A stretch of 60,135 nucleotides of DNA, taken from IMG/VR virus record IMGVR_UViG_3300045988_044599. One strand, given 5' to 3'. A model generated the notes under the pieces. That model was not told where the DNA came from and ran no database searches. It was given only the letters and a program-made list of their open reading frames with translations. Source of the DNA: a virus. Positions 1 to 60,135 of this stretch are shown piece by piece. Numbering within the stretch: the first letter of the stretch is position 1; each line of letters starts with the position of its first letter. Both the position numbers and the translations under genes were made by a program.

Positions 1-55
1 TTTCTACCTTGGCTCCTGCGACTGGGCTTGAACCAGTGACCGTCCGATTAACAGT
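1..55 (-). repeat. attL core: 55-bp direct repeat carrying a truncated tRNA-Asn 3' part
   Basis: Bases 1-55 are identical to 60081-60135. The reverse complement reads A-CTGTTAA-TCGGA-CGGTC-ACTGG-TTCAAGC-CCAGT-CGCAGGA-G-CCA, i.e. anticodon loop GTT, variable loop, T-arm, acceptor 3' strand and CCA. Bases 56-80 cannot supply the complementary 5' half, so this is the partial copy. Confidence 0.9.
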
Positions 56-121
56 TAGAGAGTTTGATAGAATACCCCTTGGAACGATTGGGCAAAACGG
101 CTTCATTTCAACGGTTTAACC

Positions 122-184
122 TCACTTGAGGGTCACTTGACCCGCAAGTGAAGGTTAAATGGAAGTCTGAGAATGTCTGAGAAT
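122..184. promoter_or_regulatory. candidate arm-type recombinase/accessory-factor binding sites next to attL
   Basis: TCACTTGA occurs at 122-129 and 133-140, with an inverted copy at 145-151. GTCTGAGAAT occurs in tandem at 165-174 and 175-184. One more GTCTGAGAAT lies at 59999-60008 beside attR. Confidence 0.4.
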
Positions 185-204
185 ATGGAAGCGAGGAGGT
201 AATC

Positions 205-1560
205 ATGGCACGCAAAGCAAGAAACGGCATCGTCTACCCATACAAAGTCGAACGGAAAAAGAAGCTGGCCGATGGCACAATCAAGGCTTACCCCAGCTTC
301 GAGTTCAAGATCGACGGGAAGACCTACAGCTGCAAGAAGTACGCCGACGCGAACCGGCGTCTGACCGAACTGCTCCAAGAGCGAGCCAAATTCGGCAGCA
401 CCAGCAACACGTCAGTCACGTTGGGCGCATATTCGGAACAATGGTTGGAACGACGGCAGAGGGATGCAGACCCGAAGACTTTCGCCAACTATCGAACCAT
501 CGTCCGCAAGCATCTGCGCCCATACCATTCGCAGAAAATGGCGAACATGAACGCCGCAGTCTGCGACCGCATCGTAAATGGTCTCACCGTCGCGAAGACC
601 ATCGATGGCAAGAAAATGCACGTGAAGGCCAGTCTCAGCCTCCGCCGCCAGACGCACACCACATTGAACCAGATTTGCAATGCCGCCGTAGCGGATAGGA
701 TTCTCCCCACGAACCCAATGGGTGGCGTCCCCACTCCGAAGGACAAGGACATCAGTCTTGCCGACGAACGCAAGAACGAAACGCACGAGCGTACCGCATT
801 CACCGACGATGAAGCCAAACGCATCCTCCAAGCCGCCAACGAACTAGGCATACGGAACGGCGCGAGGGAATGGTTCAGACTATGCACCGGTATGCGCCCA
901 GGCGAAATCTTGGGGGCTTCACTCCAAGACCTCGAACTGACCACCACGGCAAACGGCATCCCCTACGGCGAATACACCGTCAACTGGAAACTGGAGGAAT
1001 TGAAGAAGGAGCACGGTTGCGGCGAACCAGACCGTAAAGGCGTATACCCGTGCGGATACAAGCGTGGTGCCGCATGTCCGCAATGGCGTTGGCGCATTCC
1101 AGACGGCTTCGACATGATCGAGCTGCAAGGCCGCTGGTGTCTCACCCCGCCGAAATCGAAGCGTGGAAGGAAAGTGCCAATCATTCCAGCATTGGCGCAG
1201 ACACTCGAAGCATACTTGGTGGATACCGCCGAAATACCGAATCCACATGGACTCCTGTTCCGTCATGATGACGGCTCACCCATCGAGCCGGAAGAGGACA
1301 TCGAACAGTTCCGCAAACTGTTGGAAGCGGCGGGAGTACCCAATGCGGAGCATAGGAGCCGTCACGAAACCCGTCATACCGTCGTTACCATCCTCATGTC
1401 AATGGGCGTGGATGTCGGACTGGTCGAGGAAATCGTGGGCCATTCAAGCAGACTCATGGTGGAACATTACCGTCATGCCGGGTTGAAGGAACGGTTGGCC
1501 GCAATGGAAACGATGAACTCCGCATTAGACTTGAAGCAGATAGAACGGGCTGGCGAATAG
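205..1560 (+). CDS. int: tyrosine-family phage integrase
   Basis: 451-aa ORF adjacent to attL. Catalytic signature: R in LCTGMRPGEILG, HETRHT, and GHSSRLMVEHYRH. It has a basic N-terminal arm-binding-like region, and AGGAGG lies upstream of the ATG. Confidence 0.95.
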   Translation: MARKARNGIVYPYKVERKKKLADGTIKAYPSFEFKIDGKTYSCKKYADANRRLTELLQERAKFGSTSNTSVTLGAYSEQWLERRQRDADPKTFANYRTIVRKHLRPYHSQKMANMNAAVCDRIVNGLTVAKTIDGKKMHVKASLSLRRQTHTTLNQICNAAVADRILPTNPMGGVPTPKDKDISLADERKNETHERTAFTDDEAKRILQAANELGIRNGAREWFRLCTGMRPGEILGASLQDLELTTTANGIPYGEYTVNWKLEELKKEHGCGEPDRKGVYPCGYKRGAACPQWRWRIPDGFDMIELQGRWCLTPPKSKRGRKVPIIPALAQTLEAYLVDTAEIPNPHGLLFRHDDGSPIEPEEDIEQFRKLLEAAGVPNAEHRSRHETRHTVVTILMSMGVDVGLVEEIVGHSSRLMVEHYRHAGLKERLAAMETMNSALDLKQIERAGE

Positions 1561-1580
1561 AAGCCCTAAAACGCAGAAAC

Positions 1581-1614
1581 GCCCCTCCCCCAGCGTAATC
1601 GCTGAGAGAGGGGC
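1581..1614. terminator. GC-rich hairpin between convergent int and lysis genes (bidirectional terminator candidate)
   Basis: Outer stem GCCCCTC...GAGGGGC with an inner CAGCG/CGCTG stem. On the minus strand it is followed by GTTTCTGCGTTTT. A perfect palindrome TTCTCTAACAT-C-ATGTTAGAGAA lies at 1658-1680. Confidence 0.5.
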
Positions 1615-1691
1615 AAACTTGTACAGGACGTACTAGTTGGGCATAGTATTCTTACACTTCTCTAACATCATGTTAGAGAAATGAAAGGTTT

Positions 1692-1967
1692 CTACTCGGA
1701 ATACTTTGCCTTCAACTCGCTGACGCCAATCAAAGCGCCAACCAAGACGGCCAGAGCGTTCAACGTGGTCACGATCTGGTCAACGCATGGAAGGTTCCAT
1801 GCTGGGCCGACCACATGCACGAACACAGCCAAAGCGGGCAACGCGATAAGCGCCAACCACTTCAGCACCTTGTACGCTTCGTCCGGCAGGATGTAGTTGT
1901 TTTCTTCGCCTGTTTCTTCCTGCGGCTTTTCGCCGTCATTCTGAGTCTCCTTGACTTCATTGACCAT
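1692..1967 (-). CDS. holin (Dp-1-like, two predicted TM helices)
   Basis: 91 aa, immediately downstream of the endolysin gene. An acidic N-terminus is followed by LKWLALIALPALAVFVHVVGPAW and IVTTLNALAVLVGALIGV. Confidence 0.7.
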   Translation of the reverse strand: MVNEVKETQNDGEKPQEETGEENNYILPDEAYKVLKWLALIALPALAVFVHVVGPAWNLPCVDQIVTTLNALAVLVGALIGVSELKAKYSE

Positions 1968-1978
1968 AATCGGTCTCC

Positions 1979-3241
1979 TTACCAGTAGAGGGTTTCGCCT
2001 GGATAGATCAACGCCGGGTTGCCCGAACGATAACCGTGGATGCTGTACATGTTCACTCTGTAGTATCCGGCGATGCCGCTCAACGTGTCACCGGAGCGGA
2101 CGGTGTAACGGTGAGTGCTGTACGTGTTGCTGACCGGCTGACGTGCGACGCCGGTACCACGACGGCAGACCGTCTCGCCAGCGTAGATGATGTTCGGGTT
2201 GCCCGAACGATAACCTGTGTACTGGTTCCAGCTGCCGCCATTACGTGCAGCGATGGTGCTAAGAGTGTCACCACTCTTGACGGTCACGCAGACGCTACCG
2301 CAGTTCGTGTTGGCCGGAGCGCTCACTGTCGAGCCTCCACCCAAACGCTGGTTCACAATCGCCATCACACGGTCGTAGGCACCGCCAAGAGCCTGACGAC
2401 GCTCGTTGCCATTGCCATACACGCCACGAATCACCTTCGTAGCCATATCGCCGTAGTCCGGCGTAGTAGTCACCTGCGGCTTAACCGGGTCATGACGAAC
2501 CTCGGTCTTGGTCTTGCCACGATCACCATTAGCGATCTTCTGCCAAGCGTCACGCTCACCGAAGAACAGGTTAAGGTCAAGCGGGCCGACACCGTTCAGA
2601 TAGCCGGTAGACGCATACTGCACCATGCCCTCGCCCTTGCTGCCCGCATTCCACGGAGTGGACTGCCAGCCAGTCGCGTTCATCGAAGCGTACTGGGCCT
2701 TCCACAACATGCAGTGGGAGCGCACATCGGACGGAATCTGATACACGGCGCTGTCCTGAACGTATACCATGGGCCACACCTTGGTACGCGAATACACTTG
2801 GTTCACCCACTGGCGCACCCAGTCACCGTTACCCCAAGCTGCGTTGCCGTTGGACTCCCAGTCCAACGCGAGCACGCACTGGCCCACATAGCCGTTGAAC
2901 TGGTTGAGATAATGGTTCACCTCCGCCGTGACGTTGCCACCGTCCGCGTAATGGTAGCCACCGCAAGCCTTACCGGTCTGCCGCGCCCAATCGGTCTGGC
3001 TACGCCAAGACGGATTCACGTAGCCGCCACCCTCCGTGATCTTCACGATGGCCGCGTCAGCGTCCACCACGCGCGTCACATCAGCGGACTGCCAACCTGA
3101 TACGTCGATCACGTTCATGTTCGCGCTGGCGACCGGCGCGACAGCGACGCACAACACCGCAGCCAACGCGGTCAACGGCCTGCCAATATGCCGACGCAGA
3201 CGCTTGTGCTTCGGCTTGCCTTTGTTGTTGAGGATGCCCAC
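1979..3241 (-). CDS. endolysin: signal peptide, GH25 muramidase and two LysM repeats
   Basis: GH25-like NVIDVSGWQ...KITEGGGYVNP...GGYHYA. LysM repeats VTVKSGDTLSTIAARNG..IYAGETV and YTVRSGDTLSGIAGYY..IYPGETL. The ORF track runs to 3388 (TTG), but the GTG at 3241 follows GGAAGGAGAGG and opens a K/R-rich plus hydrophobic leader ending AVAPVASA. Confidence 0.9.
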   Translation of the reverse strand: MGILNNKGKPKHKRLRRHIGRPLTALAAVLCVAVAPVASANMNVIDVSGWQSADVTRVVDADAAIVKITEGGGYVNPSWRSQTDWARQTGKACGGYHYADGGNVTAEVNHYLNQFNGYVGQCVLALDWESNGNAAWGNGDWVRQWVNQVYSRTKVWPMVYVQDSAVYQIPSDVRSHCMLWKAQYASMNATGWQSTPWNAGSKGEGMVQYASTGYLNGVGPLDLNLFFGERDAWQKIANGDRGKTKTEVRHDPVKPQVTTTPDYGDMATKVIRGVYGNGNERRQALGGAYDRVMAIVNQRLGGGSTVSAPANTNCGSVCVTVKSGDTLSTIAARNGGSWNQYTGYRSGNPNIIYAGETVCRRGTGVARQPVSNTYSTHRYTVRSGDTLSGIAGYYRVNMYSIHGYRSGNPALIYPGETLYW

Positions 3242-3278
3242 ATCCTCTCCTTCCCGCCCCAAGTCAAGGGCAAATAGA

Positions 3279-3305
3279 AAAGCCATCCCGAAATTGGATG
3301 GCTTT
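3279..3305 (-). terminator. hairpin with T-rich tail upstream of the endolysin start (attenuator/terminator candidate)
   Basis: AGCCATCC-loop-GGATGGCT stem. The minus-strand RNA continues TTTTCTATTTGCC. Confidence 0.4.
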
Positions 3306-3400
3306 GAAGTGTGAAAATCAATGCCTGTGCGCGCCATGATTGAACATGATGACGAGCGCGAGCAACAGCAGGTATATGCCGCCTGCAATCATGAGACGTG

Positions 3401-3790
3401 TCATTGCCGGTCCTCCAAATATTTTTCGGCGGCAGCAACTATCCAGCATTGCGCGTCCAATTTCTCAAGCTTCGACAATTCGTAGCTGACGGCCTCGCTG
3501 TGGTCGGTGTCCTTGTCGCCGTAAATCAGGCTGATGATCGTGTTTTTTATCGTGTCACGGCACAACTCGTCCATCCGCTCGTCGAATTTCTCGGTGCGTT
3601 CGCCAAGCTGTCGGGTCTTGGCGAAATGCTGGGAAAGTGGACTGTCGTACGGCAACCGTTCCGGCCGCACGTGCGAGTACAGACCGGTCGCCAGCGCATC
3701 CAACGCGCCCGGCCAGACTTTCAGGCCGAGCGTGATGATGGCGCACGCGCCACCCACACCCCCGAAACCGGCTAGAAAATTTTGCAGCAC
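3401..3790 (-). CDS. membrane protein heading the lysis cassette (N-terminal TM; holin/antiholin-like role possible)
   Basis: 129 aa with a GTG start. The N-terminus FLAGFGGVGGACAIITLGLKVW is hydrophobic and the rest is hydrophilic. It lies directly upstream of the lysin and holin genes. Confidence 0.55.
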   Translation of the reverse strand: MLQNFLAGFGGVGGACAIITLGLKVWPGALDALATGLYSHVRPERLPYDSPLSQHFAKTRQLGERTEKFDERMDELCRDTIKNTIISLIYGDKDTDHSEAVSYELSKLEKLDAQCWIVAAAEKYLEDRQ

Positions 3791-3825
3791 ATTACTTCCT
3801 CCAATCGGAAAATGGAAAAGAGATT

Positions 3826-3849
3826 AATCCCGTCGATTTCGACGGGATT
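3826..3849 (-). terminator. perfect hairpin downstream of the RBP-like paralog array
   Basis: AATCCCGTCGA-TT-TCGACGGGATT. The minus-strand RNA continues AATCTCTTTTCCATTTTCC. The 20-nt core ATCCCGTCGATTTCGACGGG recurs at 42239-42258. Confidence 0.5.
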
Positions 3850-3857
3850 TGGAAATG

Positions 3858-4265
3858 TCAGGCACGCGTCATCGTGTCGCCGTCGAACCAGTCAAGGCCG
3901 TACTGCCGCAAGCGGTCCCAATCGTCCTGCGAATACAAGCCGATCCGGTTGACCGTCACTGAAACGCCATTGCCGCCGCTGCAGTGCAGCGAGCAATTGC
4001 TACCGCCCTTGTAGACGCCAGCCAACGTCGTGGAACTTTTATATATCACCTGGCAGCTTTCCAGGTCGAAGGCGTCGCGTCTGTTCGTGTTGAAATCAAC
4101 CGCAATCACACAGCCTTGTTTGATTCCGCGCAATACCGCAGCCCAGACGTCGGCCTGGCCGGTGTAGACGTATTTGCCGTCGCTGTTTTGCTTGCAGTCA
4201 CAATTCCAAGCGACGAGTGGCCGCAAGGCTTTTGGATCGGCATATAGGTTGGTGATGAGGCTCAT
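3858..4265 (-). CDS. small tail-associated (RBP/CBM-like) protein, paralog 3
   Basis: 135 aa. The N-terminus MSLITNLYADPKA and C-terminus WFDGDTMTRA are shared with the neighbouring paralogs. Confidence 0.65.
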   Translation of the reverse strand: MSLITNLYADPKALRPLVAWNCDCKQNSDGKYVYTGQADVWAAVLRGIKQGCVIAVDFNTNRRDAFDLESCQVIYKSSTTLAGVYKGGSNCSLHCSGGNGVSVTVNRIGLYSQDDWDRLRQYGLDWFDGDTMTRA

Positions 4266-4284
4266 GCCATCACCCCCGTAAGGG

Positions 4285-4653
4285 TTAGGCGCGTGGCATC
4301 GTATCCCCGTCGAAATATTCGATGCTGTCGAGCAGGGTCTTGTTCGCCTGGTATTCGTCCCACGTGCAGATGAGCATGTTCGTCACTGTGACGGTCGGAC
4401 TGCCTGACTTGACGTGATAACTCATTGATATCGGATAGGAATTGTTGATGATCATCTTGTAGCTGACACGTTGTCTTGCGTTGATGTCGCCATCCGCTCC
4501 GATTATCGAGATAGTGCCGCCTGTGACGTTCACCTCGACGCTGATCTGATATGTCGCCCCATTCACGCTCGGAAGGGTCGTGATATTCACCCACTTGTCG
4601 GCTTTCAGGGTGATGGTCGAGGATGGGCTCGTGCATAGGTTCGTGACCATCAT
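4285..4653 (-). CDS. small tail-associated (RBP/CBM-like) protein, paralog 2
   Basis: 122 aa. N-terminus MMVTNLCTSPSS, C-terminus YFDGDTMPRA. Confidence 0.65.
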   Translation of the reverse strand: MMVTNLCTSPSSTITLKADKWVNITTLPSVNGATYQISVEVNVTGGTISIIGADGDINARQRVSYKMIINNSYPISMSYHVKSGSPTVTVTNMLICTWDEYQANKTLLDSIEYFDGDTMPRA

Positions 4654-5108
4654 CGGACATCACCCGCCCGACGGACCGTCTTAATCGCGTGGCATCGTGT
4701 CCCCCGAGAAGAAGCCCGGAAGCCCCCCCCGAGCGCCGCGTCATACGTGTCGGCGGCTTCCACGCTCAATTCGCTGATGGCCATACCGGAGGGGATGGCC
4801 AGGCGCGTGTCATTGGCGGTCGGGGTGAAGCGGATCGTATATTTCCCGACCGTCTGGGCACTTGGGTATTCGTCCGTGCTGTCGAAAAAGATGCCGATTG
4901 CTTTATTCGTCGTATCGTTGCTGACGATCCTGAACGTGCACACGTATTCCACGCCGACCTCGCACGCGAAAGGCAGGTCGATGTATTCGCCTCTGGTGTT
5001 GGCCAGCGTGCCACCGGTCATGTACTTCGATATGTCGCCGCCCTTTTTGACGACATGGAAGCCGGTGGGGTCGAACTTTGGGTTCGTCCACAGGTTAATC
5101 CTCTGCAT
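4650..5108 (-). CDS. small tail-associated (RBP/CBM-like) protein, paralog 1; its 3' end is frameshifted at a G8 tract
   Basis: 152 aa in the zero frame, starting MQRINLWTNPKF. After the G8 tract the -1 frame reads GLPGFFSGDTMPRD-stop (TAA at 4681-4683), which restores the family C-terminus. The zero frame instead ends in an unrelated Arg-rich tail at 4650. Confidence 0.65.
   Translation of the reverse strand: MQRINLWTNPKFDPTGFHVVKKGGDISKYMTGGTLANTRGEYIDLPFACEVGVEYVCTFRIVSNDTTNKAIGIFFDSTDEYPSAQTVGKYTIRFTPTANDTRLAIPSGMAISELSVEAADTYDAALGGGFRASSRGTRCHAIKTVRRAGDVR
4723..4730 (-). repeat. homopolymer G8 (C8 on the + strand) inside paralog 1
   Basis: Eight consecutive C at 4723-4730, which are codons 127-129 of the 4650-5108 ORF. 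Confidence 0.95.
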
Positions 5109-5268
5109 TCTCGTCTCCCTTCACGCTTTCGAGCACATCCTTGGGGATCAATTTCATGGCCGCGTTGAGCTGGCTGGTCAGGATTGCGATCTGCTTGGTG
5201 AGAGTGCCGATTTGCGCGGAAAGAGAGTCGATGACGTCGTTCGCGTCGGCTGGAATCTGCTGAGTCAA
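5095..5268 (-). CDS. 57-aa coiled-coil protein (below the ORF-track cutoff)
   Basis: TTG start 5-6 nt after AAAGGAGAC. The product is MTQQIPADANDVIDSLSAQIGTLTKQIAILTSQLNAAMKLIPKDVLESVKGDENAED. Its stop overlaps the ATG of the 4650-5108 ORF. Confidence 0.45.
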   Translation of the reverse strand: MTQQIPADANDVIDSLSAQIGTLTKQIAILTSQLNAAMKLIPKDVLESVKGDENAED

Positions 5269-5291
5269 AATGTCTCCTTTGAAATGCGAAA

Positions 5292-5320
5292 CCCCCGCAA
5301 TCCGTGTGGATTGCAGGGGT
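5292..5320 (-). terminator. rho-independent-type hairpin upstream of the paralog array
   Basis: On the minus strand, CCCCTGCAATCC-ACAC-GGATTGCGGGG (one G.U pair) followed by GTTTCGCATTTC. It lies after the stop at 5342. Confidence 0.5.
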
Positions 5321-5341
5321 TGAAAAAATTGGAATGCTGGA

Positions 5342-5656
5342 TTAGTCGGCGGCGGTCATCGTGTCGATACGAGTCACGGCCTTAAGCTCGTCCAAGGTGA
5401 GGGTGCGTCCGAGATTCGTCTTCACGTCCGTGAGAGTGACGGTCTTGCCGGAATCGTCGAACGTGGCGAGCACGCCACGCTGGTAGTCGCGCCAAGATTC
5501 GGCGGTGCCGTCAGCGCTGGAAAACTCCAATCCCAATCGGCACAGTTCAGCTCGCACCGACTCCTTCGGCGGACGCAAATCAAGCACGCCAGACGGCTCA
5601 GAGGGCGTCACGGCAGTAGTGGTATCGGTAGTGGTCTCAGTGGTCACATCGGCCAT
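5342..5656 (-). CDS. hypothetical tail-region protein (Thr-rich N-terminus, C-terminus ...RIDTMTAAD)
   Basis: The ATG at 5656 is preceded by TAAGGAGATTGATT. The ORF track extends to 5725. The C-terminal DTM motif resembles the paralog tails. Confidence 0.55.
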   Translation of the reverse strand: MADVTTETTTDTTTAVTPSEPSGVLDLRPPKESVRAELCRLGLEFSSADGTAESWRDYQRGVLATFDDSGKTVTLTDVKTNLGRTLTLDELKAVTRIDTMTAAD

Positions 5657-5667
5657 AATCAATCTCC

Positions 5668-6252
5668 TTATTGTTGGTTGTTTTGAGGTCGTGGCATGAG
5701 GGATTGGTAAAATCTCTCCTCGCACTCGTCCAGATTTGATTGACTGGACTCGTCATTGAGGAAATCGTCAAGACCCTCAATGTTTTTGGTCATGCTTGTG
5801 TCAATGCCACTCGACGGCTCCTCATCGGAGTCATCAACGGACAGTGTGGCAATGAGATTCGCGTCCGTCTCATTCGACATGACCGGCAGATTCATGCCCT
5901 CACGCGCCTGATTGCGCGCGGCGGTCAGCGGATCGTCCAACACTTCCCCATCGGCGGCGAGCATGCTCACACTGGTGGCGGAATCCGCCAAAGCCGCCTC
6001 CAACGCCTCGAACGCTCCAGTCCACACGCCCCTGCCGGTCTTCGAATCGTATCGGCTCGTGTCCTCCCTGCCCTGCATGATCGCCGCTACCGCCTCACGG
6101 GTCGAAGCCAATCCGAGCAGCGCCTTCCACGAGACGAGCACGTCGGGCGTGAACACGAAACTGTCCGCTCCGTTTATGGGCGGATTGCAGCGGATAATGC
6201 AAAGCCCACTGTTCTCATCCGTTTCGAAAGTCGCTGACAAGATTTCCTCCAA
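5668..6252 (-). CDS. hypothetical acidic protein downstream of the fibre gene
   Basis: 194-aa ORF abutting the stop of the 1635-aa gene. No motif was recognised. Confidence 0.6.
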   Translation of the reverse strand: MEEILSATFETDENSGLCIIRCNPPINGADSFVFTPDVLVSWKALLGLASTREAVAAIMQGREDTSRYDSKTGRGVWTGAFEALEAALADSATSVSMLAADGEVLDDPLTAARNQAREGMNLPVMSNETDANLIATLSVDDSDEEPSSGIDTSMTKNIEGLDDFLNDESSQSNLDECEERFYQSLMPRPQNNQQ

Positions 6253-9200
6253 TCATTTGACCAAATAAGCCAGGAATTCCGCGTAAACATCCACCGGGCA
6301 AGGCTGGTCGGCGTTATACAGCTTCAATGTGAAGCCGCTCTGACCGCCCGTGTTCATCGGGTGCGCGATGATGCCCGCCCATTGTGAATCCGCGTTCGCG
6401 ACGACGTAATAGTGGCCGTATTTCGTCGGGCTGAACGTGCAATCGACTTGCATGGAAGCGCCGGTCGCAATCTTCGAGCCGGGATTCGGATACCACGCCT
6501 TCCACGCAGCCTGGGCATGGAACGTAAAACGGTTCGTGATGCCGCCAAGATAGCCGCCGAGATACACGTATCCGGTGCCGATGTTCGCGCCGACTCCGAC
6601 CTCGCCGTTCGCGTCTTGCGCTTCGAGCCAGCACTCCGAACCGTTCGCGCTATCGCCGGCCAGAGTGAGGAAAGCGCTGCTTTTCTTGCTCTCGTCCGGC
6701 TCGTCGTAATCCGTGTTCGCCACGGCATGCACTCTGGATGTGACGCCGCCGCTGCCGGTACCGCCTTTCTTGCGCGGCTTCGATCTGAGAGACAGGAACG
6801 CGGCGGGGTCGTTCTTGCTCACGTGTCCGCTCCACAAGTCCAGTTCGCCCATCGCGCCGACCTGATTCGACTGGATGACAGAAGCAATGGCCGGATGCGA
6901 AAAGTAGGCGGTGGACCCGTTGTAAGCCGGGAATTCGATGCCATCACCGGTGAAAGTCTCAGATCCGCCGATGATGTAGGTCTGATAATCCGGACTGATA
7001 CGCACCCTGTGCCCGCTCGTGCGGGTTTGGAACGTGCCGGTCAGCACATTGCTCTTCCCCTCGCCGTCCAGGTAGACGGTGCGGTTGTGATGGCTGTCCC
7101 ACATCTGCAAGGCCGTGCTATTGAGCTTCATGCCGGTGTTCTTGGCCTCGGAGCTCTGGAAGACGGCGCCGGTGAACACGTAGCCTCGGAACTGACCTGC
7201 CGCCACCTTGTCGGACGTGATAGTGCCAGCCGCGATCTTGACAGCCGTCACACTGTTTGCCGCCAGCTTGTCGGCGGTGATCGCTCCGGACACTATCTTC
7301 GAAGCGTTCACCGAGTTCGCCGCGAGCTTGTCCGCGTTAACCGCGTTCGCGGCGAGCTTGTCCGTCGTGATTGCACCGGACACGATGTCGCCCGCCTGAA
7401 TCTTATGGACATTCAACAAGGCCACGGTCATATCCTCCGTGACCTTGAGTTTCGCCGTCGTAACCGAGTTGGCGGCCAGCTTGTCGGTGGTGATGGCGAG
7501 CGAGACGATGTTGCGCGCCTGCACGCTGTCAGCGGCGAGTTTCGCGGCGGTCACCGCATCAGTCACCAGCTTTTCAGTGGTCACGCTGTTTGCTGCGAGC
7601 TTGTCGGTGGTGATGGCATTGGCCTTGACCTTCTCCGCCGTCACGGAGTCGGCGGCAAGATGCTTCGCGGACACCGTCCCAGCAGCGAGGATGTTGTTCG
7701 CCACAAGGTCGAATGGCTCGAAGCGCGTGCCATCCCACGTCAGGACTTCGACCACGCGGTCAGTCAATGGCACGAGCACGGAAGGTGAATTATTCGGAGC
7801 GCCCTGCCAGTAGGTGTAGAAGTCGGCCAAGAGGCTCGGTGAGTTGTTCTTCTCGCCTTTCCACCTCGTCCAATACCTCTGCGTGCGCCACCACATGTCG
7901 CCCGGCTTCAACCCATCATGGGATGGTTCGTCGGGGCCACGGTAGATGAGGTTCTTGCCGTCAGCGGTGGTCTGTGCCTTCTGCGCTGCGGCCTGCGCCT
8001 GATTCGCCTGTGACGCGGCGTTGGCGGCAGCGGTCGAAGCCTTGTCTGCGGTGGACTGCGCGGTCTTGGCCGCATCATTCGCCTTGACCGCCGCGTTCGC
8101 CGCGTCGGTTGCGGCCTTGTCCGTCACCGCCACCCAAGCCGACCCGTTCCACCGTTTCGGCGTGTTCGCACCATTCGTCGTGTCGATCCACAATGTCGTT
8201 GCCTTGCGCATCGACGTATCCGGCGCAGTGGACTGGATCAGCACGTCGGCCTTGCCGTTCGCCACGCCAGCCGCCGCCGCAGCAGCCGTATTCGCCTTCT
8301 GCGCAGCATTGGCCGCGTCCGTGGCGGACTGGGCCGCGCTGTCTGCGGTGGCCTTCGCCTGCGTCGCAACACTCGACGCATTCGCGGCGGTGGCCTTGGC
8401 GTTGGCCGCATCGGTCTTCGCGGTGGAAGCGTCCGATTTGGCGGAAGCCGCGTCGGACTTGGCCGCATTGGCCGAAGCATTGGCCGTGTTCGCCAAAGTC
8501 TCCGCATTGCCGGCGGTCTTCTTGGCGCTTTCGGCGGCGGTCTGGGCGGCATTGGCCGCATCCTTGGCCTGACCTGCGGTCGCGGTGGCACTCTTAGCGG
8601 CGGCGGTAGCCGCGTTGGCGGTATCCTGCGCTGTCTTCGCCGCACCATTGGCCGTATCAGCCGTGCCCTGCGCGTTTTTCGCTGCGGCAGCGGCATTCTC
8701 GGCAGCTTTGCGGGCATCCGTGGTCTTAGCGGCATTATCCGCGATATCCGACTTCGCCTTGGAAATTTCATCCGCGTTCTTCTCGACATCGGCATAGCCG
8801 AGATGGTTCCAATTCGAGCCATCCCAGACAAGCGTATCGATAACGCGGTCGGCCAGCGGCACGAGCACGGAAGGTGAATTATTCGGAGCGCCCTGCCAGT
8901 AGGTGTAGAAGTCGGCCAAGAGGCTCGGTGAGTTGTTCTTCTCGCCTTTCCACCTCGTCCAATACCTCTGCGTCTTGAGCCACAGGTCGCCGACGATGAG
9001 ATTGTCCTTCGGCTCGTCGGGACCACGGAAAGTATGGTTCTTCGAATGGGCTTCGGCATACGCCTGCGCCGCCGACTCCTTCGCCTTCGAAATCTCACCG
9101 TTCGCCGTGGTCAGGTCGCTCTTGGTCTGCGCAATATCCTTCCGAGCCTGAGACAGGTCGGTCTGCGCCTGAGCGAGCGACTTGGACGCCGCGTCGAGAT

Positions 9201-11160
9201 TCGACTTGTTGGCTTGGATGTCCTTCTGGGCCTGCGTCAGCTTCGCCGTATTATCCTTCAACGCCGTCTGATTGTCAGCCAAATCCTTTTGAATCTGCTT
9301 GACCTCATCCGGCGAGACGGCGGAAGCCACGGTCACAGTGGCAATCGCAGACCAGTCAGACTTATTGCCCGCATGATCGACAGCACGAAACGCATAAGTA
9401 TGAGACGTGCCAGCCGTCAAACCAGTAATCACATAATCGCCAATACCAGTCGAAACAGCTGCAATCTCCTTGAAACTACCATTAGTCAAACGTTCGCCAA
9501 GAATGTTCCTGTCCCAGTCAATCGGCATGGAACCACCATCAGCAGTTTTTCCATCCCAATTAACCGAAACCACACCAAACTCAGATGAAAGAATCGGCTT
9601 AGACGGTACAGGAGGAGGAGTCGTATCCTTAGCGACAGTCAACGCGAACACGCTAGACCATTCGCCCATCTGATCTGAATACGATGGGACAGCACGCACT
9701 CGGATAAGAATCTGAACACCACAATCCAAATTCGACCAAGACAACGTGTGCTCGGTTGTAGTACCAGCCGAATGCCACTCATATCCAGTCTTATTCACAC
9801 GATATTCGACCACATACGACGTGATGTCCATAGCAGTGCCATCAGTAGCCAACGTCACATCATCCCAACGGGCGGTCACCATGCCACGCGCATACCCATT
9901 CACATTGATATAAGCGTCGGAATTGGCCGACAGATTCTGCGGAGCCTTCGGCACTCGATGGTCCTTTTCAGGAGCCGGAATCGCACCGGACGCGCCACCC
10001 AAATGAGCACCACCGGTAATACCGTTCATACGCTTCGTCAAACGAACCGAGGAATCATAATTCTTGTCGTTCAGAATCAGCGAAGCCTTGAACCCAGTCG
10101 AGTCGAGTTGCAAAGTGACCTGTTGGACACGGACCTTCTCACGGTTCGCCACTGTAGGCGCGGTAATCCAATCGCCTATCGTGTAATCGACAAGCGGCAG
10201 ACAAGACGCTTCGACCACGTTCACGGATCGCGTGTACTGTCCGCGCACCCTAGCCGCGTTAGCCAACGTCGGTTTGATGAGCTGTTCGGCGGTCTCCTTC
10301 TTGTTCACACCCTGTTGGCTTGAATACAATTCCCAACCGCCCCAAGGCTTCGGGGCGTTCGGATTATCCTGCCGGAAATTAATATTGTCGCCACGTACAA
10401 GGATCGAGGAAGCCAGACCATCGATACTTTCATCGTCAGGAGCTTCGGACACATCCTGAGCAAGCGTCACCACACACGATTTAGACAAGTCACGGCATAT
10501 GGCGACACTATCCGCGTTCCATAACAGCAGTTGCCGGGCATCAGTACGCCAATCGCACAAGCCGTTGTTCACCAGCGAATCCAACACGTCCTGCATTGAA
10601 ATGCCAAGATCATAGTAGATGCTCGGCAGCATGTAGCCCCACTGCTTACCAGCGGAATCAGCACCGGAAGTGAACCGGCTGCAATCGACTTTCACGCCGC
10701 CACGATTCCAATTCTCATCCATGAACGTGCGCATGATCGTGCCAGCGTTCGCGTTCGCGAATTTACGAGTGCCTTTCTCGTCGCCTTTGGTCTCCAATCT
10801 GGACGTGTCCAGATTCAAAGCCTTCTTCAACAGCCACCCGTAGGAAACGCCGGTCAACGACACCGTGTCGGATACGTCCAGAGCATTCCTTGAACGTGAA
10901 GCGATAACAAACCGGCCATTATACGGTTCAATCCAGCGTCCACCATCAGACACTTCCACGGCGATTTCCAAGCCGGTTTCAAGACGCCGGTCAAGAATCT
11001 CACCACGCAAAGCTTTACGCGAATAGCTGACGGTCAAAGCACCTACAGCATCATGAGTGAACGACACAGTATAGGAAGTCGGCTCAGGCAGCAATCCAAG
11101 CTTGCTTCCATTGGCCTGATATGCGACAAGACGAGATTTTAGAGTCTTACCCATAAGCAT
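6253..11160 (-). CDS. tail tip/fibre protein (Tal-like N-terminus, two FN3 domains, Ala-rich coiled coil, repeat rod, C-terminal binding domain)
   Basis: 1635 aa, placed after TMP and Dit. FN3-like segments PKAPQNLSA...RVRAVPSY and PPPVPSKP...FRAVDHAGN. A long A/K/T/D-rich coiled coil. Degenerate 11-residue repeats of the ITTDKLAANSV type map to about 7200-7700. Confidence 0.85.
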   Translation of the reverse strand: MLMGKTLKSRLVAYQANGSKLGLLPEPTSYTVSFTHDAVGALTVSYSRKALRGEILDRRLETGLEIAVEVSDGGRWIEPYNGRFVIASRSRNALDVSDTVSLTGVSYGWLLKKALNLDTSRLETKGDEKGTRKFANANAGTIMRTFMDENWNRGGVKVDCSRFTSGADSAGKQWGYMLPSIYYDLGISMQDVLDSLVNNGLCDWRTDARQLLLWNADSVAICRDLSKSCVVTLAQDVSEAPDDESIDGLASSILVRGDNINFRQDNPNAPKPWGGWELYSSQQGVNKKETAEQLIKPTLANAARVRGQYTRSVNVVEASCLPLVDYTIGDWITAPTVANREKVRVQQVTLQLDSTGFKASLILNDKNYDSSVRLTKRMNGITGGAHLGGASGAIPAPEKDHRVPKAPQNLSANSDAYINVNGYARGMVTARWDDVTLATDGTAMDITSYVVEYRVNKTGYEWHSAGTTTEHTLSWSNLDCGVQILIRVRAVPSYSDQMGEWSSVFALTVAKDTTPPPVPSKPILSSEFGVVSVNWDGKTADGGSMPIDWDRNILGERLTNGSFKEIAAVSTGIGDYVITGLTAGTSHTYAFRAVDHAGNKSDWSAIATVTVASAVSPDEVKQIQKDLADNQTALKDNTAKLTQAQKDIQANKSNLDAASKSLAQAQTDLSQARKDIAQTKSDLTTANGEISKAKESAAQAYAEAHSKNHTFRGPDEPKDNLIVGDLWLKTQRYWTRWKGEKNNSPSLLADFYTYWQGAPNNSPSVLVPLADRVIDTLVWDGSNWNHLGYADVEKNADEISKAKSDIADNAAKTTDARKAAENAAAAAKNAQGTADTANGAAKTAQDTANAATAAAKSATATAGQAKDAANAAQTAAESAKKTAGNAETLANTANASANAAKSDAASAKSDASTAKTDAANAKATAANASSVATQAKATADSAAQSATDAANAAQKANTAAAAAAGVANGKADVLIQSTAPDTSMRKATTLWIDTTNGANTPKRWNGSAWVAVTDKAATDAANAAVKANDAAKTAQSTADKASTAAANAASQANQAQAAAQKAQTTADGKNLIYRGPDEPSHDGLKPGDMWWRTQRYWTRWKGEKNNSPSLLADFYTYWQGAPNNSPSVLVPLTDRVVEVLTWDGTRFEPFDLVANNILAAGTVSAKHLAADSVTAEKVKANAITTDKLAANSVTTEKLVTDAVTAAKLAADSVQARNIVSLAITTDKLAANSVTTAKLKVTEDMTVALLNVHKIQAGDIVSGAITTDKLAANAVNADKLAANSVNASKIVSGAITADKLAANSVTAVKIAAGTITSDKVAAGQFRGYVFTGAVFQSSEAKNTGMKLNSTALQMWDSHHNRTVYLDGEGKSNVLTGTFQTRTSGHRVRISPDYQTYIIGGSETFTGDGIEFPAYNGSTAYFSHPAIASVIQSNQVGAMGELDLWSGHVSKNDPAAFLSLRSKPRKKGGTGSGGVTSRVHAVANTDYDEPDESKKSSAFLTLAGDSANGSECWLEAQDANGEVGVGANIGTGYVYLGGYLGGITNRFTFHAQAAWKAWYPNPGSKIATGASMQVDCTFSPTKYGHYYVVANADSQWAGIIAHPMNTGGQSGFTLKLYNADQPCPVDVYAEFLAYLVK
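7769..7884 (-). repeat. 116-bp perfect direct repeat, copy A (inside the fibre gene)
   Basis: Identical to 8858-8973. Encodes ...YWTRWKGEKNNSPSLLADFYTYWQGAPNNSPSVLVP. Confidence 0.95.
8858..8973 (-). repeat. 116-bp perfect direct repeat, copy B (inside the fibre gene)
   Basis: Identical to 7769-7884. The offset is 1089 bp, which equals 363 codons and is in frame. Confidence 0.95.
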
Positions 11161-11193
11161 CCCTCAACTTAAAAAGAAAGAAGCCAGTGGAAA

Positions 11194-12087
11194 TCACCAC
11201 CAGCTTCTCTTAAACCTGCACGCCACATCCCCGGAACCAGTGGCCTTAACTGCAATCCTGTAGTCACCAGAAACATCAGGATTGACTTGCAACCTACCGG
11301 AAGGCAGATAATCCAATCCGACTGTCTCGTTCTGAGAACCGCCAGACCATGCGGAATCACTATCGGAACTCCATGCAGTCAACGATCCCGCATCCAAATA
11401 CAAGTAAGGCCGAGCATCCACGCGCGTGCCAGACCATGTGATACCGGTACCGGATACCGTATCCTTCACCGTTATGCCCGTCACACCTTTCGGGAAACGA
11501 AACACCATGTCTGTTATGGGAGCGTCACCGCAACTATACGGAAGTTGAGTGGAAAGCACACTCGGACTAGCGTTCGGAACGCCCTGCCAGAACGTGTAGT
11601 ATCCGGCGGACGGCATCACCGAACCGCCGGACATGACCTTCCCACCGTTCAAAGGCAGTGAGACGGTCTCATGCGTAACGGAACGCCACCACACGTCAGG
11701 CATGGCGAACACGGCAGTGAACGGAACAAACCTGTTCGGATGACTCTTGGAATCATCAGGACTCAAAGAGGTCAACTCGACACGGGTACGCTGCTCGACA
11801 CCATCGACAATCCGACTCATGACAAGATTCGGCATCGTGCACAACCGCATCAGCCTGGATGATTCACCAAGCACATCAGGCTCCCACGCGCATACCTGCA
11901 ACGACAATTGACGTTCCGAAAACCTAGGCGTCATGCCGGAAGGGATAGAACCATGCCGTTGCGGAACCGTCGAAACGGTACGGTCAACACTGATGGCGCT
12001 CAACAATGTCGAACCAACAGTGACGATGCAGTTCTCCGAATCAAGAGGAACATTATTCAACTTGTAGAAACACGTGGAAAAAGCCAC
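11194..12087 (-). CDS. distal tail protein (Dit-like) / minor tail protein
   Basis: 297 aa, lying between TMP and the Tal-like gene. It contains YYTFWQGVPNASPSVL, which is related to the fibre repeat motif. Confidence 0.6.
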   Translation of the reverse strand: MAFSTCFYKLNNVPLDSENCIVTVGSTLLSAISVDRTVSTVPQRHGSIPSGMTPRFSERQLSLQVCAWEPDVLGESSRLMRLCTMPNLVMSRIVDGVEQRTRVELTSLSPDDSKSHPNRFVPFTAVFAMPDVWWRSVTHETVSLPLNGGKVMSGGSVMPSAGYYTFWQGVPNASPSVLSTQLPYSCGDAPITDMVFRFPKGVTGITVKDTVSGTGITWSGTRVDARPYLYLDAGSLTAWSSDSDSAWSGGSQNETVGLDYLPSGRLQVNPDVSGDYRIAVKATGSGDVACRFKRSWW

Positions 12088-12099
12088 GATACTCCCCTC

Positions 12100-15000
12100 T
12101 CACATGCCGATCATCGCAGCCTTGTCCAACTTCTGATTCGTCTGAACCGAGATTGGCGTGATGGTCGGATATTGGAAGTTCTGCGTGATGTTGTATGTAG
12201 GGCCGCTTTCAAACTTGACATCTTCGGAAGAGCCTGCGGAATAGTCAGAAACCATGGAAGGCATCGAAACACGAGTCATACGACGCGCGTTCTTCAAATA
12301 CTGGCTTGGGATGTCACCGCTCGCATTGATGGCGCTCATCACTCCCTTGCCGTACAGGGCTTCCATGCTATGCACTGCGGCGGCACGTACGACATATTCA
12401 CCGGTGGACACGTCGGTGGAATCGTTCAAAGCGATGGAATCGCTCGTGTTCGTTCCGCGTCCGACGATCCTGCCGGTTCGTGTCACATTATCGCCTTCAA
12501 CGCTACCGCCTGTCGCACACCTCTTCTTGACTCCGAAAATAGCGTTGAACGTCCTGCTCGCCCAGCTTCTGCCCTCGCTCCACAAAGTGCCGAGCATTCC
12601 CCAGAAACTACCGGAAATATTTCCACCGAACTGTGCGTTATACGTGCTTCCATTCCACTGGTTCGCGGTGCGTTCAGCACTGCGTTTCGCCGGCTGGGTG
12701 TTGTCCCTCGCGCCGAGTGACGCGGTGGGTCTCAACGAACCGTAGGCGTTGGCGTCGCCTTTCAAATAGTCAATGGTCATCGAAGCAAGATCGGAAGCCT
12801 TCAGATTGGTCGTATAGCCATTGCCATCCGTGCCTTTCTTGAACAGGTCGGCATGTTTCCTGACCTCATCGGTAGCGACAACGGCCTGATTGCCGTCTGC
12901 GTCCAACACGATGGTGTATTTGCCTGAACCGTCTGTGCTCGCATTGTTCATGAGATTGTTCACGGTTGATTGAACCTCATCCGCGCTGGACAATGCTCCG
13001 CTGTTGATGCCGTCAAGGACCGTGGTGAAGATGGCCGTATTGCCCTCGCCGGGGAACAATGCCCGCAAATCAGACAAGTAGGATGTCAGATTCTGCTTCG
13101 ATTGTTCCGTTTCGGTCTTGAACAATGTCTTGACCTCTTCAGGAGTCAACCCATACAGTTGTTGCAGTTTCTGAATCTCCGACTCCGGGACGCCCATCGC
13201 CTTCGCCGTCTCGTAGAACTGTGTTGACAATTCCTGCTGTTTCGCATTCACCTCATCGGTTGACGCGCCGGAAGCAACCAACTGTTCAAGCCAATCATGG
13301 CCTGTCGTAGCGAGATTCTGCAAACTGGTTTGAGCCAACTGTCCAGCCTCGGTCATGTTATTGAACGAGTCTGCGGCACTGTCCCAAACGTTCTGTACGC
13401 CCAATTCCTTGATGCGTTGGATGGAATCACCCAAACCGTTGTAAATCTGACCATATTCCGTTGCGACACTCAAAGCGTTCTGCTGCGCGGTACGCTGATT
13501 GTTGACGATATCGTTGTACTTCTGAGTGGCACTGTTCAACATCTGCTGACGTTGAGATTGAGTCGCAATGGCAATGGAAACCGAATCGGAATCCTCACCC
13601 ATCTCGATCAAACTCTTCGCATAGCCGGCAGCATGACCATTCGCAACGGATGTCGCTTCCGCATTATCGATGTACTGCTGACGCGCCTTTTCCATTACTG
13701 CTATAAGCTTCTTGGCTGCACCAGCTTCATTACCGTAATTCTGCGTCGCGGTAGCCGAATAGGTGCTGTGAGCATCATATGTGGCCTTCAACTGATTCAT
13801 CATCGAGTTGTAAGCCTTCGTACTGCCGCTCGCAGCCTTGCTCAGGTCAGTGGTCGAAACACCAAGCTTGTCGGCAGCTTCGGCAGTATTCTTGAATCCA
13901 GTTGTCCAATCATCCAACCAGCTCCAACCAGTCTCAGCATAATTACCGTCCTTGAACGCATCCCGAATCGCGGAAGCGACATTGGATAACGCGCCGGAAG
14001 CTTCGGCGGCCGAATCAGGAATCTTACCCAACGCCGTCGCAATATTCTCGGAAGCACGCTCAGTCGCCTGAGCTTTCGCATTGTAATCGGAATACGCTGC
14101 GACTGCTGCCGTAATGGCAGCCACACCCCAAGTCACCGGATTGGAAACCGTAGACGCAAGCATCCCACCCAAACCAGACGCAACAGCCTTCACCTTGCCC
14201 ATCGCGCCCTCAGCAGAGCCGACATTCGACACGAACTTAGAAACAGCGGGATTAGACGCCACCCACCCCTGAGCGACATTCTTCAACGTCACACCAGTAC
14301 CGGCGGAAGTCACACCCAACTCCATCAAAGCCTTCTGCCATTGCAGCGACTTCATCGTGTTCTCAACCACGGCAAGCTTCACCGTGTCCAAAGCGGTCTT
14401 GCCAGCCTTGCCGAACGTGGCGAACACGCCCAACGCGGCCTGAATCGGTTCCGGCAACGCGCTGAAAGCCTTAGTCACAGCCTCGGCGGCGGTAGCGATA
14501 GCCTGAATCAGCGGAGCAGAAGCACGAAGAGAAGCAGCCAATGTGCCGCCGAACGTCTTAGACAGTTGCCCGACAGTCGAAAGCAGCTGGCTGAACATCG
14601 GACTCACATCGCCAACAGCGTTGAACACCTTCTGGAAACCATCGGAAACACCAGACGAGAAATCGGAAATACCACCGCTACTGTTCTTCAACAGGCGGCT
14701 CACATTCTTCGTGAACGAAGCAATCGTCCTACCGGCATCACCGAAAACATTTCCCACGGTATGCCGCAGAGAATAGCCAGCGTCACCAATCTCGGAGAAT
14801 GAATCACGCATCGCGGACTGCGCCACTTTAGCGCCAACGGCCCACGACTTCAACGTGTCTTGGAACTTTGCCGAATTGACAGCCTTATCCGCCTTCTGCA
14901 ACTCCTTGGAGAAGCTTTGGATGCCATTCTGGTCCTCAGCCAAAGCGGAATACAAGCCGGAAGCAATACCCATGAGCGCTTTCACGGAATTCTTCAAATA

Positions 15001-16815
15001 TCCAGCCTGTTCAATGACACGCTGCATCGACTTCTCAATCTCACCGGACGCGCGTGCGTTATCGACCCAACGTGCGAACTGATCCGCAAGCTCACTCACA
15101 TACCGTGTGGCACGAGGGAGATACTGGCTAGTTGAATCGCCAAGATTCAGGAAAGCCTTGACAAGGCTCTCAACACCCGGTTCCAAATAAGTCAACGACT
15201 TATTCACATCGTTGAAAATGCTGGATACGACGCTTGTCTTATCGGCTTCCTTGACCATCTTGGTCATGCCGACGACGATTCGTCCCTCATGGTCGGCAAG
15301 AGTTGACATTTGGGGAATCAACGTGTCGGCAATGGAATCAGCCAATCCACGGATGGCCGGACGGGCCTGACCGTAGAACGCGTTAACCACGCTGTCGGAC
15401 AGCTTGCCCAGCTTCGTGGATGCAATGTCGATCTGCTCGCTCCAAGTGGCGCCCTTTTCGCCCCAAATCATCTTCACGGACGCATAGGCGGCGCCCAATC
15501 CGACGAGAGCGGCAGGAGCGGCCAATGCGGCCTTCGACATGGAAACAATCGAAGCGCCGACGCCGAGCACGCTACGGGACATGTTGATAGCGCCAGCGGA
15601 AACACCGGCGAACACGGTACCCAATGCGGAAAAGAACGGAACCTTCTCATCCAGCGAGTCCATGAAATTCACGAATTTCTGGAATTGATTGTTTACAGCA
15701 CGCAAGCCTGTCGCGCCATACGTCATGCCATCCAGCATTTTGCCGAAATCAGTGGCATGGAGTTTCGCGTAAATCTCGACGGAACGAGGACGGGTGAGCA
15801 TGGCAAGATGAGTACGGGCACCAGCCGTTTTAAGGTCGATGTCCATTTCAAGCTTCTTATAATCTTCTTGAAGCTTCTTGGCCTTCTCACGCGCACGGGT
15901 CACATCCAAATCAAGATTGACCTCATAGTGGTAGTTCTTGTCCTTGCCGGCATGGAACGCAGCAAGATTCAGCTTGTCGATGGCTGACCGGTAGTCGGTC
16001 TCGATGTCGTTCGGAAGACTGCGGAATTTCCGCTTCAACGCTTCAAGTTCGCGTTCCATGCTTTTCGCGCCGTCGAGATAGACCTTCGCATGGGCGTCCA
16101 TCCCATCGACCTGCTTCAGACGCTTGGACACGTTCTCGAGAACGTTGACGACCTCGGAAACATCGTTGACGTCAACACGGATGTTCGCCTTGCTGTCATG
16201 CTTCAACTGCTGCATCGCATTGTCGAGCTGTTCGACGAGACGGTTGGCGCGAGCCATCGAGACATTGTTGGAACTGCCCAGAGGCTTGACCTTCTCGATC
16301 GCATCCTGCATACTGCGGATGTGCTTCTTGACGTTATCCAAAACGTCGATCTGCTTGTTCGCGTATGCCGTGGTCAATCGCGTGTTGCGTTTCACCGCAT
16401 CCTGATACGATTTGCTTTTCAGCGTGACCTTGCGCCAAGCATCGCCACCATTGGCGATACGCTTGTTCATCGCGGAAACAGCCTTGTCGGAAGACTGAAC
16501 TTGCTTGCGCATCGTTCGCAGATCACGCAAAGCGTCGGTCAGCTCGACTTTCGGGGATACTTTACGTTTATCAATGTCCCGAAGAACACGTTTCAGATCG
16601 GAGTCATCGCCACGAATCTCAACATTCTGGACGATGCCATCATCCTCGATACGCCTTTTCGCCGCACGCCAACGAGACATGTCAACGTCAGGCGTCACAC
16701 GAACATCGAAATCGTCATCGGCGTACCTGGCGAGCTTACGGCGGAGTTCTTCGCCAAAACCCTTGGTGTTCGGATAAATATCAATTCCAACGGAACCGGC
16801 GAGATACTCCACCAT
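12100..16815 (-). CDS. tape measure protein
   Basis: 1571 aa, placed directly after the G/GT chaperone genes. It has long helical and hydrophobic central segments. Confidence 0.9.
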   Translation of the reverse strand: MVEYLAGSVGIDIYPNTKGFGEELRRKLARYADDDFDVRVTPDVDMSRWRAAKRRIEDDGIVQNVEIRGDDSDLKRVLRDIDKRKVSPKVELTDALRDLRTMRKQVQSSDKAVSAMNKRIANGGDAWRKVTLKSKSYQDAVKRNTRLTTAYANKQIDVLDNVKKHIRSMQDAIEKVKPLGSSNNVSMARANRLVEQLDNAMQQLKHDSKANIRVDVNDVSEVVNVLENVSKRLKQVDGMDAHAKVYLDGAKSMERELEALKRKFRSLPNDIETDYRSAIDKLNLAAFHAGKDKNYHYEVNLDLDVTRAREKAKKLQEDYKKLEMDIDLKTAGARTHLAMLTRPRSVEIYAKLHATDFGKMLDGMTYGATGLRAVNNQFQKFVNFMDSLDEKVPFFSALGTVFAGVSAGAINMSRSVLGVGASIVSMSKAALAAPAALVGLGAAYASVKMIWGEKGATWSEQIDIASTKLGKLSDSVVNAFYGQARPAIRGLADSIADTLIPQMSTLADHEGRIVVGMTKMVKEADKTSVVSSIFNDVNKSLTYLEPGVESLVKAFLNLGDSTSQYLPRATRYVSELADQFARWVDNARASGEIEKSMQRVIEQAGYLKNSVKALMGIASGLYSALAEDQNGIQSFSKELQKADKAVNSAKFQDTLKSWAVGAKVAQSAMRDSFSEIGDAGYSLRHTVGNVFGDAGRTIASFTKNVSRLLKNSSGGISDFSSGVSDGFQKVFNAVGDVSPMFSQLLSTVGQLSKTFGGTLAASLRASAPLIQAIATAAEAVTKAFSALPEPIQAALGVFATFGKAGKTALDTVKLAVVENTMKSLQWQKALMELGVTSAGTGVTLKNVAQGWVASNPAVSKFVSNVGSAEGAMGKVKAVASGLGGMLASTVSNPVTWGVAAITAAVAAYSDYNAKAQATERASENIATALGKIPDSAAEASGALSNVASAIRDAFKDGNYAETGWSWLDDWTTGFKNTAEAADKLGVSTTDLSKAASGSTKAYNSMMNQLKATYDAHSTYSATATQNYGNEAGAAKKLIAVMEKARQQYIDNAEATSVANGHAAGYAKSLIEMGEDSDSVSIAIATQSQRQQMLNSATQKYNDIVNNQRTAQQNALSVATEYGQIYNGLGDSIQRIKELGVQNVWDSAADSFNNMTEAGQLAQTSLQNLATTGHDWLEQLVASGASTDEVNAKQQELSTQFYETAKAMGVPESEIQKLQQLYGLTPEEVKTLFKTETEQSKQNLTSYLSDLRALFPGEGNTAIFTTVLDGINSGALSSADEVQSTVNNLMNNASTDGSGKYTIVLDADGNQAVVATDEVRKHADLFKKGTDGNGYTTNLKASDLASMTIDYLKGDANAYGSLRPTASLGARDNTQPAKRSAERTANQWNGSTYNAQFGGNISGSFWGMLGTLWSEGRSWASRTFNAIFGVKKRCATGGSVEGDNVTRTGRIVGRGTNTSDSIALNDSTDVSTGEYVVRAAAVHSMEALYGKGVMSAINASGDIPSQYLKNARRMTRVSMPSMVSDYSAGSSEDVKFESGPTYNITQNFQYPTITPISVQTNQKLDKAAMIGM

Positions 16816-16834
16816 AAGAACCCCTGTTTTTCAA

Positions 16835-17269
16835 TCACATGCCCAGAAACGCCTTCATCGACTCGAAGTTGGCGGAAACACGCCTATCAACGCCATCGGC
16901 GGCGTGAGGGGGCATAATCGGTTTGAACTCAGGGTGCTTGCCATCCTTGAACTGCAATGTGCCGGAAACCAGCAAGCCGACCTGATTGTAAATACCCAAC
17001 AGCAGACTCGTATCCTGAGTGAACCCGTGAAAACTCAAACCGGAATCACTATCGGACTCGGCGCGGGCACGCTCATCTGGATGGTTCAGCAACCATTCCC
17101 GATACAACGACTCGTCATAGCCGGCAAGCCCGCCGATAAGGGTCAAAAGAAAACCGCCGTCATACTCATGCATGGCGGCGGGAAGATTCAGATTGTAGAA
17201 CCTACGGAAATCACACGTAAGCTCTACTTTGCATTTCCGGTAGGCGTCCTTGACGCTTCGGATTTTCCC
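16835..17269 (-). CDS. tail assembly chaperone, -1 frameshift extension (T part of a GT-like fusion)
   Basis: From the slippery site, the -1 frame is open and in frame with the 16835-17173 ORF (MHEYDGGF...). Confidence 0.7.
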   Translation of the reverse strand, partial: GKIRSVKDAYRKCKVELTCDFRRFYNLNLPAAMHEYDGGFLLTLIGGLAGYDESLYREWLLNHPDERARAESDSDSGLSFHGFTQDTSLLLGIYNQVGLLVSGTLQFKDGKHPEFKPIMPPHAADGVDRRVSANFESMKAFLGM

Positions 17270-17646
17270 AAGGACGCACCATAGAATGCGTTAAGCAGAG
17301 TGAACACCTGCACCAGAACAGTCGGAGTCCTGCCAGTGACCCACTTGTGGTAGGCGTCAACGTCCTTGGCGATCTTCTCGAAGAAACTATCGCTGGCAGC
17401 CACCATCCTGGCTATAGCCAGACTTGAATCGACATCATCGGAAGTCTTCTTGCGGAACACGCCGTAACTGTCGGACGCCACGGCATCAACGACCATGAAA
17501 TCGCATGTCTGCGCCACGGAGAACTCATGAGCCGGAACGAACTCAGGGCATCCGGCCAGTTCCTCGTGCTGTTCGACGAACTCAGCCAGCGTGTCAGGAA
17601 TCTCCGGAACGGTCTTAACGGTGTTCTTATCAGTTTTGGAAGCCAT
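17224..17646 (-). CDS. tail assembly chaperone (G-like)
   Basis: 140 aa, lying between the major tail gene and TMP. It contains the slippery heptamer near its 3' end. Confidence 0.75.
   Translation of the reverse strand: MASKTDKNTVKTVPEIPDTLAEFVEQHEELAGCPEFVPAHEFSVAQTCDFMVVDAVASDSYGVFRKKTSDDVDSSLAIARMVAASDSFFEKIAKDVDAYHKWVTGRTPTVLVQVFTLLNAFYGASLGKSEASRTPTGNAK
17263..17269 (-). other. programmed -1 frameshift slippery heptamer G_GGA_AAA
   Basis: On the minus strand the reading is TTG GGA AAA (L126-G127-K128 of the G-like ORF). The site lies 39 nt before its stop. Confidence 0.7.
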
Positions 17647-17810
17647 AATCTGTAATCCCCATCAAAAACCCATCTGCCAATCGTTGGAAAGGATTGCCCC
17701 CGCACGGATGGGTACATGCGGGGGCAATAGGAAATCTCAGCCTTTCGAGGTCAAACCCGATACGGTCTGGGAGGAATTACCCGGATTCTTACCGCTGGAA
17801 TCCGGGCTGG

Positions 17811-18422
17811 TTATTTTGACACGAACGTCTCCGGGGCGAAAATCTGGTACGCGCCAACCTCACCATTGGCACCGGCCTTCAGCACGCTAGTGGATTTCAC
17901 GACGGCGTTGAAGCTGAACTCCGCGAAATCCTCATCGGCGAGGCTGACGTTATCGAACGTGAAATCGGTCTCCGGCAGATACAATCCGAAGCTCAGCTTG
18001 TCGGAATCATCGTAGGCGAGAACGAACAACGCCAGATGCTGCACCACGGGCTGCAACGGCACGACGATGCCGCCCTGGTCGCCGGCCCAGCCGCCAGTGA
18101 CCTTCGTGATCGTGGCCGAATCACCCTGCACGGACGCGCCGGACACGGTGATGGTCGGAGCCTCGGTAGAACTCTTCGCACCGGCGACAAGCCACGTGTC
18201 CTTCGTGGTGGTGTCCCCGCCATCCTTGCTGAAGCTGATCTTGTTGTTGTTGGAGGTATGGCCGATATTCTCCCAATTCACGACGGAACCGCTGCCAGCG
18301 GCGGCAACAGTGCCACTATTCAACAAGAACGAGGAAACTTTGGTCGGAAGAGCGGTCTTCGCGGGAGCCGTGAACAACGTACCGCGAGACGCCTGAATCA
18401 GACCATCGGCATTAATAGCCAT
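17811..18422 (-). CDS. major tail protein
   Basis: 203 aa, upstream of the chaperone genes. Hairpins follow its stop. Confidence 0.7.
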   Translation of the reverse strand: MAINADGLIQASRGTLFTAPAKTALPTKVSSFLLNSGTVAAAGSGSVVNWENIGHTSNNNKISFSKDGGDTTTKDTWLVAGAKSSTEAPTITVSGASVQGDSATITKVTGGWAGDQGGIVVPLQPVVQHLALFVLAYDDSDKLSFGLYLPETDFTFDNVSLADEDFAEFSFNAVVKSTSVLKAGANGEVGAYQIFAPETFVSK

Positions 18423-18458
18423 AATGGTGCCTTTCTACTTGAAATTGATAAAAGAAAA

Positions 18459-18482
18459 GGCCTGACCGATACCGGTCAAGCC
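18459..18482 (-). terminator. hairpin plus T-tract before the major tail gene
   Basis: On the minus strand, GGCTTGACCG-GTAT-CGGTCAGGCC followed by TTTTCTTTTATC. Confidence 0.5.
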
Positions 18483-18940
18483 TTGAACGAATCGCGGGCA
18501 GTCACAACAGCCGACAGCCCATACTCCTTGACGTTCTTGCCTTGATTCTCTTTCGCATCAGACTGCCGCTTCTGCGCCGTCACAGACACGGTGCCAACCG
18601 TTCCAGCTGTCGTGGACTCCTCGAACGGCCAACCCTGCACCGTCTTATACAAGTGACGTGCAAAACCGTGAGGATTGTTACAGTCAGCGGCCAAAACCGT
18701 GAACGTCACGCCGAAACGCCACAATCCACGGTCAAACTGTTCGGGAGCGGAAACATAATAGAGAAGAACCTGTCCACGTTCACCGTAAGCGTTCAAAGGC
18801 AAGTCAAGCTCGCTGCAAACCTTCACATCAGGCCACTCCTCGCACGGATACGCCCGATTCAACAGTTCATAAACCAACTGTTCCGCATCAATCGACTCAC
18901 GAACATCAATGGCAAGACGCTGAAAAATGTTGTCCGTCAC
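18476..18940 (-). CDS. tail terminator / tail completion protein (by position)
   Basis: 154 aa. The call rests on synteny between the gp10-like gene and the major tail gene. Confidence 0.5.
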   Translation of the reverse strand: MTDNIFQRLAIDVRESIDAEQLVYELLNRAYPCEEWPDVKVCSELDLPLNAYGERGQVLLYYVSAPEQFDRGLWRFGVTFTVLAADCNNPHGFARHLYKTVQGWPFEESTTAGTVGTVSVTAQKRQSDAKENQGKNVKEYGLSAVVTARDSFKA

Positions 18941-19290
18941 AATCTCACCCGACTCAACGAATCAAACATGATATGTTTACCCGGAATACGCGCTCTCGGA
19001 TCACGAGGCCCATACTTGTGCTCAAGCCACCGGTTGAAATAGCCGAACTCCAAATGCGGAGCGACCTGCGTGCCATCACGGCCCATGACGGACATGACAA
19101 TCTGATGATGCCAGCCGACTTTGCGAACGGAAACCTCGATCCTATCCGCAACGCTTGAATGCGTAGCGGCCTCATTCGCCTTCGCGCGGACGGCAGACAC
19201 GCTATGCACGGCGGCGCGGCGTGTAAGTTCCGGCCCATACATCTTCGCAATATCGGTAGCGACGCTACGCCGAATCGTGACTCTTCCCAA
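18937..19290 (-). CDS. HK97 gp10-like head-tail joining protein
   Basis: 117 aa with ...APHLEFGYFN..., resembling the gp10-family EFG core. Confidence 0.6.
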   Translation of the reverse strand: MGRVTIRRSVATDIAKMYGPELTRRAAVHSVSAVRAKANEAATHSSVADRIEVSVRKVGWHHQIVMSVMGRDGTQVAPHLEFGYFNRWLEHKYGPRDPRARIPGKHIMFDSLSRVRL

Positions 19291-19798
19291 CGCCGCCCAC
19301 CTCCTTCACCCATTCAGGCTCGGAAATGCCGCCATCAAGATAATCGCCAATAACAACACGACGTGCACGAACCTCCCAATGCCGGGAGAAACGAGAACCA
19401 CTCCCACGCCACGTAGGAGCGCCGTCGGCATCGTAATAATCGCCCTTATACCAGATCCGGGAATAAATGTCGCCGGGCCATTCCCTCGCAATAATCTGCA
19501 AAGGAGTGACCTCTTCCAAACCGCCGGGGTTATCCGAAGATGGCGTCTTATCCTCAGCTCCAGAAATAGAGAACATGCCAGCCTGCTGCGCACGACCCTC
19601 AACACAGCAGATGACCTTCACCGGATCGCCAGTCTGCACATACTGGCCGCCGTGCGCGTCCTGAACATGCTTGCGAGGAATCACAACGACATAATCCGTG
19701 TCGAACAGCTGTTTCTGACCACCGTAATGGGTTTGGTCATCCTCGTAGAGGTAATGGCGTTCATTCGTATCATCGTCAAACAGAAACGCCATCATCAA
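19265..19798 (-). CDS. head closure / head-tail adaptor (by position)
   Basis: 177 aa. Called on synteny only. Confidence 0.45.
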   Translation of the reverse strand: MMMAFLFDDDTNERHYLYEDDQTHYGGQKQLFDTDYVVVIPRKHVQDAHGGQYVQTGDPVKVICCVEGRAQQAGMFSISGAEDKTPSSDNPGGLEEVTPLQIIAREWPGDIYSRIWYKGDYYDADGAPTWRGSGSRFSRHWEVRARRVVIGDYLDGGISEPEWVKEVGGVGKSHDSA

Positions 19799-20232
19799 CC
19801 TCCATAACCGGGGTCGAAACCAAGACTGATGTGTGACATCGTGCCAGCGGATTCAGCGAAACCATTCAGAATCGATTTCTCAGCTTTCGACAAGAACAGC
19901 CGGGGACTTGGATCATAGCCAGGCTGATTCTGCTGCGGATCATGCTCCGTGTACGAGTAAGAACCGTTCGCTTCGGTTTTGAACCGGTTGAAACGTACTA
20001 CGCGTAACACCATTTCGCATACGACCGACGCGAAATCACTTTCAGAGAGACGCCCTTTCTTCAAGCGTGTCCGGACAATCGGGCATTCGCTCAAACAGAT
20101 GAGAGCGGCCTTGCGGCATTGAGCGGAAATCCAATCAGTGTCGAAATGCTCTTCAAATGAATCCGCGTCGGCGGAACCGTAGACGCGCATATACTTCAAC
20201 CAGTCGATGTTGTCGATGATTGCCGTGCTCAT
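19795..20232 (-). CDS. head-tail connector protein (by position)
   Basis: 145 aa, directly downstream of the major capsid gene. Confidence 0.45.
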   Translation of the reverse strand: MSTAIIDNIDWLKYMRVYGSADADSFEEHFDTDWISAQCRKAALICLSECPIVRTRLKKGRLSESDFASVVCEMVLRVVRFNRFKTEANGSYSYTEHDPQQNQPGYDPSPRLFLSKAEKSILNGFAESAGTMSHISLGFDPGYGG

Positions 20233-20246
20233 ACGCGCCTCCTACA

Positions 20247-21317
20247 TCATGCGGTCAGTACAGTGGCCTTCAAAGTGCTGTTGGACTGCACAAGAACCGG
20301 CAATGCAGTACCGTTCACGTAAGCCTCGTATCCCGGAGTCGAAGACGGAGTATTCAGCACGGCTCCGATAGGGCCAGCGTTCTTCTCACGGCTGATGCCA
20401 TATGCAGGAGTCTGAGCTTCAGCGGTCGGCCCCAACGCGGTGTAACCCATGTTCACGTCACCGAAAGCCGGAATCAGCAGGATGGTGTTCTCAGGGAAGA
20501 AGCTCTTGACGCCACCCGGAAGAGTAATCTTGGACTGGCGAGCGAAATCACGATACCTTTCGTCAACAACGTAAATATCCTGAATGCCGGTGTACAGGCT
20601 CAAAACGCTCTTCACATCATTCTCGGAAACAAGAGCCGGAAGGGTGGAACCCTGACCGCGGAACAAGTAGTTGATGATGGCCGCGTTGGACGTCAAAGCG
20701 TTCACAACCTTACGGGTGGTGACCATGATGGTAGGACGCGCACCCTTCTTATCGTCGATAAGGTCGGACCATGTACGCAAATCCTTGACCGGATCACCAG
20801 TCTTGTCCCAAGTCTTCGTAGTTGTCAAAGAAGTGGATAGTGCAGAATCACGTGCATAATCCCAAGCTGCATCCTCATTGGATTCTGTGATGCCGAGCTT
20901 CGCGTCAACGGCGACGGCCACACGCGCCTTCTCCAGACGGTAGGCCAATTCCTTGCCCAACTGAACGAAATAATCGCTCAGAGTGGTCTTCAAATCTCCG
21001 TTGGTCATGGAAATGTTGCCATTTGCGATGTCCTTTTCGGACACGCGCATACGCTTACGCAACGGCAGCATGGAAGTGTAGGACAGCTTCTCGCCGCCAA
21101 CAGTACGACCATACGGTGCCTCAGCATCCCAAGTGGAGAACTTCATCTCATCAACCTCAGGATCATCCTGATTCGGAGTCCACTCGACAGACAAGCCGGT
21201 GAACTGGTCCGGCAGGATGGAAGCGAACGGCAAAGCTGCCGTAGTTGTCTGATAGGCTCCCAGCACGATGGCGGAAGCCTCGTCGGGAGTAATGATGTCC
21301 TTATTCAACAGACTCAT
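20247..21317 (-). CDS. major capsid protein (lambda gpE-like)
   Basis: 356 aa, placed after the scaffold and decoration-like genes. Its size and N-terminus are typical of E-type capsid proteins. Confidence 0.8.
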   Translation of the reverse strand: MSLLNKDIITPDEASAIVLGAYQTTTAALPFASILPDQFTGLSVEWTPNQDDPEVDEMKFSTWDAEAPYGRTVGGEKLSYTSMLPLRKRMRVSEKDIANGNISMTNGDLKTTLSDYFVQLGKELAYRLEKARVAVAVDAKLGITESNEDAAWDYARDSALSTSLTTTKTWDKTGDPVKDLRTWSDLIDDKKGARPTIMVTTRKVVNALTSNAAIINYLFRGQGSTLPALVSENDVKSVLSLYTGIQDIYVVDERYRDFARQSKITLPGGVKSFFPENTILLIPAFGDVNMGYTALGPTAEAQTPAYGISREKNAGPIGAVLNTPSSTPGYEAYVNGTALPVLVQSNSTLKATVLTA

Positions 21318-21340
21318 TGAAAAACCTTCCTAATATGCGA

Positions 21341-21364
21341 AAACCCGCCATGATGGGCGGGTTT
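21341..21364 (-). terminator. hairpin plus T-tract between the decoration-like and capsid genes
   Basis: On the minus strand, AAACCCGCC-CATCAT-GGCGGGTTT followed by TCGCATATT. Confidence 0.5.
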
Positions 21365-21384
21365 CAAACGGGTAGAAACTAAAC

Positions 21385-21912
21385 TCAGGCAGTATGGCTG
21401 GTGTCACTTGCGGATGCGGCGGCAGTTGCCGGATTCAACACGGTCACATGCGGAGCTGCGGCGCCCTTGTCATAATCAAGGAACAATCCCTCCAACTTCG
21501 CCTTGCTGAAATCAACGGTGTACGGCAGATTCTTCTTATCGATAACACCCATATAGCGGACGCCGACAGTCGGATACTGATCCTCGAAACCGGTACGAGT
21601 GAACTGCACATGCACCTGAGACTCCAAGAAGCCGATGATCGTGCCATTACGGCCATCGGAAGCGTTCGGATCGTACGGGCCATAGTTGTTGGTTCCAGTA
21701 ATCTGAGCCAGCGGAATACCGGATTTAGTCCAAGCCTCGTAATCATCGTCGGTAATGGACGCGAAGTAATCGTTCTCATGCGACTTGTCCTTGGTGAACG
21801 TAGACAAGTCAAGCTGTGCTTCACGCACACCATCGGTGATACGATTGATAAGCCAAGACTGGTCATCCTTCGGAGCGGTCTTGGCGACAGTATGAACCAT
21901 CTGATTGGCCAT
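21385..21912 (-). CDS. head decoration-like protein (by position)
   Basis: 175 aa, lying between the scaffold and major capsid genes. No motif was recognised. Confidence 0.4.
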   Translation of the reverse strand: MANQMVHTVAKTAPKDDQSWLINRITDGVREAQLDLSTFTKDKSHENDYFASITDDDYEAWTKSGIPLAQITGTNNYGPYDPNASDGRNGTIIGFLESQVHVQFTRTGFEDQYPTVGVRYMGVIDKKNLPYTVDFSKAKLEGLFLDYDKGAAAPHVTVLNPATAAASASDTSHTA

Positions 21913-21930
21913 ATTTATCTCCTTATAAAA

Positions 21931-22512
21931 CTATTTCTTGATTTCGGAATGCTTCACGCCGTAGTTGTAAGCGTCGGAAACGCTTGACTGCGGCTTGCAC
22001 ACATGCATGTTTCTGCTCTGCAACTCCTTCGCCAACTCCGGCGATGACTCACATGGAGCATTCCCATCATTCTTTTTCTGCCCCGCTTCAACCGTTTCAG
22101 TCTTGCTCGGCATGAACTTCACAAAAGCGTCAGCCCATTCGGAAATCTTTTCCGGCTCAGTCTCCCCACACAAAGTGTCGAAAGCCTCGTCGGTAATCTC
22201 TGGATGCAGTTTCTGCGCCTTCAAACGGGCTATCTGCACGTTCGCCTTGGCAAGAGCGCCCTCAGTGTCGGCAAGCTTCGCTTCGGCGGCATTGGCACGA
22301 TCACGATTCTCATACATCTTCTGCTCGTTCTCACGAGCCTGATGCTTCCACATGCCCAACTTCTCGGAAAGGTCATCCGCACCATTCTTTTGAGTCGCGG
22401 TATCGGCGGCTACAGGAGAAGTGGCAGTGTCCTTCGGCTGCGCGTTCACGCCCGTTTCAGGCGCATTCGTAGATGCCGCCGTTTCAGCGGTATTGGTATT
22501 TTCATCAGCCAT
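21931..22512 (-). CDS. capsid scaffolding protein
   Basis: 193 aa, acidic and helical/coiled-coil (for example AAEAKLADTEGALAKANVQIARLKAQ). It lies upstream of the capsid gene. Confidence 0.65.
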   Translation of the reverse strand: MADENTNTAETAASTNAPETGVNAQPKDTATSPVAADTATQKNGADDLSEKLGMWKHQARENEQKMYENRDRANAAEAKLADTEGALAKANVQIARLKAQKLHPEITDEAFDTLCGETEPEKISEWADAFVKFMPSKTETVEAGQKKNDGNAPCESSPELAKELQSRNMHVCKPQSSVSDAYNYGVKHSEIKK

Positions 22513-22536
22513 TAGGCTTGAATCCTTTCAATAGTG

Positions 22537-23622
22537 TTATGCGGCTTCGCCAAGCATCGACCGCATCTGGTTGAGCATGGTCTTCTGCCATGCCATAGCC
22601 TGTTTCAAATTCTTGGAAGGCTTGAACGTGAACGTCCTACCCTCATAGCGGAAAGTCACCGGTTTACCGGCCTTCTGCACTTCCTTGTAACGCCGATTGA
22701 ACTCGATTGCCCGATTCTCCATACGACGGCACTGAGCCAACGTGGATTTACGGTCAGGCGTATGCCAAGCGTCAGAAGCCTTCGACGGAACTGGACTGGG
22801 CGTATCCTTCGCATCCTCGGCAAGAAGCACAGGGCCCAACTCGCCATGAGTAATGGTCTTGACCTTCACCTGCTTCAACGCGGACGCGGTAGTACCACCA
22901 GCCTCGGCGTACAAGCGTTTCAAATCCTTCTGATTCAACTGGAAACCCGGATCGTAATCACTGCCAGCCGGTGCCACACCACAATGACAGTTAGCGTGCA
23001 ACGGCAACAAGTCAGCCGTCGAATACCATCGGTCAGCCGCCACCACGCACAAGCCACAAGAACCCGTCTTGGACAGTTCGGGATGTAACACCCTGCGATA
23101 CTCCAACACCTTGCTATCCTTGTACCGTTCAAGCGTGGCGCTCGTCTGCGCCCTCGAAACATCCTCGTCAACAGTGGTCTGCAAACGGTTGAACGCCTGT
23201 TCAATCCACTTATCAACCTCGCTGAATATCTCATCGGTCTTGCTAGGCCACGTTTCAGGACGAATCGTGGGGTTTTTCACCGCAAGACTCCGATACGTGT
23301 CAGCCGGACGTTGCGCCACAAGCCACGGATCGGTATTGTCACGAGGAAACACCAAACTAGGCACATCCCCCTTCGGAGTGACGCCCACAAGCTTCAACGT
23401 CTCATTCGCATAGGAGACGCCCAAACGGCGCACCTGCTGAATCAACGCCATCTCCAACAACGCCATACGGGATGCGACGGCAAACGTCATACCATCATTC
23501 CACCAGTCAGCGGGCGTCAGCATGTCCCACATTCTGTGGGCTTGACTCACATACTGGTTCACCAGCGTTGCACGAGCCTGTTCAAGCGTGTTAGACAACG
23601 ATTCAAGCGACTTACCGGCCAT
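22537..23622 (-). CDS. MuF / SPP1 gp7-like minor capsid protein
   Basis: 361 aa, placed after the portal gene. It carries the Cys/His cluster GSCGLCVVAADRWY...LHANCHCGV typical of this family. Confidence 0.75.
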   Translation of the reverse strand: MAGKSLESLSNTLEQARATLVNQYVSQAHRMWDMLTPADWWNDGMTFAVASRMALLEMALIQQVRRLGVSYANETLKLVGVTPKGDVPSLVFPRDNTDPWLVAQRPADTYRSLAVKNPTIRPETWPSKTDEIFSEVDKWIEQAFNRLQTTVDEDVSRAQTSATLERYKDSKVLEYRRVLHPELSKTGSCGLCVVAADRWYSTADLLPLHANCHCGVAPAGSDYDPGFQLNQKDLKRLYAEAGGTTASALKQVKVKTITHGELGPVLLAEDAKDTPSPVPSKASDAWHTPDRKSTLAQCRRMENRAIEFNRRYKEVQKAGKPVTFRYEGRTFTFKPSKNLKQAMAWQKTMLNQMRSMLGEAA

Positions 23623-25232
23623 CAGGACTCGGACTCGCCTTCATCGACAAGCTCACCCTCGACGTTCGGCAAACCATCCACAGCGGACTGGGTTTCATCA
23701 TCCCAACCCGTAGCCGGTTCCACAGCAGCAACAGGCTTCGCATTACTCTTATTAGCCTGGCCGGAAATGTTGAACTGGTCTGCAAGACGGTTCATATCAT
23801 CCTCCGACACATCCTGAGCGGTGAAGCCCATCTTGTGCGTGAGAATCGTCCTACGCGCCAACAAGCCACTCTGATACAACAACTGGCAAGCCTGAGCCTG
23901 TTCCAGCGAACTGGTCGTGTCCATCGGCTTCCACACCATCTCAAACTCGGACGCCGAAGCATTCGCGGTTTTAGACGCGGCCAAAGCCATACGCACCATA
24001 CGCACGATAGGCTCAGAATCCAACTCGTTCATCGTCTGCACTTTGAACTTCAACGTCTCACGCTTCAACTCAGCACCATTGGCGGAACCCTGCACGTCAG
24101 GCGAAAGAATATCCAACGGAATGCCAGCTGCGGAAGCCAACTGCTTCACATCAGCCATGATGTTGTTCTGCAAAGAACCGGTATCAGTGGTCTGAGACTC
24201 CCAAATATCAACACCATCAGGAAGCTTCCACAACGCCGCAGGGCCAACCGCGAACGTGGATGCCAAATCAATAGGATCACCAGCCTGCTTGTCGCCGTCG
24301 ATGACTTCCTGATCCTCTTCGGTGTACGTGGTTGGAACGGTGCCCTTGATGGCACGCTGTCGGAATGCTTGCATCATCGTGATGCACAAACGGTCGAACG
24401 TTTCACGGTCGATACGTTTCAGCATCGGCAGATACGGCTCGAACAATCCCTGCCCGTCAACCGTGCTCAAACGTACGATAGGGAGCGAATCGCATCCCTC
24501 CGCATAAGAGAAATCAGATGCTTGTGAATCCTCAGCCCACTCCCAATCGCTACCAGGCTCCCAAGCTTTCGCATCAGACGCGAACTTAGCAACCGACGAA
24601 ACATCGTTAGGATCAACAACGGAACGATCATGTTCACGTTGTGCCGTCTTGGAATACACTTTCGTCGTGGTCTTGCTGTCATCAACAACAAGACGATACA
24701 ATCGAATGACTTCCTTGTTCTCGCGGTCCAGATACGTGTATTGGATAGCAGCAGTCTCACCAACATCCATCCAGCATTCCCAAGGGCTGAGAGGCGTGAT
24801 GAATCTCCCACGTCCAGCATTGGCAACCAAGCCAAACGAGCATCCGTAATCGCCTTTGTCTGGCAGCATATTGCGACGAAGAATAAAATTCAGGCCGCAT
24901 TGTTTCGCCATCCTATCGGCATCAGTATCCTTCAACGAGGAATCCTCGACCTTACGGAAACCATTAGGCTGCTGGCGGTCGGTCACGCTCTCACTGATAC
25001 GACGGGCGAGATTCACAACACCCAACTGGCGCATCAGCTTGTACACTGGGGCAGCGTTCGGATCAGTGCCTTGAGGCACACTGTTCGCATCCACCATCTC
25101 CCTGCCATCCTTGAACAGTTTCAATTCGGCAAGATACGGCAGACGAGCGCCCCACTCCCGCGCCAGATTGGTAATGACGTAAGCATCATCGTCATCATCG
25201 GAAGCGTTCTTAATCATCAACGAGTCAGACAC
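23622..25232 (-). CDS. portal protein
   Basis: 536 aa, immediately downstream of TerL. Confidence 0.85.
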   Translation of the reverse strand: MSDSLMIKNASDDDDDAYVITNLAREWGARLPYLAELKLFKDGREMVDANSVPQGTDPNAAPVYKLMRQLGVVNLARRISESVTDRQQPNGFRKVEDSSLKDTDADRMAKQCGLNFILRRNMLPDKGDYGCSFGLVANAGRGRFITPLSPWECWMDVGETAAIQYTYLDRENKEVIRLYRLVVDDSKTTTKVYSKTAQREHDRSVVDPNDVSSVAKFASDAKAWEPGSDWEWAEDSQASDFSYAEGCDSLPIVRLSTVDGQGLFEPYLPMLKRIDRETFDRLCITMMQAFRQRAIKGTVPTTYTEEDQEVIDGDKQAGDPIDLASTFAVGPAALWKLPDGVDIWESQTTDTGSLQNNIMADVKQLASAAGIPLDILSPDVQGSANGAELKRETLKFKVQTMNELDSEPIVRMVRMALAASKTANASASEFEMVWKPMDTTSSLEQAQACQLLYQSGLLARRTILTHKMGFTAQDVSEDDMNRLADQFNISGQANKSNAKPVAAVEPATGWDDETQSAVDGLPNVEGELVDEGESES

Positions 25233-25245
25233 TCGAAATCACCAC

Positions 25246-27120
25246 CTAGTAGATTCTCATCGGAGCGGAACGGCGTTTAACCTCAGCCAACTCCAAATAC
25301 TTTCCACGAGCCGTATAAGCCAACAGGCCAGCCATGCACGCATCAATCTTGTCCGGCGAATTAGGAGACTCCTTATAAATCGCATACCCAGTACGGGTCT
25401 CACGCCTACGCGCATTACGGAAATGATTCACCAACCGCGGATCAGCAAGCAACGCGATATCATCCTTGACCGGTTTGCTTTTCTTATCCGGCTCCGTATA
25501 CGGGTAACGGAACGCTGTATGCGCGTTATCCAACGCGACCTGCATGTCCTTATACCAGTTGTTAGTCCAGAACTTGATCTTGTCGCCGCTCTTACGCGGA
25601 CCAACCTTCAACTTCTTCCCGTAATCCTTCTCCCAACCGCCAATCATCTGCTCGAAATACGCGACATCAGCGAAGAAGCCGACCACATTGTAGTTGTCCA
25701 TCATCCAACGGGCCATGCCGTCGAACGCATCACGGTTCACACGCCAAGTGGCCTTCTCAGGCCCATCAGGAGCGGACTCCAACTTGATAAGGAACAACAT
25801 GCCATCGGACACGCGGCAACCCACAAGTGCCGTCGAATCATCCGACACGGAACCATCGAACCCCAACGTGATAGGCTCACGTTTCGTCACGAACCGTTGC
25901 CACGCGCCATCCAAACGAATCGAATTGAACGCGGTGTGCATTTCATCCCGATACAGCATGTGGGATTGAATGTCGGACTCCGTAAGCCAAGCATCATGCA
26001 CGCTCGACAAAGTGTTGAAATAGTAGCGCATCGAATCCGCAGGGTCTGAATCAGGCTGGTAAATCTGATCCATCTGACCATTCAGGTCAATCCACCCATC
26101 CTTTGACGGGCCAAGCTCACCATCCCAATACGTGTGCCCCTCGGGGTCAACACCATCAGCATTCAACACGGTCATACGACCATCCGGCAATATCAGATGA
26201 TCCTTACCGTCCGAACTCTTCGCACTCGCACCATACGCGACCTGCAAGGCGCGGAGAACCTTCTTCTCGTCAGCGAAATCATCCAAGTCGATGTTCGCAT
26301 ACACATGGTCGAAGTAGATGCCGCTACGATGCTTGATTTTGCCCGAAGCGGTATCCCACGCATACTTGTACGATGTTTCAGCGATGGACTCTTCGCCCGG
26401 CTTGTACATGGTGGACGTTTCAAGAATCCACGGGTCTGCATCACCTTTACGTTTGCCGAGGTTACGTTGAACGGTCTTGTACATGTTGCGAAGCTTGTTC
26501 GTGTTGTACAAGTGGGTTTCATCACAAGCGGCGAACGTTTCCAAACCGCCATCCTTGGACGCGGCACCACTCGTGGTGGGAACAATCTCCCCACCCTCCG
26601 GCAAGCCGATACGGGTACGACCAACATCAAGGCCGACACCCTTCAACTGGCTTAAAGGGCCTTGATCGCAGTTGTAGTAAATCGAATCGAAAATGTTACC
26701 AGTCTGGCCTTCGGCGGTAGCCAAGCAGAGAATCTGCGGCATCTGCACCATACGTCCAACAGGCTCACCCTTCGCATACGGGTAGACCTCGCCCAGAAAC
26801 TCGTAAGTCTCCCCTTCTTCCGCCCAATGGTCGAACCTGCAAGGAGCCAAACCCTCGAACGCGCAAATGCCAGCGGCCTTACCGGACTTGTTCTTACCCT
26901 TCGCACGCGAATAAAACACACGATTGAACCGGCGGGTACCCCACTCGGTCAACGCATAAGCGTGAAGCATGAACACGTACTCGTCCATGTCGAACGCCTC
27001 AGGCAAGCCAACACCGCCACCACGACCAACACGGAAGAAAGTCTCAATCCACCAAACCGCGAACATTCCCATCGAACGAGTCAAATCCTCGCCATGCAAT
27101 TCGGGAATGCGCGTATGCAT
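25246..27120 (-). CDS. terL: terminase large subunit
   Basis: 624 aa. Walker A-like AKGKNKSGK, Walker B-like ACDETH, and a C-terminal nuclease-size domain. Confidence 0.9.
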   Translation of the reverse strand: MHTRIPELHGEDLTRSMGMFAVWWIETFFRVGRGGGVGLPEAFDMDEYVFMLHAYALTEWGTRRFNRVFYSRAKGKNKSGKAAGICAFEGLAPCRFDHWAEEGETYEFLGEVYPYAKGEPVGRMVQMPQILCLATAEGQTGNIFDSIYYNCDQGPLSQLKGVGLDVGRTRIGLPEGGEIVPTTSGAASKDGGLETFAACDETHLYNTNKLRNMYKTVQRNLGKRKGDADPWILETSTMYKPGEESIAETSYKYAWDTASGKIKHRSGIYFDHVYANIDLDDFADEKKVLRALQVAYGASAKSSDGKDHLILPDGRMTVLNADGVDPEGHTYWDGELGPSKDGWIDLNGQMDQIYQPDSDPADSMRYYFNTLSSVHDAWLTESDIQSHMLYRDEMHTAFNSIRLDGAWQRFVTKREPITLGFDGSVSDDSTALVGCRVSDGMLFLIKLESAPDGPEKATWRVNRDAFDGMARWMMDNYNVVGFFADVAYFEQMIGGWEKDYGKKLKVGPRKSGDKIKFWTNNWYKDMQVALDNAHTAFRYPYTEPDKKSKPVKDDIALLADPRLVNHFRNARRRETRTGYAIYKESPNSPDKIDACMAGLLAYTARGKYLELAEVKRRSAPMRIY

Positions 27121-27590
27121 CAGGCACCACCATCAATGACACGCAAACCCAATGCGGAAGCACGCTGCCTGTTCCGTTGAACGTTACGAGCACCCTCAGT
27201 ATCGCCCTCATACGCGGAAGCCTTCATATCGTCAGGCTGCGGAGCATCGAACTTCAACCTCACACGAGCTTCGGGTGTAATGCCCAACGTGGCCTCACGC
27301 TGACGAATCTCGGAAGCCAACATCCAACGGCCCTTAGTCTTCGGACGCCAGAAATCATCCTTCAACAACGCCAAATCCTGAACCGCGTACCAGTCGGCCT
27401 CAACACCCATACGCTGAGCCAACGGACTGACACGAAGCGACTCATACCACTTCTTCGTCCGTTCAAGCCACTCCTGCCCATCAGGGCGAACAGCAGGAAA
27501 CTCCAAACCCATCGGACTATCAGGCGCACGAAGAATCGGATTCTTCGACTTCTGCGCACCACGACCATTACCAGCCACAGCCAGCCTCAC
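27120..27590 (-). CDS. terS: terminase small subunit
   Basis: 156 aa. Its stop overlaps the terL start, and it contains LGITPEARVRL, which is P27-family-like. Confidence 0.65.
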   Translation of the reverse strand: MRLAVAGNGRGAQKSKNPILRAPDSPMGLEFPAVRPDGQEWLERTKKWYESLRVSPLAQRMGVEADWYAVQDLALLKDDFWRPKTKGRWMLASEIRQREATLGITPEARVRLKFDAPQPDDMKASAYEGDTEGARNVQRNRQRASALGLRVIDGGA

Positions 27591-27619
27591 AATCCGCCCG
27601 TTTCAGGCAATACGCGAAG

Positions 27620-28120
27620 CTAGGACGTTCCACCCTCGCAACGCTTGTGAACCAGCAGACGATTCGCCAAAGTCGCACTATGCGACTTCTCCAACGGAAC
27701 CTTCCACACGAAAGCGGCACCATCGGCACCACTCGAACCAACATCAACCAGCTCATGGCATTTCGCGCACAAGCCGCCACACTTCTCAACCACCTGAGAA
27801 TCAGTAAAAGACTCAACAACAAGCTCGGACTCAAGCTCGGACACGTCAACCGGACGCACGTACATAGTCGTTTCAGGCTTCACCGGCAACGACTTATCAT
27901 CATCACGAGCACGCTTATACGCCACACGGCAACGCCCAGAACAAAACAACTGGTCGGAACGCTTCGGATCAAACCACGTATGGCATTGAGGACACATGCG
28001 CTGACGCAACGGCTTCAGCGGAGACCCCGAATAACGGTCACGGTCGTAATGCGAACGACACAATCCCTTCGCACACACCGGATTAGCGCAACCGGCAACC
28101 GCGCACATGAACTCATTCAC
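27620..28120 (-). CDS. HNH-type Zn-finger endonuclease-like protein
   Basis: CAVAGCANPVCAKGLCRSHYDR together with CAKCHELV...LLVHKRC. A GTG start overlaps the upstream stop (GTGA). Confidence 0.55.
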   Translation of the reverse strand: MNEFMCAVAGCANPVCAKGLCRSHYDRDRYSGSPLKPLRQRMCPQCHTWFDPKRSDQLFCSGRCRVAYKRARDDDKSLPVKPETTMYVRPVDVSELESELVVESFTDSQVVEKCGGLCAKCHELVDVGSSGADGAAFVWKVPLEKSHSATLANRLLVHKRCEGGTS

Positions 28121-28506
28121 TTGAAAGCCGGGTGAGAATACCAACGCTTCTCCCTCCGACTCCTACCCTTCGCACGACGAACCTCAGCAGACTCACCCTC
28201 GGTCTTCCGCTGATGATGCCAACGACACAACACCCACAAATTCTCAGGACGATCATCATCATGGACGGGATTACGAACCTTATGGTCAACCTCATTCCCA
28301 TACCGTCCACACAGGCGAACATTCCCGTAATCATCCTTGACCGGCCACTGGCACCTATGCCCATCCCGTTCAAGAATCATCGCACGGACACGCGGCCAAT
28401 CAGGATTGAACCGTTCATCACGATGGGAACTAGACCACGCCACAATGCCTCCACAAAAACAGGGTTGGCCGGTGCTGAGCAAGAAAACACGCCAAAGGGA
28501 AAACAT
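28117..28506 (-). CDS. HNH endonuclease
   Basis: ERDGHRCQ...GNEVDHKV...NLWVLCRWHHQRK. The start was moved to M22 because the ORF-track N-terminus runs into tRNA-Leu. Confidence 0.8.
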   Translation of the reverse strand: MFSLWRVFLLSTGQPCFCGGIVAWSSSHRDERFNPDWPRVRAMILERDGHRCQWPVKDDYGNVRLCGRYGNEVDHKVRNPVHDDDRPENLWVLCRWHHQRKTEGESAEVRRAKGRSRREKRWYSHPAFK

Positions 28507-28542
28507 CCCAGCAGGAAAAGTTCTCAGATCAACCAACCCAAG

Positions 28543-28624
28543 TGCTCCGGGAGGGATTCGAACCCTCACACCCTACAGGTAGCGCATTTTGAGTGCGCCG
28601 CGTCTACCATTCCGCCACCAAAGC
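28543..28624 (-). tRNA. tRNA-Leu(CAA), type II
   Basis: GCTTTGG-TG-GCGGAATGGTAGACGC-G-GCGCA-CTCAAAA-TGCGC, then a 14-nt variable arm, then GAGGG-TTCGAAT-CCCTC-CCGGAGC-A. The acceptor stem has two G.U pairs. Confidence 0.8.
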
Positions 28625-28746
28625 AAAAGAACAAGCGTCCCACACTCCACCCACAACAGGAGCATGGGACGCTCGTTCAACCCCCAGAGAGCCATAAGGA
28701 ACCAATGGCATCATCACAATGGCTTTTTACCGCCAGCCACGGCGCG

Positions 28747-28831
28747 CGGATGCTGAGGGAGTCGAACCCCCGAACCGTTCCCGGTCGCCACCTTAGCAAG
28801 GTGGTGCAATAAGCCACTCTGCCAAGCATCC
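28747..28831 (-). tRNA. tRNA-Ser(GCT), type II
   Basis: GGATGCT...CCACC-TTGCTAA-GGTGG, a long variable arm, then GGGGG-TTCGACT-CCCTC-AGCATCC-G. Confidence 0.8.
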
Positions 28832-28839
28832 AAAATGCA

Positions 28840-28950
28840 AGAGCCGCCGCAGCGACTCAGGAGACTGTTCCCGCAGACTAGGCGGGTCAGCTAAAACTAG
28901 AGCCGCCACAAGACGACTCCGAAGACCTTTCCCACAGCCTGTGGGTAGGC
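28840..28950 (-). repeat. two 52-nt related spacer repeats between tRNA-Ser and tRNA-Trp
   Basis: The copies are 28840-28891 and 28899-28950, about 70% identical. Each folds on the minus strand into two hairpins, CCCGC..GCGGG or CCCACA..TGTGGG followed by GAGTCG..CGGCTC. Confidence 0.7.
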
Positions 28951-28954
28951 TGAG

Positions 28955-29026
28955 CACAGCATGTTGGACTCGAACCAACATCGACGGTTTTGGAGACCGT
29001 AATGCTACCGGTTGCACCAATGCCAT
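28955..29026 (-). tRNA. tRNA-Trp(CCA)
   Basis: ATGGCAT-TG-GTGC-AACCGGTA-GCAT-T-ACGGT-CTCCAAA-ACCGT-CGAT-GTTGG-TTCGAGT-CCAAC-ATGCTGT-G. There are two G.U pairs in the acceptor stem. Confidence 0.75.
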
Positions 29027-29254
29027 ATACCCGACTTAGTTAACGTCCAAGTCGGAAAGACGTTCGGCATGGTGGAATGGGCTTTACCACCAACGGCAAG
29101 GAACGTGAAACATCTATGCACCCGTTTGGCCGTGCCTCCCCTTCGGTCATCAACCACCTGATTAAGGCAGGGAGCCTCTTATCCCCCACATGTTCCAGCG
29201 GAGATATTCGAGCAATGCCATCGATCTCATAGGCAGCTACCCCATGAAACCTAG

Positions 29255-29308
29255 AGCAAACCCCGGGAATCGAACCCGGCAACCAAAAGGCTGTGCCAAC
29301 AGGATTGC
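29255..29308 (-). pseudogene. truncated tRNA-like element (T-arm and acceptor 3' strand only)
   Basis: CCGGG-TTCGATT-CCCGG-GGTTTGC-T. The only 5' partner is GCAATCC (one mismatch), just 22 nt upstream. No D-arm or anticodon arm can be drawn. Confidence 0.5.
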
Positions 29309-29749
29309 AGACCAGCCCAAAATAATAGGTACGAGTCCATATAGGCCACGCCCGGGATAGACCGGTCGGACTGCTGACCGTACCGCATCTAGAATCCTCA
29401 CACTCCCCTTGTGAGTGGACGGCCAGACGTTGATGTGGCTTAAGCTAGCTTCACCGCCATCAACATCAATCCAAGGAACATTATACACAATATGTAGGGT
29501 GCAACAACGGTTGCAACCACTAAATATGTGAAGACTTCGTGAGTAACGGGTAATCCAAAAATGTTCCAGCGAGCATTCAGCGTCAGCACTAGAGAGCCAG
29601 CGGCCTTGCTTTTTGCGCCGGGGGGACACTCCCCCACGGGGGTGTTTGTTGCATGGTGCAACATTAGAACGTTTGTGCGATTGTGTTTTGGCGTGTCGTG
29701 TGGTATCGCGCGGGCACGTTCCTCTTATGCGATCATGTCCGTGCCCGTC

Positions 29750-29888
29750 GTGGCCGTCGTGGCTATGGCGTGGCTGTGGCCGTGCCGTGGCGTGGCCGTC
29801 GTGCCCTGGATGTCGTGGCATCCCTGGGCATGGCCGTCGTGACGTGGCCGTGACGTCCCTGGGTGTGGCCGTGGCACGGCGTGGCCGT
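29750..29888. repeat. array of seven (G/A)TGGCCGT motifs in a non-coding region
   Basis: Copies start at 29750, 29776, 29792, 29830, 29844, 29865 and 29881, embedded in G/T-rich sequence. Only low-complexity shadow ORFs cover the region. Confidence 0.8.
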
Positions 29889-30261
29889 GGCTGTGGTGTC
29901 CACTGTCTTTGTGTCGCCGTCGTGTGGTTGCGACACGCCGACGAATGCTAGTGTTTGCAATGGTTTTGGTGGTGTCTGTGTTGTCTTGGTTTGCTATCTG
30001 ACTGGATAGCGTGTATAGTGAGAGCCATCAAGCAAACGACAACGAAAGGAACAGAGATGAACGAGAGGCCACCACCACGGAGACCACCACCGCAAGGCCG
30101 GTGACACGAAGCCCCCTAACAGGCGCGGCATGGATGATTGAAAACTGAAGAGTGGACGCGACGAAGACGCGACGGATTGCGACTAGGCATGATGCACCCT
30201 CACAGCATGCAAGGCTGAACCGTCGTCGAGTCGCCAACGTGGCGCGGTGTCCGGCATGGAA

Positions 30262-30291
30262 TTGTCCCGCGCTGTCTGAGTGGTCTACAAT
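30262..30291 (+). promoter_or_regulatory. candidate promoter of the plus-strand module (-35 TTGTCC, 18-nt spacer, -10 TACAAT)
   Basis: The -35 is at 30262-30267 and the -10 at 30286-30291, about 30 nt upstream of the ATG at 30322, which has an AGGAG RBS. The -10 lies inside the 22-bp inverted repeat. Confidence 0.4.
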
Positions 30292-30295
30292 GGCC
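30274..30295 (+). repeat. inverted repeat, left copy (IR-L): GTCTGAGTGGTCTACAATGGCC
   Basis: It is the exact reverse complement of 37512-37533. Confidence 0.95.
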
Positions 30296-30321
30296 TCTAA
30301 TCCAAGTTAGGAGTAAGGGCC

Positions 30322-30537
30322 ATGAGTTTGAAAGAATTAAGGATGAAGCGCGGTCTAACGCAACGTGAGTTAGCGCAACGTAGTGGCGTGCATCATGTCG
30401 AGATTGCGCAGATTGAGACAGGTAAACGCAATGTTCGGGCGGTGTCGCTTGATACTGCACTGCGATTGTGCGATGCTCTCAAGATCGCTAATCCGCGCAA
30501 ATTGCTTGATTCTGATTCTAAGTCTTCGGCGGAGTGA
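30322..30537 (+). CDS. XRE-family helix-turn-helix regulator
   Basis: 71 aa with LRMKRGLTQRELAQRSGVHHVEIAQIETGKRN. Confidence 0.85.
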   Translation: MSLKELRMKRGLTQRELAQRSGVHHVEIAQIETGKRNVRAVSLDTALRLCDALKIANPRKLLDSDSKSSAE

Positions 30538-30590
30538 TCCGCCACAGGGCTAGCGTAGTCTTTATGGCACGTCTAGCCTACAAATGAGTC

Positions 30591-30618
30591 GAGCCGGATA
30601 GTTGCAGCTATCCGGCTC
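30591..30618 (+). terminator. 11-bp-stem hairpin after the XRE gene
   Basis: GAGCCGGATAG-TTGCAG-CTATCCGGCTC. The T-tail is weak (GATTGCT). Confidence 0.4.
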
Positions 30619-30636
30619 GATTGCTCAGTAATCATC

Positions 30637-30662
30637 AACTAACTAACTGACTAACTAACTAA
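30637..30662 (+). repeat. tetranucleotide run (AACT)3-GACT-(AACT)2-AA giving stops in all three + frames
   Basis: The sequence AACTAACTAACTGACTAACTAACTAA is read directly. Confidence 0.9.
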
Positions 30663-30703
30663 GCCCTCTTATTCTAGCAAGGGGGCTGGAATGGAGTATC
30701 AAA

Positions 30704-31090
30704 ATGTATACCGTTGATAAGACCTACAAGAATATCGAAGCCAAGTTCAAGCCCCGCAGCAAGTGGGACCAGGGCGTGAAGGATACCGCGCTGGCATTGC
30801 TTGATTCGCTCGACATGCCCGAAACGGTTCTTCCCGACCACTTCGGATCGCGTCGCGCGCTGTTGCTGAACGGCGCGGACAATTGGCGGGAATACAGTTA
30901 CGGCGGGTGCGCTCTCGTGTACAACGTGGATATCGCCGCCCGGTTCTTCACCCCGTCCGAAATGCGCCGGTACATGGCTGATGGTCATGATGCAAGCATG
31001 GCGTTCCGTGGCGAGCCTCTGCTTGACTTGCAGGCGCGTGCCCTCAGCCAGGCGGAGCGTGTTATCAGCCGGTACGCGCGGGAACACTGA
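30704..31090 (+). CDS. hypothetical protein
   Basis: 128-aa ORF with GGAATGGAG upstream. No motif was recognised. Confidence 0.65.
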   Translation: MYTVDKTYKNIEAKFKPRSKWDQGVKDTALALLDSLDMPETVLPDHFGSRRALLLNGADNWREYSYGGCALVYNVDIAARFFTPSEMRRYMADGHDASMAFRGEPLLDLQARALSQAERVISRYAREH

Positions 31091-31100
31091 GGGGCAAGTC

Positions 31101-31400
31101 ATGTGTGAGAAGTGCCCCATCGATCAACGTTACCCGTACTACGGTTTTCCTGTGACGCCAGATTCCCGCAAGCTGCGGGATGAGGCCGAGCGTTACCGTG
31201 AGATCGCTATCCGCTGTTTCGTTGCCGAGAGCGATTGTGCCGACGTGAAGCGGGCGGATGCGCTGTGGCGTGAGATGTGCCGTGCCGGTGATGAGGCGCG
31301 GTTTCTGTGCAGCAATGCGCGTCGTTTGGAGATGGAAGAAGCCCTACAGTGTCGGGCTATCGAATATCCCAATTGTCCTAATCGCAAGCGTATGCGCTGA
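31101..31400 (+). CDS. hypothetical Cys-rich protein
   Basis: The internal ATG of ORF 30981-31400, right after the previous stop, gives MCEKCPIDQRY... (99 aa). Confidence 0.55.
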   Translation: MCEKCPIDQRYPYYGFPVTPDSRKLRDEAERYREIAIRCFVAESDCADVKRADALWREMCRAGDEARFLCSNARRLEMEEALQCRAIEYPNCPNRKRMR

Positions 31401-31491
31401 CTTGTTCCAGGCTTTCGGGCGTGAGCCTATCAATCACGCCCATATAGCCCGTTCGGGCATTACATTCCAACACAATCGAGGTGCTTTAAAA

Positions 31492-31809
31492 ATGTCTTTT
31501 GTTACAGTTGATTTTCCTGATATTCGTGAATCTGATTCCGCAGAGTATGCGTATCTCGCCAACGTGTACAACACTACGTATTCACACAATCAAAACGCTT
31601 GGCGTTCGCCTGATGAAAACAGGCTTGACGGAACCACGTATGCCGCGTGGTGGTTGATGGATGAATACTATACGCGCGGTGAACATGCCATGATTGGTGA
31701 GTGCCGCCGCCTGTTAACGAAACGTTGCCGTGCGGAACTGCACAGCGAACACAATAGAGAGTTTTGCACCGGATTCTACACGGTTGTTGATTCCGTTCTT
31801 TCCAAGTGA
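31492..31809 (+). CDS. hypothetical protein
   Basis: The ATG is preceded by GAGGTGCTTTAAAA. 105 aa. Confidence 0.55.
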   Translation: MSFVTVDFPDIRESDSAEYAYLANVYNTTYSHNQNAWRSPDENRLDGTTYAAWWLMDEYYTRGEHAMIGECRRLLTKRCRAELHSEHNREFCTGFYTVVDSVLSK

Positions 31810-31819
31810 GGTGTTCGCA

Positions 31820-32158
31820 ATGCGTAAGAAGATTACTCTGCTTGTTGCCGTGCTTGTTGGCCTGTTGGCTTTCGGCGTGGCTTGTTCCACAGCGCTTTCC
31901 GATCAGCCGGTTGCCGATCCGCATGGCACGCCTGAGCAGCAGTGGACGTGGTGGCGTGAGACTTATGCCACGAAGGATTACGGCCAAGCTGACCTAGCGA
32001 GCTACCGCGAGTTGTCAGCCATTCCGCAGTGCGGCATGGAGGACGGTAGCACTTCGGACGGTTACGAGCGTATTTGCGAGTGGCGTGGAAGCGTTGACGG
32101 CAATCAATCCGGCACGTCATATGTGCTCGTGAGTGGCAGCAAGGTTTTGGAATGGTGA
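31820..32158 (+). CDS. predicted lipoprotein
   Basis: MRKKITLLVAVLVGLLAFGVAC is a signal peptide with a lipobox-like Cys. 112 aa. Confidence 0.6.
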   Translation: MRKKITLLVAVLVGLLAFGVACSTALSDQPVADPHGTPEQQWTWWRETYATKDYGQADLASYRELSAIPQCGMEDGSTSDGYERICEWRGSVDGNQSGTSYVLVSGSKVLEW

Positions 32159-32228
32159 AACCGCTCAGGGCCGTGCGGTTGAACGGCCCAATCAAATAAT
32201 CAAGTTTTTATACAAGGGAGTTTTAAAA

Positions 32229-33050
32229 ATGTCGAACAAAGTTAACGGCCTGTGGGCAGTCAATTCGTCCAGTGTCTTCATGTTTTTCGATTCCGTCAAT
32301 AGTCCGAGCGTGTGGCGTTTCGAGATGAAGGATGGCGTTGAATCATGGCGGATGATTCCGGGCGTGAAGAATGCTCAGGCGGTGAGTGGTGTAGCTGCCG
32401 CGTATCGTGCTGACGGTGGTACGTGGCTTGACCCTAACGGGCCTGATTACGCTCAGGCGGTGAGTGAGATCGGTGACGTGCCGTTGATCGTGGAACGTGG
32501 CGATTGCATGGTTTCCTCTGATTGTGGGGATTATACGGCGCATGGCGTGAGCCTGTCGGACGCCGACCGTGAGCATGGTTGGGAATTGTCTTATGAGCAT
32601 GGCGGCATGGTTGTGTCACGTGACATTTCATTCCTCACCCCGGCCGAGTGTGACCATCCTGAGATGTGCGAGACTTACGATGATTTGCCGGTTGTCGCCC
32701 CTGAACCGCAGTCGGTTGAGCCTGAACCGGATACGGTTGAGATTCCTGAAGTGCCGCCGATTCCGTCCAAGGATACGCCGAAGGTGATTGCGCAGCATGG
32801 CGTCAAGGCGCGCGTGGTCACGATTCCAGGTGGCAAGTCGGTCAAGGAGTTGGCTGACATGTTTGGTGGATATGTGCATAAGCCGCGTGGCTTCCGTGAT
32901 TCCAAGGGCCGTCGCGTCGCATATGTCGCGTTCGACGGTAAGAGTGGCGTGGTTGCGTACCGCGACTACTACCAGCGTGGCAGTGGCCAAACGTTGGAAG
33001 AGTCCGTGGCCGCGTACCTCTCTCAGCATGAGATTGTCGAGGTGGCCTGA
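32229..33050 (+). CDS. hypothetical protein with a Pro/Glu-rich linker
   Basis: 273 aa. The start is preceded by GGGAGTTTTAAAA. Confidence 0.6.
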   Translation: MSNKVNGLWAVNSSSVFMFFDSVNSPSVWRFEMKDGVESWRMIPGVKNAQAVSGVAAAYRADGGTWLDPNGPDYAQAVSEIGDVPLIVERGDCMVSSDCGDYTAHGVSLSDADREHGWELSYEHGGMVVSRDISFLTPAECDHPEMCETYDDLPVVAPEPQSVEPEPDTVEIPEVPPIPSKDTPKVIAQHGVKARVVTIPGGKSVKELADMFGGYVHKPRGFRDSKGRRVAYVAFDGKSGVVAYRDYYQRGSGQTLEESVAAYLSQHEIVEVA

Positions 33051-33051
33051 A

Positions 33052-33252
33052 ATGTCACGTGTCGTCATCACAGCACAGCAGGTCAAGGCCGCTTTGGATG
33101 CTACCGGCTATTCGTCCATCGACTCGAATATTCAAACCGTGTTGAGGGAGATTGGCAAGCGTCCCGCATTGATAACCGCGTATCTCAGCACGGTTATCAA
33201 CGCGGCTGCCGACAATCTGCCTGATCCGCGTCATATGGATTGCCTGTTCTGA
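33052..33252 (+). CDS. hypothetical protein
   Basis: 66 aa. The ATG lies 2 nt after the previous stop. Confidence 0.45.
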   Translation: MSRVVITAQQVKAALDATGYSSIDSNIQTVLREIGKRPALITAYLSTVINAAADNLPDPRHMDCLF

Positions 33253-33340
33253 AAAGTTTGGCCGGACGGTACTAGGAATATCGTCCGGCCATTGCAAACA
33301 GTAATTAACTCAACCAAACCATTTGCAAGGAGATTCTACC

Positions 33341-33697
33341 ATGTCTCGCCATTATTACGCTGTTTATTGGCCTTACGGTGTCAACACTTTCAATTTCGAC
33401 CATGAGCCGATTGGTACTGTTGTCCCATTCGATACGGCTAAAGCGCGTGACGCTTACTTTGCTGCTGACCGGTTCGACGGTAATTTTCATAGGAGCGTGC
33501 CGGATTATCGATTGATGCGCAAGATGATGCTTGGTGCGCTGAGAGAGTTCCGTTCGTTGGATTCCAAGGGCTATGCAGGTTGGCGTGTGGATGGCGTCTT
33601 CTATGAGTCTCTTGGTGATGCGTACAAGGCGATGTTCGATGCTGATGCGCAGTTGCGTTATGAACTGTTCGGTGACGTTGATTCGAGGGAGGCGTGA
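33341..33697 (+). CDS. hypothetical protein
   Basis: CAAGGAGATTCTACC precedes the ATG. 118 aa. Confidence 0.55.
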   Translation: MSRHYYAVYWPYGVNTFNFDHEPIGTVVPFDTAKARDAYFAADRFDGNFHRSVPDYRLMRKMMLGALREFRSLDSKGYAGWRVDGVFYESLGDAYKAMFDADAQLRYELFGDVDSREA

Positions 33698-33966
33698 GTG
33701 TCATGGAAACGTTGAAATTGTGGGCTGATTTTCATGTTGGTCAGCAAATGTATGCATATGACCATTTTGATGTGGTCGAGCGTAAGCGTTATTGGCGTCC
33801 CGTGTCGAAAACGTATCTTGTGTACGCGTGGCTGCGTGACCTGATTCGTGGGATGCGTGATGCGCGCTTGGGTGGATTCCAGGGTTGGTTGTACTGCGTT
33901 GTCAAGGATGGCGGGTTCACCACTCAGGAGTTCATGGGGTTCAACGATGAAATCGAGGTGTTGTGA
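33694..33966 (+). CDS. hypothetical protein
   Basis: 90 aa. There is a 4-nt start/stop overlap on both sides. Confidence 0.55.
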   Translation: MSVMETLKLWADFHVGQQMYAYDHFDVVERKRYWRPVSKTYLVYAWLRDLIRGMRDARLGGFQGWLYCVVKDGGFTTQEFMGFNDEIEVL

Positions 33967-34496
33967 TGATTGACGTGAATATGCTGCCGCGTGAGCTTAC
34001 CGGCTATGTGGGTCATGTCTGCGGCCTGTGGTTCGGCAGTTATTTTATTGATTTTGAGCCTGTGTTCGTCCATTCCACGGCGGGCATCATCGGTGAACTG
34101 TACGAATACCTGGTGGATACGGTTCAGGACAATTCGATGAATGGCGGCTTGGATTATGAGGATGCGGAAGAGTACGCGAAGTTGGCGGCTACCGTTCCGT
34201 GGTCTATGGAAGAGATTGACCGCGTGGCGGAACAGTCTTTCCGCTACGTGTCTGACCGAACGTTGCAGGTGGCTTACGCCTTGTGTGTCCTCACTTTTGA
34301 TGCGATGTTCCCGCAGAAAATCGAGGTTGTCAAACCGGACGTGCGGGAGACGTTGTTGAGCGTGGCGTTCCCGCATGATTGGCAGCGCCGCATGGCGGAG
34401 TCTGACCATGATCGCGTGAGCGCGTATCGCATGGGTTTGGAATGCGTGACGAAAGCGTATGACAAGGTTTTCGACCGTCTTGGGGAGGCTGACTGA
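33963..34496 (+). CDS. hypothetical protein
   Basis: 177 aa, translationally coupled to its neighbours. Confidence 0.6.
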   Translation: MMIDVNMLPRELTGYVGHVCGLWFGSYFIDFEPVFVHSTAGIIGELYEYLVDTVQDNSMNGGLDYEDAEEYAKLAATVPWSMEEIDRVAEQSFRYVSDRTLQVAYALCVLTFDAMFPQKIEVVKPDVRETLLSVAFPHDWQRRMAESDHDRVSAYRMGLECVTKAYDKVFDRLGEAD

Positions 34497-34497
34497 C

Positions 34498-35373
34498 ATG
34501 ACGCGCAGTAGGAACAGACGGCTTCGCCTCATCCCATCGCACCTTCCGCTGATCCGCGACAAACTCGCGGAATACGAGCGGGTCGCATTAAAGAAGGAGA
34601 TGGCTGCGCACTCGCAATACGAGCGGAGCATGGAAGCGGCTTGGAATTTCGCTGATAATCTCGCCGTCGCGCAGCTTTGGTGGATCAGCCGGGACATGAC
34701 GGCGCTGGCGGAAGATACCGTCCGGGCAGGTGATTTCCCGAAATCGGAAGCGCCGGCGCAAAGCGGGCTTATCTTCTTCGACGGGGATGTCCAAATGGTC
34801 AGATTCCCCGTGACCGACGACGCGACGGGAAGGAAGGTCGGAGACGCCCATGTGTCGGCACTCTTCTGGCAATGCGACGGCAACGGCGATATCGAATTGA
34901 TGGGATTCACGGACCATCCATGCGCTCTGAAGGAATGCGACGCGAAATCATTCTCACTGCCGGTCATCAGATTCGCCAACGGCATTTTCAATGAGCATGT
35001 CGGCGGTTTCCGATGGTTCGGCGATCTGCTGCGCGCGGTGTGGGCGTTGAGCGCGGAACCGCATATCTGCGAGGCGAAACCGGCGAAACCCGATATGACG
35101 CATCCGCTGCCGCAGCGTTTCGACCCGGAAATCCGCAAGGTCAAGATGCTGGTGCTGCGTGAGAATCTGCATCGTCCAGGTGAAAGCTCCGACAATGACG
35201 AACAAGTGCGACGCGAATACACCCATCGTTTTATCGTGCGTGGTTTTTGGCGTAATCAGGCGTATGGGCCGGACCATTCGCTGCGCCGCCGCCAGTGGAT
35301 ACCTCCGTTCGTGAAGGGTCCTGCCGACAAGCCTTTGATCTGCAAGGAGACGGTGCGCATATGGAAACGGTGA
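34498..35373 (+). CDS. hypothetical protein overlapping the recombinase gene start
   Basis: 291 aa counted from M14 of ORF 34459-35373. The C-terminus is ...HRFIVRGFWRNQAYGPDHSLRRRQWIPPFVKG. Its stop lies 13 nt inside the recombinase ORF. Confidence 0.6.
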   Translation: MTRSRNRRLRLIPSHLPLIRDKLAEYERVALKKEMAAHSQYERSMEAAWNFADNLAVAQLWWISRDMTALAEDTVRAGDFPKSEAPAQSGLIFFDGDVQMVRFPVTDDATGRKVGDAHVSALFWQCDGNGDIELMGFTDHPCALKECDAKSFSLPVIRFANGIFNEHVGGFRWFGDLLRAVWALSAEPHICEAKPAKPDMTHPLPQRFDPEIRKVKMLVLRENLHRPGESSDNDEQVRREYTHRFIVRGFWRNQAYGPDHSLRRRQWIPPFVKGPADKPLICKETVRIWKR

Positions 35374-36224
35374 GCGACATGATCGCCGGTTTTCTCGCCG
35401 GCCTGACGCCGGGTACAAGGGCGCAGTATCGGAGCGTCGTATCGCGATGGCTCCGCTGGTGTGCGGATAACGGCATCGACATGCTGCGGGCGAAGCGCAC
35501 TCATATCGAGGTGTTCGCCGCCTATGACGGCGGCATGCGGCCAGCGGCGAAGAACACGGTGTGCAGGAATCTGAGCGTCGTTTGCTGCCTCTACCGCTAT
35601 CTCTGCGAGGAGGGGTATATCGACTGCAATCCGGGCGAGCATGTGCGTAGGCCGAAACTGTACGGTCATTCGGATGGCACGTACCTCACCCGCGAGCAGG
35701 CTAGGCTTTTTCTGGCCGAAGCACGCGGTATGGGTGCGCGGACGGATGCCCTGTGCAGTCTGCTGCTGTTGACCGGCGCAAGGGTCGGTGAGGCGCTCGG
35801 ATTGGATGTCGAAGACTGTCATCTGAATGACGGGCGTCCGTGGGTGCGGTTCGACCGCAAGGGCGACTGGTCTCAGCGCGTGGCCATTCCCTCCGATGCG
35901 GCCGAAGCTCTCGCACGACTTATCGGCGGCCGTAGGCGTGGTGCGGTGTTCCGTGAGGATTCCGGCGCGCGTCTGCGGCAGCAGACCGCCGTGGGCATCG
36001 TATCGTCCGTGGCATTGCGCGTGGGCGTGCCCGGCATCTCGCCGCACTCGCTGCGGAGGACGTTCTGCACGCTCTCCCGTGACGCTGGCGTACCGGACAG
36101 GGACATCATGGCCGCAGGCGGTTGGAACAGTCCGCAGATGCTCGACTATTACGACATGTCCCGTCGCGGGCTGAATGGCAAAGCTGGCGACGGATTGCAG
36201 GATTACCTGGGCAAGGAGGATTGA
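35361..36224 (+). CDS. XerC/XerD-like tyrosine recombinase (second recombinase of the prophage)
   Basis: 287 aa counted from the ATG that follows GGAGA. Motifs: LLLLTGARVGEALGL (Arg), HSLRRTFCT (H-x-x-R) and GGWNSPQMLDYYDMS (Tyr). Confidence 0.9.
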   Translation: METVSDMIAGFLAGLTPGTRAQYRSVVSRWLRWCADNGIDMLRAKRTHIEVFAAYDGGMRPAAKNTVCRNLSVVCCLYRYLCEEGYIDCNPGEHVRRPKLYGHSDGTYLTREQARLFLAEARGMGARTDALCSLLLLTGARVGEALGLDVEDCHLNDGRPWVRFDRKGDWSQRVAIPSDAAEALARLIGGRRRGAVFREDSGARLRQQTAVGIVSSVALRVGVPGISPHSLRRTFCTLSRDAGVPDRDIMAAGGWNSPQMLDYYDMSRRGLNGKAGDGLQDYLGKED

Positions 36225-36243
36225 TTTCCACGACACGCCCGAC

Positions 36244-36272
36244 TTGAAATGATACCAGTGGTATCATATACT
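36244..36272 (+). promoter_or_regulatory. promoter with an embedded palindromic operator
   Basis: TTGAAA, then the 17-nt spacer TGATACC-AGT-GGTATCA (perfect palindrome), then TATACT. It lies 55 nt upstream of the ATG at 36327. Confidence 0.5.
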
Positions 36273-36326
36273 TGTAACCACAAGACGGGAAGCACAAGGC
36301 ATCCCCACAGACTCAAGGAGACTGAA

Positions 36327-36956
36327 ATGATTACCATCCGAATCGAAAAAACCAGAGGCCACAAGTGGAATGAGACTGGCACATTCGCACTGGAGTTCCC
36401 GAAGTCGGAACTCCGCCATCGCGTCTATGATTGCCAGCTCGACAAGGACGGCGAAACCGAAGACGCATGGCTTTGCATCCCGTCCGAACGGCTCCGTGCC
36501 AAGTATGAGCGGCTCGTCGCTGACGAGGAGTCCACGCAATCCGATTACGACAAGCTGTACGAAGAGCTTTCGGCTTACTCCGACACGTTGACCACCGAAC
36601 AGCTCATGGACTGGTTCATCGACCTGAACGATCCTGAAACCATCAGCGGATGGACCGAGCGCATCGAAGCCCACAACGCCTACATCGACGTGATAGAGCC
36701 GAACAATGCGGTGCTCAGGAACCCGCTTGACGTGGATTCGACGTTCCATATCCGCATCTACGATTACTTCATCGATTTCCATGAGGATAGGGAGATTGTG
36801 GACGACTTGGAGTTCACTCCGTCCGACGTGGAGGCGGATGATTGGACGGAGGACATCAAACGGTGTCTTGAGGAAAACGGGTGGCGTCTTGACTCCAAGA
36901 TCGGAACGGATTCTGATGATTCCGATTTGCTGGTGTTCGATTACGTCAAGGCGTGA
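36327..36956 (+). CDS. hypothetical highly acidic protein
   Basis: 209 aa counted from the ATG that follows AAGGAGA. It is rich in Asp and Glu. Confidence 0.6.
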   Translation: MITIRIEKTRGHKWNETGTFALEFPKSELRHRVYDCQLDKDGETEDAWLCIPSERLRAKYERLVADEESTQSDYDKLYEELSAYSDTLTTEQLMDWFIDLNDPETISGWTERIEAHNAYIDVIEPNNAVLRNPLDVDSTFHIRIYDYFIDFHEDREIVDDLEFTPSDVEADDWTEDIKRCLEENGWRLDSKIGTDSDDSDLLVFDYVKA

Positions 36957-36984
36957 CGTATTCCGCTGAAAATCGTTGTTCTGC

Positions 36985-37032
36985 CGGTTCCAGCTTGTTT
37001 TTCATGCTGGAACCGACGTTTTCCGTGTTTTC
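36985..37032 (+). terminator. rho-independent terminator
   Basis: CGGTTCCAGC-loop-GCTGGAACCG followed by ACGTTTTCCGTGTTTTC. Confidence 0.55.
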
Positions 37033-37051
37033 ATGATTGTCTGGAGGTTTG

Positions 37052-37492
37052 ATGACGTTTGGATCGAAGGCCGCTTTTCGTGCGGCACGGGAACGCTGCG
37101 GCATCAGCCAGCAGATGCTCGCAAGCAAGGCCGGTGTCAAGGTGTTGAGCGTCAAGCGGTGGGAGAAGCCAGGCGAGGCCGAAGCGCCGGCTGACGTGTG
37201 CGCCTGGCTTGGACATATGCTTGACTTGCACATCCAGGCGGTTGAAAGCGCTTTGGATGCGGTGGACGAAATGACGGAAACGCAAGGACACGCGCCCAGC
37301 CACGTGGACCTGCTCTATTACCGTTCGCAAGAACACTACGACCGTTACGGACGGGACCAAGGCGATTACGCCATCGTCAATGCCCGCAGCAGGGAGATAG
37401 CCGCGATCCTTGAAGCGCAGGGCATCGAAGCGCGGTTCCGTTATCCAGAGGATGATGAAGCCGGTTTCCAACGTTTGGCGAACACTCGCTAA
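37052..37492 (+). CDS. helix-turn-helix (XRE-like) DNA-binding protein
   Basis: The ATG follows GGAGG. The N-terminus is FRAARERCGISQQMLASKAGVKVLSVKRWE. 146 aa. Confidence 0.65.
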   Translation: MTFGSKAAFRAARERCGISQQMLASKAGVKVLSVKRWEKPGEAEAPADVCAWLGHMLDLHIQAVESALDAVDEMTETQGHAPSHVDLLYYRSQEHYDRYGRDQGDYAIVNARSREIAAILEAQGIEARFRYPEDDEAGFQRLANTR

Positions 37493-37511
37493 ACGCATTT
37501 GTTGTTAACAG

Positions 37512-37533
37512 GGCCATTGTAGACCACTCAGAC
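37512..37533 (-). repeat. inverted repeat, right copy (IR-R)
   Basis: GGCCATTGTAGACCACTCAGAC is the reverse complement of 30274-30295. It contains the TGA stop (37528-37530) of the phosphoesterase gene. Confidence 0.95.
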
Positions 37534-38250
37534 GTTGCCTGACGCGGTTTGTAACCAGTTGTCCAACAATTCGGCTTCGTTGACTGGCTCGAAACGCCAT
37601 GCGTCTAATCCGACGTTGATCTCATTGTGATGCCTGCCGAACTCAAGCGGGTCATGCGCGTGCGTGTGTCCGTGCAGGAGCAGAGTGTTGTTCATGCGTG
37701 GTATCGCGTATTCGGCTAATTCCGGCGCGTTCCAATTGGTTGAGACTGCGCCTAGGGGTTTGCTTTGCGTGAAGTCTTCACGCCATTGGAAGTGGCTTAA
37801 AAATACCGTGTGTGGATTGTTGCCCCACCCGTCTCTGATTTCAGTGATGCCGACCATTCCGACTTCCACGAACACGCTTGCCAACTTTTCCAGCGTGCGG
37901 GTGGAGCTGTGCAGTTCGTGGTTGCCGAGAATCAGATGCCTGTTCTTGCGTGGTACATGCAGGTTTTGGATGCGCATTATCGCTTGGTCTACGCTCCACG
38001 TACCACCGGAACTGATGTCTCCGAGGATGTAGAGTTCGTCTTCCTCTCCAACATACGTGTTGATCGCGCGCACAATGTCGGCATCATGTCTCCGCCAGTC
38101 AACACAGTTCTTGAGCGGCTTATGCTCATGTTCGGCCTGTTGTTTGATCGATGCATCCTTAGCGTATCCGGGTAGCGCGTATCCGCGTAGTGCGGCCACG
38201 AACGGATGCGCGAAATGCAAGTCACTAGTGAACCACTTCATCCTTAACAC
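37528..38250 (-). CDS. calcineurin-like metallophosphoesterase
   Basis: DLHFAH, GDISSGG, GNHELH and LLHGHTHAHD motifs in the canonical order. Confidence 0.85.
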   Translation of the reverse strand: MLRMKWFTSDLHFAHPFVAALRGYALPGYAKDASIKQQAEHEHKPLKNCVDWRRHDADIVRAINTYVGEEDELYILGDISSGGTWSVDQAIMRIQNLHVPRKNRHLILGNHELHSSTRTLEKLASVFVEVGMVGITEIRDGWGNNPHTVFLSHFQWREDFTQSKPLGAVSTNWNAPELAEYAIPRMNNTLLLHGHTHAHDPLEFGRHHNEINVGLDAWRFEPVNEAELLDNWLQTASGNV

Positions 38251-38615
38251 CGCCCTAATATGGTACGTAGTCTGCCTATGGCGCGATTTGCTTCATCTAT
38301 GGCAGTCTGTTCCGATTCTTCTGGATACAATCTTGCAATCCTGCCATTATGCGCGACATCCGGCTTGATTCTCACCTTGAGATGCAGCAGCTTATCCGTT
38401 TCTGAACATGAGTCATCAGGTTCGATGAAACACTGATAGTAGACTGTTGGCACGTATCCCATACTGGTTTTGCTTATGGTAAAGAAATCGCGGCTGGATA
38501 TGATGTGGCGAATATCGTCAACGTGTTTCAAAAATCCGGTGATCGAGGTTTCCAAGGTTGAGATAGTTACCGACGTGTCGGTGAGTTCTCTAATGTTATC
38601 TTCCGGTAGTTTCAT
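38244..38615 (-). CDS. hypothetical protein (AT-rich island)
   Basis: Starts at the internal ATG (MKLPEDN...) that overlaps the upstream gene end. No motif was recognised, and the start is uncertain. Confidence 0.45.
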   Translation of the reverse strand: MKLPEDNIRELTDTSVTISTLETSITGFLKHVDDIRHIISSRDFFTISKTSMGYVPTVYYQCFIEPDDSCSETDKLLHLKVRIKPDVAHNGRIARLYPEESEQTAIDEANRAIGRLRTILGRC

Positions 38616-38907
38616 TATCCATCCCATACTGCTTATCCCATTTACCCAATGCTTCCAAAATGTTCGGCAGTCCGAAATAGTCGTAGTATTGGCTGTAACG
38701 TTCACCGTTTTTCGTCTCGAATCCGATGGTAAGCATTTCGGGGTCATCGCCACAGGTTTCACAGACCGCTTCGCAGAATGGCGAATAATCGTAGCCGACT
38801 ACTCGTACCGGCTGATCGTCGCTTCCGTCGAACAGTTCCGGTGATTCGACTTGCAACACGCGCATCAGCAGTTCGTTCGTTGATTTTCCAGTGGTGTTTT
38901 CCGTCAT
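38596..38907 (-). CDS. hypothetical protein (AT-rich island)
   Basis: 103-aa ORF. Local GC content is clearly below that of the rest of the phage. Confidence 0.5.
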   Translation of the reverse strand: MTENTTGKSTNELLMRVLQVESPELFDGSDDQPVRVVGYDYSPFCEAVCETCGDDPEMLTIGFETKNGERYSQYYDYFGLPNILEALGKWDKQYGMDNETTGR

Positions 38908-38913
38908 ACTCCC

Positions 38914-39225
38914 CTACTTTCCGTTGACTTCGATTACCAGTTCCGTGTCACCATGAACGGTCGCCTTGATATCGTCGTTAAGCTGATTCGACAGGTGCAT
39001 GATGATGTCAGTGACAGTTTCGTAATTCAGTTTCGGGGCAATGGTGATGTTCCCATAGCCGTTGGGCACGGCTTCGATATTGTTGCTGTACACCGGCATG
39101 GAGTATTGCGTCGCTCTTAACTCCTTGAGTTTTCCTGACATGACGATTTCGCAATTGTCTAAAATGCTTATCTTCTTGCCTAAGTGCGTGGCGTTCAGAT
39201 GGTCTGCTGTGATTGTCTCGCTCAT
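38914..39225 (-). CDS. hypothetical protein (AT-rich island)
   Basis: 103-aa ORF. Confidence 0.5.
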   Translation of the reverse strand: MSETITADHLNATHLGKKISILDNCEIVMSGKLKELRATQYSMPVYSNNIEAVPNGYGNITIAPKLNYETVTDIIMHLSNQLNDDIKATVHGDTELVIEVNGK

Positions 39226-39238
39226 TCCGCGTGGTCTC

Positions 39239-39613
39239 CTAGTTCTCGTTGGTAATTCTTTTGAAGGATGTTTCCGGGCGTGGGAATGTGCTGCCGTTGC
39301 TGTTCGTGATCCGTTCCAATTCCATGAACTCTTCGACCGACATGGTGACGCTTATGTTAGTGCAAACATCCGTTATCCTGACGTATTCGGTTGGCGTTTG
39401 ATACAGTACGTCGTTTTCGTCATAGGACACGGCATATGTGTCGATGATTTTCAGGATCACGCCATTCATGACGTTCTCCCATGTGGTTATCAGCTGTGGC
39501 GGATTACGTATGCCCTCCGCTTCTGTCTTGTCTGTGCTTTCGTAGTGGAATCCGAGTTTTATCAGCTTGTCTATAACGGGGGTTGTTTTCTTGGTGAAGT
39601 CGAGTACCGTCAT
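39239..39613 (-). CDS. hypothetical protein (AT-rich island)
   Basis: The ATG follows GAAGGAGACACA. 124 aa. Confidence 0.5.
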   Translation of the reverse strand: MTVLDFTKKTTPVIDKLIKLGFHYESTDKTEAEGIRNPPQLITTWENVMNGVILKIIDTYAVSYDENDVLYQTPTEYVRITDVCTNISVTMSVEEFMELERITNSNGSTFPRPETSFKRITNEN

Positions 39614-39632
39614 TGTGTCTCCTTCTGTGATT

Positions 39633-40049
39633 CTAGTTGATGCCGCTGCTGCCGAATCCTTTCTCGCCACGTTCGGTCGAATCCAGTTCGTTGACTGGCT
39701 CGAATTGCATGTGCGCGTATGGGAGGAAAACGATTTGCGCTATCCGGTCTCCCTCATGCACTTCAAACGCATGTTCACCCATGTTTCTGAGGATTACGCC
39801 GACTTCGCCACGATAATTGGCATCGATTACTCCGGGCGCGTTCATCACGGTGATGTCGTGTTTCAACGCCAATCCCGAACGTGGGCAGACCAGTCCGACA
39901 TATCCGGCTGGAATAGCCAGTCTCACGCCCGTATGCACGAGCGTCTGACTGCCCGCGCAGATGATCGTGTCCTCATTGCTTCTGAGGTCTGCTCCACCAT
40001 CGTTCGCGTGAGCGTAACTGATGTTATTGGTTTTGCCGCTGATATGCAT
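39633..40049 (-). CDS. dut: dUTP diphosphatase
   Basis: GGADLRS, PRSGLALKH, GVIDANYRGEVGVIL, GDRIAQIV and RGEKGFGSSG motifs. Confidence 0.9.
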   Translation of the reverse strand: MHISGKTNNISYAHANDGGADLRSNEDTIICAGSQTLVHTGVRLAIPAGYVGLVCPRSGLALKHDITVMNAPGVIDANYRGEVGVILRNMGEHAFEVHEGDRIAQIVFLPYAHMQFEPVNELDSTERGEKGFGSSGIN

Positions 40050-40265
40050 TTAGTCTCCGAACTTTTCGAGAATGAGTACGCCTATGACGCCGATAATCCA
40101 AGCGATTATCAGGATGATTGTGATACCGGCCAGTGCGAGTAGTGGTATCCATATGGGTGCGAGCACCCATATCCACGGGTATGGGAATTGGCCCCCGATT
40201 TTCAGGAGTGCCAACATGCCGGACAACAGTAGGAGGATTAGCGTGCAGTCGATGTTGACTCGCAT
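40050..40265 (-). CDS. small membrane protein (2 TM)
   Basis: 71 aa, almost entirely hydrophobic. Confidence 0.5.
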   Translation of the reverse strand: MRVNIDCTLILLLLSGMLALLKIGGQFPYPWIWVLAPIWIPLLALAGITIILIIAWIIGVIGVLILEKFGD

Positions 40266-40267
40266 TA

Positions 40268-40426
40268 TTAGTCCTCCGTGTAGAAAGTGAGCGTGTGGAG
40301 CTTTTTCTTCGCGTTCAATTGCTCTCCGAACATGCCGTACTGTTTGACTGGTTCGATCACGTCGCGCATGTGATGCGCGTGATAGGTGATGGTCTTGCCC
40401 TTGTCGGTGATGCTGATGATGCTCAC
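40268..40426 (-). CDS. small hypothetical protein
   Basis: A GTG start overlaps the upstream TGA (GTGA). 52 aa. Confidence 0.3.
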   Translation of the reverse strand: MSIISITDKGKTITYHAHHMRDVIEPVKQYGMFGEQLNAKKKLHTLTFYTED

Positions 40427-41298
40427 TGCCGGTTGTCCTTTCCGACGAGTCCCCAAATATCGTCCACTGGAGTGGTTTGCTGCATCAGCATGTACACGTC
40501 CGCGATACGGTAGATGGGATGCCGCCCTTCCTTGCGTACCGGGGTGAGCTTGCCCCTGTGCGCCCATGATTTCAACGTGTTCGCGGATACGAGGTATCCA
40601 GCCTGTTGGAGTTTGCTTCTAATGTCCGAAGCAGTCCCCGTGTAAGTGCTGTGTTTGATCTTGTCTTGCATGAGTGTCCTCAAAAAGTTGATGTTCCAAA
40701 CGTTCCTGCATCCACGGCATTTGACTTGTTTTGCCGTCTCGTCAGCGCTTAACGGCATGTTGCAGTCAGTGTTGGGGCAATTGCCCAAGCTAACCGTATG
40801 GCCTTGATTCAACAGGCGCTGGCATTTGTCGCGGGCGATGCGGATTTCAAGCGCGTACACGGGTGTTGCCGTTGAGCATAGACACGCGGGTTCGCCTTGC
40901 TTGGTTTTCTTCACGGCTATCCGCTGCGCCAACACGTTCAACGGATCGTGATTCAGGTATTCGACGCCTAAGCATTTAGCGAACGCGGATAGTGTGCCCC
41001 ACACGCTATCATCCCGTTCGTCTCCCTCATACAGCAGGTCGAACACTTGCTCTCGCAATGGCGGATTATCAGAGTATCCTCCCCCGCCACCGTTAGCGTC
41101 ATGGTTCTTGTTGATGCGGTTCATCTTGTCGGTTTCCAAGTAGCCGATGTTCTTCGTGAACCATTCCAAGTCGGCTAGGAGCCGCTGTTCACATTCAGGG
41201 CAGAGTTGCCTGGTATCGTCTCGTTCACGCCCGCAACGCAACAGTTTGCAGTCAGCCAATCGCACGCCTTCCAAAATCATGGTATGTTGATTCCGCAC
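40423..41298 (-). CDS. Cys-rich protein with a C-terminal MerR/excisionase-type HTH
   Basis: Several CxxC pairs. The C-terminus is SDIRSKLQQAGYLVSANTLKSWAHRGKLTPVRKEGRHPIYRIADV. Confidence 0.55.
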   Translation of the reverse strand: MRNQHTMILEGVRLADCKLLRCGRERDDTRQLCPECEQRLLADLEWFTKNIGYLETDKMNRINKNHDANGGGGGYSDNPPLREQVFDLLYEGDERDDSVWGTLSAFAKCLGVEYLNHDPLNVLAQRIAVKKTKQGEPACLCSTATPVYALEIRIARDKCQRLLNQGHTVSLGNCPNTDCNMPLSADETAKQVKCRGCRNVWNINFLRTLMQDKIKHSTYTGTASDIRSKLQQAGYLVSANTLKSWAHRGKLTPVRKEGRHPIYRIADVYMLMQQTTPVDDIWGLVGKDNRQ

Positions 41299-41384
41299 CG
41301 GTGCCCGAAGGCGTGCGATTAATGCCGGAACATGTCTAGTATACCGGTTGCACCCAACCTTGCAACCGGTATTGGATTAACGTC

Positions 41385-41732
41385 TCAAACAGTCTCCCGC
41401 TTCCGTTTTCTCTTCTCGGGTTGAAGCAGGTAGTAGTTGCGTTCGTAGGCCGCCTGTTCCTCACGGCTGAAATGGTGGAATGTCGGACGATGCGCAAGCT
41501 TGTATCGGCGGTTGCATTCCAAGACTTGCTCACGGTGGGCCATCCGCCACTGTCGCGTGTGTTCACGTTTCCGTGCGAGCTGTTCCGCAGTAAGCTTGAC
41601 CGGCTTTTTCGACGCTTTCGCCTTCTTCTTTCCGACTGGCGGCTTCTCAGACGGCTTGCGCCTACCACGACGAAGAACTGCTATGTCAACCGCGAACATT
41701 TTCATGATCTCGTCGGCGGTAGGCTCATTCAT
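41385..41732 (-). CDS. hypothetical basic protein
   Basis: 115 aa, Lys/Arg-rich. Confidence 0.5.
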   Translation of the reverse strand: MNEPTADEIMKMFAVDIAVLRRGRRKPSEKPPVGKKKAKASKKPVKLTAEQLARKREHTRQWRMAHREQVLECNRRYKLAHRPTFHHFSREEQAAYERNYYLLQPEKRKRKRETV

Positions 41733-41937
41733 TCCGTTTGCTCCAATGATTTGCAGTAGTCCTCTCGATCACGTACAACACGACGGCCTCATTGTTGTCC
41801 AATGCCAGTGGGTTCGCTGCCGTGACGTTGATGATTTTCCACCCATCATCCAGATAGTCGATGAGTTTAGAATCATTCTGCACACGCACACCGTTACCGG
41901 TGAACTTCGTGTATACGGGGATTAGCTCATGTTCCAT
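41725..41937 (-). CDS. hypothetical protein
   Basis: 70-aa ORF, coupled to its neighbours. Confidence 0.45.
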   Translation of the reverse strand: MEHELIPVYTKFTGNGVRVQNDSKLIDYLDDGWKIINVTAANPLALDNNEAVVLYVIERTTANHWSKRNE

Positions 41938-42218
41938 TATTTCGTTTCCCCGTCCTTGCCGCTAGCATTGTCCCAATCGCAGGAAAGACCGCCTCCCCCC
42001 TTGTAGACGTTGAACCTGATGCATGTCACGGCCCTACCGTCGTGCAACTCGATTCTGCACTCATCGACAGCGAAGTCGCCTCGCACATCAATGCAGTCAC
42101 TACCGCCTTCAACATCGTCAACATCCGCTTCGTTCTCGCATCCGGCCAGCGGGAAAACCATCGCTACGGCCATAAGCACGGCCATTAGCCCTCGTTGAAT
42201 ATTCTTGTTTCCTATCAT
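41937..42218 (-). CDS. predicted lipoprotein
   Basis: MIGNKNIQRGLMAVLMAVAMVFPLAGC, with lipobox LAGC. Confidence 0.6.
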   Translation of the reverse strand: MIGNKNIQRGLMAVLMAVAMVFPLAGCENEADVDDVEGGSDCIDVRGDFAVDECRIELHDGRAVTCIRFNVYKGGGGLSCDWDNASGKDGETK

Positions 42219-42238
42219 TTCGTCTCCTTGATTGTCTT

Positions 42239-42258
42239 ATCCCGTCGATTTCGACGGG
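42239..42258 (-). other. second copy of the 20-nt hairpin ATCCCGTCGATTTCGACGGG
   Basis: Identical to 3827-3846. It lies between a 36-aa peptide ORF and the lipoprotein gene. Confidence 0.6.
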
Positions 42259-42270
42259 TTTGAATGTGGT

Positions 42271-42381
42271 CTAGAAGTGTTTTGCCATCCAGTCGGCGAT
42301 GAACAACGCGACGATCGACGCAAACGACGCGAAAGAAAGCAAACCGAAGACAATGGTGAAAACAATCAAAACAGCCTTCAT
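42271..42381 (-). CDS. 36-aa hydrophobic peptide (below the ORF-track cutoff)
   Basis: MKAVLIVFTIVFGLLSFASFASIVALFIADWMAKHF. Its ATG overlaps the upstream TGA (ATGA). Confidence 0.4.
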   Translation of the reverse strand: MKAVLIVFTIVFGLLSFASFASIVALFIADWMAKHF

Positions 42382-42695
42382 TCCGTCACCGCCTTACGTG
42401 CCACTTCGAGCACTTCTTTCGCCCGCGCGATGTAGTCTTCCTGATATCCGCAGATTTCACCGGCGTAATCCCATGCATCGTCTTCGTCCTTCGCCACATA
42501 GTCGCTTTCGATGCCATCCCATTCGCAGCTGTTCCAGCAGAGCCGTTTCGCCACGGCCTCCACCTCGGCGTCGGTTGGTGGAGCGGAACGTCCGGCCATG
42601 TACGCTGTACCGGCAAGCTCACGAACCGTCTGAAAAGTCAAATCATCATCCATGCCACGCTCGTAAGCGTTGGCCTCGTCAAGCATGATGCTCAA
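42378..42695 (-). CDS. hypothetical acidic protein
   Basis: 105-aa ORF. Confidence 0.5.
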   Translation of the reverse strand: MSIMLDEANAYERGMDDDLTFQTVRELAGTAYMAGRSAPPTDAEVEAVAKRLCWNSCEWDGIESDYVAKDEDDAWDYAGEICGYQEDYIARAKEVLEVARKAVTE

Positions 42696-43171
42696 TTAGT
42701 CCTCTTTCCGTTAGCTTTGACCATGGCCCACAGGATTTCGCTTGCCGGACGCCTCCTGTATGACAGGTCGTTGTAGGACTGCACATAGTCGAGAATCAGT
42801 TTCGAGCCGGTCGAATCCGGTGTCAGAATCGCGTTCACTCGCGGCGGCACCATCTTCTGCCATACGATCTCGTCACACAGTTCCTTCGTGCAGACCAGAT
42901 AGTTCTGATCGCCGTAGAACGTCAGTCCGTTGCCGCTAGTGAAGTCAGCCATGCATGACTTGACCTCGTAGAACTCGAAGCAGCCTTTCTCGACGCTTGC
43001 GGGCACCGGCTCACCGTTGATGTTCCAGGGCTTGAAGCCCACGTAGTCCACGCGCCTTTCGTCGGGCGTGTTACGGTCGAAATTGACCTCGCTCGCCCAA
43101 AAAGCGGTCTGATTCCTCAACCTCTTCTCCACCAGCTTGGACAGCATGGCGGTGGTCTCAGCCCTGCTCAT
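42692..43171 (-). CDS. MmcB-like PD-(D/E)XK nuclease
   Basis: RVDYVGF...FYEVKSCMADF resembles the D...E-x-K core. Confidence 0.5.
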   Translation of the reverse strand: MSRAETTAMLSKLVEKRLRNQTAFWASEVNFDRNTPDERRVDYVGFKPWNINGEPVPASVEKGCFEFYEVKSCMADFTSGNGLTFYGDQNYLVCTKELCDEIVWQKMVPPRVNAILTPDSTGSKLILDYVQSYNDLSYRRRPASEILWAMVKANGKRTN

Positions 43172-43419
43172 TTCTTCCTCCTGAAGTACTTGTATTCACC
43201 GTGATGGAACAGGAACAGGTGAAGTCTCCACACCTTGACTGCCAACAGGCCCTTGAGCGTGATCGCATACCCGCCATGGACACGCTTCATGAGCTTCCTA
43301 TCGGCCAATGATTCAAGTATTCGGGAAAGCTCTTGGTTCTCTCGTTGTTGCCAGATGTAGTTCATCCCCTCAGCGATATACAGGCAACACATGTCCTTGT
43401 CGTATTGACTAATCATCAT
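43168..43419 (-). CDS. hypothetical protein
   Basis: The ATG follows GAGAGGGAGG. 83 aa. Confidence 0.45.
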   Translation of the reverse strand: MMISQYDKDMCCLYIAEGMNYIWQQRENQELSRILESLADRKLMKRVHGGYAITLKGLLAVKVWRLHLFLFHHGEYKYFRRKK

Positions 43420-43615
43420 TAGCCTCCCTCTCAAGGATGTAGACGTTCGTCGCTGTGACGGCGTTATCACGCAATTCCGTTGTCGGCATGGTATCCACCC
43501 GCAGAATCTGCCAACCCTCGTTCAGCAACTTTTCAAACACACCCATATTCATCAAGGTGCGCTCATCGCCGTAATCACTCCAAAAAAGTGGGCAAACCTT
43601 GTACCGTTTATTCAT
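43409..43615 (-). CDS. hypothetical protein
   Basis: 68-aa ORF. Confidence 0.45.
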   Translation of the reverse strand: MNKRYKVCPLFWSDYGDERTLMNMGVFEKLLNEGWQILRVDTMPTTELRDNAVTATNVYILEREANDD

Positions 43616-44097
43616 TTCGCGTCCTCCTTCATGAAGACAATCCAGTGTGTTCCCGTGCGGTTCGGCTGCTTGTTGCCGAAGAGTGGCTTGTGCGCTGTGA
43701 GCTTGAGAATCTGCGATACGGGTATCTGTGTCTCATTCCATTTGAAAATCAACACTCCATGCTCTTTCAGGACGCGGAAGCACTCGCTGAACATGGTCTT
43801 GAGGTCAGCTTTCCACGTCTCTTGGTCGAGGCAACCGTATTTCTGCGCCATGTAGCTCGTTTCCCCCGCATTGCGCAGGTGGGGCGGGTCGAGCACCACC
43901 ATGCGGAACGTCCCGTCGGGGAACGGCAGGTCGCGGTAGTCCATCAGCATGTCCGGCTTGACATCGAACCTACGCCCATCGCACAATTCCCAGCTCTCAT
44001 CACGCACATCACCAAAAAGCACCCGATCATCCGATTTGTCAAACCAGAACATTCGGCCGCCGCAGGCGGGGTCAAGAACAGGCTGATACGCGCTCAT
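43612..44097 (-). CDS. small SAM-dependent DNA methyltransferase (orphan)
   Basis: VLDPACGGRMFWF (motif I-like) and VVLDPPH (motif IV-like). Starts at the internal ATG MSAYQP... Confidence 0.7.
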   Translation of the reverse strand: MSAYQPVLDPACGGRMFWFDKSDDRVLFGDVRDESWELCDGRRFDVKPDMLMDYRDLPFPDGTFRMVVLDPPHLRNAGETSYMAQKYGCLDQETWKADLKTMFSECFRVLKEHGVLIFKWNETQIPVSQILKLTAHKPLFGNKQPNRTGTHWIVFMKEDAK

Positions 44098-44333
44098 TTC
44101 GTATCCTTCCCCTTGTACTCGTCCACGAGTTCTTTCCACTGCCTGCTTGCGAGTGCGGCGTGGCTGAACCAGCTGGTAGAGATATGTCCACGTGGACATT
44201 GGAGCCGGTAGACTGTGAGTGTTGTCCTTACTTTGCGGCTCTCGTGGTATTTTTCCGTTTGCGATGCCTTGATTACTGGTAGTCTGCCGCACATTGGACA
44301 CCCATATTCGTTGCGTCTGCGTTTGAACCACAT
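44094..44333 (-). CDS. Zn-ribbon protein, Lar-like (restriction-alleviation-like)
   Basis: CPMCG...CPRGH plus a C-terminal ...ALASRQW. 79 aa. Confidence 0.45.
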   Translation of the reverse strand: MWFKRRRNEYGCPMCGRLPVIKASQTEKYHESRKVRTTLTVYRLQCPRGHISTSWFSHAALASRQWKELVDEYKGKDTK

Positions 44334-44335
44334 AA

Positions 44336-44572
44336 CTATTCCTTCGCGTCCTCGCTTTGATTGGGTACCTCGGAAGGCATGGTGCCGGAATAGCCGAGCA
44401 TGTGACGGCAGTAATTGATTACATGCTCGTAAGCCGTCGTCATTCCGTCGTAAAAGTCGTACACTTCTTCGTCTGGATTATCAGAAGCGTTATTAGCTGC
44501 ATCCCACTCTTTTTGCAGAAAGTCGATGACCTCATGCAGAGTCTTGTCTTTCTCAGTCACGTTCGTCGCCAT
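44336..44572 (-). CDS. hypothetical protein
   Basis: 78-aa ORF. Confidence 0.45.
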   Translation of the reverse strand: MATNVTEKDKTLHEVIDFLQKEWDAANNASDNPDEEVYDFYDGMTTAYEHVINYCRHMLGYSGTMPSEVPNQSEDAKE

Positions 44573-44574
44573 TG

Positions 44575-44727
44575 TTATTCCTTACTGCTCTTATCGTTCT
44601 TATCGTCATGGTCGAAAATGCATACGAACACGCCTAATAGCATGAGCACGCAGAGTATCGCTATCACTCCCAATGTGATGACGATGAACACGCTTGAAAT
44701 ATTCCAGCAAACATCAGCCAGACTCAT
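44575..44727 (-). CDS. 50-aa single-TM peptide
   Basis: MSLADVCWNISSVFIVITLGVIAILCVLMLLGVFVCIF... Its ATG overlaps the upstream stop. Confidence 0.4.
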   Translation of the reverse strand: MSLADVCWNISSVFIVITLGVIAILCVLMLLGVFVCIFDHDDKNDKSSKE

Positions 44728-44990
44728 GATTTCTTCTCCTTGCAGAATTGTCTGATAGCTTCCTCTGCGTCGTAATAGCGTGCGACAGCGCGTATCCACG
44801 AGTTGAACGCATCTTCGGCAGTCCAACAGACCTCGCCTTGAAGACACTTCAATACGCACTCGTACCGGTAGACGGTATGACGTGGATTGTGATATGTGCA
44901 TTTGCCGCTAACTATTATTGGCGCGTCACCGCAGTAAGGGCATCGAAGATAACTCTTGGGCTGGGGCTTCTTCTTACGCCCGAACATCAC
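44724..44990 (-). CDS. Zn-ribbon protein, Lar-like (restriction-alleviation-like)
   Basis: LRCPYCGDAP...YECVLKC...AEDAFNSW. 88 aa. Confidence 0.5.
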   Translation of the reverse strand: MMFGRKKKPQPKSYLRCPYCGDAPIIVSGKCTYHNPRHTVYRYECVLKCLQGEVCWTAEDAFNSWIRAVARYYDAEEAIRQFCKEKKS

Positions 44991-45253
44991 TCACGGCCTC
45001 CCCACATTCCTTCTTCGTTGGTTCCATAGTTTTTGCATTGGAAGATTCGAGCCAATTCCTCAGCGTCGTAAAGCGCCTGTTCCAACGCTTGTTTCCGTGA
45101 GACGGTCTTGGATACTGGGTATTCGCGTGTCGCACGAAACAGCCAAGTGTTCTCGATCACGTCCCAATGCCATAAGACCAGCTCATATCCATAGAATGTC
45201 TCATCCGGCATGGTGTAGCTATGACGGATGCTGACCGCGTATTGGTCGCTCAT
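44987..45253 (-). CDS. hypothetical protein
   Basis: 88-aa ORF. Confidence 0.45.
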   Translation of the reverse strand: MSDQYAVSIRHSYTMPDETFYGYELVLWHWDVIENTWLFRATREYPVSKTVSRKQALEQALYDAEELARIFQCKNYGTNEEGMWGGRE

Positions 45254-45534
45254 GCGCTCACCTCCTTGAGTATGTTCAATGCCTTCACGCCATCAACCAC
45301 ATGCTTTCCGCCTGCGTTCACGCTGATGATGACCGGCTGGTACACGCCTTCAACCATCAATGATTCGCAGATTCCTTCCGTCGCGCCTCGTAATTCCTTG
45401 CGGAGTTTCGAAGGCACGTATCTCAGATACCCGTCGATGATCATGCCTTCGTTGAGTTGGATTATCGCCCTATGCCCGTCGAGCATGCTCATGGGCAGCG
45501 ACCGCCAGTCGGATAGGCTTTCATGCACGTTCAT
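45250..45534 (-). CDS. hypothetical protein
   Basis: The internal ATG (MNVHESL...) follows the upstream gene end. Confidence 0.45.
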   Translation of the reverse strand: MNVHESLSDWRSLPMSMLDGHRAIIQLNEGMIIDGYLRYVPSKLRKELRGATEGICESLMVEGVYQPVIISVNAGGKHVVDGVKALNILKEVSA

Positions 45535-46084
45535 GGTCGAACACCCCGTTTTCCAATCGTGCGAGCAGGTCTTTGGCGAAATTGATTCCAGTCCCGCAGA
45601 CGGCATTCTCGATGTCTTTCGTATGCTTGTCGGAAGATGGGTTGTCCCGCACTGTCTCACACTCATGAATGAGCGTGTGCAAAAAGTTGGTGAGGTTGGT
45701 CAACCGACGCTCCGCACGAGATGTATCGTTAAGATTCACTGGTATCAGCGGGAAAGCGTCAGCATCGAACGTGCGTTTGACCACGCTCCAGTCCATCGTT
45801 TCCAAATCCCCGTCAGCGAACAATTGCGCATCACAGTCGATATTGTGAATGTGCCAAGCGTCACCGTCATAGCTCAACAGGTCTTCACCATCCCGAGTCG
45901 CATACCAGCCCGGTTCGGTGGGCATATCATCAGACGGGTGCGACGGGTGCGCCTGATCGTACATGGTTTTCACCTGCTTGTAGATGTCATCCAGTTCCCT
46001 TTCGTCGAAATCCACGGTCAGGCAAGTGCCAGCCTTGTCAGTGAATAGATAAGGCATTGTTTTGAAATCAATGCTTCTCAACAT
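45521..46084 (-). CDS. hypothetical protein
   Basis: The internal ATG (MLRSIDF...) lies 2 nt after the upstream stop. 187 aa. Confidence 0.5.
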   Translation of the reverse strand: MLRSIDFKTMPYLFTDKAGTCLTVDFDERELDDIYKQVKTMYDQAHPSHPSDDMPTEPGWYATRDGEDLLSYDGDAWHIHNIDCDAQLFADGDLETMDWSVVKRTFDADAFPLIPVNLNDTSRAERRLTNLTNFLHTLIHECETVRDNPSSDKHTKDIENAVCGTGINFAKDLLARLENGVFDHERA

Positions 46085-46085
46085 T

Positions 46086-46337
46086 TCACTCTCCTTCTTC
46101 GTTGAACGATGCCTGTAGAGTGTCCGCGAACACATGCAATGCGTCTTTGACCTTCTCGTTGAAACCGTCCGGCACGTCCGCCGTAACATGTCCCTGCTGC
46201 ATGTTGTCGAGCTTGTTGTCCGTCTTCGTGTACATCGGCACATCCACTTCGACGGATGCGAGTTCGATCTGCGGATAGTCGAACGCGCGCACACGGAACG
46301 TGACCTTGCTCGTGCCGACTTTCACTCTGTCGCTCAT
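46086..46337 (-). CDS. hypothetical protein
   Basis: 83-aa ORF. Confidence 0.45.
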   Translation of the reverse strand: MSDRVKVGTSKVTFRVRAFDYPQIELASVEVDVPMYTKTDNKLDNMQQGHVTADVPDGFNEKVKDALHVFADTLQASFNEEGE

Positions 46338-46543
46338 TGGTGTCTCCTTGGGTTGATTGTCTTGATAGTTCTTGCCGGACTCTCATAAGCGGTACGCACC
46401 TCATACGGCCTGTGATGGAAGTCGGCTTTGGAATGTGCCGCGCCCACAGCTTCATCCAGTGAGTCGTACACGCGGCATGTGTGAACTCCCGTCTCGCCTT
46501 GCATCCAGACGATGTAGCCGGTCTTGCCTGTGAAAACATTCAT
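46334..46543 (-). CDS. hypothetical protein
   Basis: 69-aa ORF. Confidence 0.45.
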   Translation of the reverse strand: MNVFTGKTGYIVWMQGETGVHTCRVYDSLDEAVGAAHSKADFHHRPYEVRTAYESPARTIKTINPRRHQ

Positions 46544-46746
46544 TTGACCGTCTCCACCGTGTTGCAGCCGATGTATTCGCCGTTATGCTTCAAGCACGCC
46601 CATGTCACGTCACCGGTCTTGACGGTTTCCATCTGGAAGCCCGCGCCGGTTTTCCCGCTGGAACCGGCTGGCGATACGGTGGACACGATGAAGATAATCG
46701 TCATGCAGATGATCGCGACGATGATTACCCGGTCCCGGTTCATCAC
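46540..46746 (-). CDS. small secreted/membrane-anchored protein
   Basis: Hydrophobic N-terminus RVIIVAIICMTIIFIVSTV. Confidence 0.45.
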   Translation of the reverse strand: MMNRDRVIIVAIICMTIIFIVSTVSPAGSSGKTGAGFQMETVKTGDVTWACLKHNGEYIGCNTVETVK

Positions 46747-47123
46747 TCACCTTCCTTTTCGATTTCATTGATCTTTTCGGTGAGGGCTTCGAGCACGTCC
46801 ACGCGGTCTCCCCACTTGAGGTTCCGCCAGAACTGTTCGAGATCAGCCCAGTTCTCGGCCTGTAGGATGCCAAGAAGCCTGATTGCCTGAGCTTCGAGAA
46901 TGTCGGCGTTCCGTTTGCAGCACGCGGCGAAGAACGGCACATTATGCGTGATTGCGTCATTGATGAACCAGAACGCCTTTTTCAGGTCTTCGACACCGTT
47001 CTTGTGCTGCCAGCGGAAGCAATACTGCACGGCTTGGCCCCAGTCGCTTGAGAGCAGTCGGCTGAGTTCGATGCACTCGAACGGGCCATCCTTATAGTGG
47101 CTCGGATTGATATTGTCAGTCAT
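46743..47123 (-). CDS. DUF3310-like protein
   Basis: MTDNINPSHYKDGPFECIEL resembles the conserved N-terminus of that family. Confidence 0.5.
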   Translation of the reverse strand: MTDNINPSHYKDGPFECIELSRLLSSDWGQAVQYCFRWQHKNGVEDLKKAFWFINDAITHNVPFFAACCKRNADILEAQAIRLLGILQAENWADLEQFWRNLKWGDRVDVLEALTEKINEIEKEGE

Positions 47124-47478
47124 TTGATTGTTCCTTTGTCGATGAATATTTGCCGTCTGTGGTGAGATACACGAGTCCATGCCAAGTCCGTACCGGCACT
47201 TCCAACTGGTCTTGAAACGATTTCACACACCAGCCGTTCTCATAAGCGATAGTCGGATGCATGTGAACGAAACCATGACAGCCCGTCGTACCCGAACCGC
47301 AAAGCAGAATCAGATTCTGCATTTGATGCTTCTCCAAGCGATTGCATTGGCTACGGAGTTTCCGATGATGCCGGGAACCATTCACCGCATACAAGCTTCG
47401 GCCACAACGCACGCAACGTCTCCCATCACGATCATCAACCATGCGGCACGTCTCCTTGGATGGATTGTCACTGCTCAC
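47116..47478 (-). CDS. HNH endonuclease
   Basis: RCVRCGR...GSRHHR...NLILLCGSGTTGCHGFVH. Confidence 0.75.
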   Translation of the reverse strand: MSSDNPSKETCRMVDDRDGRRCVRCGRSLYAVNGSRHHRKLRSQCNRLEKHQMQNLILLCGSGTTGCHGFVHMHPTIAYENGWCVKSFQDQLEVPVRTWHGLVYLTTDGKYSSTKEQSND

Positions 47479-47502
47479 TGGGGTTCTCCTGGATGTATTT
47501 CA

Positions 47503-48309
47503 CTAGGGTTCTTCCTTCTGGTTTAGCTCATTGGCTTTTTTGACGGCTGACGCCATGTCGGTCACGTCATCCTGCGATTGGAGGTGCAAGGCTTTCAACG
47601 TGTGTTCGCAAGCCCAAGTGTGGACGTGTGGCTTCGACGGTGGGATACCACCCATTTGCGCCCGGTTCTCACACCAGCCACGCCATAGGCGTATCCAATC
47701 CCCCACGGTGCTGATTCTGGCATAGTGACGGACGGAGAAAGCGTTCCAAGCATCCTGTAAATCCAAGTTCGGGTAAGCGGTGCGCATCATGCTGTCCGCC
47801 GCCGTCAACTCTGTGGAGTCTTGGAACATGGCAAGTGTCATTTCTTTGGAAGAAGAATAATATTCTTCTTCTTTCTTATCGGGTACGGGTACGGGTACGG
47901 GGCATGCGTTTGCCATCGGTTTGCCATCGTCTTGCCATGCGTTTGCCATCGGTTTGCCATTTTTGCCATTCTCAGGCTTCTTCCAACGACGGCTCGCACC
48001 CTTCTTGCCAGCTTCACTCCGCTTCCTGCGCTTGGCATCCACTTCGTCACCGTCCGGCTGATAGTCAGCCCAATCATGGAACACGTATTCGTCCTTGTCG
48101 GCGTCATACTCCCACAAGCCCGCATCGCAGAGTTCCTGAACCGAATCATCGGAGCAACGGAACATGGGAATCATGTTCGCGGGGACACGTCCTTTTGTCA
48201 GCTGTTGCGCGGCCCACGTGCCTGAACGAAGCCATAATGCGGTGGCGTCATTGGACAGCATCGCCGTCTTCGGATTCATGCAGAACCCATCATCGACCTT
48301 GAACCACAT
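47503..48309 (-). CDS. putative replication initiator/organiser containing an internal iteron array
   Basis: 268 aa, lying in the replication module. The peptide GKPMANAWQDDGKPMANACPVPVPVP is encoded by the iterons. Confidence 0.5.
   Translation of the reverse strand: MWFKVDDGFCMNPKTAMLSNDATALWLRSGTWAAQQLTKGRVPANMIPMFRCSDDSVQELCDAGLWEYDADKDEYVFHDWADYQPDGDEVDAKRRKRSEAGKKGASRRWKKPENGKNGKPMANAWQDDGKPMANACPVPVPVPDKKEEEYYSSSKEMTLAMFQDSTELTAADSMMRTAYPNLDLQDAWNAFSVRHYARISTVGDWIRLWRGWCENRAQMGGIPPSKPHVHTWACEHTLKALHLQSQDDVTDMASAVKKANELNQKEEP
47909..47969. repeat. six TTTGCCAT/CTTGCCAT iterons, the first five with 11-bp phasing (candidate origin)
   Basis: Copies start at 47909, 47920, 47931, 47942, 47953 and 47962. 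An adjacent (CGGGTA)3 run lies at 47880-47897. Confidence 0.7.
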
Positions 48310-48315
48310 CGCCCG

Positions 48316-48492
48316 TTAATCCTCTCCTCTTGTGATTCCGTTGTATTCCATCCAGATGGCCTCCTGCCGTGGCGTGGTGCAGGGCAGATCGGTGTAGTTG
48401 GTGTTCGCCCATCCGCTCCCCACGTGTGGTTTCGCCATCGCGTCCAGGGCTTCAGCGATTTCCACCAAGTCCGGTGGCGGGTCAAGTTTCAT
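48316..48492 (-). CDS. 58-aa hypothetical protein (below the ORF-track cutoff)
   Basis: The ATG at 48492 overlaps the upstream gene end. The frame is open to the TAA at 48316, which is 6 nt before the replication gene ATG. Confidence 0.35.
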   Translation of the reverse strand: MKLDPPPDLVEIAEALDAMAKPHVGSGWANTNYTDLPCTTPRQEAIWMEYNGITRGED

Positions 48493-48838
48493 CACAGTTC
48501 CTTTTGCAAATGATTTCCAAACCGGGCTGATATCGGTAGGTTGACTGGTTGCTGTAGTAGGCGTCCCAGTAGGATCCGTAGTGTGGATTGTCGGCAGTGC
48601 TTTGAGACCGGAATGCTTTCCTGTCCTGTAGGAGTTGGACGATATGGCGTCCCTTGTCGGTCAGTCTGAGCGCATTGTCGGATACCAAGCCGCGCCGTCT
48701 GAGCGCTTGAATCCACAGCCACGGTTTCTGACCTGCGTGGGGTTCCGGCATTCGACCGGTACGCCATATGCTGACAAGCGCCTCATGCTGTTGGCTGCTC
48801 AAATGGATGCCGTTGACGTTGACTGCTGGAAGAATCAT
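48482..48838 (-). CDS. hypothetical protein (possible winged-helix)
   Basis: 118-aa ORF. Confidence 0.45.
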   Translation of the reverse strand: MILPAVNVNGIHLSSQQHEALVSIWRTGRMPEPHAGQKPWLWIQALRRRGLVSDNALRLTDKGRHIVQLLQDRKAFRSQSTADNPHYGSYWDAYYSNQSTYRYQPGLEIICKRNCDET

Positions 48839-49032
48839 CGTCCACCTCCGAGCTGCAATCCACTGTTCAGCATGCCCGCCAATTCACCCAACGTGAATCG
48901 GATGAACATTCGAGTGCCGGAGTCAACGCATTCCATAGACGGTTTGGCCGGTAGTAATGTCTCGAACTTGTCCCACACGCTCAGACTCGTGTAAGCGGGT
49001 TGAGACGCGATCCACTCACGCTCGTCCATCAC
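48835..49032 (-). CDS. hypothetical protein
   Basis: 65-aa ORF. Confidence 0.4.
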   Translation of the reverse strand: MMDEREWIASQPAYTSLSVWDKFETLLPAKPSMECVDSGTRMFIRFTLGELAGMLNSGLQLGGGR

Positions 49033-49289
49033 GTCAGCATCAACATGCCATCGGCTTGTATGACGAACGGATATTCAGAATCAATGTCACCAGCCAACAG
49101 TTCAGCCTTATCGAAGCATTTCACCATCGGCACGTTCGGATTGGCGAACGTCGAAACACTGATCGGCCGCCCCTTGTAGTACAGGTTCTCAACATGGTCG
49201 AGACGCTTATCGTCCAACGCCCAAGCCAAGTAATCCCAGACGCGCAGTTGGAACAGCATCTCACCGGTATTCAGGCTGGTTTCCGACAT
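49029..49289 (-). CDS. hypothetical protein
   Basis: 86-aa ORF. Confidence 0.45.
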   Translation of the reverse strand: MSETSLNTGEMLFQLRVWDYLAWALDDKRLDHVENLYYKGRPISVSTFANPNVPMVKCFDKAELLAGDIDSEYPFVIQADGMLMLT

Positions 49290-49785
49290 CGCTTATCATC
49301 TCCTTCGTGTTTCTGACGAGACTTTCCAACCCGCCGTGAATGTCATGCAAGGGTTCTATATGGATTTCCGTATGCGGCTCATAAGGATTGCCGCCGTATG
49401 TCAACGGCATTCCCTGCCGACGTTTGACAAGCCGTTTCGCCCGTTGTCCCCATGCCATACGGTCGGGTTCCAGCATGGCGCACAACGTGAGTTTCACCTG
49501 CTGGTCATCCACGTAGGCCAAACCGTTCAACGCGTCCTTGACGAGCTTTTCCAGATTGTCCAAATCCGGTTTCCCATGACGCCCCTTATAAAACATGAGA
49601 ATCATCAGCACGTCCCCGTCCAATGGTTCGGCATGAGGGTAGAACATGTGGAATTGGTTCCGCACCAGTTCCTCAGCATCCCTCGTATGTTGAGGGGTCA
49701 CAGCCCGATACCCGTAGAATCGTGGACGGCCCTTCGCGACGGGTTCGCCTGGAATGTCGAAATCATAAGTGGTCATAAGTCCCAT
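49261..49785 (-). CDS. rusA: RusA-like Holliday junction resolvase
   Basis: GEPVAKGRPRF...KPDLDNLEKLVKDALNGLAYVDDQQV. Confidence 0.8.
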   Translation of the reverse strand: MGLMTTYDFDIPGEPVAKGRPRFYGYRAVTPQHTRDAEELVRNQFHMFYPHAEPLDGDVLMILMFYKGRHGKPDLDNLEKLVKDALNGLAYVDDQQVKLTLCAMLEPDRMAWGQRAKRLVKRRQGMPLTYGGNPYEPHTEIHIEPLHDIHGGLESLVRNTKEMISDVGNQPEYR

Positions 49786-49916
49786 ATGCTCGCGTCTCCA
49801 ATATCCTCCCAATAGTCTTCGGCTTCCGACTCGCATTCAGGACAAGTGGGGCCGTAATATTCGACCCCATGCTTGTCACACCATGCGGGTTCGGTCATCC
49901 CAGAGAGCGGAACCAT
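49773..49916 (-). CDS. 47-aa Cys-rich protein (below the ORF-track cutoff)
   Basis: MVPLSGMTEPAWCDKHGVEYYGPTCPECESEAEDYWEDIGDASIWDL. Its ATG overlaps the methyltransferase stop (TGATG). Confidence 0.35.
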   Translation of the reverse strand: MVPLSGMTEPAWCDKHGVEYYGPTCPECESEAEDYWEDIGDASIWDL

Positions 49917-50797
49917 CAGAACAGTGTCACCTCTCCAAGCTTCTCTTCAAGCTCGCGCATCAGATTCACCGACGCATCCCAATAGGAAGGCTTCAATTCG
50001 ATGCTCATGCCCTTGCGGCCAAGTTTGATTGCCTCGTACACGGTCGAGCCGATGCCACCAAACGGGTCGAACACAAGCTCGCCCTTATTGCTCCACAAGC
50101 GGATGCACCGTTCGATGAAATCCAATTGCAGCGGGCAGATGTGGCGTTCATCGGTATCCTCACGGCCAAGACGCTCATTCAGCGTGTTGGTCTCTCGAAT
50201 GTTCCACCAGACCGGCTGCGCCCAATCAATCCATTCCTCGTTGGAAACATCGTTCTTGATCGGCACCTGATTGTCACCGGGCTTGCGGAACATCAGCAGA
50301 TAGTCAGCCAATGCTGGACGGCTCATACTGGAATCCTTGTTCTTCGTCACGAACATGAGAGCCTGAGCCTTCGTGCGAATCGCCTGAGCCTGTGGATTCT
50401 TGTTCACGGTGACTTCGCCGTGGAAAATCCAACCGTTCTCCACGTAAGCGCGGATTACATCACCACGGAAGTCGGTCAATCCAACCACGCCGTCAGCGGT
50501 CTTCGTGGTCACAACCTGCTGCACATGCACGCAAGCGATACGGCCCGGTTTCGTGACCCTCAACAGTTCGCGGATGATGTACCCGTAATTCTCGATGAAC
50601 TCTTCACGGGAACTATTGTTGCCCAAGTCGCGGGTTGAATCGGAGTACACGTACAGGCTTGCGAACGGCGGGCTGCTCACACTCAGATCAACACTGTTGT
50701 CAGCCATTTCCGTCATGCGTTCGCACGAGTCGCCAAGCCATAGTGTCCAATCCTTGCCTTTGGCTTCATCGGTCATATACATTTCATCGACCATCAT
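49916..50797 (-). CDS. beta-class N4/N6 DNA methyltransferase (orphan)
   Basis: Motif IV (DLSVSSPPFASLY) precedes motif I (VFDPFGGIGST). Confidence 0.85.
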   Translation of the reverse strand: MMVDEMYMTDEAKGKDWTLWLGDSCERMTEMADNSVDLSVSSPPFASLYVYSDSTRDLGNNSSREEFIENYGYIIRELLRVTKPGRIACVHVQQVVTTKTADGVVGLTDFRGDVIRAYVENGWIFHGEVTVNKNPQAQAIRTKAQALMFVTKNKDSSMSRPALADYLLMFRKPGDNQVPIKNDVSNEEWIDWAQPVWWNIRETNTLNERLGREDTDERHICPLQLDFIERCIRLWSNKGELVFDPFGGIGSTVYEAIKLGRKGMSIELKPSYWDASVNLMRELEEKLGEVTLF

Positions 50798-52113
50798 GCG
50801 GCCTTTCCGAAAGAGTTTGATTCATTCATCGTCTTTACCAGTTCGTCACTCAAATGAGTGGCCTGCTGTTCCTTGCGGGTGATGTTCTCCGCTATCTCGC
50901 GTTCCAAATCGGAAACCACCACATGCACGTCAACCACGCGCTTCTGTCCGAACCGATAGCAGCGGCGTATCGACTGGTAGTAGGATTCCCACGAGTCGTT
51001 CAAACCGCAGAACGCCATTCGAGCGCAGTTCTGCCAGTTCAAACCGAACGATGCCATGGAACCCTTCGTGATAAGCACTGGAATGTTCCCATCAGCGAAG
51101 TCAAGGAACGCCTTGGCCTTGTCTTCCGGCGACATGGAGCCTTTCACATTCACACTGCCGGGGACAAGCCGGTTCAGCATGTCCGCCTCGTCGTTCAATC
51201 CAGCCCAGATAATCCACTGTTCGCCCGGCTCGTTATTGACAAGATCGACACACCGGTTCACACGGTCAACAAGCGTTTCCTTACGGACTCTCGCACGCCC
51301 GCCGACGCCACCAAGGTCAGCTGCGAACAATTGGCCTTCCGGGATGCTGCCGTTGTATTCCACCACATCAACGGTCTGGTTCAATCCGGGCAACTCATAT
51401 CCCGCATCATCACCGCCAATATCGGACGGCTTGCGCAATGCGATGGCCCATTGCGACATCCACCGCATCATCGGCTTAACCGCGTGACCTTTCAAACGCC
51501 AAATATTCCCGTCATGCACGAAATACGTGGCAAGCATCTTCACACGGGTGGCGTATCCAAGGAACTCGGCCTGATTACATAGTTCCTCCGGGTCGTTCGG
51601 TGCCGGTGTGGCGGTACAGGCGAGACGGTATTTCGTATCCCTGAACGTGTCGATCAGCATTTTGCGGGTCTTGCCGTCCGACTGTTTCAGAATCGAAGCC
51701 TCGTCCAATACGACCGCATTGAATTTGGACACGTCGAGTTTTGGCACACGCTCATAGTTCGTGATGTTGAATCCGTCAGATACTTCCGACTGGTCATGCA
51801 CATAACGCACTTCCATGCCGATTGCGGCGCCTTCGCGGATGGTTTGCTGGCATACGGACAACGGCGCTAGAATAAGCCCCGTCCCATGTCCGGCGCAGAC
51901 TTGCCGTAACCATTCGAGTTGCATTCTGGTCTTACCAAGACCCGTATCGGCCCATATGGCTGCACGTCCTACTTTGCAAGCCCATGTGACGATACGTTTC
52001 TGCCAGTCGAACAGGGATGGGTGGAGCTGTTGCGGGCTAACGGTGATGCCAGTCTCCTGCTCGCGCAGCTCCTTTCTTTTCAGAAACTCCCTATATGGAA
52101 TGATGTTTGCCAT
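50794..52113 (-). CDS. SNF2/DEAD-box family helicase
   Basis: ADTGLGKT (motif I), VVLDEASILK (motif II) and C-terminal helicase motifs. Confidence 0.85.
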   Translation of the reverse strand: MANIIPYREFLKRKELREQETGITVSPQQLHPSLFDWQKRIVTWACKVGRAAIWADTGLGKTRMQLEWLRQVCAGHGTGLILAPLSVCQQTIREGAAIGMEVRYVHDQSEVSDGFNITNYERVPKLDVSKFNAVVLDEASILKQSDGKTRKMLIDTFRDTKYRLACTATPAPNDPEELCNQAEFLGYATRVKMLATYFVHDGNIWRLKGHAVKPMMRWMSQWAIALRKPSDIGGDDAGYELPGLNQTVDVVEYNGSIPEGQLFAADLGGVGGRARVRKETLVDRVNRCVDLVNNEPGEQWIIWAGLNDEADMLNRLVPGSVNVKGSMSPEDKAKAFLDFADGNIPVLITKGSMASFGLNWQNCARMAFCGLNDSWESYYQSIRRCYRFGQKRVVDVHVVVSDLEREIAENITRKEQQATHLSDELVKTMNESNSFGKAA

Positions 52114-52134
52114 GTTGGTTCCTTTTAGTCTGGA

Positions 52135-52683
52135 TTAGAACTCGTCCGTGTTGCCGCCGAAACTGCCGAAGTCGGAAGGCTGATTATTGTTCGACGCCCA
52201 AGGGTCTCCACCCAACTGTTGAGACTGTGCGGGCTGCTGACCGGCCTGTTGCGGCTGTTGGAATCCATTGGATGGAGGATTATTGAGACCGGCTTGTGGG
52301 GCACCCTGATAGCCGCCACGTTGAATCTTCTGCACTTGCGCGGTCGCATTCCGCAATGAGGGGCCGATTTCGTCCACTTGCATTTCAACCACGGTGCGGT
52401 TCGTGCCGTCCTTCGCCTGATAGGAACGCTGTTGCAAACGGCCTTGCGCGATGACCCTCATGCCCTTGTGCAGGGATTGGGCGCAATGCTGGGCCATGTC
52501 ACGCCAAATCGTGCCGCGCATGTAAAGCGTGTCACCATCCTCCCACTGGCCCGACTGGCTGTTGTATTGTCTGGTGTTTGACGCGATGTTGACATTGCAG
52601 ACGGCCTCACCATTGCGGGTCGTGCGTAATTCCGGCTCGTCGGTCAGATTGCCAATGATCGTGATTACGGTTTCTCCAGCCAT
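52135..52683 (-). CDS. ssb: single-stranded DNA-binding protein
   Basis: OB-fold N-terminus VTIIGNLTDEPELRTTRNGEAV, a Gly/Gln/Pro-rich tail, and an acidic end FGGNTDEF. Confidence 0.9.
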   Translation of the reverse strand: MAGETVITIIGNLTDEPELRTTRNGEAVCNVNIASNTRQYNSQSGQWEDGDTLYMRGTIWRDMAQHCAQSLHKGMRVIAQGRLQQRSYQAKDGTNRTVVEMQVDEIGPSLRNATAQVQKIQRGGYQGAPQAGLNNPPSNGFQQPQQAGQQPAQSQQLGGDPWASNNNQPSDFGSFGGNTDEF

Positions 52684-53249
52684 TATGCGGCCTCCTTGAC
52701 TTCTTCATTCTTTTTGAAACTGTTGATGAACAATTGGGCTTGCCAGTCGGTCAACCTCGCATAGTTCACAGGCATTTTGATGCGATTGCCGATGGCTTCG
52801 GACTCACGTCCGGCTGGAACATTCCCCTGAGCCAACAAGGCGGCAACCTGCTTGCGTAGTTCCTCATTCATCGGATTGCCACGCTGATAGCCAGCCAACT
52901 GGCCGTCATCATCACTGGTAGCAAGACAGAACAGGGTGAGCAGACTGTACCTTCTCGCATAGGTTTCCGCACTCCCATACCGTTGCATGAACGGCTGTTC
53001 ACGTTTCCCGGCGGAATCACCGACGATGATCGGGACGGGAGCTTCAAACACGCTCCAAGACTTGCTGTCCTCCTGCCAGTAGCGGGATACGACGAATCCA
53101 TACCCGTTGGGATATTGGGGCAGATTATCGTATCGGATGCTCTGCTGCACCTTGATCTTCAACGTTTCGGTCACATAGTTGACCACGCTGCCCAAGTCGG
53201 CGTAATCATAACCGTAGGCTTTACGGTTCTTCGCTATCACATTTCCCAT
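52683..53249 (-). CDS. ERF-family single-strand annealing protein
   Basis: YDYADLGSVVNYV...YGSAETYARRYSLLTLFCLATSDDDG. Confidence 0.7.
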   Translation of the reverse strand: MGNVIAKNRKAYGYDYADLGSVVNYVTETLKIKVQQSIRYDNLPQYPNGYGFVVSRYWQEDSKSWSVFEAPVPIIVGDSAGKREQPFMQRYGSAETYARRYSLLTLFCLATSDDDGQLAGYQRGNPMNEELRKQVAALLAQGNVPAGRESEAIGNRIKMPVNYARLTDWQAQLFINSFKKNEEVKEAA

Positions 53250-54088
53250 TGGTCATCATCTCCAATCAGATGGTTCATCTGCCAGTCAGTGAATCTGATA
53301 GGCATAGGCGTCTTCGATAATCCTTGGTTGAGCATGTCTCCCAACGGAATATGGTTCTTCCGGTAGAAGCTGAGCCTGTCCAACGCTTCACGAATCTGCT
53401 TCACCGCGACAAGTGAGATTTCAGGATCGTTTTCGGATAGTTCCCAAATCATCCAGTCGTATGGTTCCTGCTTCTCCTGCACGACGAATCTGAATCCCAT
53501 CGCACCCTGGTATCCGGTTACGAGCCGATACAGCATCATGTAGAAGGCGGCTTGAATGTGGTAGCCGAACTTGTATGCCGAACCAGTGAAGTCCTGCACG
53601 TCATGGCCGGTGGTCTTGTAGTCGTACAGCCACATGACGCCGTCCATGTCGGGATGGTCGGGCAGCCAGTCGGCCTTGCCTTTCAACTGCAATCCAGTGG
53701 TCGGGTCAATGGCGAACAAGGCGATTTCCGGTTTGCCTTCCACGAGACTGTTCATGTCCGGCGCGTAATCCACCATGTTTTGAAGCTTCTCATAGTCGGA
53801 ACCGGAAAGGATTACCAGATCGTCCGATTTGGCTTGTTCGGCTTGTGCTTTACCGGCTTTGGTGCGCCCGTCGAGTTTCCTTTCGACCTTCGGGCCACTA
53901 CCGAGAATGAGACTGTGCGCGGCCTTGCCGAACGCCAACGTACTGTTGTCGAGAGGGTTCAGCTTGTGCCATGCGTACGCTCTTGGAGACTCCATGAACT
54001 TCTTCAAACCAGTCTGGTCGATTGCCGGATGCGCGAAATACTCCTTGTCCGGCATGTCCACCATGCTGGGAAATTTCACTTCCGTCAT
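53237..54088 (-). CDS. PD-(D/E)XK recombination exonuclease
   Basis: GKADWL...WLYDYKTT...GYHIQAAFYM. Confidence 0.7.
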   Translation of the reverse strand: MTEVKFPSMVDMPDKEYFAHPAIDQTGLKKFMESPRAYAWHKLNPLDNSTLAFGKAAHSLILGSGPKVERKLDGRTKAGKAQAEQAKSDDLVILSGSDYEKLQNMVDYAPDMNSLVEGKPEIALFAIDPTTGLQLKGKADWLPDHPDMDGVMWLYDYKTTGHDVQDFTGSAYKFGYHIQAAFYMMLYRLVTGYQGAMGFRFVVQEKQEPYDWMIWELSENDPEISLVAVKQIREALDRLSFYRKNHIPLGDMLNQGLSKTPMPIRFTDWQMNHLIGDDDQWEM

Positions 54089-54474
54089 ACTTCCGCCACA
54101 CTCCGTTCCATAATGTGGGCATTATTCCGGTAACGCCACTTCCTGTAGCCCTGTTCGACAAGCGTGAACAACGAGCGGGCGTAAATGACGGCACCCCTAC
54201 TGTTCTTTTCCAACAGGTCTCCCTTACCGGCATCCAGAATCACTTTCTTCACGACTTGGCCCAGTCCGGTGAGGCTACGCTTGGCGTCTTCTGGATGCTG
54301 TTGGGTCATGTATTCCCTGAGCGTGATACGGTAATCCGGTTCGATTGGATGCCAGTCCGACACGTCCAATGGTTCCGGAATGGTGTTTTCCACCAGCCGG
54401 TAGGTTCGTCCGAACAAGCTGATCTCGTCCGGCACTTTCGTGTAGGTCTCACCGTTCACGTTGATGGTGTCCAT
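54085..54474 (-). CDS. hypothetical protein
   Basis: The internal ATG (MDTINVNG...) follows AGGAAAACC. Confidence 0.45.
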   Translation of the reverse strand: MDTINVNGETYTKVPDEISLFGRTYRLVENTIPEPLDVSDWHPIEPDYRITLREYMTQQHPEDAKRSLTGLGQVVKKVILDAGKGDLLEKNSRGAVIYARSLFTLVEQGYRKWRYRNNAHIMERSVAEV

Positions 54475-54701
54475 AATGGTTTTCCTTTCTGTGATTGCGT
54501 GCTGGTGGATGGAGTCGAACCATCTGACCGCCGATGGATCGAACGACTGAGATAGCAGCGGTCGCGTTCCCTGCACCAGCAGTGGTTGACGGGAGAGAGT
54601 GTGTATGTAAGCGCCTAGAGAAATCGACTTTGGAACATGATTTTTTAGGCTCCCCCGCCAACCGGGTTTTCAATTATGTCGGGCCGTCTCTCGACGGCTT
54701 C

Positions 54702-54773
54702 GGACGTGGGCGGGAGTCGAACCCGCGACCCGTAGGGGAAGAACCAGAGACCCCGAGTCATCTAATCCACGTC
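54702..54773 (-). other. aberrant 72-nt tRNA-like element
   Basis: A perfect 7-bp acceptor (GACGTGG/CCACGTC) and a canonical T-arm (GCGGG-TTCGACT-CCCGC). No 5+7+5 anticodon arm can be drawn in the 40-nt interior. Confidence 0.4.
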
Positions 54774-54813
54774 AAATCCCCAGTCCGGCAATCGCACTAA
54801 CCGGTGGGGACAG

Positions 54814-54900
54814 TGGCCGCAACAGGAGTCGAACCTGTTAGGATTCACGCCAATGAATGATGCAAAACCGTTGGAACCCGACCTGAACGGGTTCACGGCC
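54814..54900 (-). other. aberrant 87-nt tRNA-like element
   Basis: Acceptor GGCCGTG/TGCGGCC, D-arm CCCG-TTCAGGT-CGGG and T-arm ACAGG-TTCGACT-CCTGT. The only candidate anticodon arm (ATTCA-TTGGCG-TGAAT) has a 6-nt loop and is preceded by an 18-nt insertion. Confidence 0.4.
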
Positions 54901-55174
54901 AACATCACGGCAACAGGAAATGTCAAAACCTGAATGCGAGATGGATAAGGTGATCCATGAGTTGTCAAACTTAAGGAGTCCGGCATGAATCCCACAACCA
55001 TGTGCGGCCAATGCGCCTACGTGATTTGCTGCGCGGTATTGAGTTCGCAGGCGCGTGGATAATATCGATATTCAGTTATGGTCCCCACTGGCCGACGAAT
55101 GAGTGAACGTGGGTGTCCTGCGGAACAACCCGATTTTTGGTTGTTTGTTGGGACTGTCAGCCAGCGGGAAGTCT

Positions 55175-55405
55175 TTAGTCGCGTGGCGTGAATCTGACGA
55201 TCAGCCACAATGCGGTGGCGATGTACACGCCTTCGACCATGAGCGCGGCGGTGGTGCTGCCGCCATGCCATGTGAGCATGATGGTCAGGCTGGAGATGAG
55301 GCCGATGCTGGCGATGGCGAAGAGGATGCGGCGGCGCGTGTAGTTCGGCTTCTTCCGCTTCTTCATTGCTTGCATGTCTTCAAGCCAGTAATCATGGTCA
55401 GTCAT
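55175..55405 (-). CDS. small membrane protein (2 TM)
   Basis: ILFAIASIGLISSLTIMLTW and VYIATALWLIV. Confidence 0.5.
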   Translation of the reverse strand: MTDHDYWLEDMQAMKKRKKPNYTRRRILFAIASIGLISSLTIMLTWHGGSTTAALMVEGVYIATALWLIVRFTPRD

Positions 55406-55757
55406 CGTCGCTCCCAGTGTTCACTCGCTTGAGTGGGAATGCTTCAGGCGGGAGCTGGGCGCAGACTTCCGGCCACTTTGCATACTGTCTACCTCCATTC
55501 CAGATGCGCTTAGCCGAGTTATCATATGTGCGCACCGACCAGTCATCATCGATGTCCTTAAGCAGGAGCCGACCATCATTCGCGGTGACATAGAAGCCCT
55601 GCTCCTTCGGCTCTTCGGGTAGTTGCTTTTCATCCACTTTGACAAGTGATGCGATCTGTGCGACCAGACTGCGCACGGTATTCCAATCGTCTTCGTCGCT
55701 TGCGGTCTTCAACTTATCGAAAAGCCGGTCAAGCTTCACCAAAACACTGTCATTCAT
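55398..55757 (-). CDS. hypothetical protein
   Basis: The internal ATG (MNDSVLV...) overlaps the upstream stop by 8 nt. Confidence 0.45.
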   Translation of the reverse strand: MNDSVLVKLDRLFDKLKTASDEDDWNTVRSLVAQIASLVKVDEKQLPEEPKEQGFYVTANDGRLLLKDIDDDWSVRTYDNSAKRIWNGGRQYAKWPEVCAQLPPEAFPLKRVNTGSDDD

Positions 55758-55971
55758 TCCAATCAAATCCTTTCGTCGGTTCCAAGCCGGTCGGCCTGAA
55801 ACAATGTCTTCCATGCGTCAGAAACGTTTCCGCAAGCCCATAGGAAACAAGCTTGCGCAACTTCCTGTAGACAACGCTCTGAGCCAATTGCAGGTCATCC
55901 GCGATCTTGTACGAACTGGTACTGAAACCGGTCTCATACTTCATACGAAGCGACTCGTACACCCGCTTCAA
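55750..55971 (-). CDS. small HTH/winged-helix-like protein
   Basis: 73 aa with YKIADDLQLAQSVVYRKLRKLVSYGL. Confidence 0.5.
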   Translation of the reverse strand: MKRVYESLRMKYETGFSTSSYKIADDLQLAQSVVYRKLRKLVSYGLAETFLTHGRHCFRPTGLEPTKGFDWNE

Positions 55972-56114
55972 TACCGGCTTGTCCTGCTCTGCTGATAGTC
56001 CCGTTTGGTCTTACGTCTGGCCCGTTCAATCCAATCGCGTTGGGCGGCAAGCATGGCATCCAAGTCGATGCCCGTCTGGACGCTCCACGCGACATCAGGC
56101 TGAGCGCCGGTCAT
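55968..56114 (-). CDS. 48-aa hypothetical protein
   Basis: Its ATG overlaps the upstream TGA (ATGA). Confidence 0.3.
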   Translation of the reverse strand: MTGAQPDVAWSVQTGIDLDAMLAAQRDWIERARRKTKRDYQQSRTSRY

Positions 56115-56317
56115 GCCGAAACCTCCCGTGGACTCTCGCACACCTGGTCGTAACGGTCGAGAAGCTTCGACTTCTTGTACGTGACGGTCTTGCCGCCCTG
56201 ATAGTCGGCGCACACCCTGTACAGTTTGTCGAACTTGTCCGCTCCAAGCTTGAGATACCTGGCAGCTTCCTGCCTGTCGAAAATCTCCTCTTCGACAACA
56301 ACCTTCCTGTCTGTCAA
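56111..56317 (-). CDS. excisionase-like small DNA-binding protein
   Basis: 68 aa. FDRQEAARYLKLGADKFDKLYRV resembles Xis/MerR-type HTH regions. Confidence 0.45.
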   Translation of the reverse strand: MTDRKVVVEEEIFDRQEAARYLKLGADKFDKLYRVCADYQGGKTVTYKKSKLLDRYDQVCESPREVSA

Positions 56318-56326
56318 AACCTGCTC

Positions 56327-56530
56327 CTATCTTGATTGCCCGTGCACGTCGGAAGCCCATTGGATGAACGCAGCCAGTTTCGATTCGGGAACCTCATACA
56401 ACGTGCTCGTCTTTTTTCCGTCCTTTTCGACGATGGATGCGCCTTTCCGCTCGTTGATACGGAAGACGCAGTGCCCACCCTCGTCAAGAACGAACTCATG
56501 CGGTGGTGCGGGAGGATTCAACAACGTCAT
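56327..56530 (-). CDS. hypothetical protein
   Basis: 67-aa ORF. Confidence 0.45.
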   Translation of the reverse strand: MTLLNPPAPPHEFVLDEGGHCVFRINERKGASIVEKDGKKTSTLYEVPESKLAAFIQWASDVHGQSR

Positions 56531-57318
56531 GCCGCCACCTCCGCGTCAAGCACTCGCTCGAAACTTTGTTCGGACAACCGCTGGTGGATAAGCGCCAATC
56601 CCTTGCGTGTCAGCTTCGGGGTCGGCGGATAGGCGAATGGCGTGCCATCCTTGTGGATTCCGTGGGAACGGGAGGACACCATGACCATATGGACTTGCCT
56701 CACGCGACTTGACGCCGCGCACCACGACTGGTTGGACTGCCGGTAAATCCAACCGTTATCCACAAGCCATTGGCGCAGCTCATGCTCACCGATCTGAATG
56801 TTGGAATCGTTGCTTAGGAGTTTCGCCGCGTCACGGACAAGCAGAGCATCGGGAACGTTGGTGAAGTCATCCAACGCCTTGGCCTTCGGCTCAAGCTCCT
56901 TGACCTTCTCCTGTTCCTCTTTCAACTTGGTTGCGAGTTGGATTAGGAAGTCGGGGCTGGTGAGCGCCTTATCCAAAGTCTGCTGAGTCATGTAAGCGCC
57001 ATGCTTGCGGATGGACGGCAACACCTCGTGAGTGACCCAACGCTGAAATTCCTTGGCTTCTGGCTTGCGGCTACGCATAATCAGCTTGTACAAGCCCGGC
57101 TCACTGATGAAGACCGGCGCTTTACCTCCGTTTTGAGCAATGTCCGTATTGCGGATATTGGTGATTTCGTCTTCATCGAGGTATTCGCGCAGGTGGTTAG
57201 TGCCTGTCCCAAGGATGTTGCACACATCCTGACCTGAGAACCAAGACTCTCCAGATTCGTCATTCAATGCGCGGAATGCTGAACCGTTGAAAGTAAACTG
57301 TTGTACCTCGGCACTCAT
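56527..57318 (-). CDS. antirepressor (BRO-N plus KilA-C/ANT-type)
   Basis: FTFNGSAFRALNDESGESWFSGQDVCNILG... followed by a C-terminal ANT-like half. Confidence 0.8.
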   Translation of the reverse strand: MSAEVQQFTFNGSAFRALNDESGESWFSGQDVCNILGTGTNHLREYLDEDEITNIRNTDIAQNGGKAPVFISEPGLYKLIMRSRKPEAKEFQRWVTHEVLPSIRKHGAYMTQQTLDKALTSPDFLIQLATKLKEEQEKVKELEPKAKALDDFTNVPDALLVRDAAKLLSNDSNIQIGEHELRQWLVDNGWIYRQSNQSWCAASSRVRQVHMVMVSSRSHGIHKDGTPFAYPPTPKLTRKGLALIHQRLSEQSFERVLDAEVAA

Positions 57319-57590
57319 TGCTCATGCTCCGCTTCATTGGACTCGCCGTTCATGGTGGTGTTCAGTGAATCCTCGAACTTAGCTAAGTCGATAAGCTCCC
57401 ATACTGATTTGAGTTCCAGTGCGGATGCGACTTTGCCTAGCTGCTCGATCTTCCACAGGGCATCGTTGCTTTTAAGCATGTAATAGTACTGGCGTGAAAT
57501 TCCGAGCCGCTTGGAAAGCTCCGTCGCTGTGATTCCCAGCCGGTTGCGCTGGGATTCAATCGCCTTCGAGATTGATTCCTGAAACGTCAT
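57315..57590 (-). CDS. Cro-like XRE HTH regulator heading the early operon
   Basis: RNRLGITATELSKRLGISRQYYYMLK. It is divergent from the 57787 gene across the operator region. Confidence 0.8.
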   Translation of the reverse strand: MTFQESISKAIESQRNRLGITATELSKRLGISRQYYYMLKSNDALWKIEQLGKVASALELKSVWELIDLAKFEDSLNTTMNGESNEAEHEQ

Positions 57591-57625
57591 GCTCGTTGCT
57601 CCTTTCCTATTCAGCCTCGTTGTTT

Positions 57626-57770
57626 AACTCTATTGAGCTAACTTCTGAGACTAAGAATAATCGTTTTTTATTGTTTGTCAACTCAATAGAGCTATTTACA
57701 GATTTGTCGGCGTGTCGTACCGCTCTAGTTCATACCATTACATATGTCAACAAATAAACTCAATAGAGTT
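57626..57770. promoter_or_regulatory. genetic switch: three 14-bp operators A(A/G)CTCAATAGAG(C/T)T plus divergent promoters
   Basis: O1 at 57626-57639 (inverted orientation), O2 at 57680-57693, O3 at 57757-57770. On the minus strand TTGACA abuts O2, with TATTCT 16 nt downstream. Confidence 0.7.
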
Positions 57771-57786
57771 AGGAGGTGAAACAAAA

Positions 57787-58053
57787 GTGGTGCGCAATAC
57801 CGAACTCAAGGAAACCAGTGCCGCAACAAAGCTAATAGCCGAGACGGTCGCTTCGATGATCAACAAGGCCGGATGGTCGCAGGCCAGAACCGGACGAATC
57901 ATCGACAAGAGCCAGTCCTATGCTTCTCTACGAATCAAAGGTCTAGCCTCTTGGACTACGGATGATTTGGACAATCTAGCCAAGGCTCTGGGATACGGAA
58001 ACGCATTCGGACTACTTGATGCAGTTCGTGGCATAAAGGATAAGAAGGAGTAG
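57787..58053 (+). CDS. CI-like small HTH repressor candidate
   Basis: The GTG follows AGGAGGTGAAACAAAA. 88 aa with WSQARTGRIIDKSQSYASLRIKG. Confidence 0.65.
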   Translation: MVRNTELKETSAATKLIAETVASMINKAGWSQARTGRIIDKSQSYASLRIKGLASWTTDDLDNLAKALGYGNAFGLLDAVRGIKDKKE

Positions 58054-58063
58054 ACTAGACCAT

Positions 58064-58135
58064 AACACCTCCTTGTAGGTGTTCTTCGAGGGTCACGCAT
58101 TCATCTGGCAGGACGGGGCGTGGTCCTCCTTTTTA
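58064..58135 (+). terminator. two hairpins and a T5 tract after the repressor candidate
   Basis: AACACCT-CCTTGT-AGGTGTT, then AGGAC-GGGGCGTG-GTCCT followed by CCTTTTTAT. Confidence 0.5.
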
Positions 58136-58348
58136 TATCCTTAATCGAACATGTGTTCGTCTTTCACTTGCATGATATATCCACTCGAACGCATGTTTCA
58201 ATCCGACACGCGGTTTTGATACGTGCTGTCTCAAAAGCGAGGGTATTTACGGGGATACCCCGTATGAGAAACGCTTAATGCGTGTTTACGGCCTGTTTGG
58301 GTGGATAATCCTTGTTGAGACATATTGCAGGAGAGCAAGGAGGACATC

Positions 58349-58711
58349 ATGGTTCCTATATTCGTTATCGCCGGTATCGCCATCGGTATGGCCGCGTTCG
58401 TTCTGCTGATCCAGATGGCCGTGCGGAACGGCATTCGCATGTCCGGGTTGATTGACTGGCGTACCCAATACGAGTTGGAACGCATCGACGATGCGGACGG
58501 CGGCAAGCCGACGTTGCACGAATTGTATGAGATCGCGGCCAAGACCGATTCCGCACCAGATGCCATCGAGCGGAATGTGAGGGCGAAGGCTCTGGACTAT
58601 ATCGAGTCGCGTAATTCCATCCATGTGCGAAATTGTTGGATTGTGATTGGAGTCGCTGTCGGCGTATGCTTCCTGGCTATGATTATCACTCTCGCCAGCA
58701 GTCCTATGTGA
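58349..58711 (+). CDS. two-TM membrane protein expressed from the lysogeny side
   Basis: The ATG follows AAGGAGGACATC. TM1 is PIFVIAGIAIGMAAFVLLIQ and TM2 is CWIVIGVAVGVCFLAMIITLA. Confidence 0.6.
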   Translation: MVPIFVIAGIAIGMAAFVLLIQMAVRNGIRMSGLIDWRTQYELERIDDADGGKPTLHELYEIAAKTDSAPDAIERNVRAKALDYIESRNSIHVRNCWIVIGVAVGVCFLAMIITLASSPM

Positions 58712-58728
58712 ACCATGTTTTTCTCGTG

Positions 58729-58757
58729 CCCGTCTGTTTTGTTGCAGGCGGGTTTTT
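58729..58757 (+). terminator. rho-independent terminator
   Basis: CCCGTCTG-TTTTGTTG-CAGGCGGG followed by TTTTT. Confidence 0.65.
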
Positions 58758-58950
58758 CATGCCCTTTTTCTGACCGTTTGTGCTTTTTAATTGGCAAAAT
58801 CATGGCAAACGCACAATGTAAGAAGAATGTATAACCATGTACATACTTATATACATGTAACTGGAGCTACACCGACAAACTATCAGTATCTACTACCCGA
58901 CAGTAGTTGTAATTATATCCATGTGTAGAGTTAGAGTTATAGGCGAAAGT

Positions 58951-58989
58951 AGCAAAAAGCCCTTGCCGCTCTCGAACAGCGACAAGGGC
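58951..58989 (-). terminator. minus-strand rho-independent terminator facing attR
   Basis: On the minus strand, GCCCTTGTCGCT-GTTCGAG-AGCGGCAAGGGC followed by TTTTTGCT. Confidence 0.45.
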
Positions 58990-59057
58990 AATCGGAAAAC
59001 CAGTTTGCATAGATTCTCCGTGTATCAGCATAGCGCTAGGCATGGAGGGAAAGACAC

Positions 59058-59543
59058 GTGGAAAATATGGGCTACAAGAACATGCAAGCCGTATACGACG
59101 TCAACCGTGCCGGACGCATGGCGATACGACGCGGCGACAACATGACCCTCAACAAGAACGCCGAACTCGTCCTCATGTTCATGGCTTCGCAAACATACGA
59201 TTGGGATAGCGAGAACAATTGTCCTCCGAAGAAGCTCATGGATAAGCAGGTGCCGTGCCGCTATTACACGCTTGGATGGCGTGCTATTTCGGATGCGCTT
59301 GGAATGGTGATGCTCACTCCCGAACAGGCGATGGGCGGTAATGCGGAAGCGAAGATGAAGACCCGTGAGAACAGTATCCAGAAGAGCATCAGCGATGCCT
59401 GGGTGTTCCTGCGTGATCGCGGCATCATCAAGACCATCGAACCCGCTTCGCTTGGTAAGAACGCTGGGTTTCTACTCCTACTGGGCGACGATGCGGAGAA
59501 TGCCGCAGTGGAACGATGGGCCAGGGAGTGCCTTGGCGTCTGA
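59058..59543 (+). CDS. hypothetical protein (last gene before attR)
   Basis: 161-aa ORF preceded by an AT-rich region. No motif was recognised. Confidence 0.55.
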   Translation: MENMGYKNMQAVYDVNRAGRMAIRRGDNMTLNKNAELVLMFMASQTYDWDSENNCPPKKLMDKQVPCRYYTLGWRAISDALGMVMLTPEQAMGGNAEAKMKTRENSIQKSISDAWVFLRDRGIIKTIEPASLGKNAGFLLLLGDDAENAAVERWARECLGV

Positions 59544-59998
59544 TTCGGCCATGATGACGGTTGTGCCATTCGACCTTTTTTGACCGTTTTATGACCGCGT
59601 TTTCGACCACGATGGTCGAATGTCCTCGTGTTCGGTCAACATGATGACGCAATCCAAATAAAGAAGATTATTAGGGTTGCACCTGCTTGATTGGGTTTTC
59701 CTGAGATTGCTGATTGCGGTTACGTCTATGAAGGCCGCCACATGGTTCCCTATGCCGTGTGGCGGCCTTCGTGGTTCCGGACGGCTCATGCATCGTGTTC
59801 TCTCCCTATTTTGGAGAGAACGGCATGGGCGTGTCGGATTTGGATGGTTCCGCATGATACCGGCTGTTATGCCCTGTGAGACGTTTGGATGGCGTTCTCT
59901 CAGGGTTTCATGAACCTTCCCACCTGACGTGCGAATTTGCTGTTACGGCGTGTCGCGGGCCTTTTTCGTGTGTTTTTTGGGCTGGTTTTTCGAGTTTG

Positions 59999-60008
59999 TC
60001 TGAGAATC
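59999..60008. promoter_or_regulatory. GTCTGAGAAT arm-type site candidate near attR
   Basis: The same 10-mer as the tandem pair at 165-184. It is followed by the related CGGAGAGAAT. Confidence 0.35.
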
Positions 60009-60080
60009 GGAGAGAATGACCATTTCGGACGCTTCCGCAACCGTTCCCGCAACTACGGCTGAACCCTACTCGCGTAAGGG

Positions 60081-60135
60081 TTTCTACCTTGGCTCCTGCG
60101 ACTGGGCTTGAACCAGTGACCGTCCGATTAACAGT
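60081..60135 (-). repeat. attR core: 55-bp direct repeat
   Basis: Identical to bases 1-55. Confidence 0.9.
60090..60135 (-). tRNA. tRNA-Asn(GUU), 3' 46 nt only; the gene continues beyond the window end
   Basis: Same sequence as in attL. The anticodon loop CTGTTAA sits at the window edge, so the 5' half, if intact, lies outside the window. Confidence 0.7.

Follow-up and report, generated by a model that had tools for sequence, protein, structure and literature searches.

The G tract in the gene that heads a tandem array of small tail-region paralogs is probably, on the comparative sequence evidence presented here, a contingency locus, i.e., a hypermutable homopolymer. Its length selects one of three reading frames behind a Gly-Gly-Gly junction, and only one of these frames leads into the conserved end of the protein family. 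The window, by which we mean the whole 60,135-base stretch of DNA that was analysed, carries a prophage and belongs to a temperate Bifidobacterium (adolescentis-group) phage. The features on which the argument rests are, by position in the window:

205 to 1560, plus strand: tyrosine integrase at the prophage end, the sole recombinase near the locus
1979 to 3790, minus strand: lysis region
about 1979 to 3241, minus strand: endolysin (GH25, CW_7 and LysM)
3401 to 3790, minus strand: small protein of 129 aa in the lysis region
3858 to 4265, minus strand: gene 3, a 135-aa paralog with the end WFDGDTMTRA
4262 to 4722, minus strand: frame C (tracts of G7 and G10), about 152 codons in the +2 offset of gene 2
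4285 to 4653, minus strand: gene 2, a 122-aa paralog with the end YFDGDTMPRA
4650 to 5108, minus strand: gene 1 as present in the window, i.e., in frame B and in the OFF state, 152 aa with a 23-codon tail foreign to the family
4681 to 4722, minus strand: the out-of-frame conserved tail LPGFFSGDTMPRD and its TAA (frame A, ON)
4723 to 4730, minus strand: the G8 homopolymer inside gene 1, coding for Gly-Gly-Gly
6253 to 11160, minus strand: tail protein of 1635 aa

An earlier interpretation, made from the letters of the window and referred to below as the sequence-only reading, had located the G8 run at 4723–4730 within gene 1 (4650–5108), and all of its statements on the sequence were exact. The Gly-Gly-Gly of the tract is the junction of the variable body of gene 1 with the conserved tail. 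Tracts of G6, G9 and G12 lead into frame A and a 142-aa protein with the end ...LPGFFSGDTMPRD, the ON state. Tracts of G8 and G11 lead into frame B, in which 23 unrelated residues replace the conserved end. In the window, the zero frame directly behind the G8 run reads FRASSRGTRCHAIKTVRRAGDVR and a stop, and gene 1 ends in ...ALGGGFRASSRGTRCHAIKTVRRAGDVR and a stop. The -1 frame past the tract reads LPGFFSGDTMPRD and a stop (TAA at 4681–4683), and the translation confirmed that this is the conserved end of the family, as had been claimed. That three tandem genes share a tail, with the third copy out of frame, was borne out as well: the three tails form a family of 24-nt direct repeats (3858–3881, 4285–4308 and 4681–4704; repeat D2).

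The G8 of gene 1 is the only homopolymer of at least 7 bases in the 60,135 bases of the window. One such G8 run was observed versus 1.01 expected from dinucleotide shuffles; the run alone is no more than chance, and the evidence must therefore come from comparison with relatives. What is above chance, as far as the compared sequences indicate, is the position of the tract, its retention and its length polymorphism among relatives. The tract uses GGG three times, the rarest glycine codon of this phage with 7.3 % of its glycine codons.

The paralogs belong to a small protein family, for which a profile search against 1.84 billion representative proteins retrieved 57 clusters only. The members have 120–160 aa with a conserved start M..[IV].N....P, hypervariable middles and a C-terminal F-x-G-D-T-M-P. 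In 27 members with identities of 13–52 %, the residues F134, G136 and M139 were invariant and P140 nearly so. Judged by this alignment, the motif lost by the frameshift is the defining feature of the family. Since it is invariant across the family, proteins made in frame B or C most likely cannot fulfil the family role. Searches of Pfam and PHROG gave no match for the three paralogs or the small neighbouring genes, and a profile search of the PDB sequences gave none either. AlphaFold2 predicted for an in-frame orthologue of gene 1 (30-sequence alignment) a beta-rich core, although the model was poor with a pLDDT of 55 and both termini below 50; the model of gene 2 was poor as well (pLDDT 38). 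From the poor orthologue model, Foldseek matched CBM35, CBM4 and receptor-binding domains of binary toxins in the PDB with E-values of 0.002–0.05 and TM-scores of about 0.4, all short of the threshold of E ≤ 0.001. Upstream of the paralogs several small ORFs, the 1635-aa tail protein, a 297-aa ORF and a 1571-aa ORF of tape-measure size are located. The N-terminal third of the 1635-aa protein has about 30 % identity to proteins annotated as minor tail proteins in phages of Streptomyces and Arthrobacter, and the paralog array is placed between this homologue and the lysis genes. This is the order of a tail-tip module: the array is downstream of a tape-measure-sized gene and a minor-tail-protein homologue and upstream of the endolysin. 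From gene context, architecture and the weak fold matches, a role as tail-tip receptor-binding accessory protein is a reasonable prediction.

Relatives of the locus were gathered from IMG/VR, from metagenome contigs with a tract-spanning pattern and by an exact search with the gene 2 protein. In a first survey of 80 loci the tract ranged from G6 to G12. Among 142 non-redundant loci, G9 (57 loci) and G10 (47) were the most frequent lengths, followed by G8 (16), G7 (11), G11 (7), G12 (3) and G6 (1). The frame was assignable for 137 non-redundant loci: 58 were in frame A (42 %), 41 in frame B (30 %) and 38 in frame C (28 %), a slight enrichment of the ON frame over the random expectation (42 % versus 33 %, p = 0.017). 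Loci with G9 or G12 code for 142–143 aa including the conserved tail, loci with G8 or G10 for proteins without it. The protein search yielded two size classes, 141–143 aa and 151–154 aa, with clusters in each that hold hundreds of sequences; one cluster is named from Bifidobacterium adolescentis. A collection of annotated phages contained a single match, the faecal phage contig MT836445, itself unannotated. It is 94 % identical and has at the tract site GGGGGGCGG, from which an in-frame 142-aa protein with the end LPGFFSGDTMPRD results. A protein-guided scan of the GTDB species-representative genomes found no relative. The proposal of the sequence-only reading that 9 or 6 G would restore the conserved end is realised in nature, as variants with G9, G12 and GGGGGGCGG encode intact proteins of 142–143 aa.

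The length of the tract differed already between otherwise indistinguishable relatives. Pairs with identical flanks (0 mismatches in 780 nt) differed in tract length in 4 of 11 cases, and the share of differing pairs levelled off at about 75 % from at least 6 flank mismatches onwards. Control runs in the same loci (T6, A5 and three runs of G4–G5) were constant save one contig each at two G runs; one T4/T5 site in this survey varied and was accounted for by a substitution. These comparisons indicate that the tract-length polymorphism is real and arises much faster than point substitutions. Several attributes of a contingency locus were found together: a homopolymer of at least about 7 bases in a coding sequence, polymorphism among near-identical genomes, and a toggled product with a revertible OFF state. 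Phase variation had been suggested from the window, along with a comparison of orthologues. Related loci do differ in tract length, from G6 to G12, and the comparative data from about 140 loci, with near-isogenic differences and an intact tail in OFF genomes, speak strongly for it.

The two frames that miss the conserved tail end in an organised manner. Frame A stops 27 nt ahead of gene 2. Frame B, the state of the window, runs for 23 codons up to a TGA (4652–4650) within the ATGATG start of gene 2; this length and this stop recur in 117 of 140 loci, with an equivalent in sister lineages. The unrelated Arg-rich tail reported in the sequence-only reading is present, but its stop on the start codon of gene 2 had been overlooked, as had the third frame, open across gene 2. 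This frame C spans all of gene 2, and its TGA (4264–4262) overlaps the ATG of gene 3 (4265–4263); in the ORF list of the window it appears as ORF 4262–4744. In the +2 offset, the structural genes of the phage have 5.7 stops per 100 codons, and 0.95 % of the 123-codon windows are open. Synonymous-codon shuffles of gene 2 gave an expectation of about 3 stops and a P(open) of 0.02. Frame C was open in all 53 distinct gene 2 alleles, which form three clusters with 61–82 % nucleotide identity. In 14 control genes of the window, including the body of gene 1 and gene 3, the number of stops was about equal to the shuffles.

The second position of the array is occupied in other phages by unrelated genes, and in four such families (a 130–131-aa protein ending in ...CFDKDTAIY, a protein starting with MRLVNPSAWA..., a 145-aa gene and a 125-aa gene) frame C had 0 stops versus 2.0–3.4 expected, with P(0) of 0.007–0.084 each. 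In each of these families, the frame-C stop overlaps the next gene's start as ATGA or GTGA. Together with gene 2, the pattern extends to five or more unrelated families at position 2. In two loci whose array ends with the following gene (L105 and L172), frame C is not kept open. The joint probability of the open frame is about 1e-8 if the families are taken as independent. Between allele clusters, the amino acid identity was 34–63 % in frame C versus 44–69 % in gene 2; the amino acids of frame C are less conserved than those of gene 2, thus it is the openness that is conserved and not a protein sequence. By these counts, the arrangement of frames B and C is statistically robust and unusual, and both readings that miss the conserved tail look designed to pass ribosomes on to the genes that follow. 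A separate overlapping gene with its own start in frame C is unlikely: its sole conserved ATG lies inside the Shine-Dalgarno-like GGGTGATG of gene 2, 2 nt after the G-rich core, and the lower amino acid conservation relative to gene 2 weakens the idea further.

A neutral origin has to be weighed against a switch. A G run may drift as a mutational hotspot in a host without indel repair, and gene 1 may be dispensable and an incipient pseudogene. A frame distribution near random (42 %, 30 % and 28 %) would be expected from drift, and tail genes are silent in lysogens, where the frame is not under selection. Relatives have in a methyltransferase-like gene a second variable homopolymer (C7–C9), which suggests that variable tracts are a general trait of the lineage. 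The mild excess of ON loci is in keeping with genes that stay unexpressed in the lysogen and come under selection only when the phage spreads lytically; it leaves also room for a nearly neutral hotspot. Decay is however contradicted by the state of the OFF loci, as the out-of-frame tail was intact in 78 of 79 of them, in the form of a 12–13-codon ORF LPGFF.... The tail has two synonymous versions (TCG GGG GAC ACG and ACC GGC GAC ACC), and each of them occurs in ON and in OFF genomes, which argues for selection in frame A and for repeated switching on different backgrounds. One cassette of tract plus tail stands behind gene bodies of at least four very different kinds (MQRINLW..., 142 aa; MQRINWFPDP..., 165 aa; MQRINWFTNP...; MTVRINWF...), and the threefold use of the rarest glycine codon is preserved in all of these unrelated bodies and in about 140 loci. 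A synonymous interruption is easy and does occur: tracts locked in the ON frame were found as GGGGGGCGG in MT836445 and as GGTGTGGGGGTGGGG in a phage with a single-gene array (P0115 lineage), which has no gene 2. The run is thus easily lost, yet it is kept by most lineages. The organised ends of frames B and C and the openness of frame C against expectation count also against drift, and we regard the neutral explanation as unlikely.

The conserved tail might instead be made at any tract length by recoding during expression, through a ribosomal shift of -1 or +1 or through slippage of the RNA polymerase. Eight to twelve identical bases can in principle cause transcriptional slippage, which could blur the three states on G8–G12, and signs of reading are present in all three downstream frames. 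A fixed frame relation, which characterises programmed frameshifting, is missing, though: 42 % of the loci are in frame and 28 % need the opposite shift. The folding energy of the downstream RNA was -37.8 versus a shuffle mean of -39.4 kcal/mol (z = 0.44), G GGG GGC is an inefficient heptamer of the X XXY YYZ type, and the locked, interrupted tracts are in frame. Recoding is by this evidence quite improbable. Its specific form in the sequence-only reading, a programmed -1 ribosomal slip, was not supported. Three frame relations occur (58, 41 and 38 loci) with the in-frame class as the largest, G7 and G10 would need a +1 shift, and no stimulatory RNA structure beyond that of shuffles was found 5–9 nt downstream of the tract. 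Still less credit is due to an error in the window itself, i.e., a base-calling or assembly artefact that turned a true G9 and an intact gene 1 into G8. Homopolymers are error-prone, and some low-coverage contigs carry other spurious-looking frameshifts in gene 1. A relative with G9, L091 (GCA_900523075.1), has 99.97 % identity to the window over 6.4 kb, with one mismatch besides the tract; with the same pre-tract sequence it has an intact 142-aa gene 1. Against an error stands an independently deposited contig (L088, ENA ERZ28575499) with 100 % identity over 6369 nt of the window, the G8 included, although it may share the sample of the window. G8 is also present in 16 non-redundant loci, some of them on contigs with 11x coverage, and the polymorphism of the population stands even if the window were wrong. 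G8, G9 and G10 were each found in contigs of 11x to 108x coverage. G6, G7 and G12 came mostly from contigs below 10x, and together with the additional frameshifts this indicates that a part of the length spread may be assembly error. Several contigs start or end at the tract; such breaks fit assemblers that meet length heterogeneity, but they are only suggestive. A DNA-inversion shufflon was rejected: all three paralogs share the minus strand, an invertase is lacking and the only recombinase nearby is the integrase (205–1560). Between 1500 and 6800 no meaningful inverted repeats were found, and inverted repeats of the crossover type are lacking.

In a contingency locus, slipped-strand mispairing during DNA replication would add or remove G's in the tract. 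The host clade is probably without MutS/MutL repair, and such slippage errors would then stay uncorrected. NucS is described as acting specifically on transitions (PMC8228993). With this specificity, high indel rates at long runs are plausible in the host. A homopolymer frameshift switch in Actinobacteria is the 7C tract of glpK in Mycobacterium tuberculosis. It shares with the phage tract the reversible indels in G/C runs in a clade without MutS/MutL, but it lies in a chromosomal metabolic gene without a downstream frame architecture, whereas the tract in the window lies in a phage structural gene. The role of the family would most likely be to attach to the tail tip a variable domain that may bind glycans. 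The phage population would then be a reversible mixture of virions with and without the gene 1 paralog, and such a mixture may serve as bet-hedging on adsorption or host range.

More tentatively, the tract may be a three-position selector rather than an ON/OFF switch, in which each frame brings the terminating ribosomes to a different place, a possibility for which the sequence itself gives a strong basis. Frame A would yield the products of genes 1, 2 and 3. In frame B, gene 1 would lose its tail and gene 2 would be translationally coupled. In frame C, gene 2 would be occluded, and the mRNA, covered by ribosomes, would still permit expression of gene 3 and the lysis genes. One homopolymer would in this way set which of three competing paralogs decorate the virion. 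The most economical hypothesis for the open frame C is that ribosomes pass the start of gene 2 and restart at gene 3; an alternative hypothesis is a frame-C fusion protein of about 280 aa that is functional in itself.

The closest precedent are the poly-G tracts in receptor-binding genes of Fletchervirus. These Campylobacter phages have hypermutable runs of 7–11 G in their RBP genes, as far as the accounts consulted describe them (Sorensen et al. 2021, Cell Rep 35:109214; PMC12823448; bioRxiv 10.1101/2025.10.21.683753). In those accounts, as in our case, a G run lies in a tail or host-recognition gene, its length shifts the frame, ON and OFF variants coexist and the variation is read as bet-hedging. 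The Fletchervirus phages are described there as lytic, whereas the phage of the window is temperate, has a Gram-positive gut actinobacterium as host and is known from sequence alone. Its tract is found towards the 3' end, where the short conserved tail joins, and not, as in the systems so described, in a large RBP. By the same accounts, two further differences are that gene 1 heads a tandem paralog array and that its OFF frames end on the starts of the next two genes, one of them open through a whole gene. Gomez, Barrick and Waters (bioRxiv 10.1101/2025.10.21.683753) extended the concept of contingency loci to further lytic phages, T2 and T4 among them. There, too, short homopolymers in ORFs undergo reversible frameshifts by polymerase slippage far above the basal mutation rate. 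Those loci are mostly runs of at least 6 bases in all gene classes, followed by experiments in single lysates, whereas our locus was traced by population genomics across metagenomes and has a longer run (G8–G12) in a prophage.

The Rin shufflon was described for prophages of Bifidobacterium breve and B. longum (Mavrich et al. 2018, PMC6109161). It has in common with the G tract the host genus, the position between tail and lysis genes and the presumed purpose of varying the receptor-binding variant on the virion. Rin works by DNA inversion with a tyrosine invertase, 11-bp rix sites and C-terminal cassettes in both orientations. In the array of the window, three genes lie on one strand without invertase or inverted crossover repeats, and the variable element is a homopolymer. 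A tract of this kind was not found reported for prophages of Bifidobacterium or other actinobacteria in the literature searched. In that literature, the Rin shufflon is the only diversifier described for these prophages.

Gene callers and databases store gene 1 as three "different" proteins of 142, 152 and 282 aa, and at the level of 50 % identity the family is represented by the read-through form of 282 aa. Bacteria of the Bifidobacterium adolescentis-group are abundant commensals of the human gut with phages that are almost uncultured. With its presence in well over 100 independent gut-metagenome contigs, such a switch would be a second diversifier of host recognition in bifidobacterial prophages and would differ in mechanism from the Rin shufflon. 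It would add temperate actinobacteriophages to the phages with contingency loci, next to the lytic Campylobacter phages and the coliphages. The third frame, which stays open and stops on the start of the second gene downstream, suggests that a single tract may control several genes via translational coupling.

The body of the first gene in the tandem array was exchanged among phages, and four or more unrelated versions, 142 to ~166 aa in length, were observed. In the comparison of the related loci L083-L089 with window 4731-5108, the body was swapped, the poly-G tract and the conserved tail were unchanged, and the gene 2 protein was identical. The G tract is located on a recombination boundary. 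Several contigs of related phages (L110, L117, L165, L162, L202 and L037) started or terminated in the G tract itself or no more than 25 nt away; L037 stopped 15 nt short of the tract. These contig boundaries resemble assembly breaks caused by length heterogeneity within the sample. Protein databases hold gene 1 in three sizes, 142-143 aa, 152-154 aa and ~282 aa; at 50% identity, its family is represented by P0238, the 282-aa read-through form in frame C, the frame that continues through gene 2. The multiple sizes are an annotation artefact, because the tract is variable in length.

Two further observations were made in the window:

4640-4690, minus strand: predicted 8-bp hairpin at the start of gene 2
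6253-11160, minus strand: gene for a 1635-aa tail protein with an internal duplication of ~75 aa

The arms and loop of the predicted hairpin contain the Shine-Dalgarno-like sequence of gene 2, GGGCGGGTGA, and its first AUG; such a start-site structure would fit translational coupling. Overall, the folding of region 4640-4690 was not better than that of shuffled sequences, and variation across the region was too low for a covariation test. In the tail protein, the segment ...RGPDEP...YWTRWKGEKNNSPSLLADFYTYWQGAPNNSPSVLVPL...DG... is present twice, and a long low-complexity stretch rich in Ala, Thr, Asn and Lys separates both copies.

A second length-variable homopolymer, a run of C7, C8 or C9, was present in related loci only and is absent from the window. 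It lies ~2.9 kb past the G tract, close to the integrase end, and is placed 30 codons into a gene for 260-310 aa with a DNPPF motif. Two examples are:

Locus L011, start ~7190: gene bearing the C tract
Locus L006, start ~7170: gene bearing the C tract

The gene is DNA methyltransferase-like. The protein is full-length in the 31 loci with C8, whereas the 9 loci with C7 and the 10 loci with C9 encode a product cut to 34-83 aa. The number of KAAEL repeats also varies within this gene.

The array of the related contig L201 contained another tract-bearing gene of the position-1 type:

L201, contig turned so that the G tract is on the plus strand: second tract gene, located downstream of the first tract at a distance of ~0.6-1.0 kb

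Its sequence, ...STYDAALGGG / YPRFFSGDTMPLG, is out of frame in L201. The gene follows a 145-aa position-2 gene and precedes another gene of the MMVTNLCT type. Thus, some phages may carry two G-tract switches within one array.
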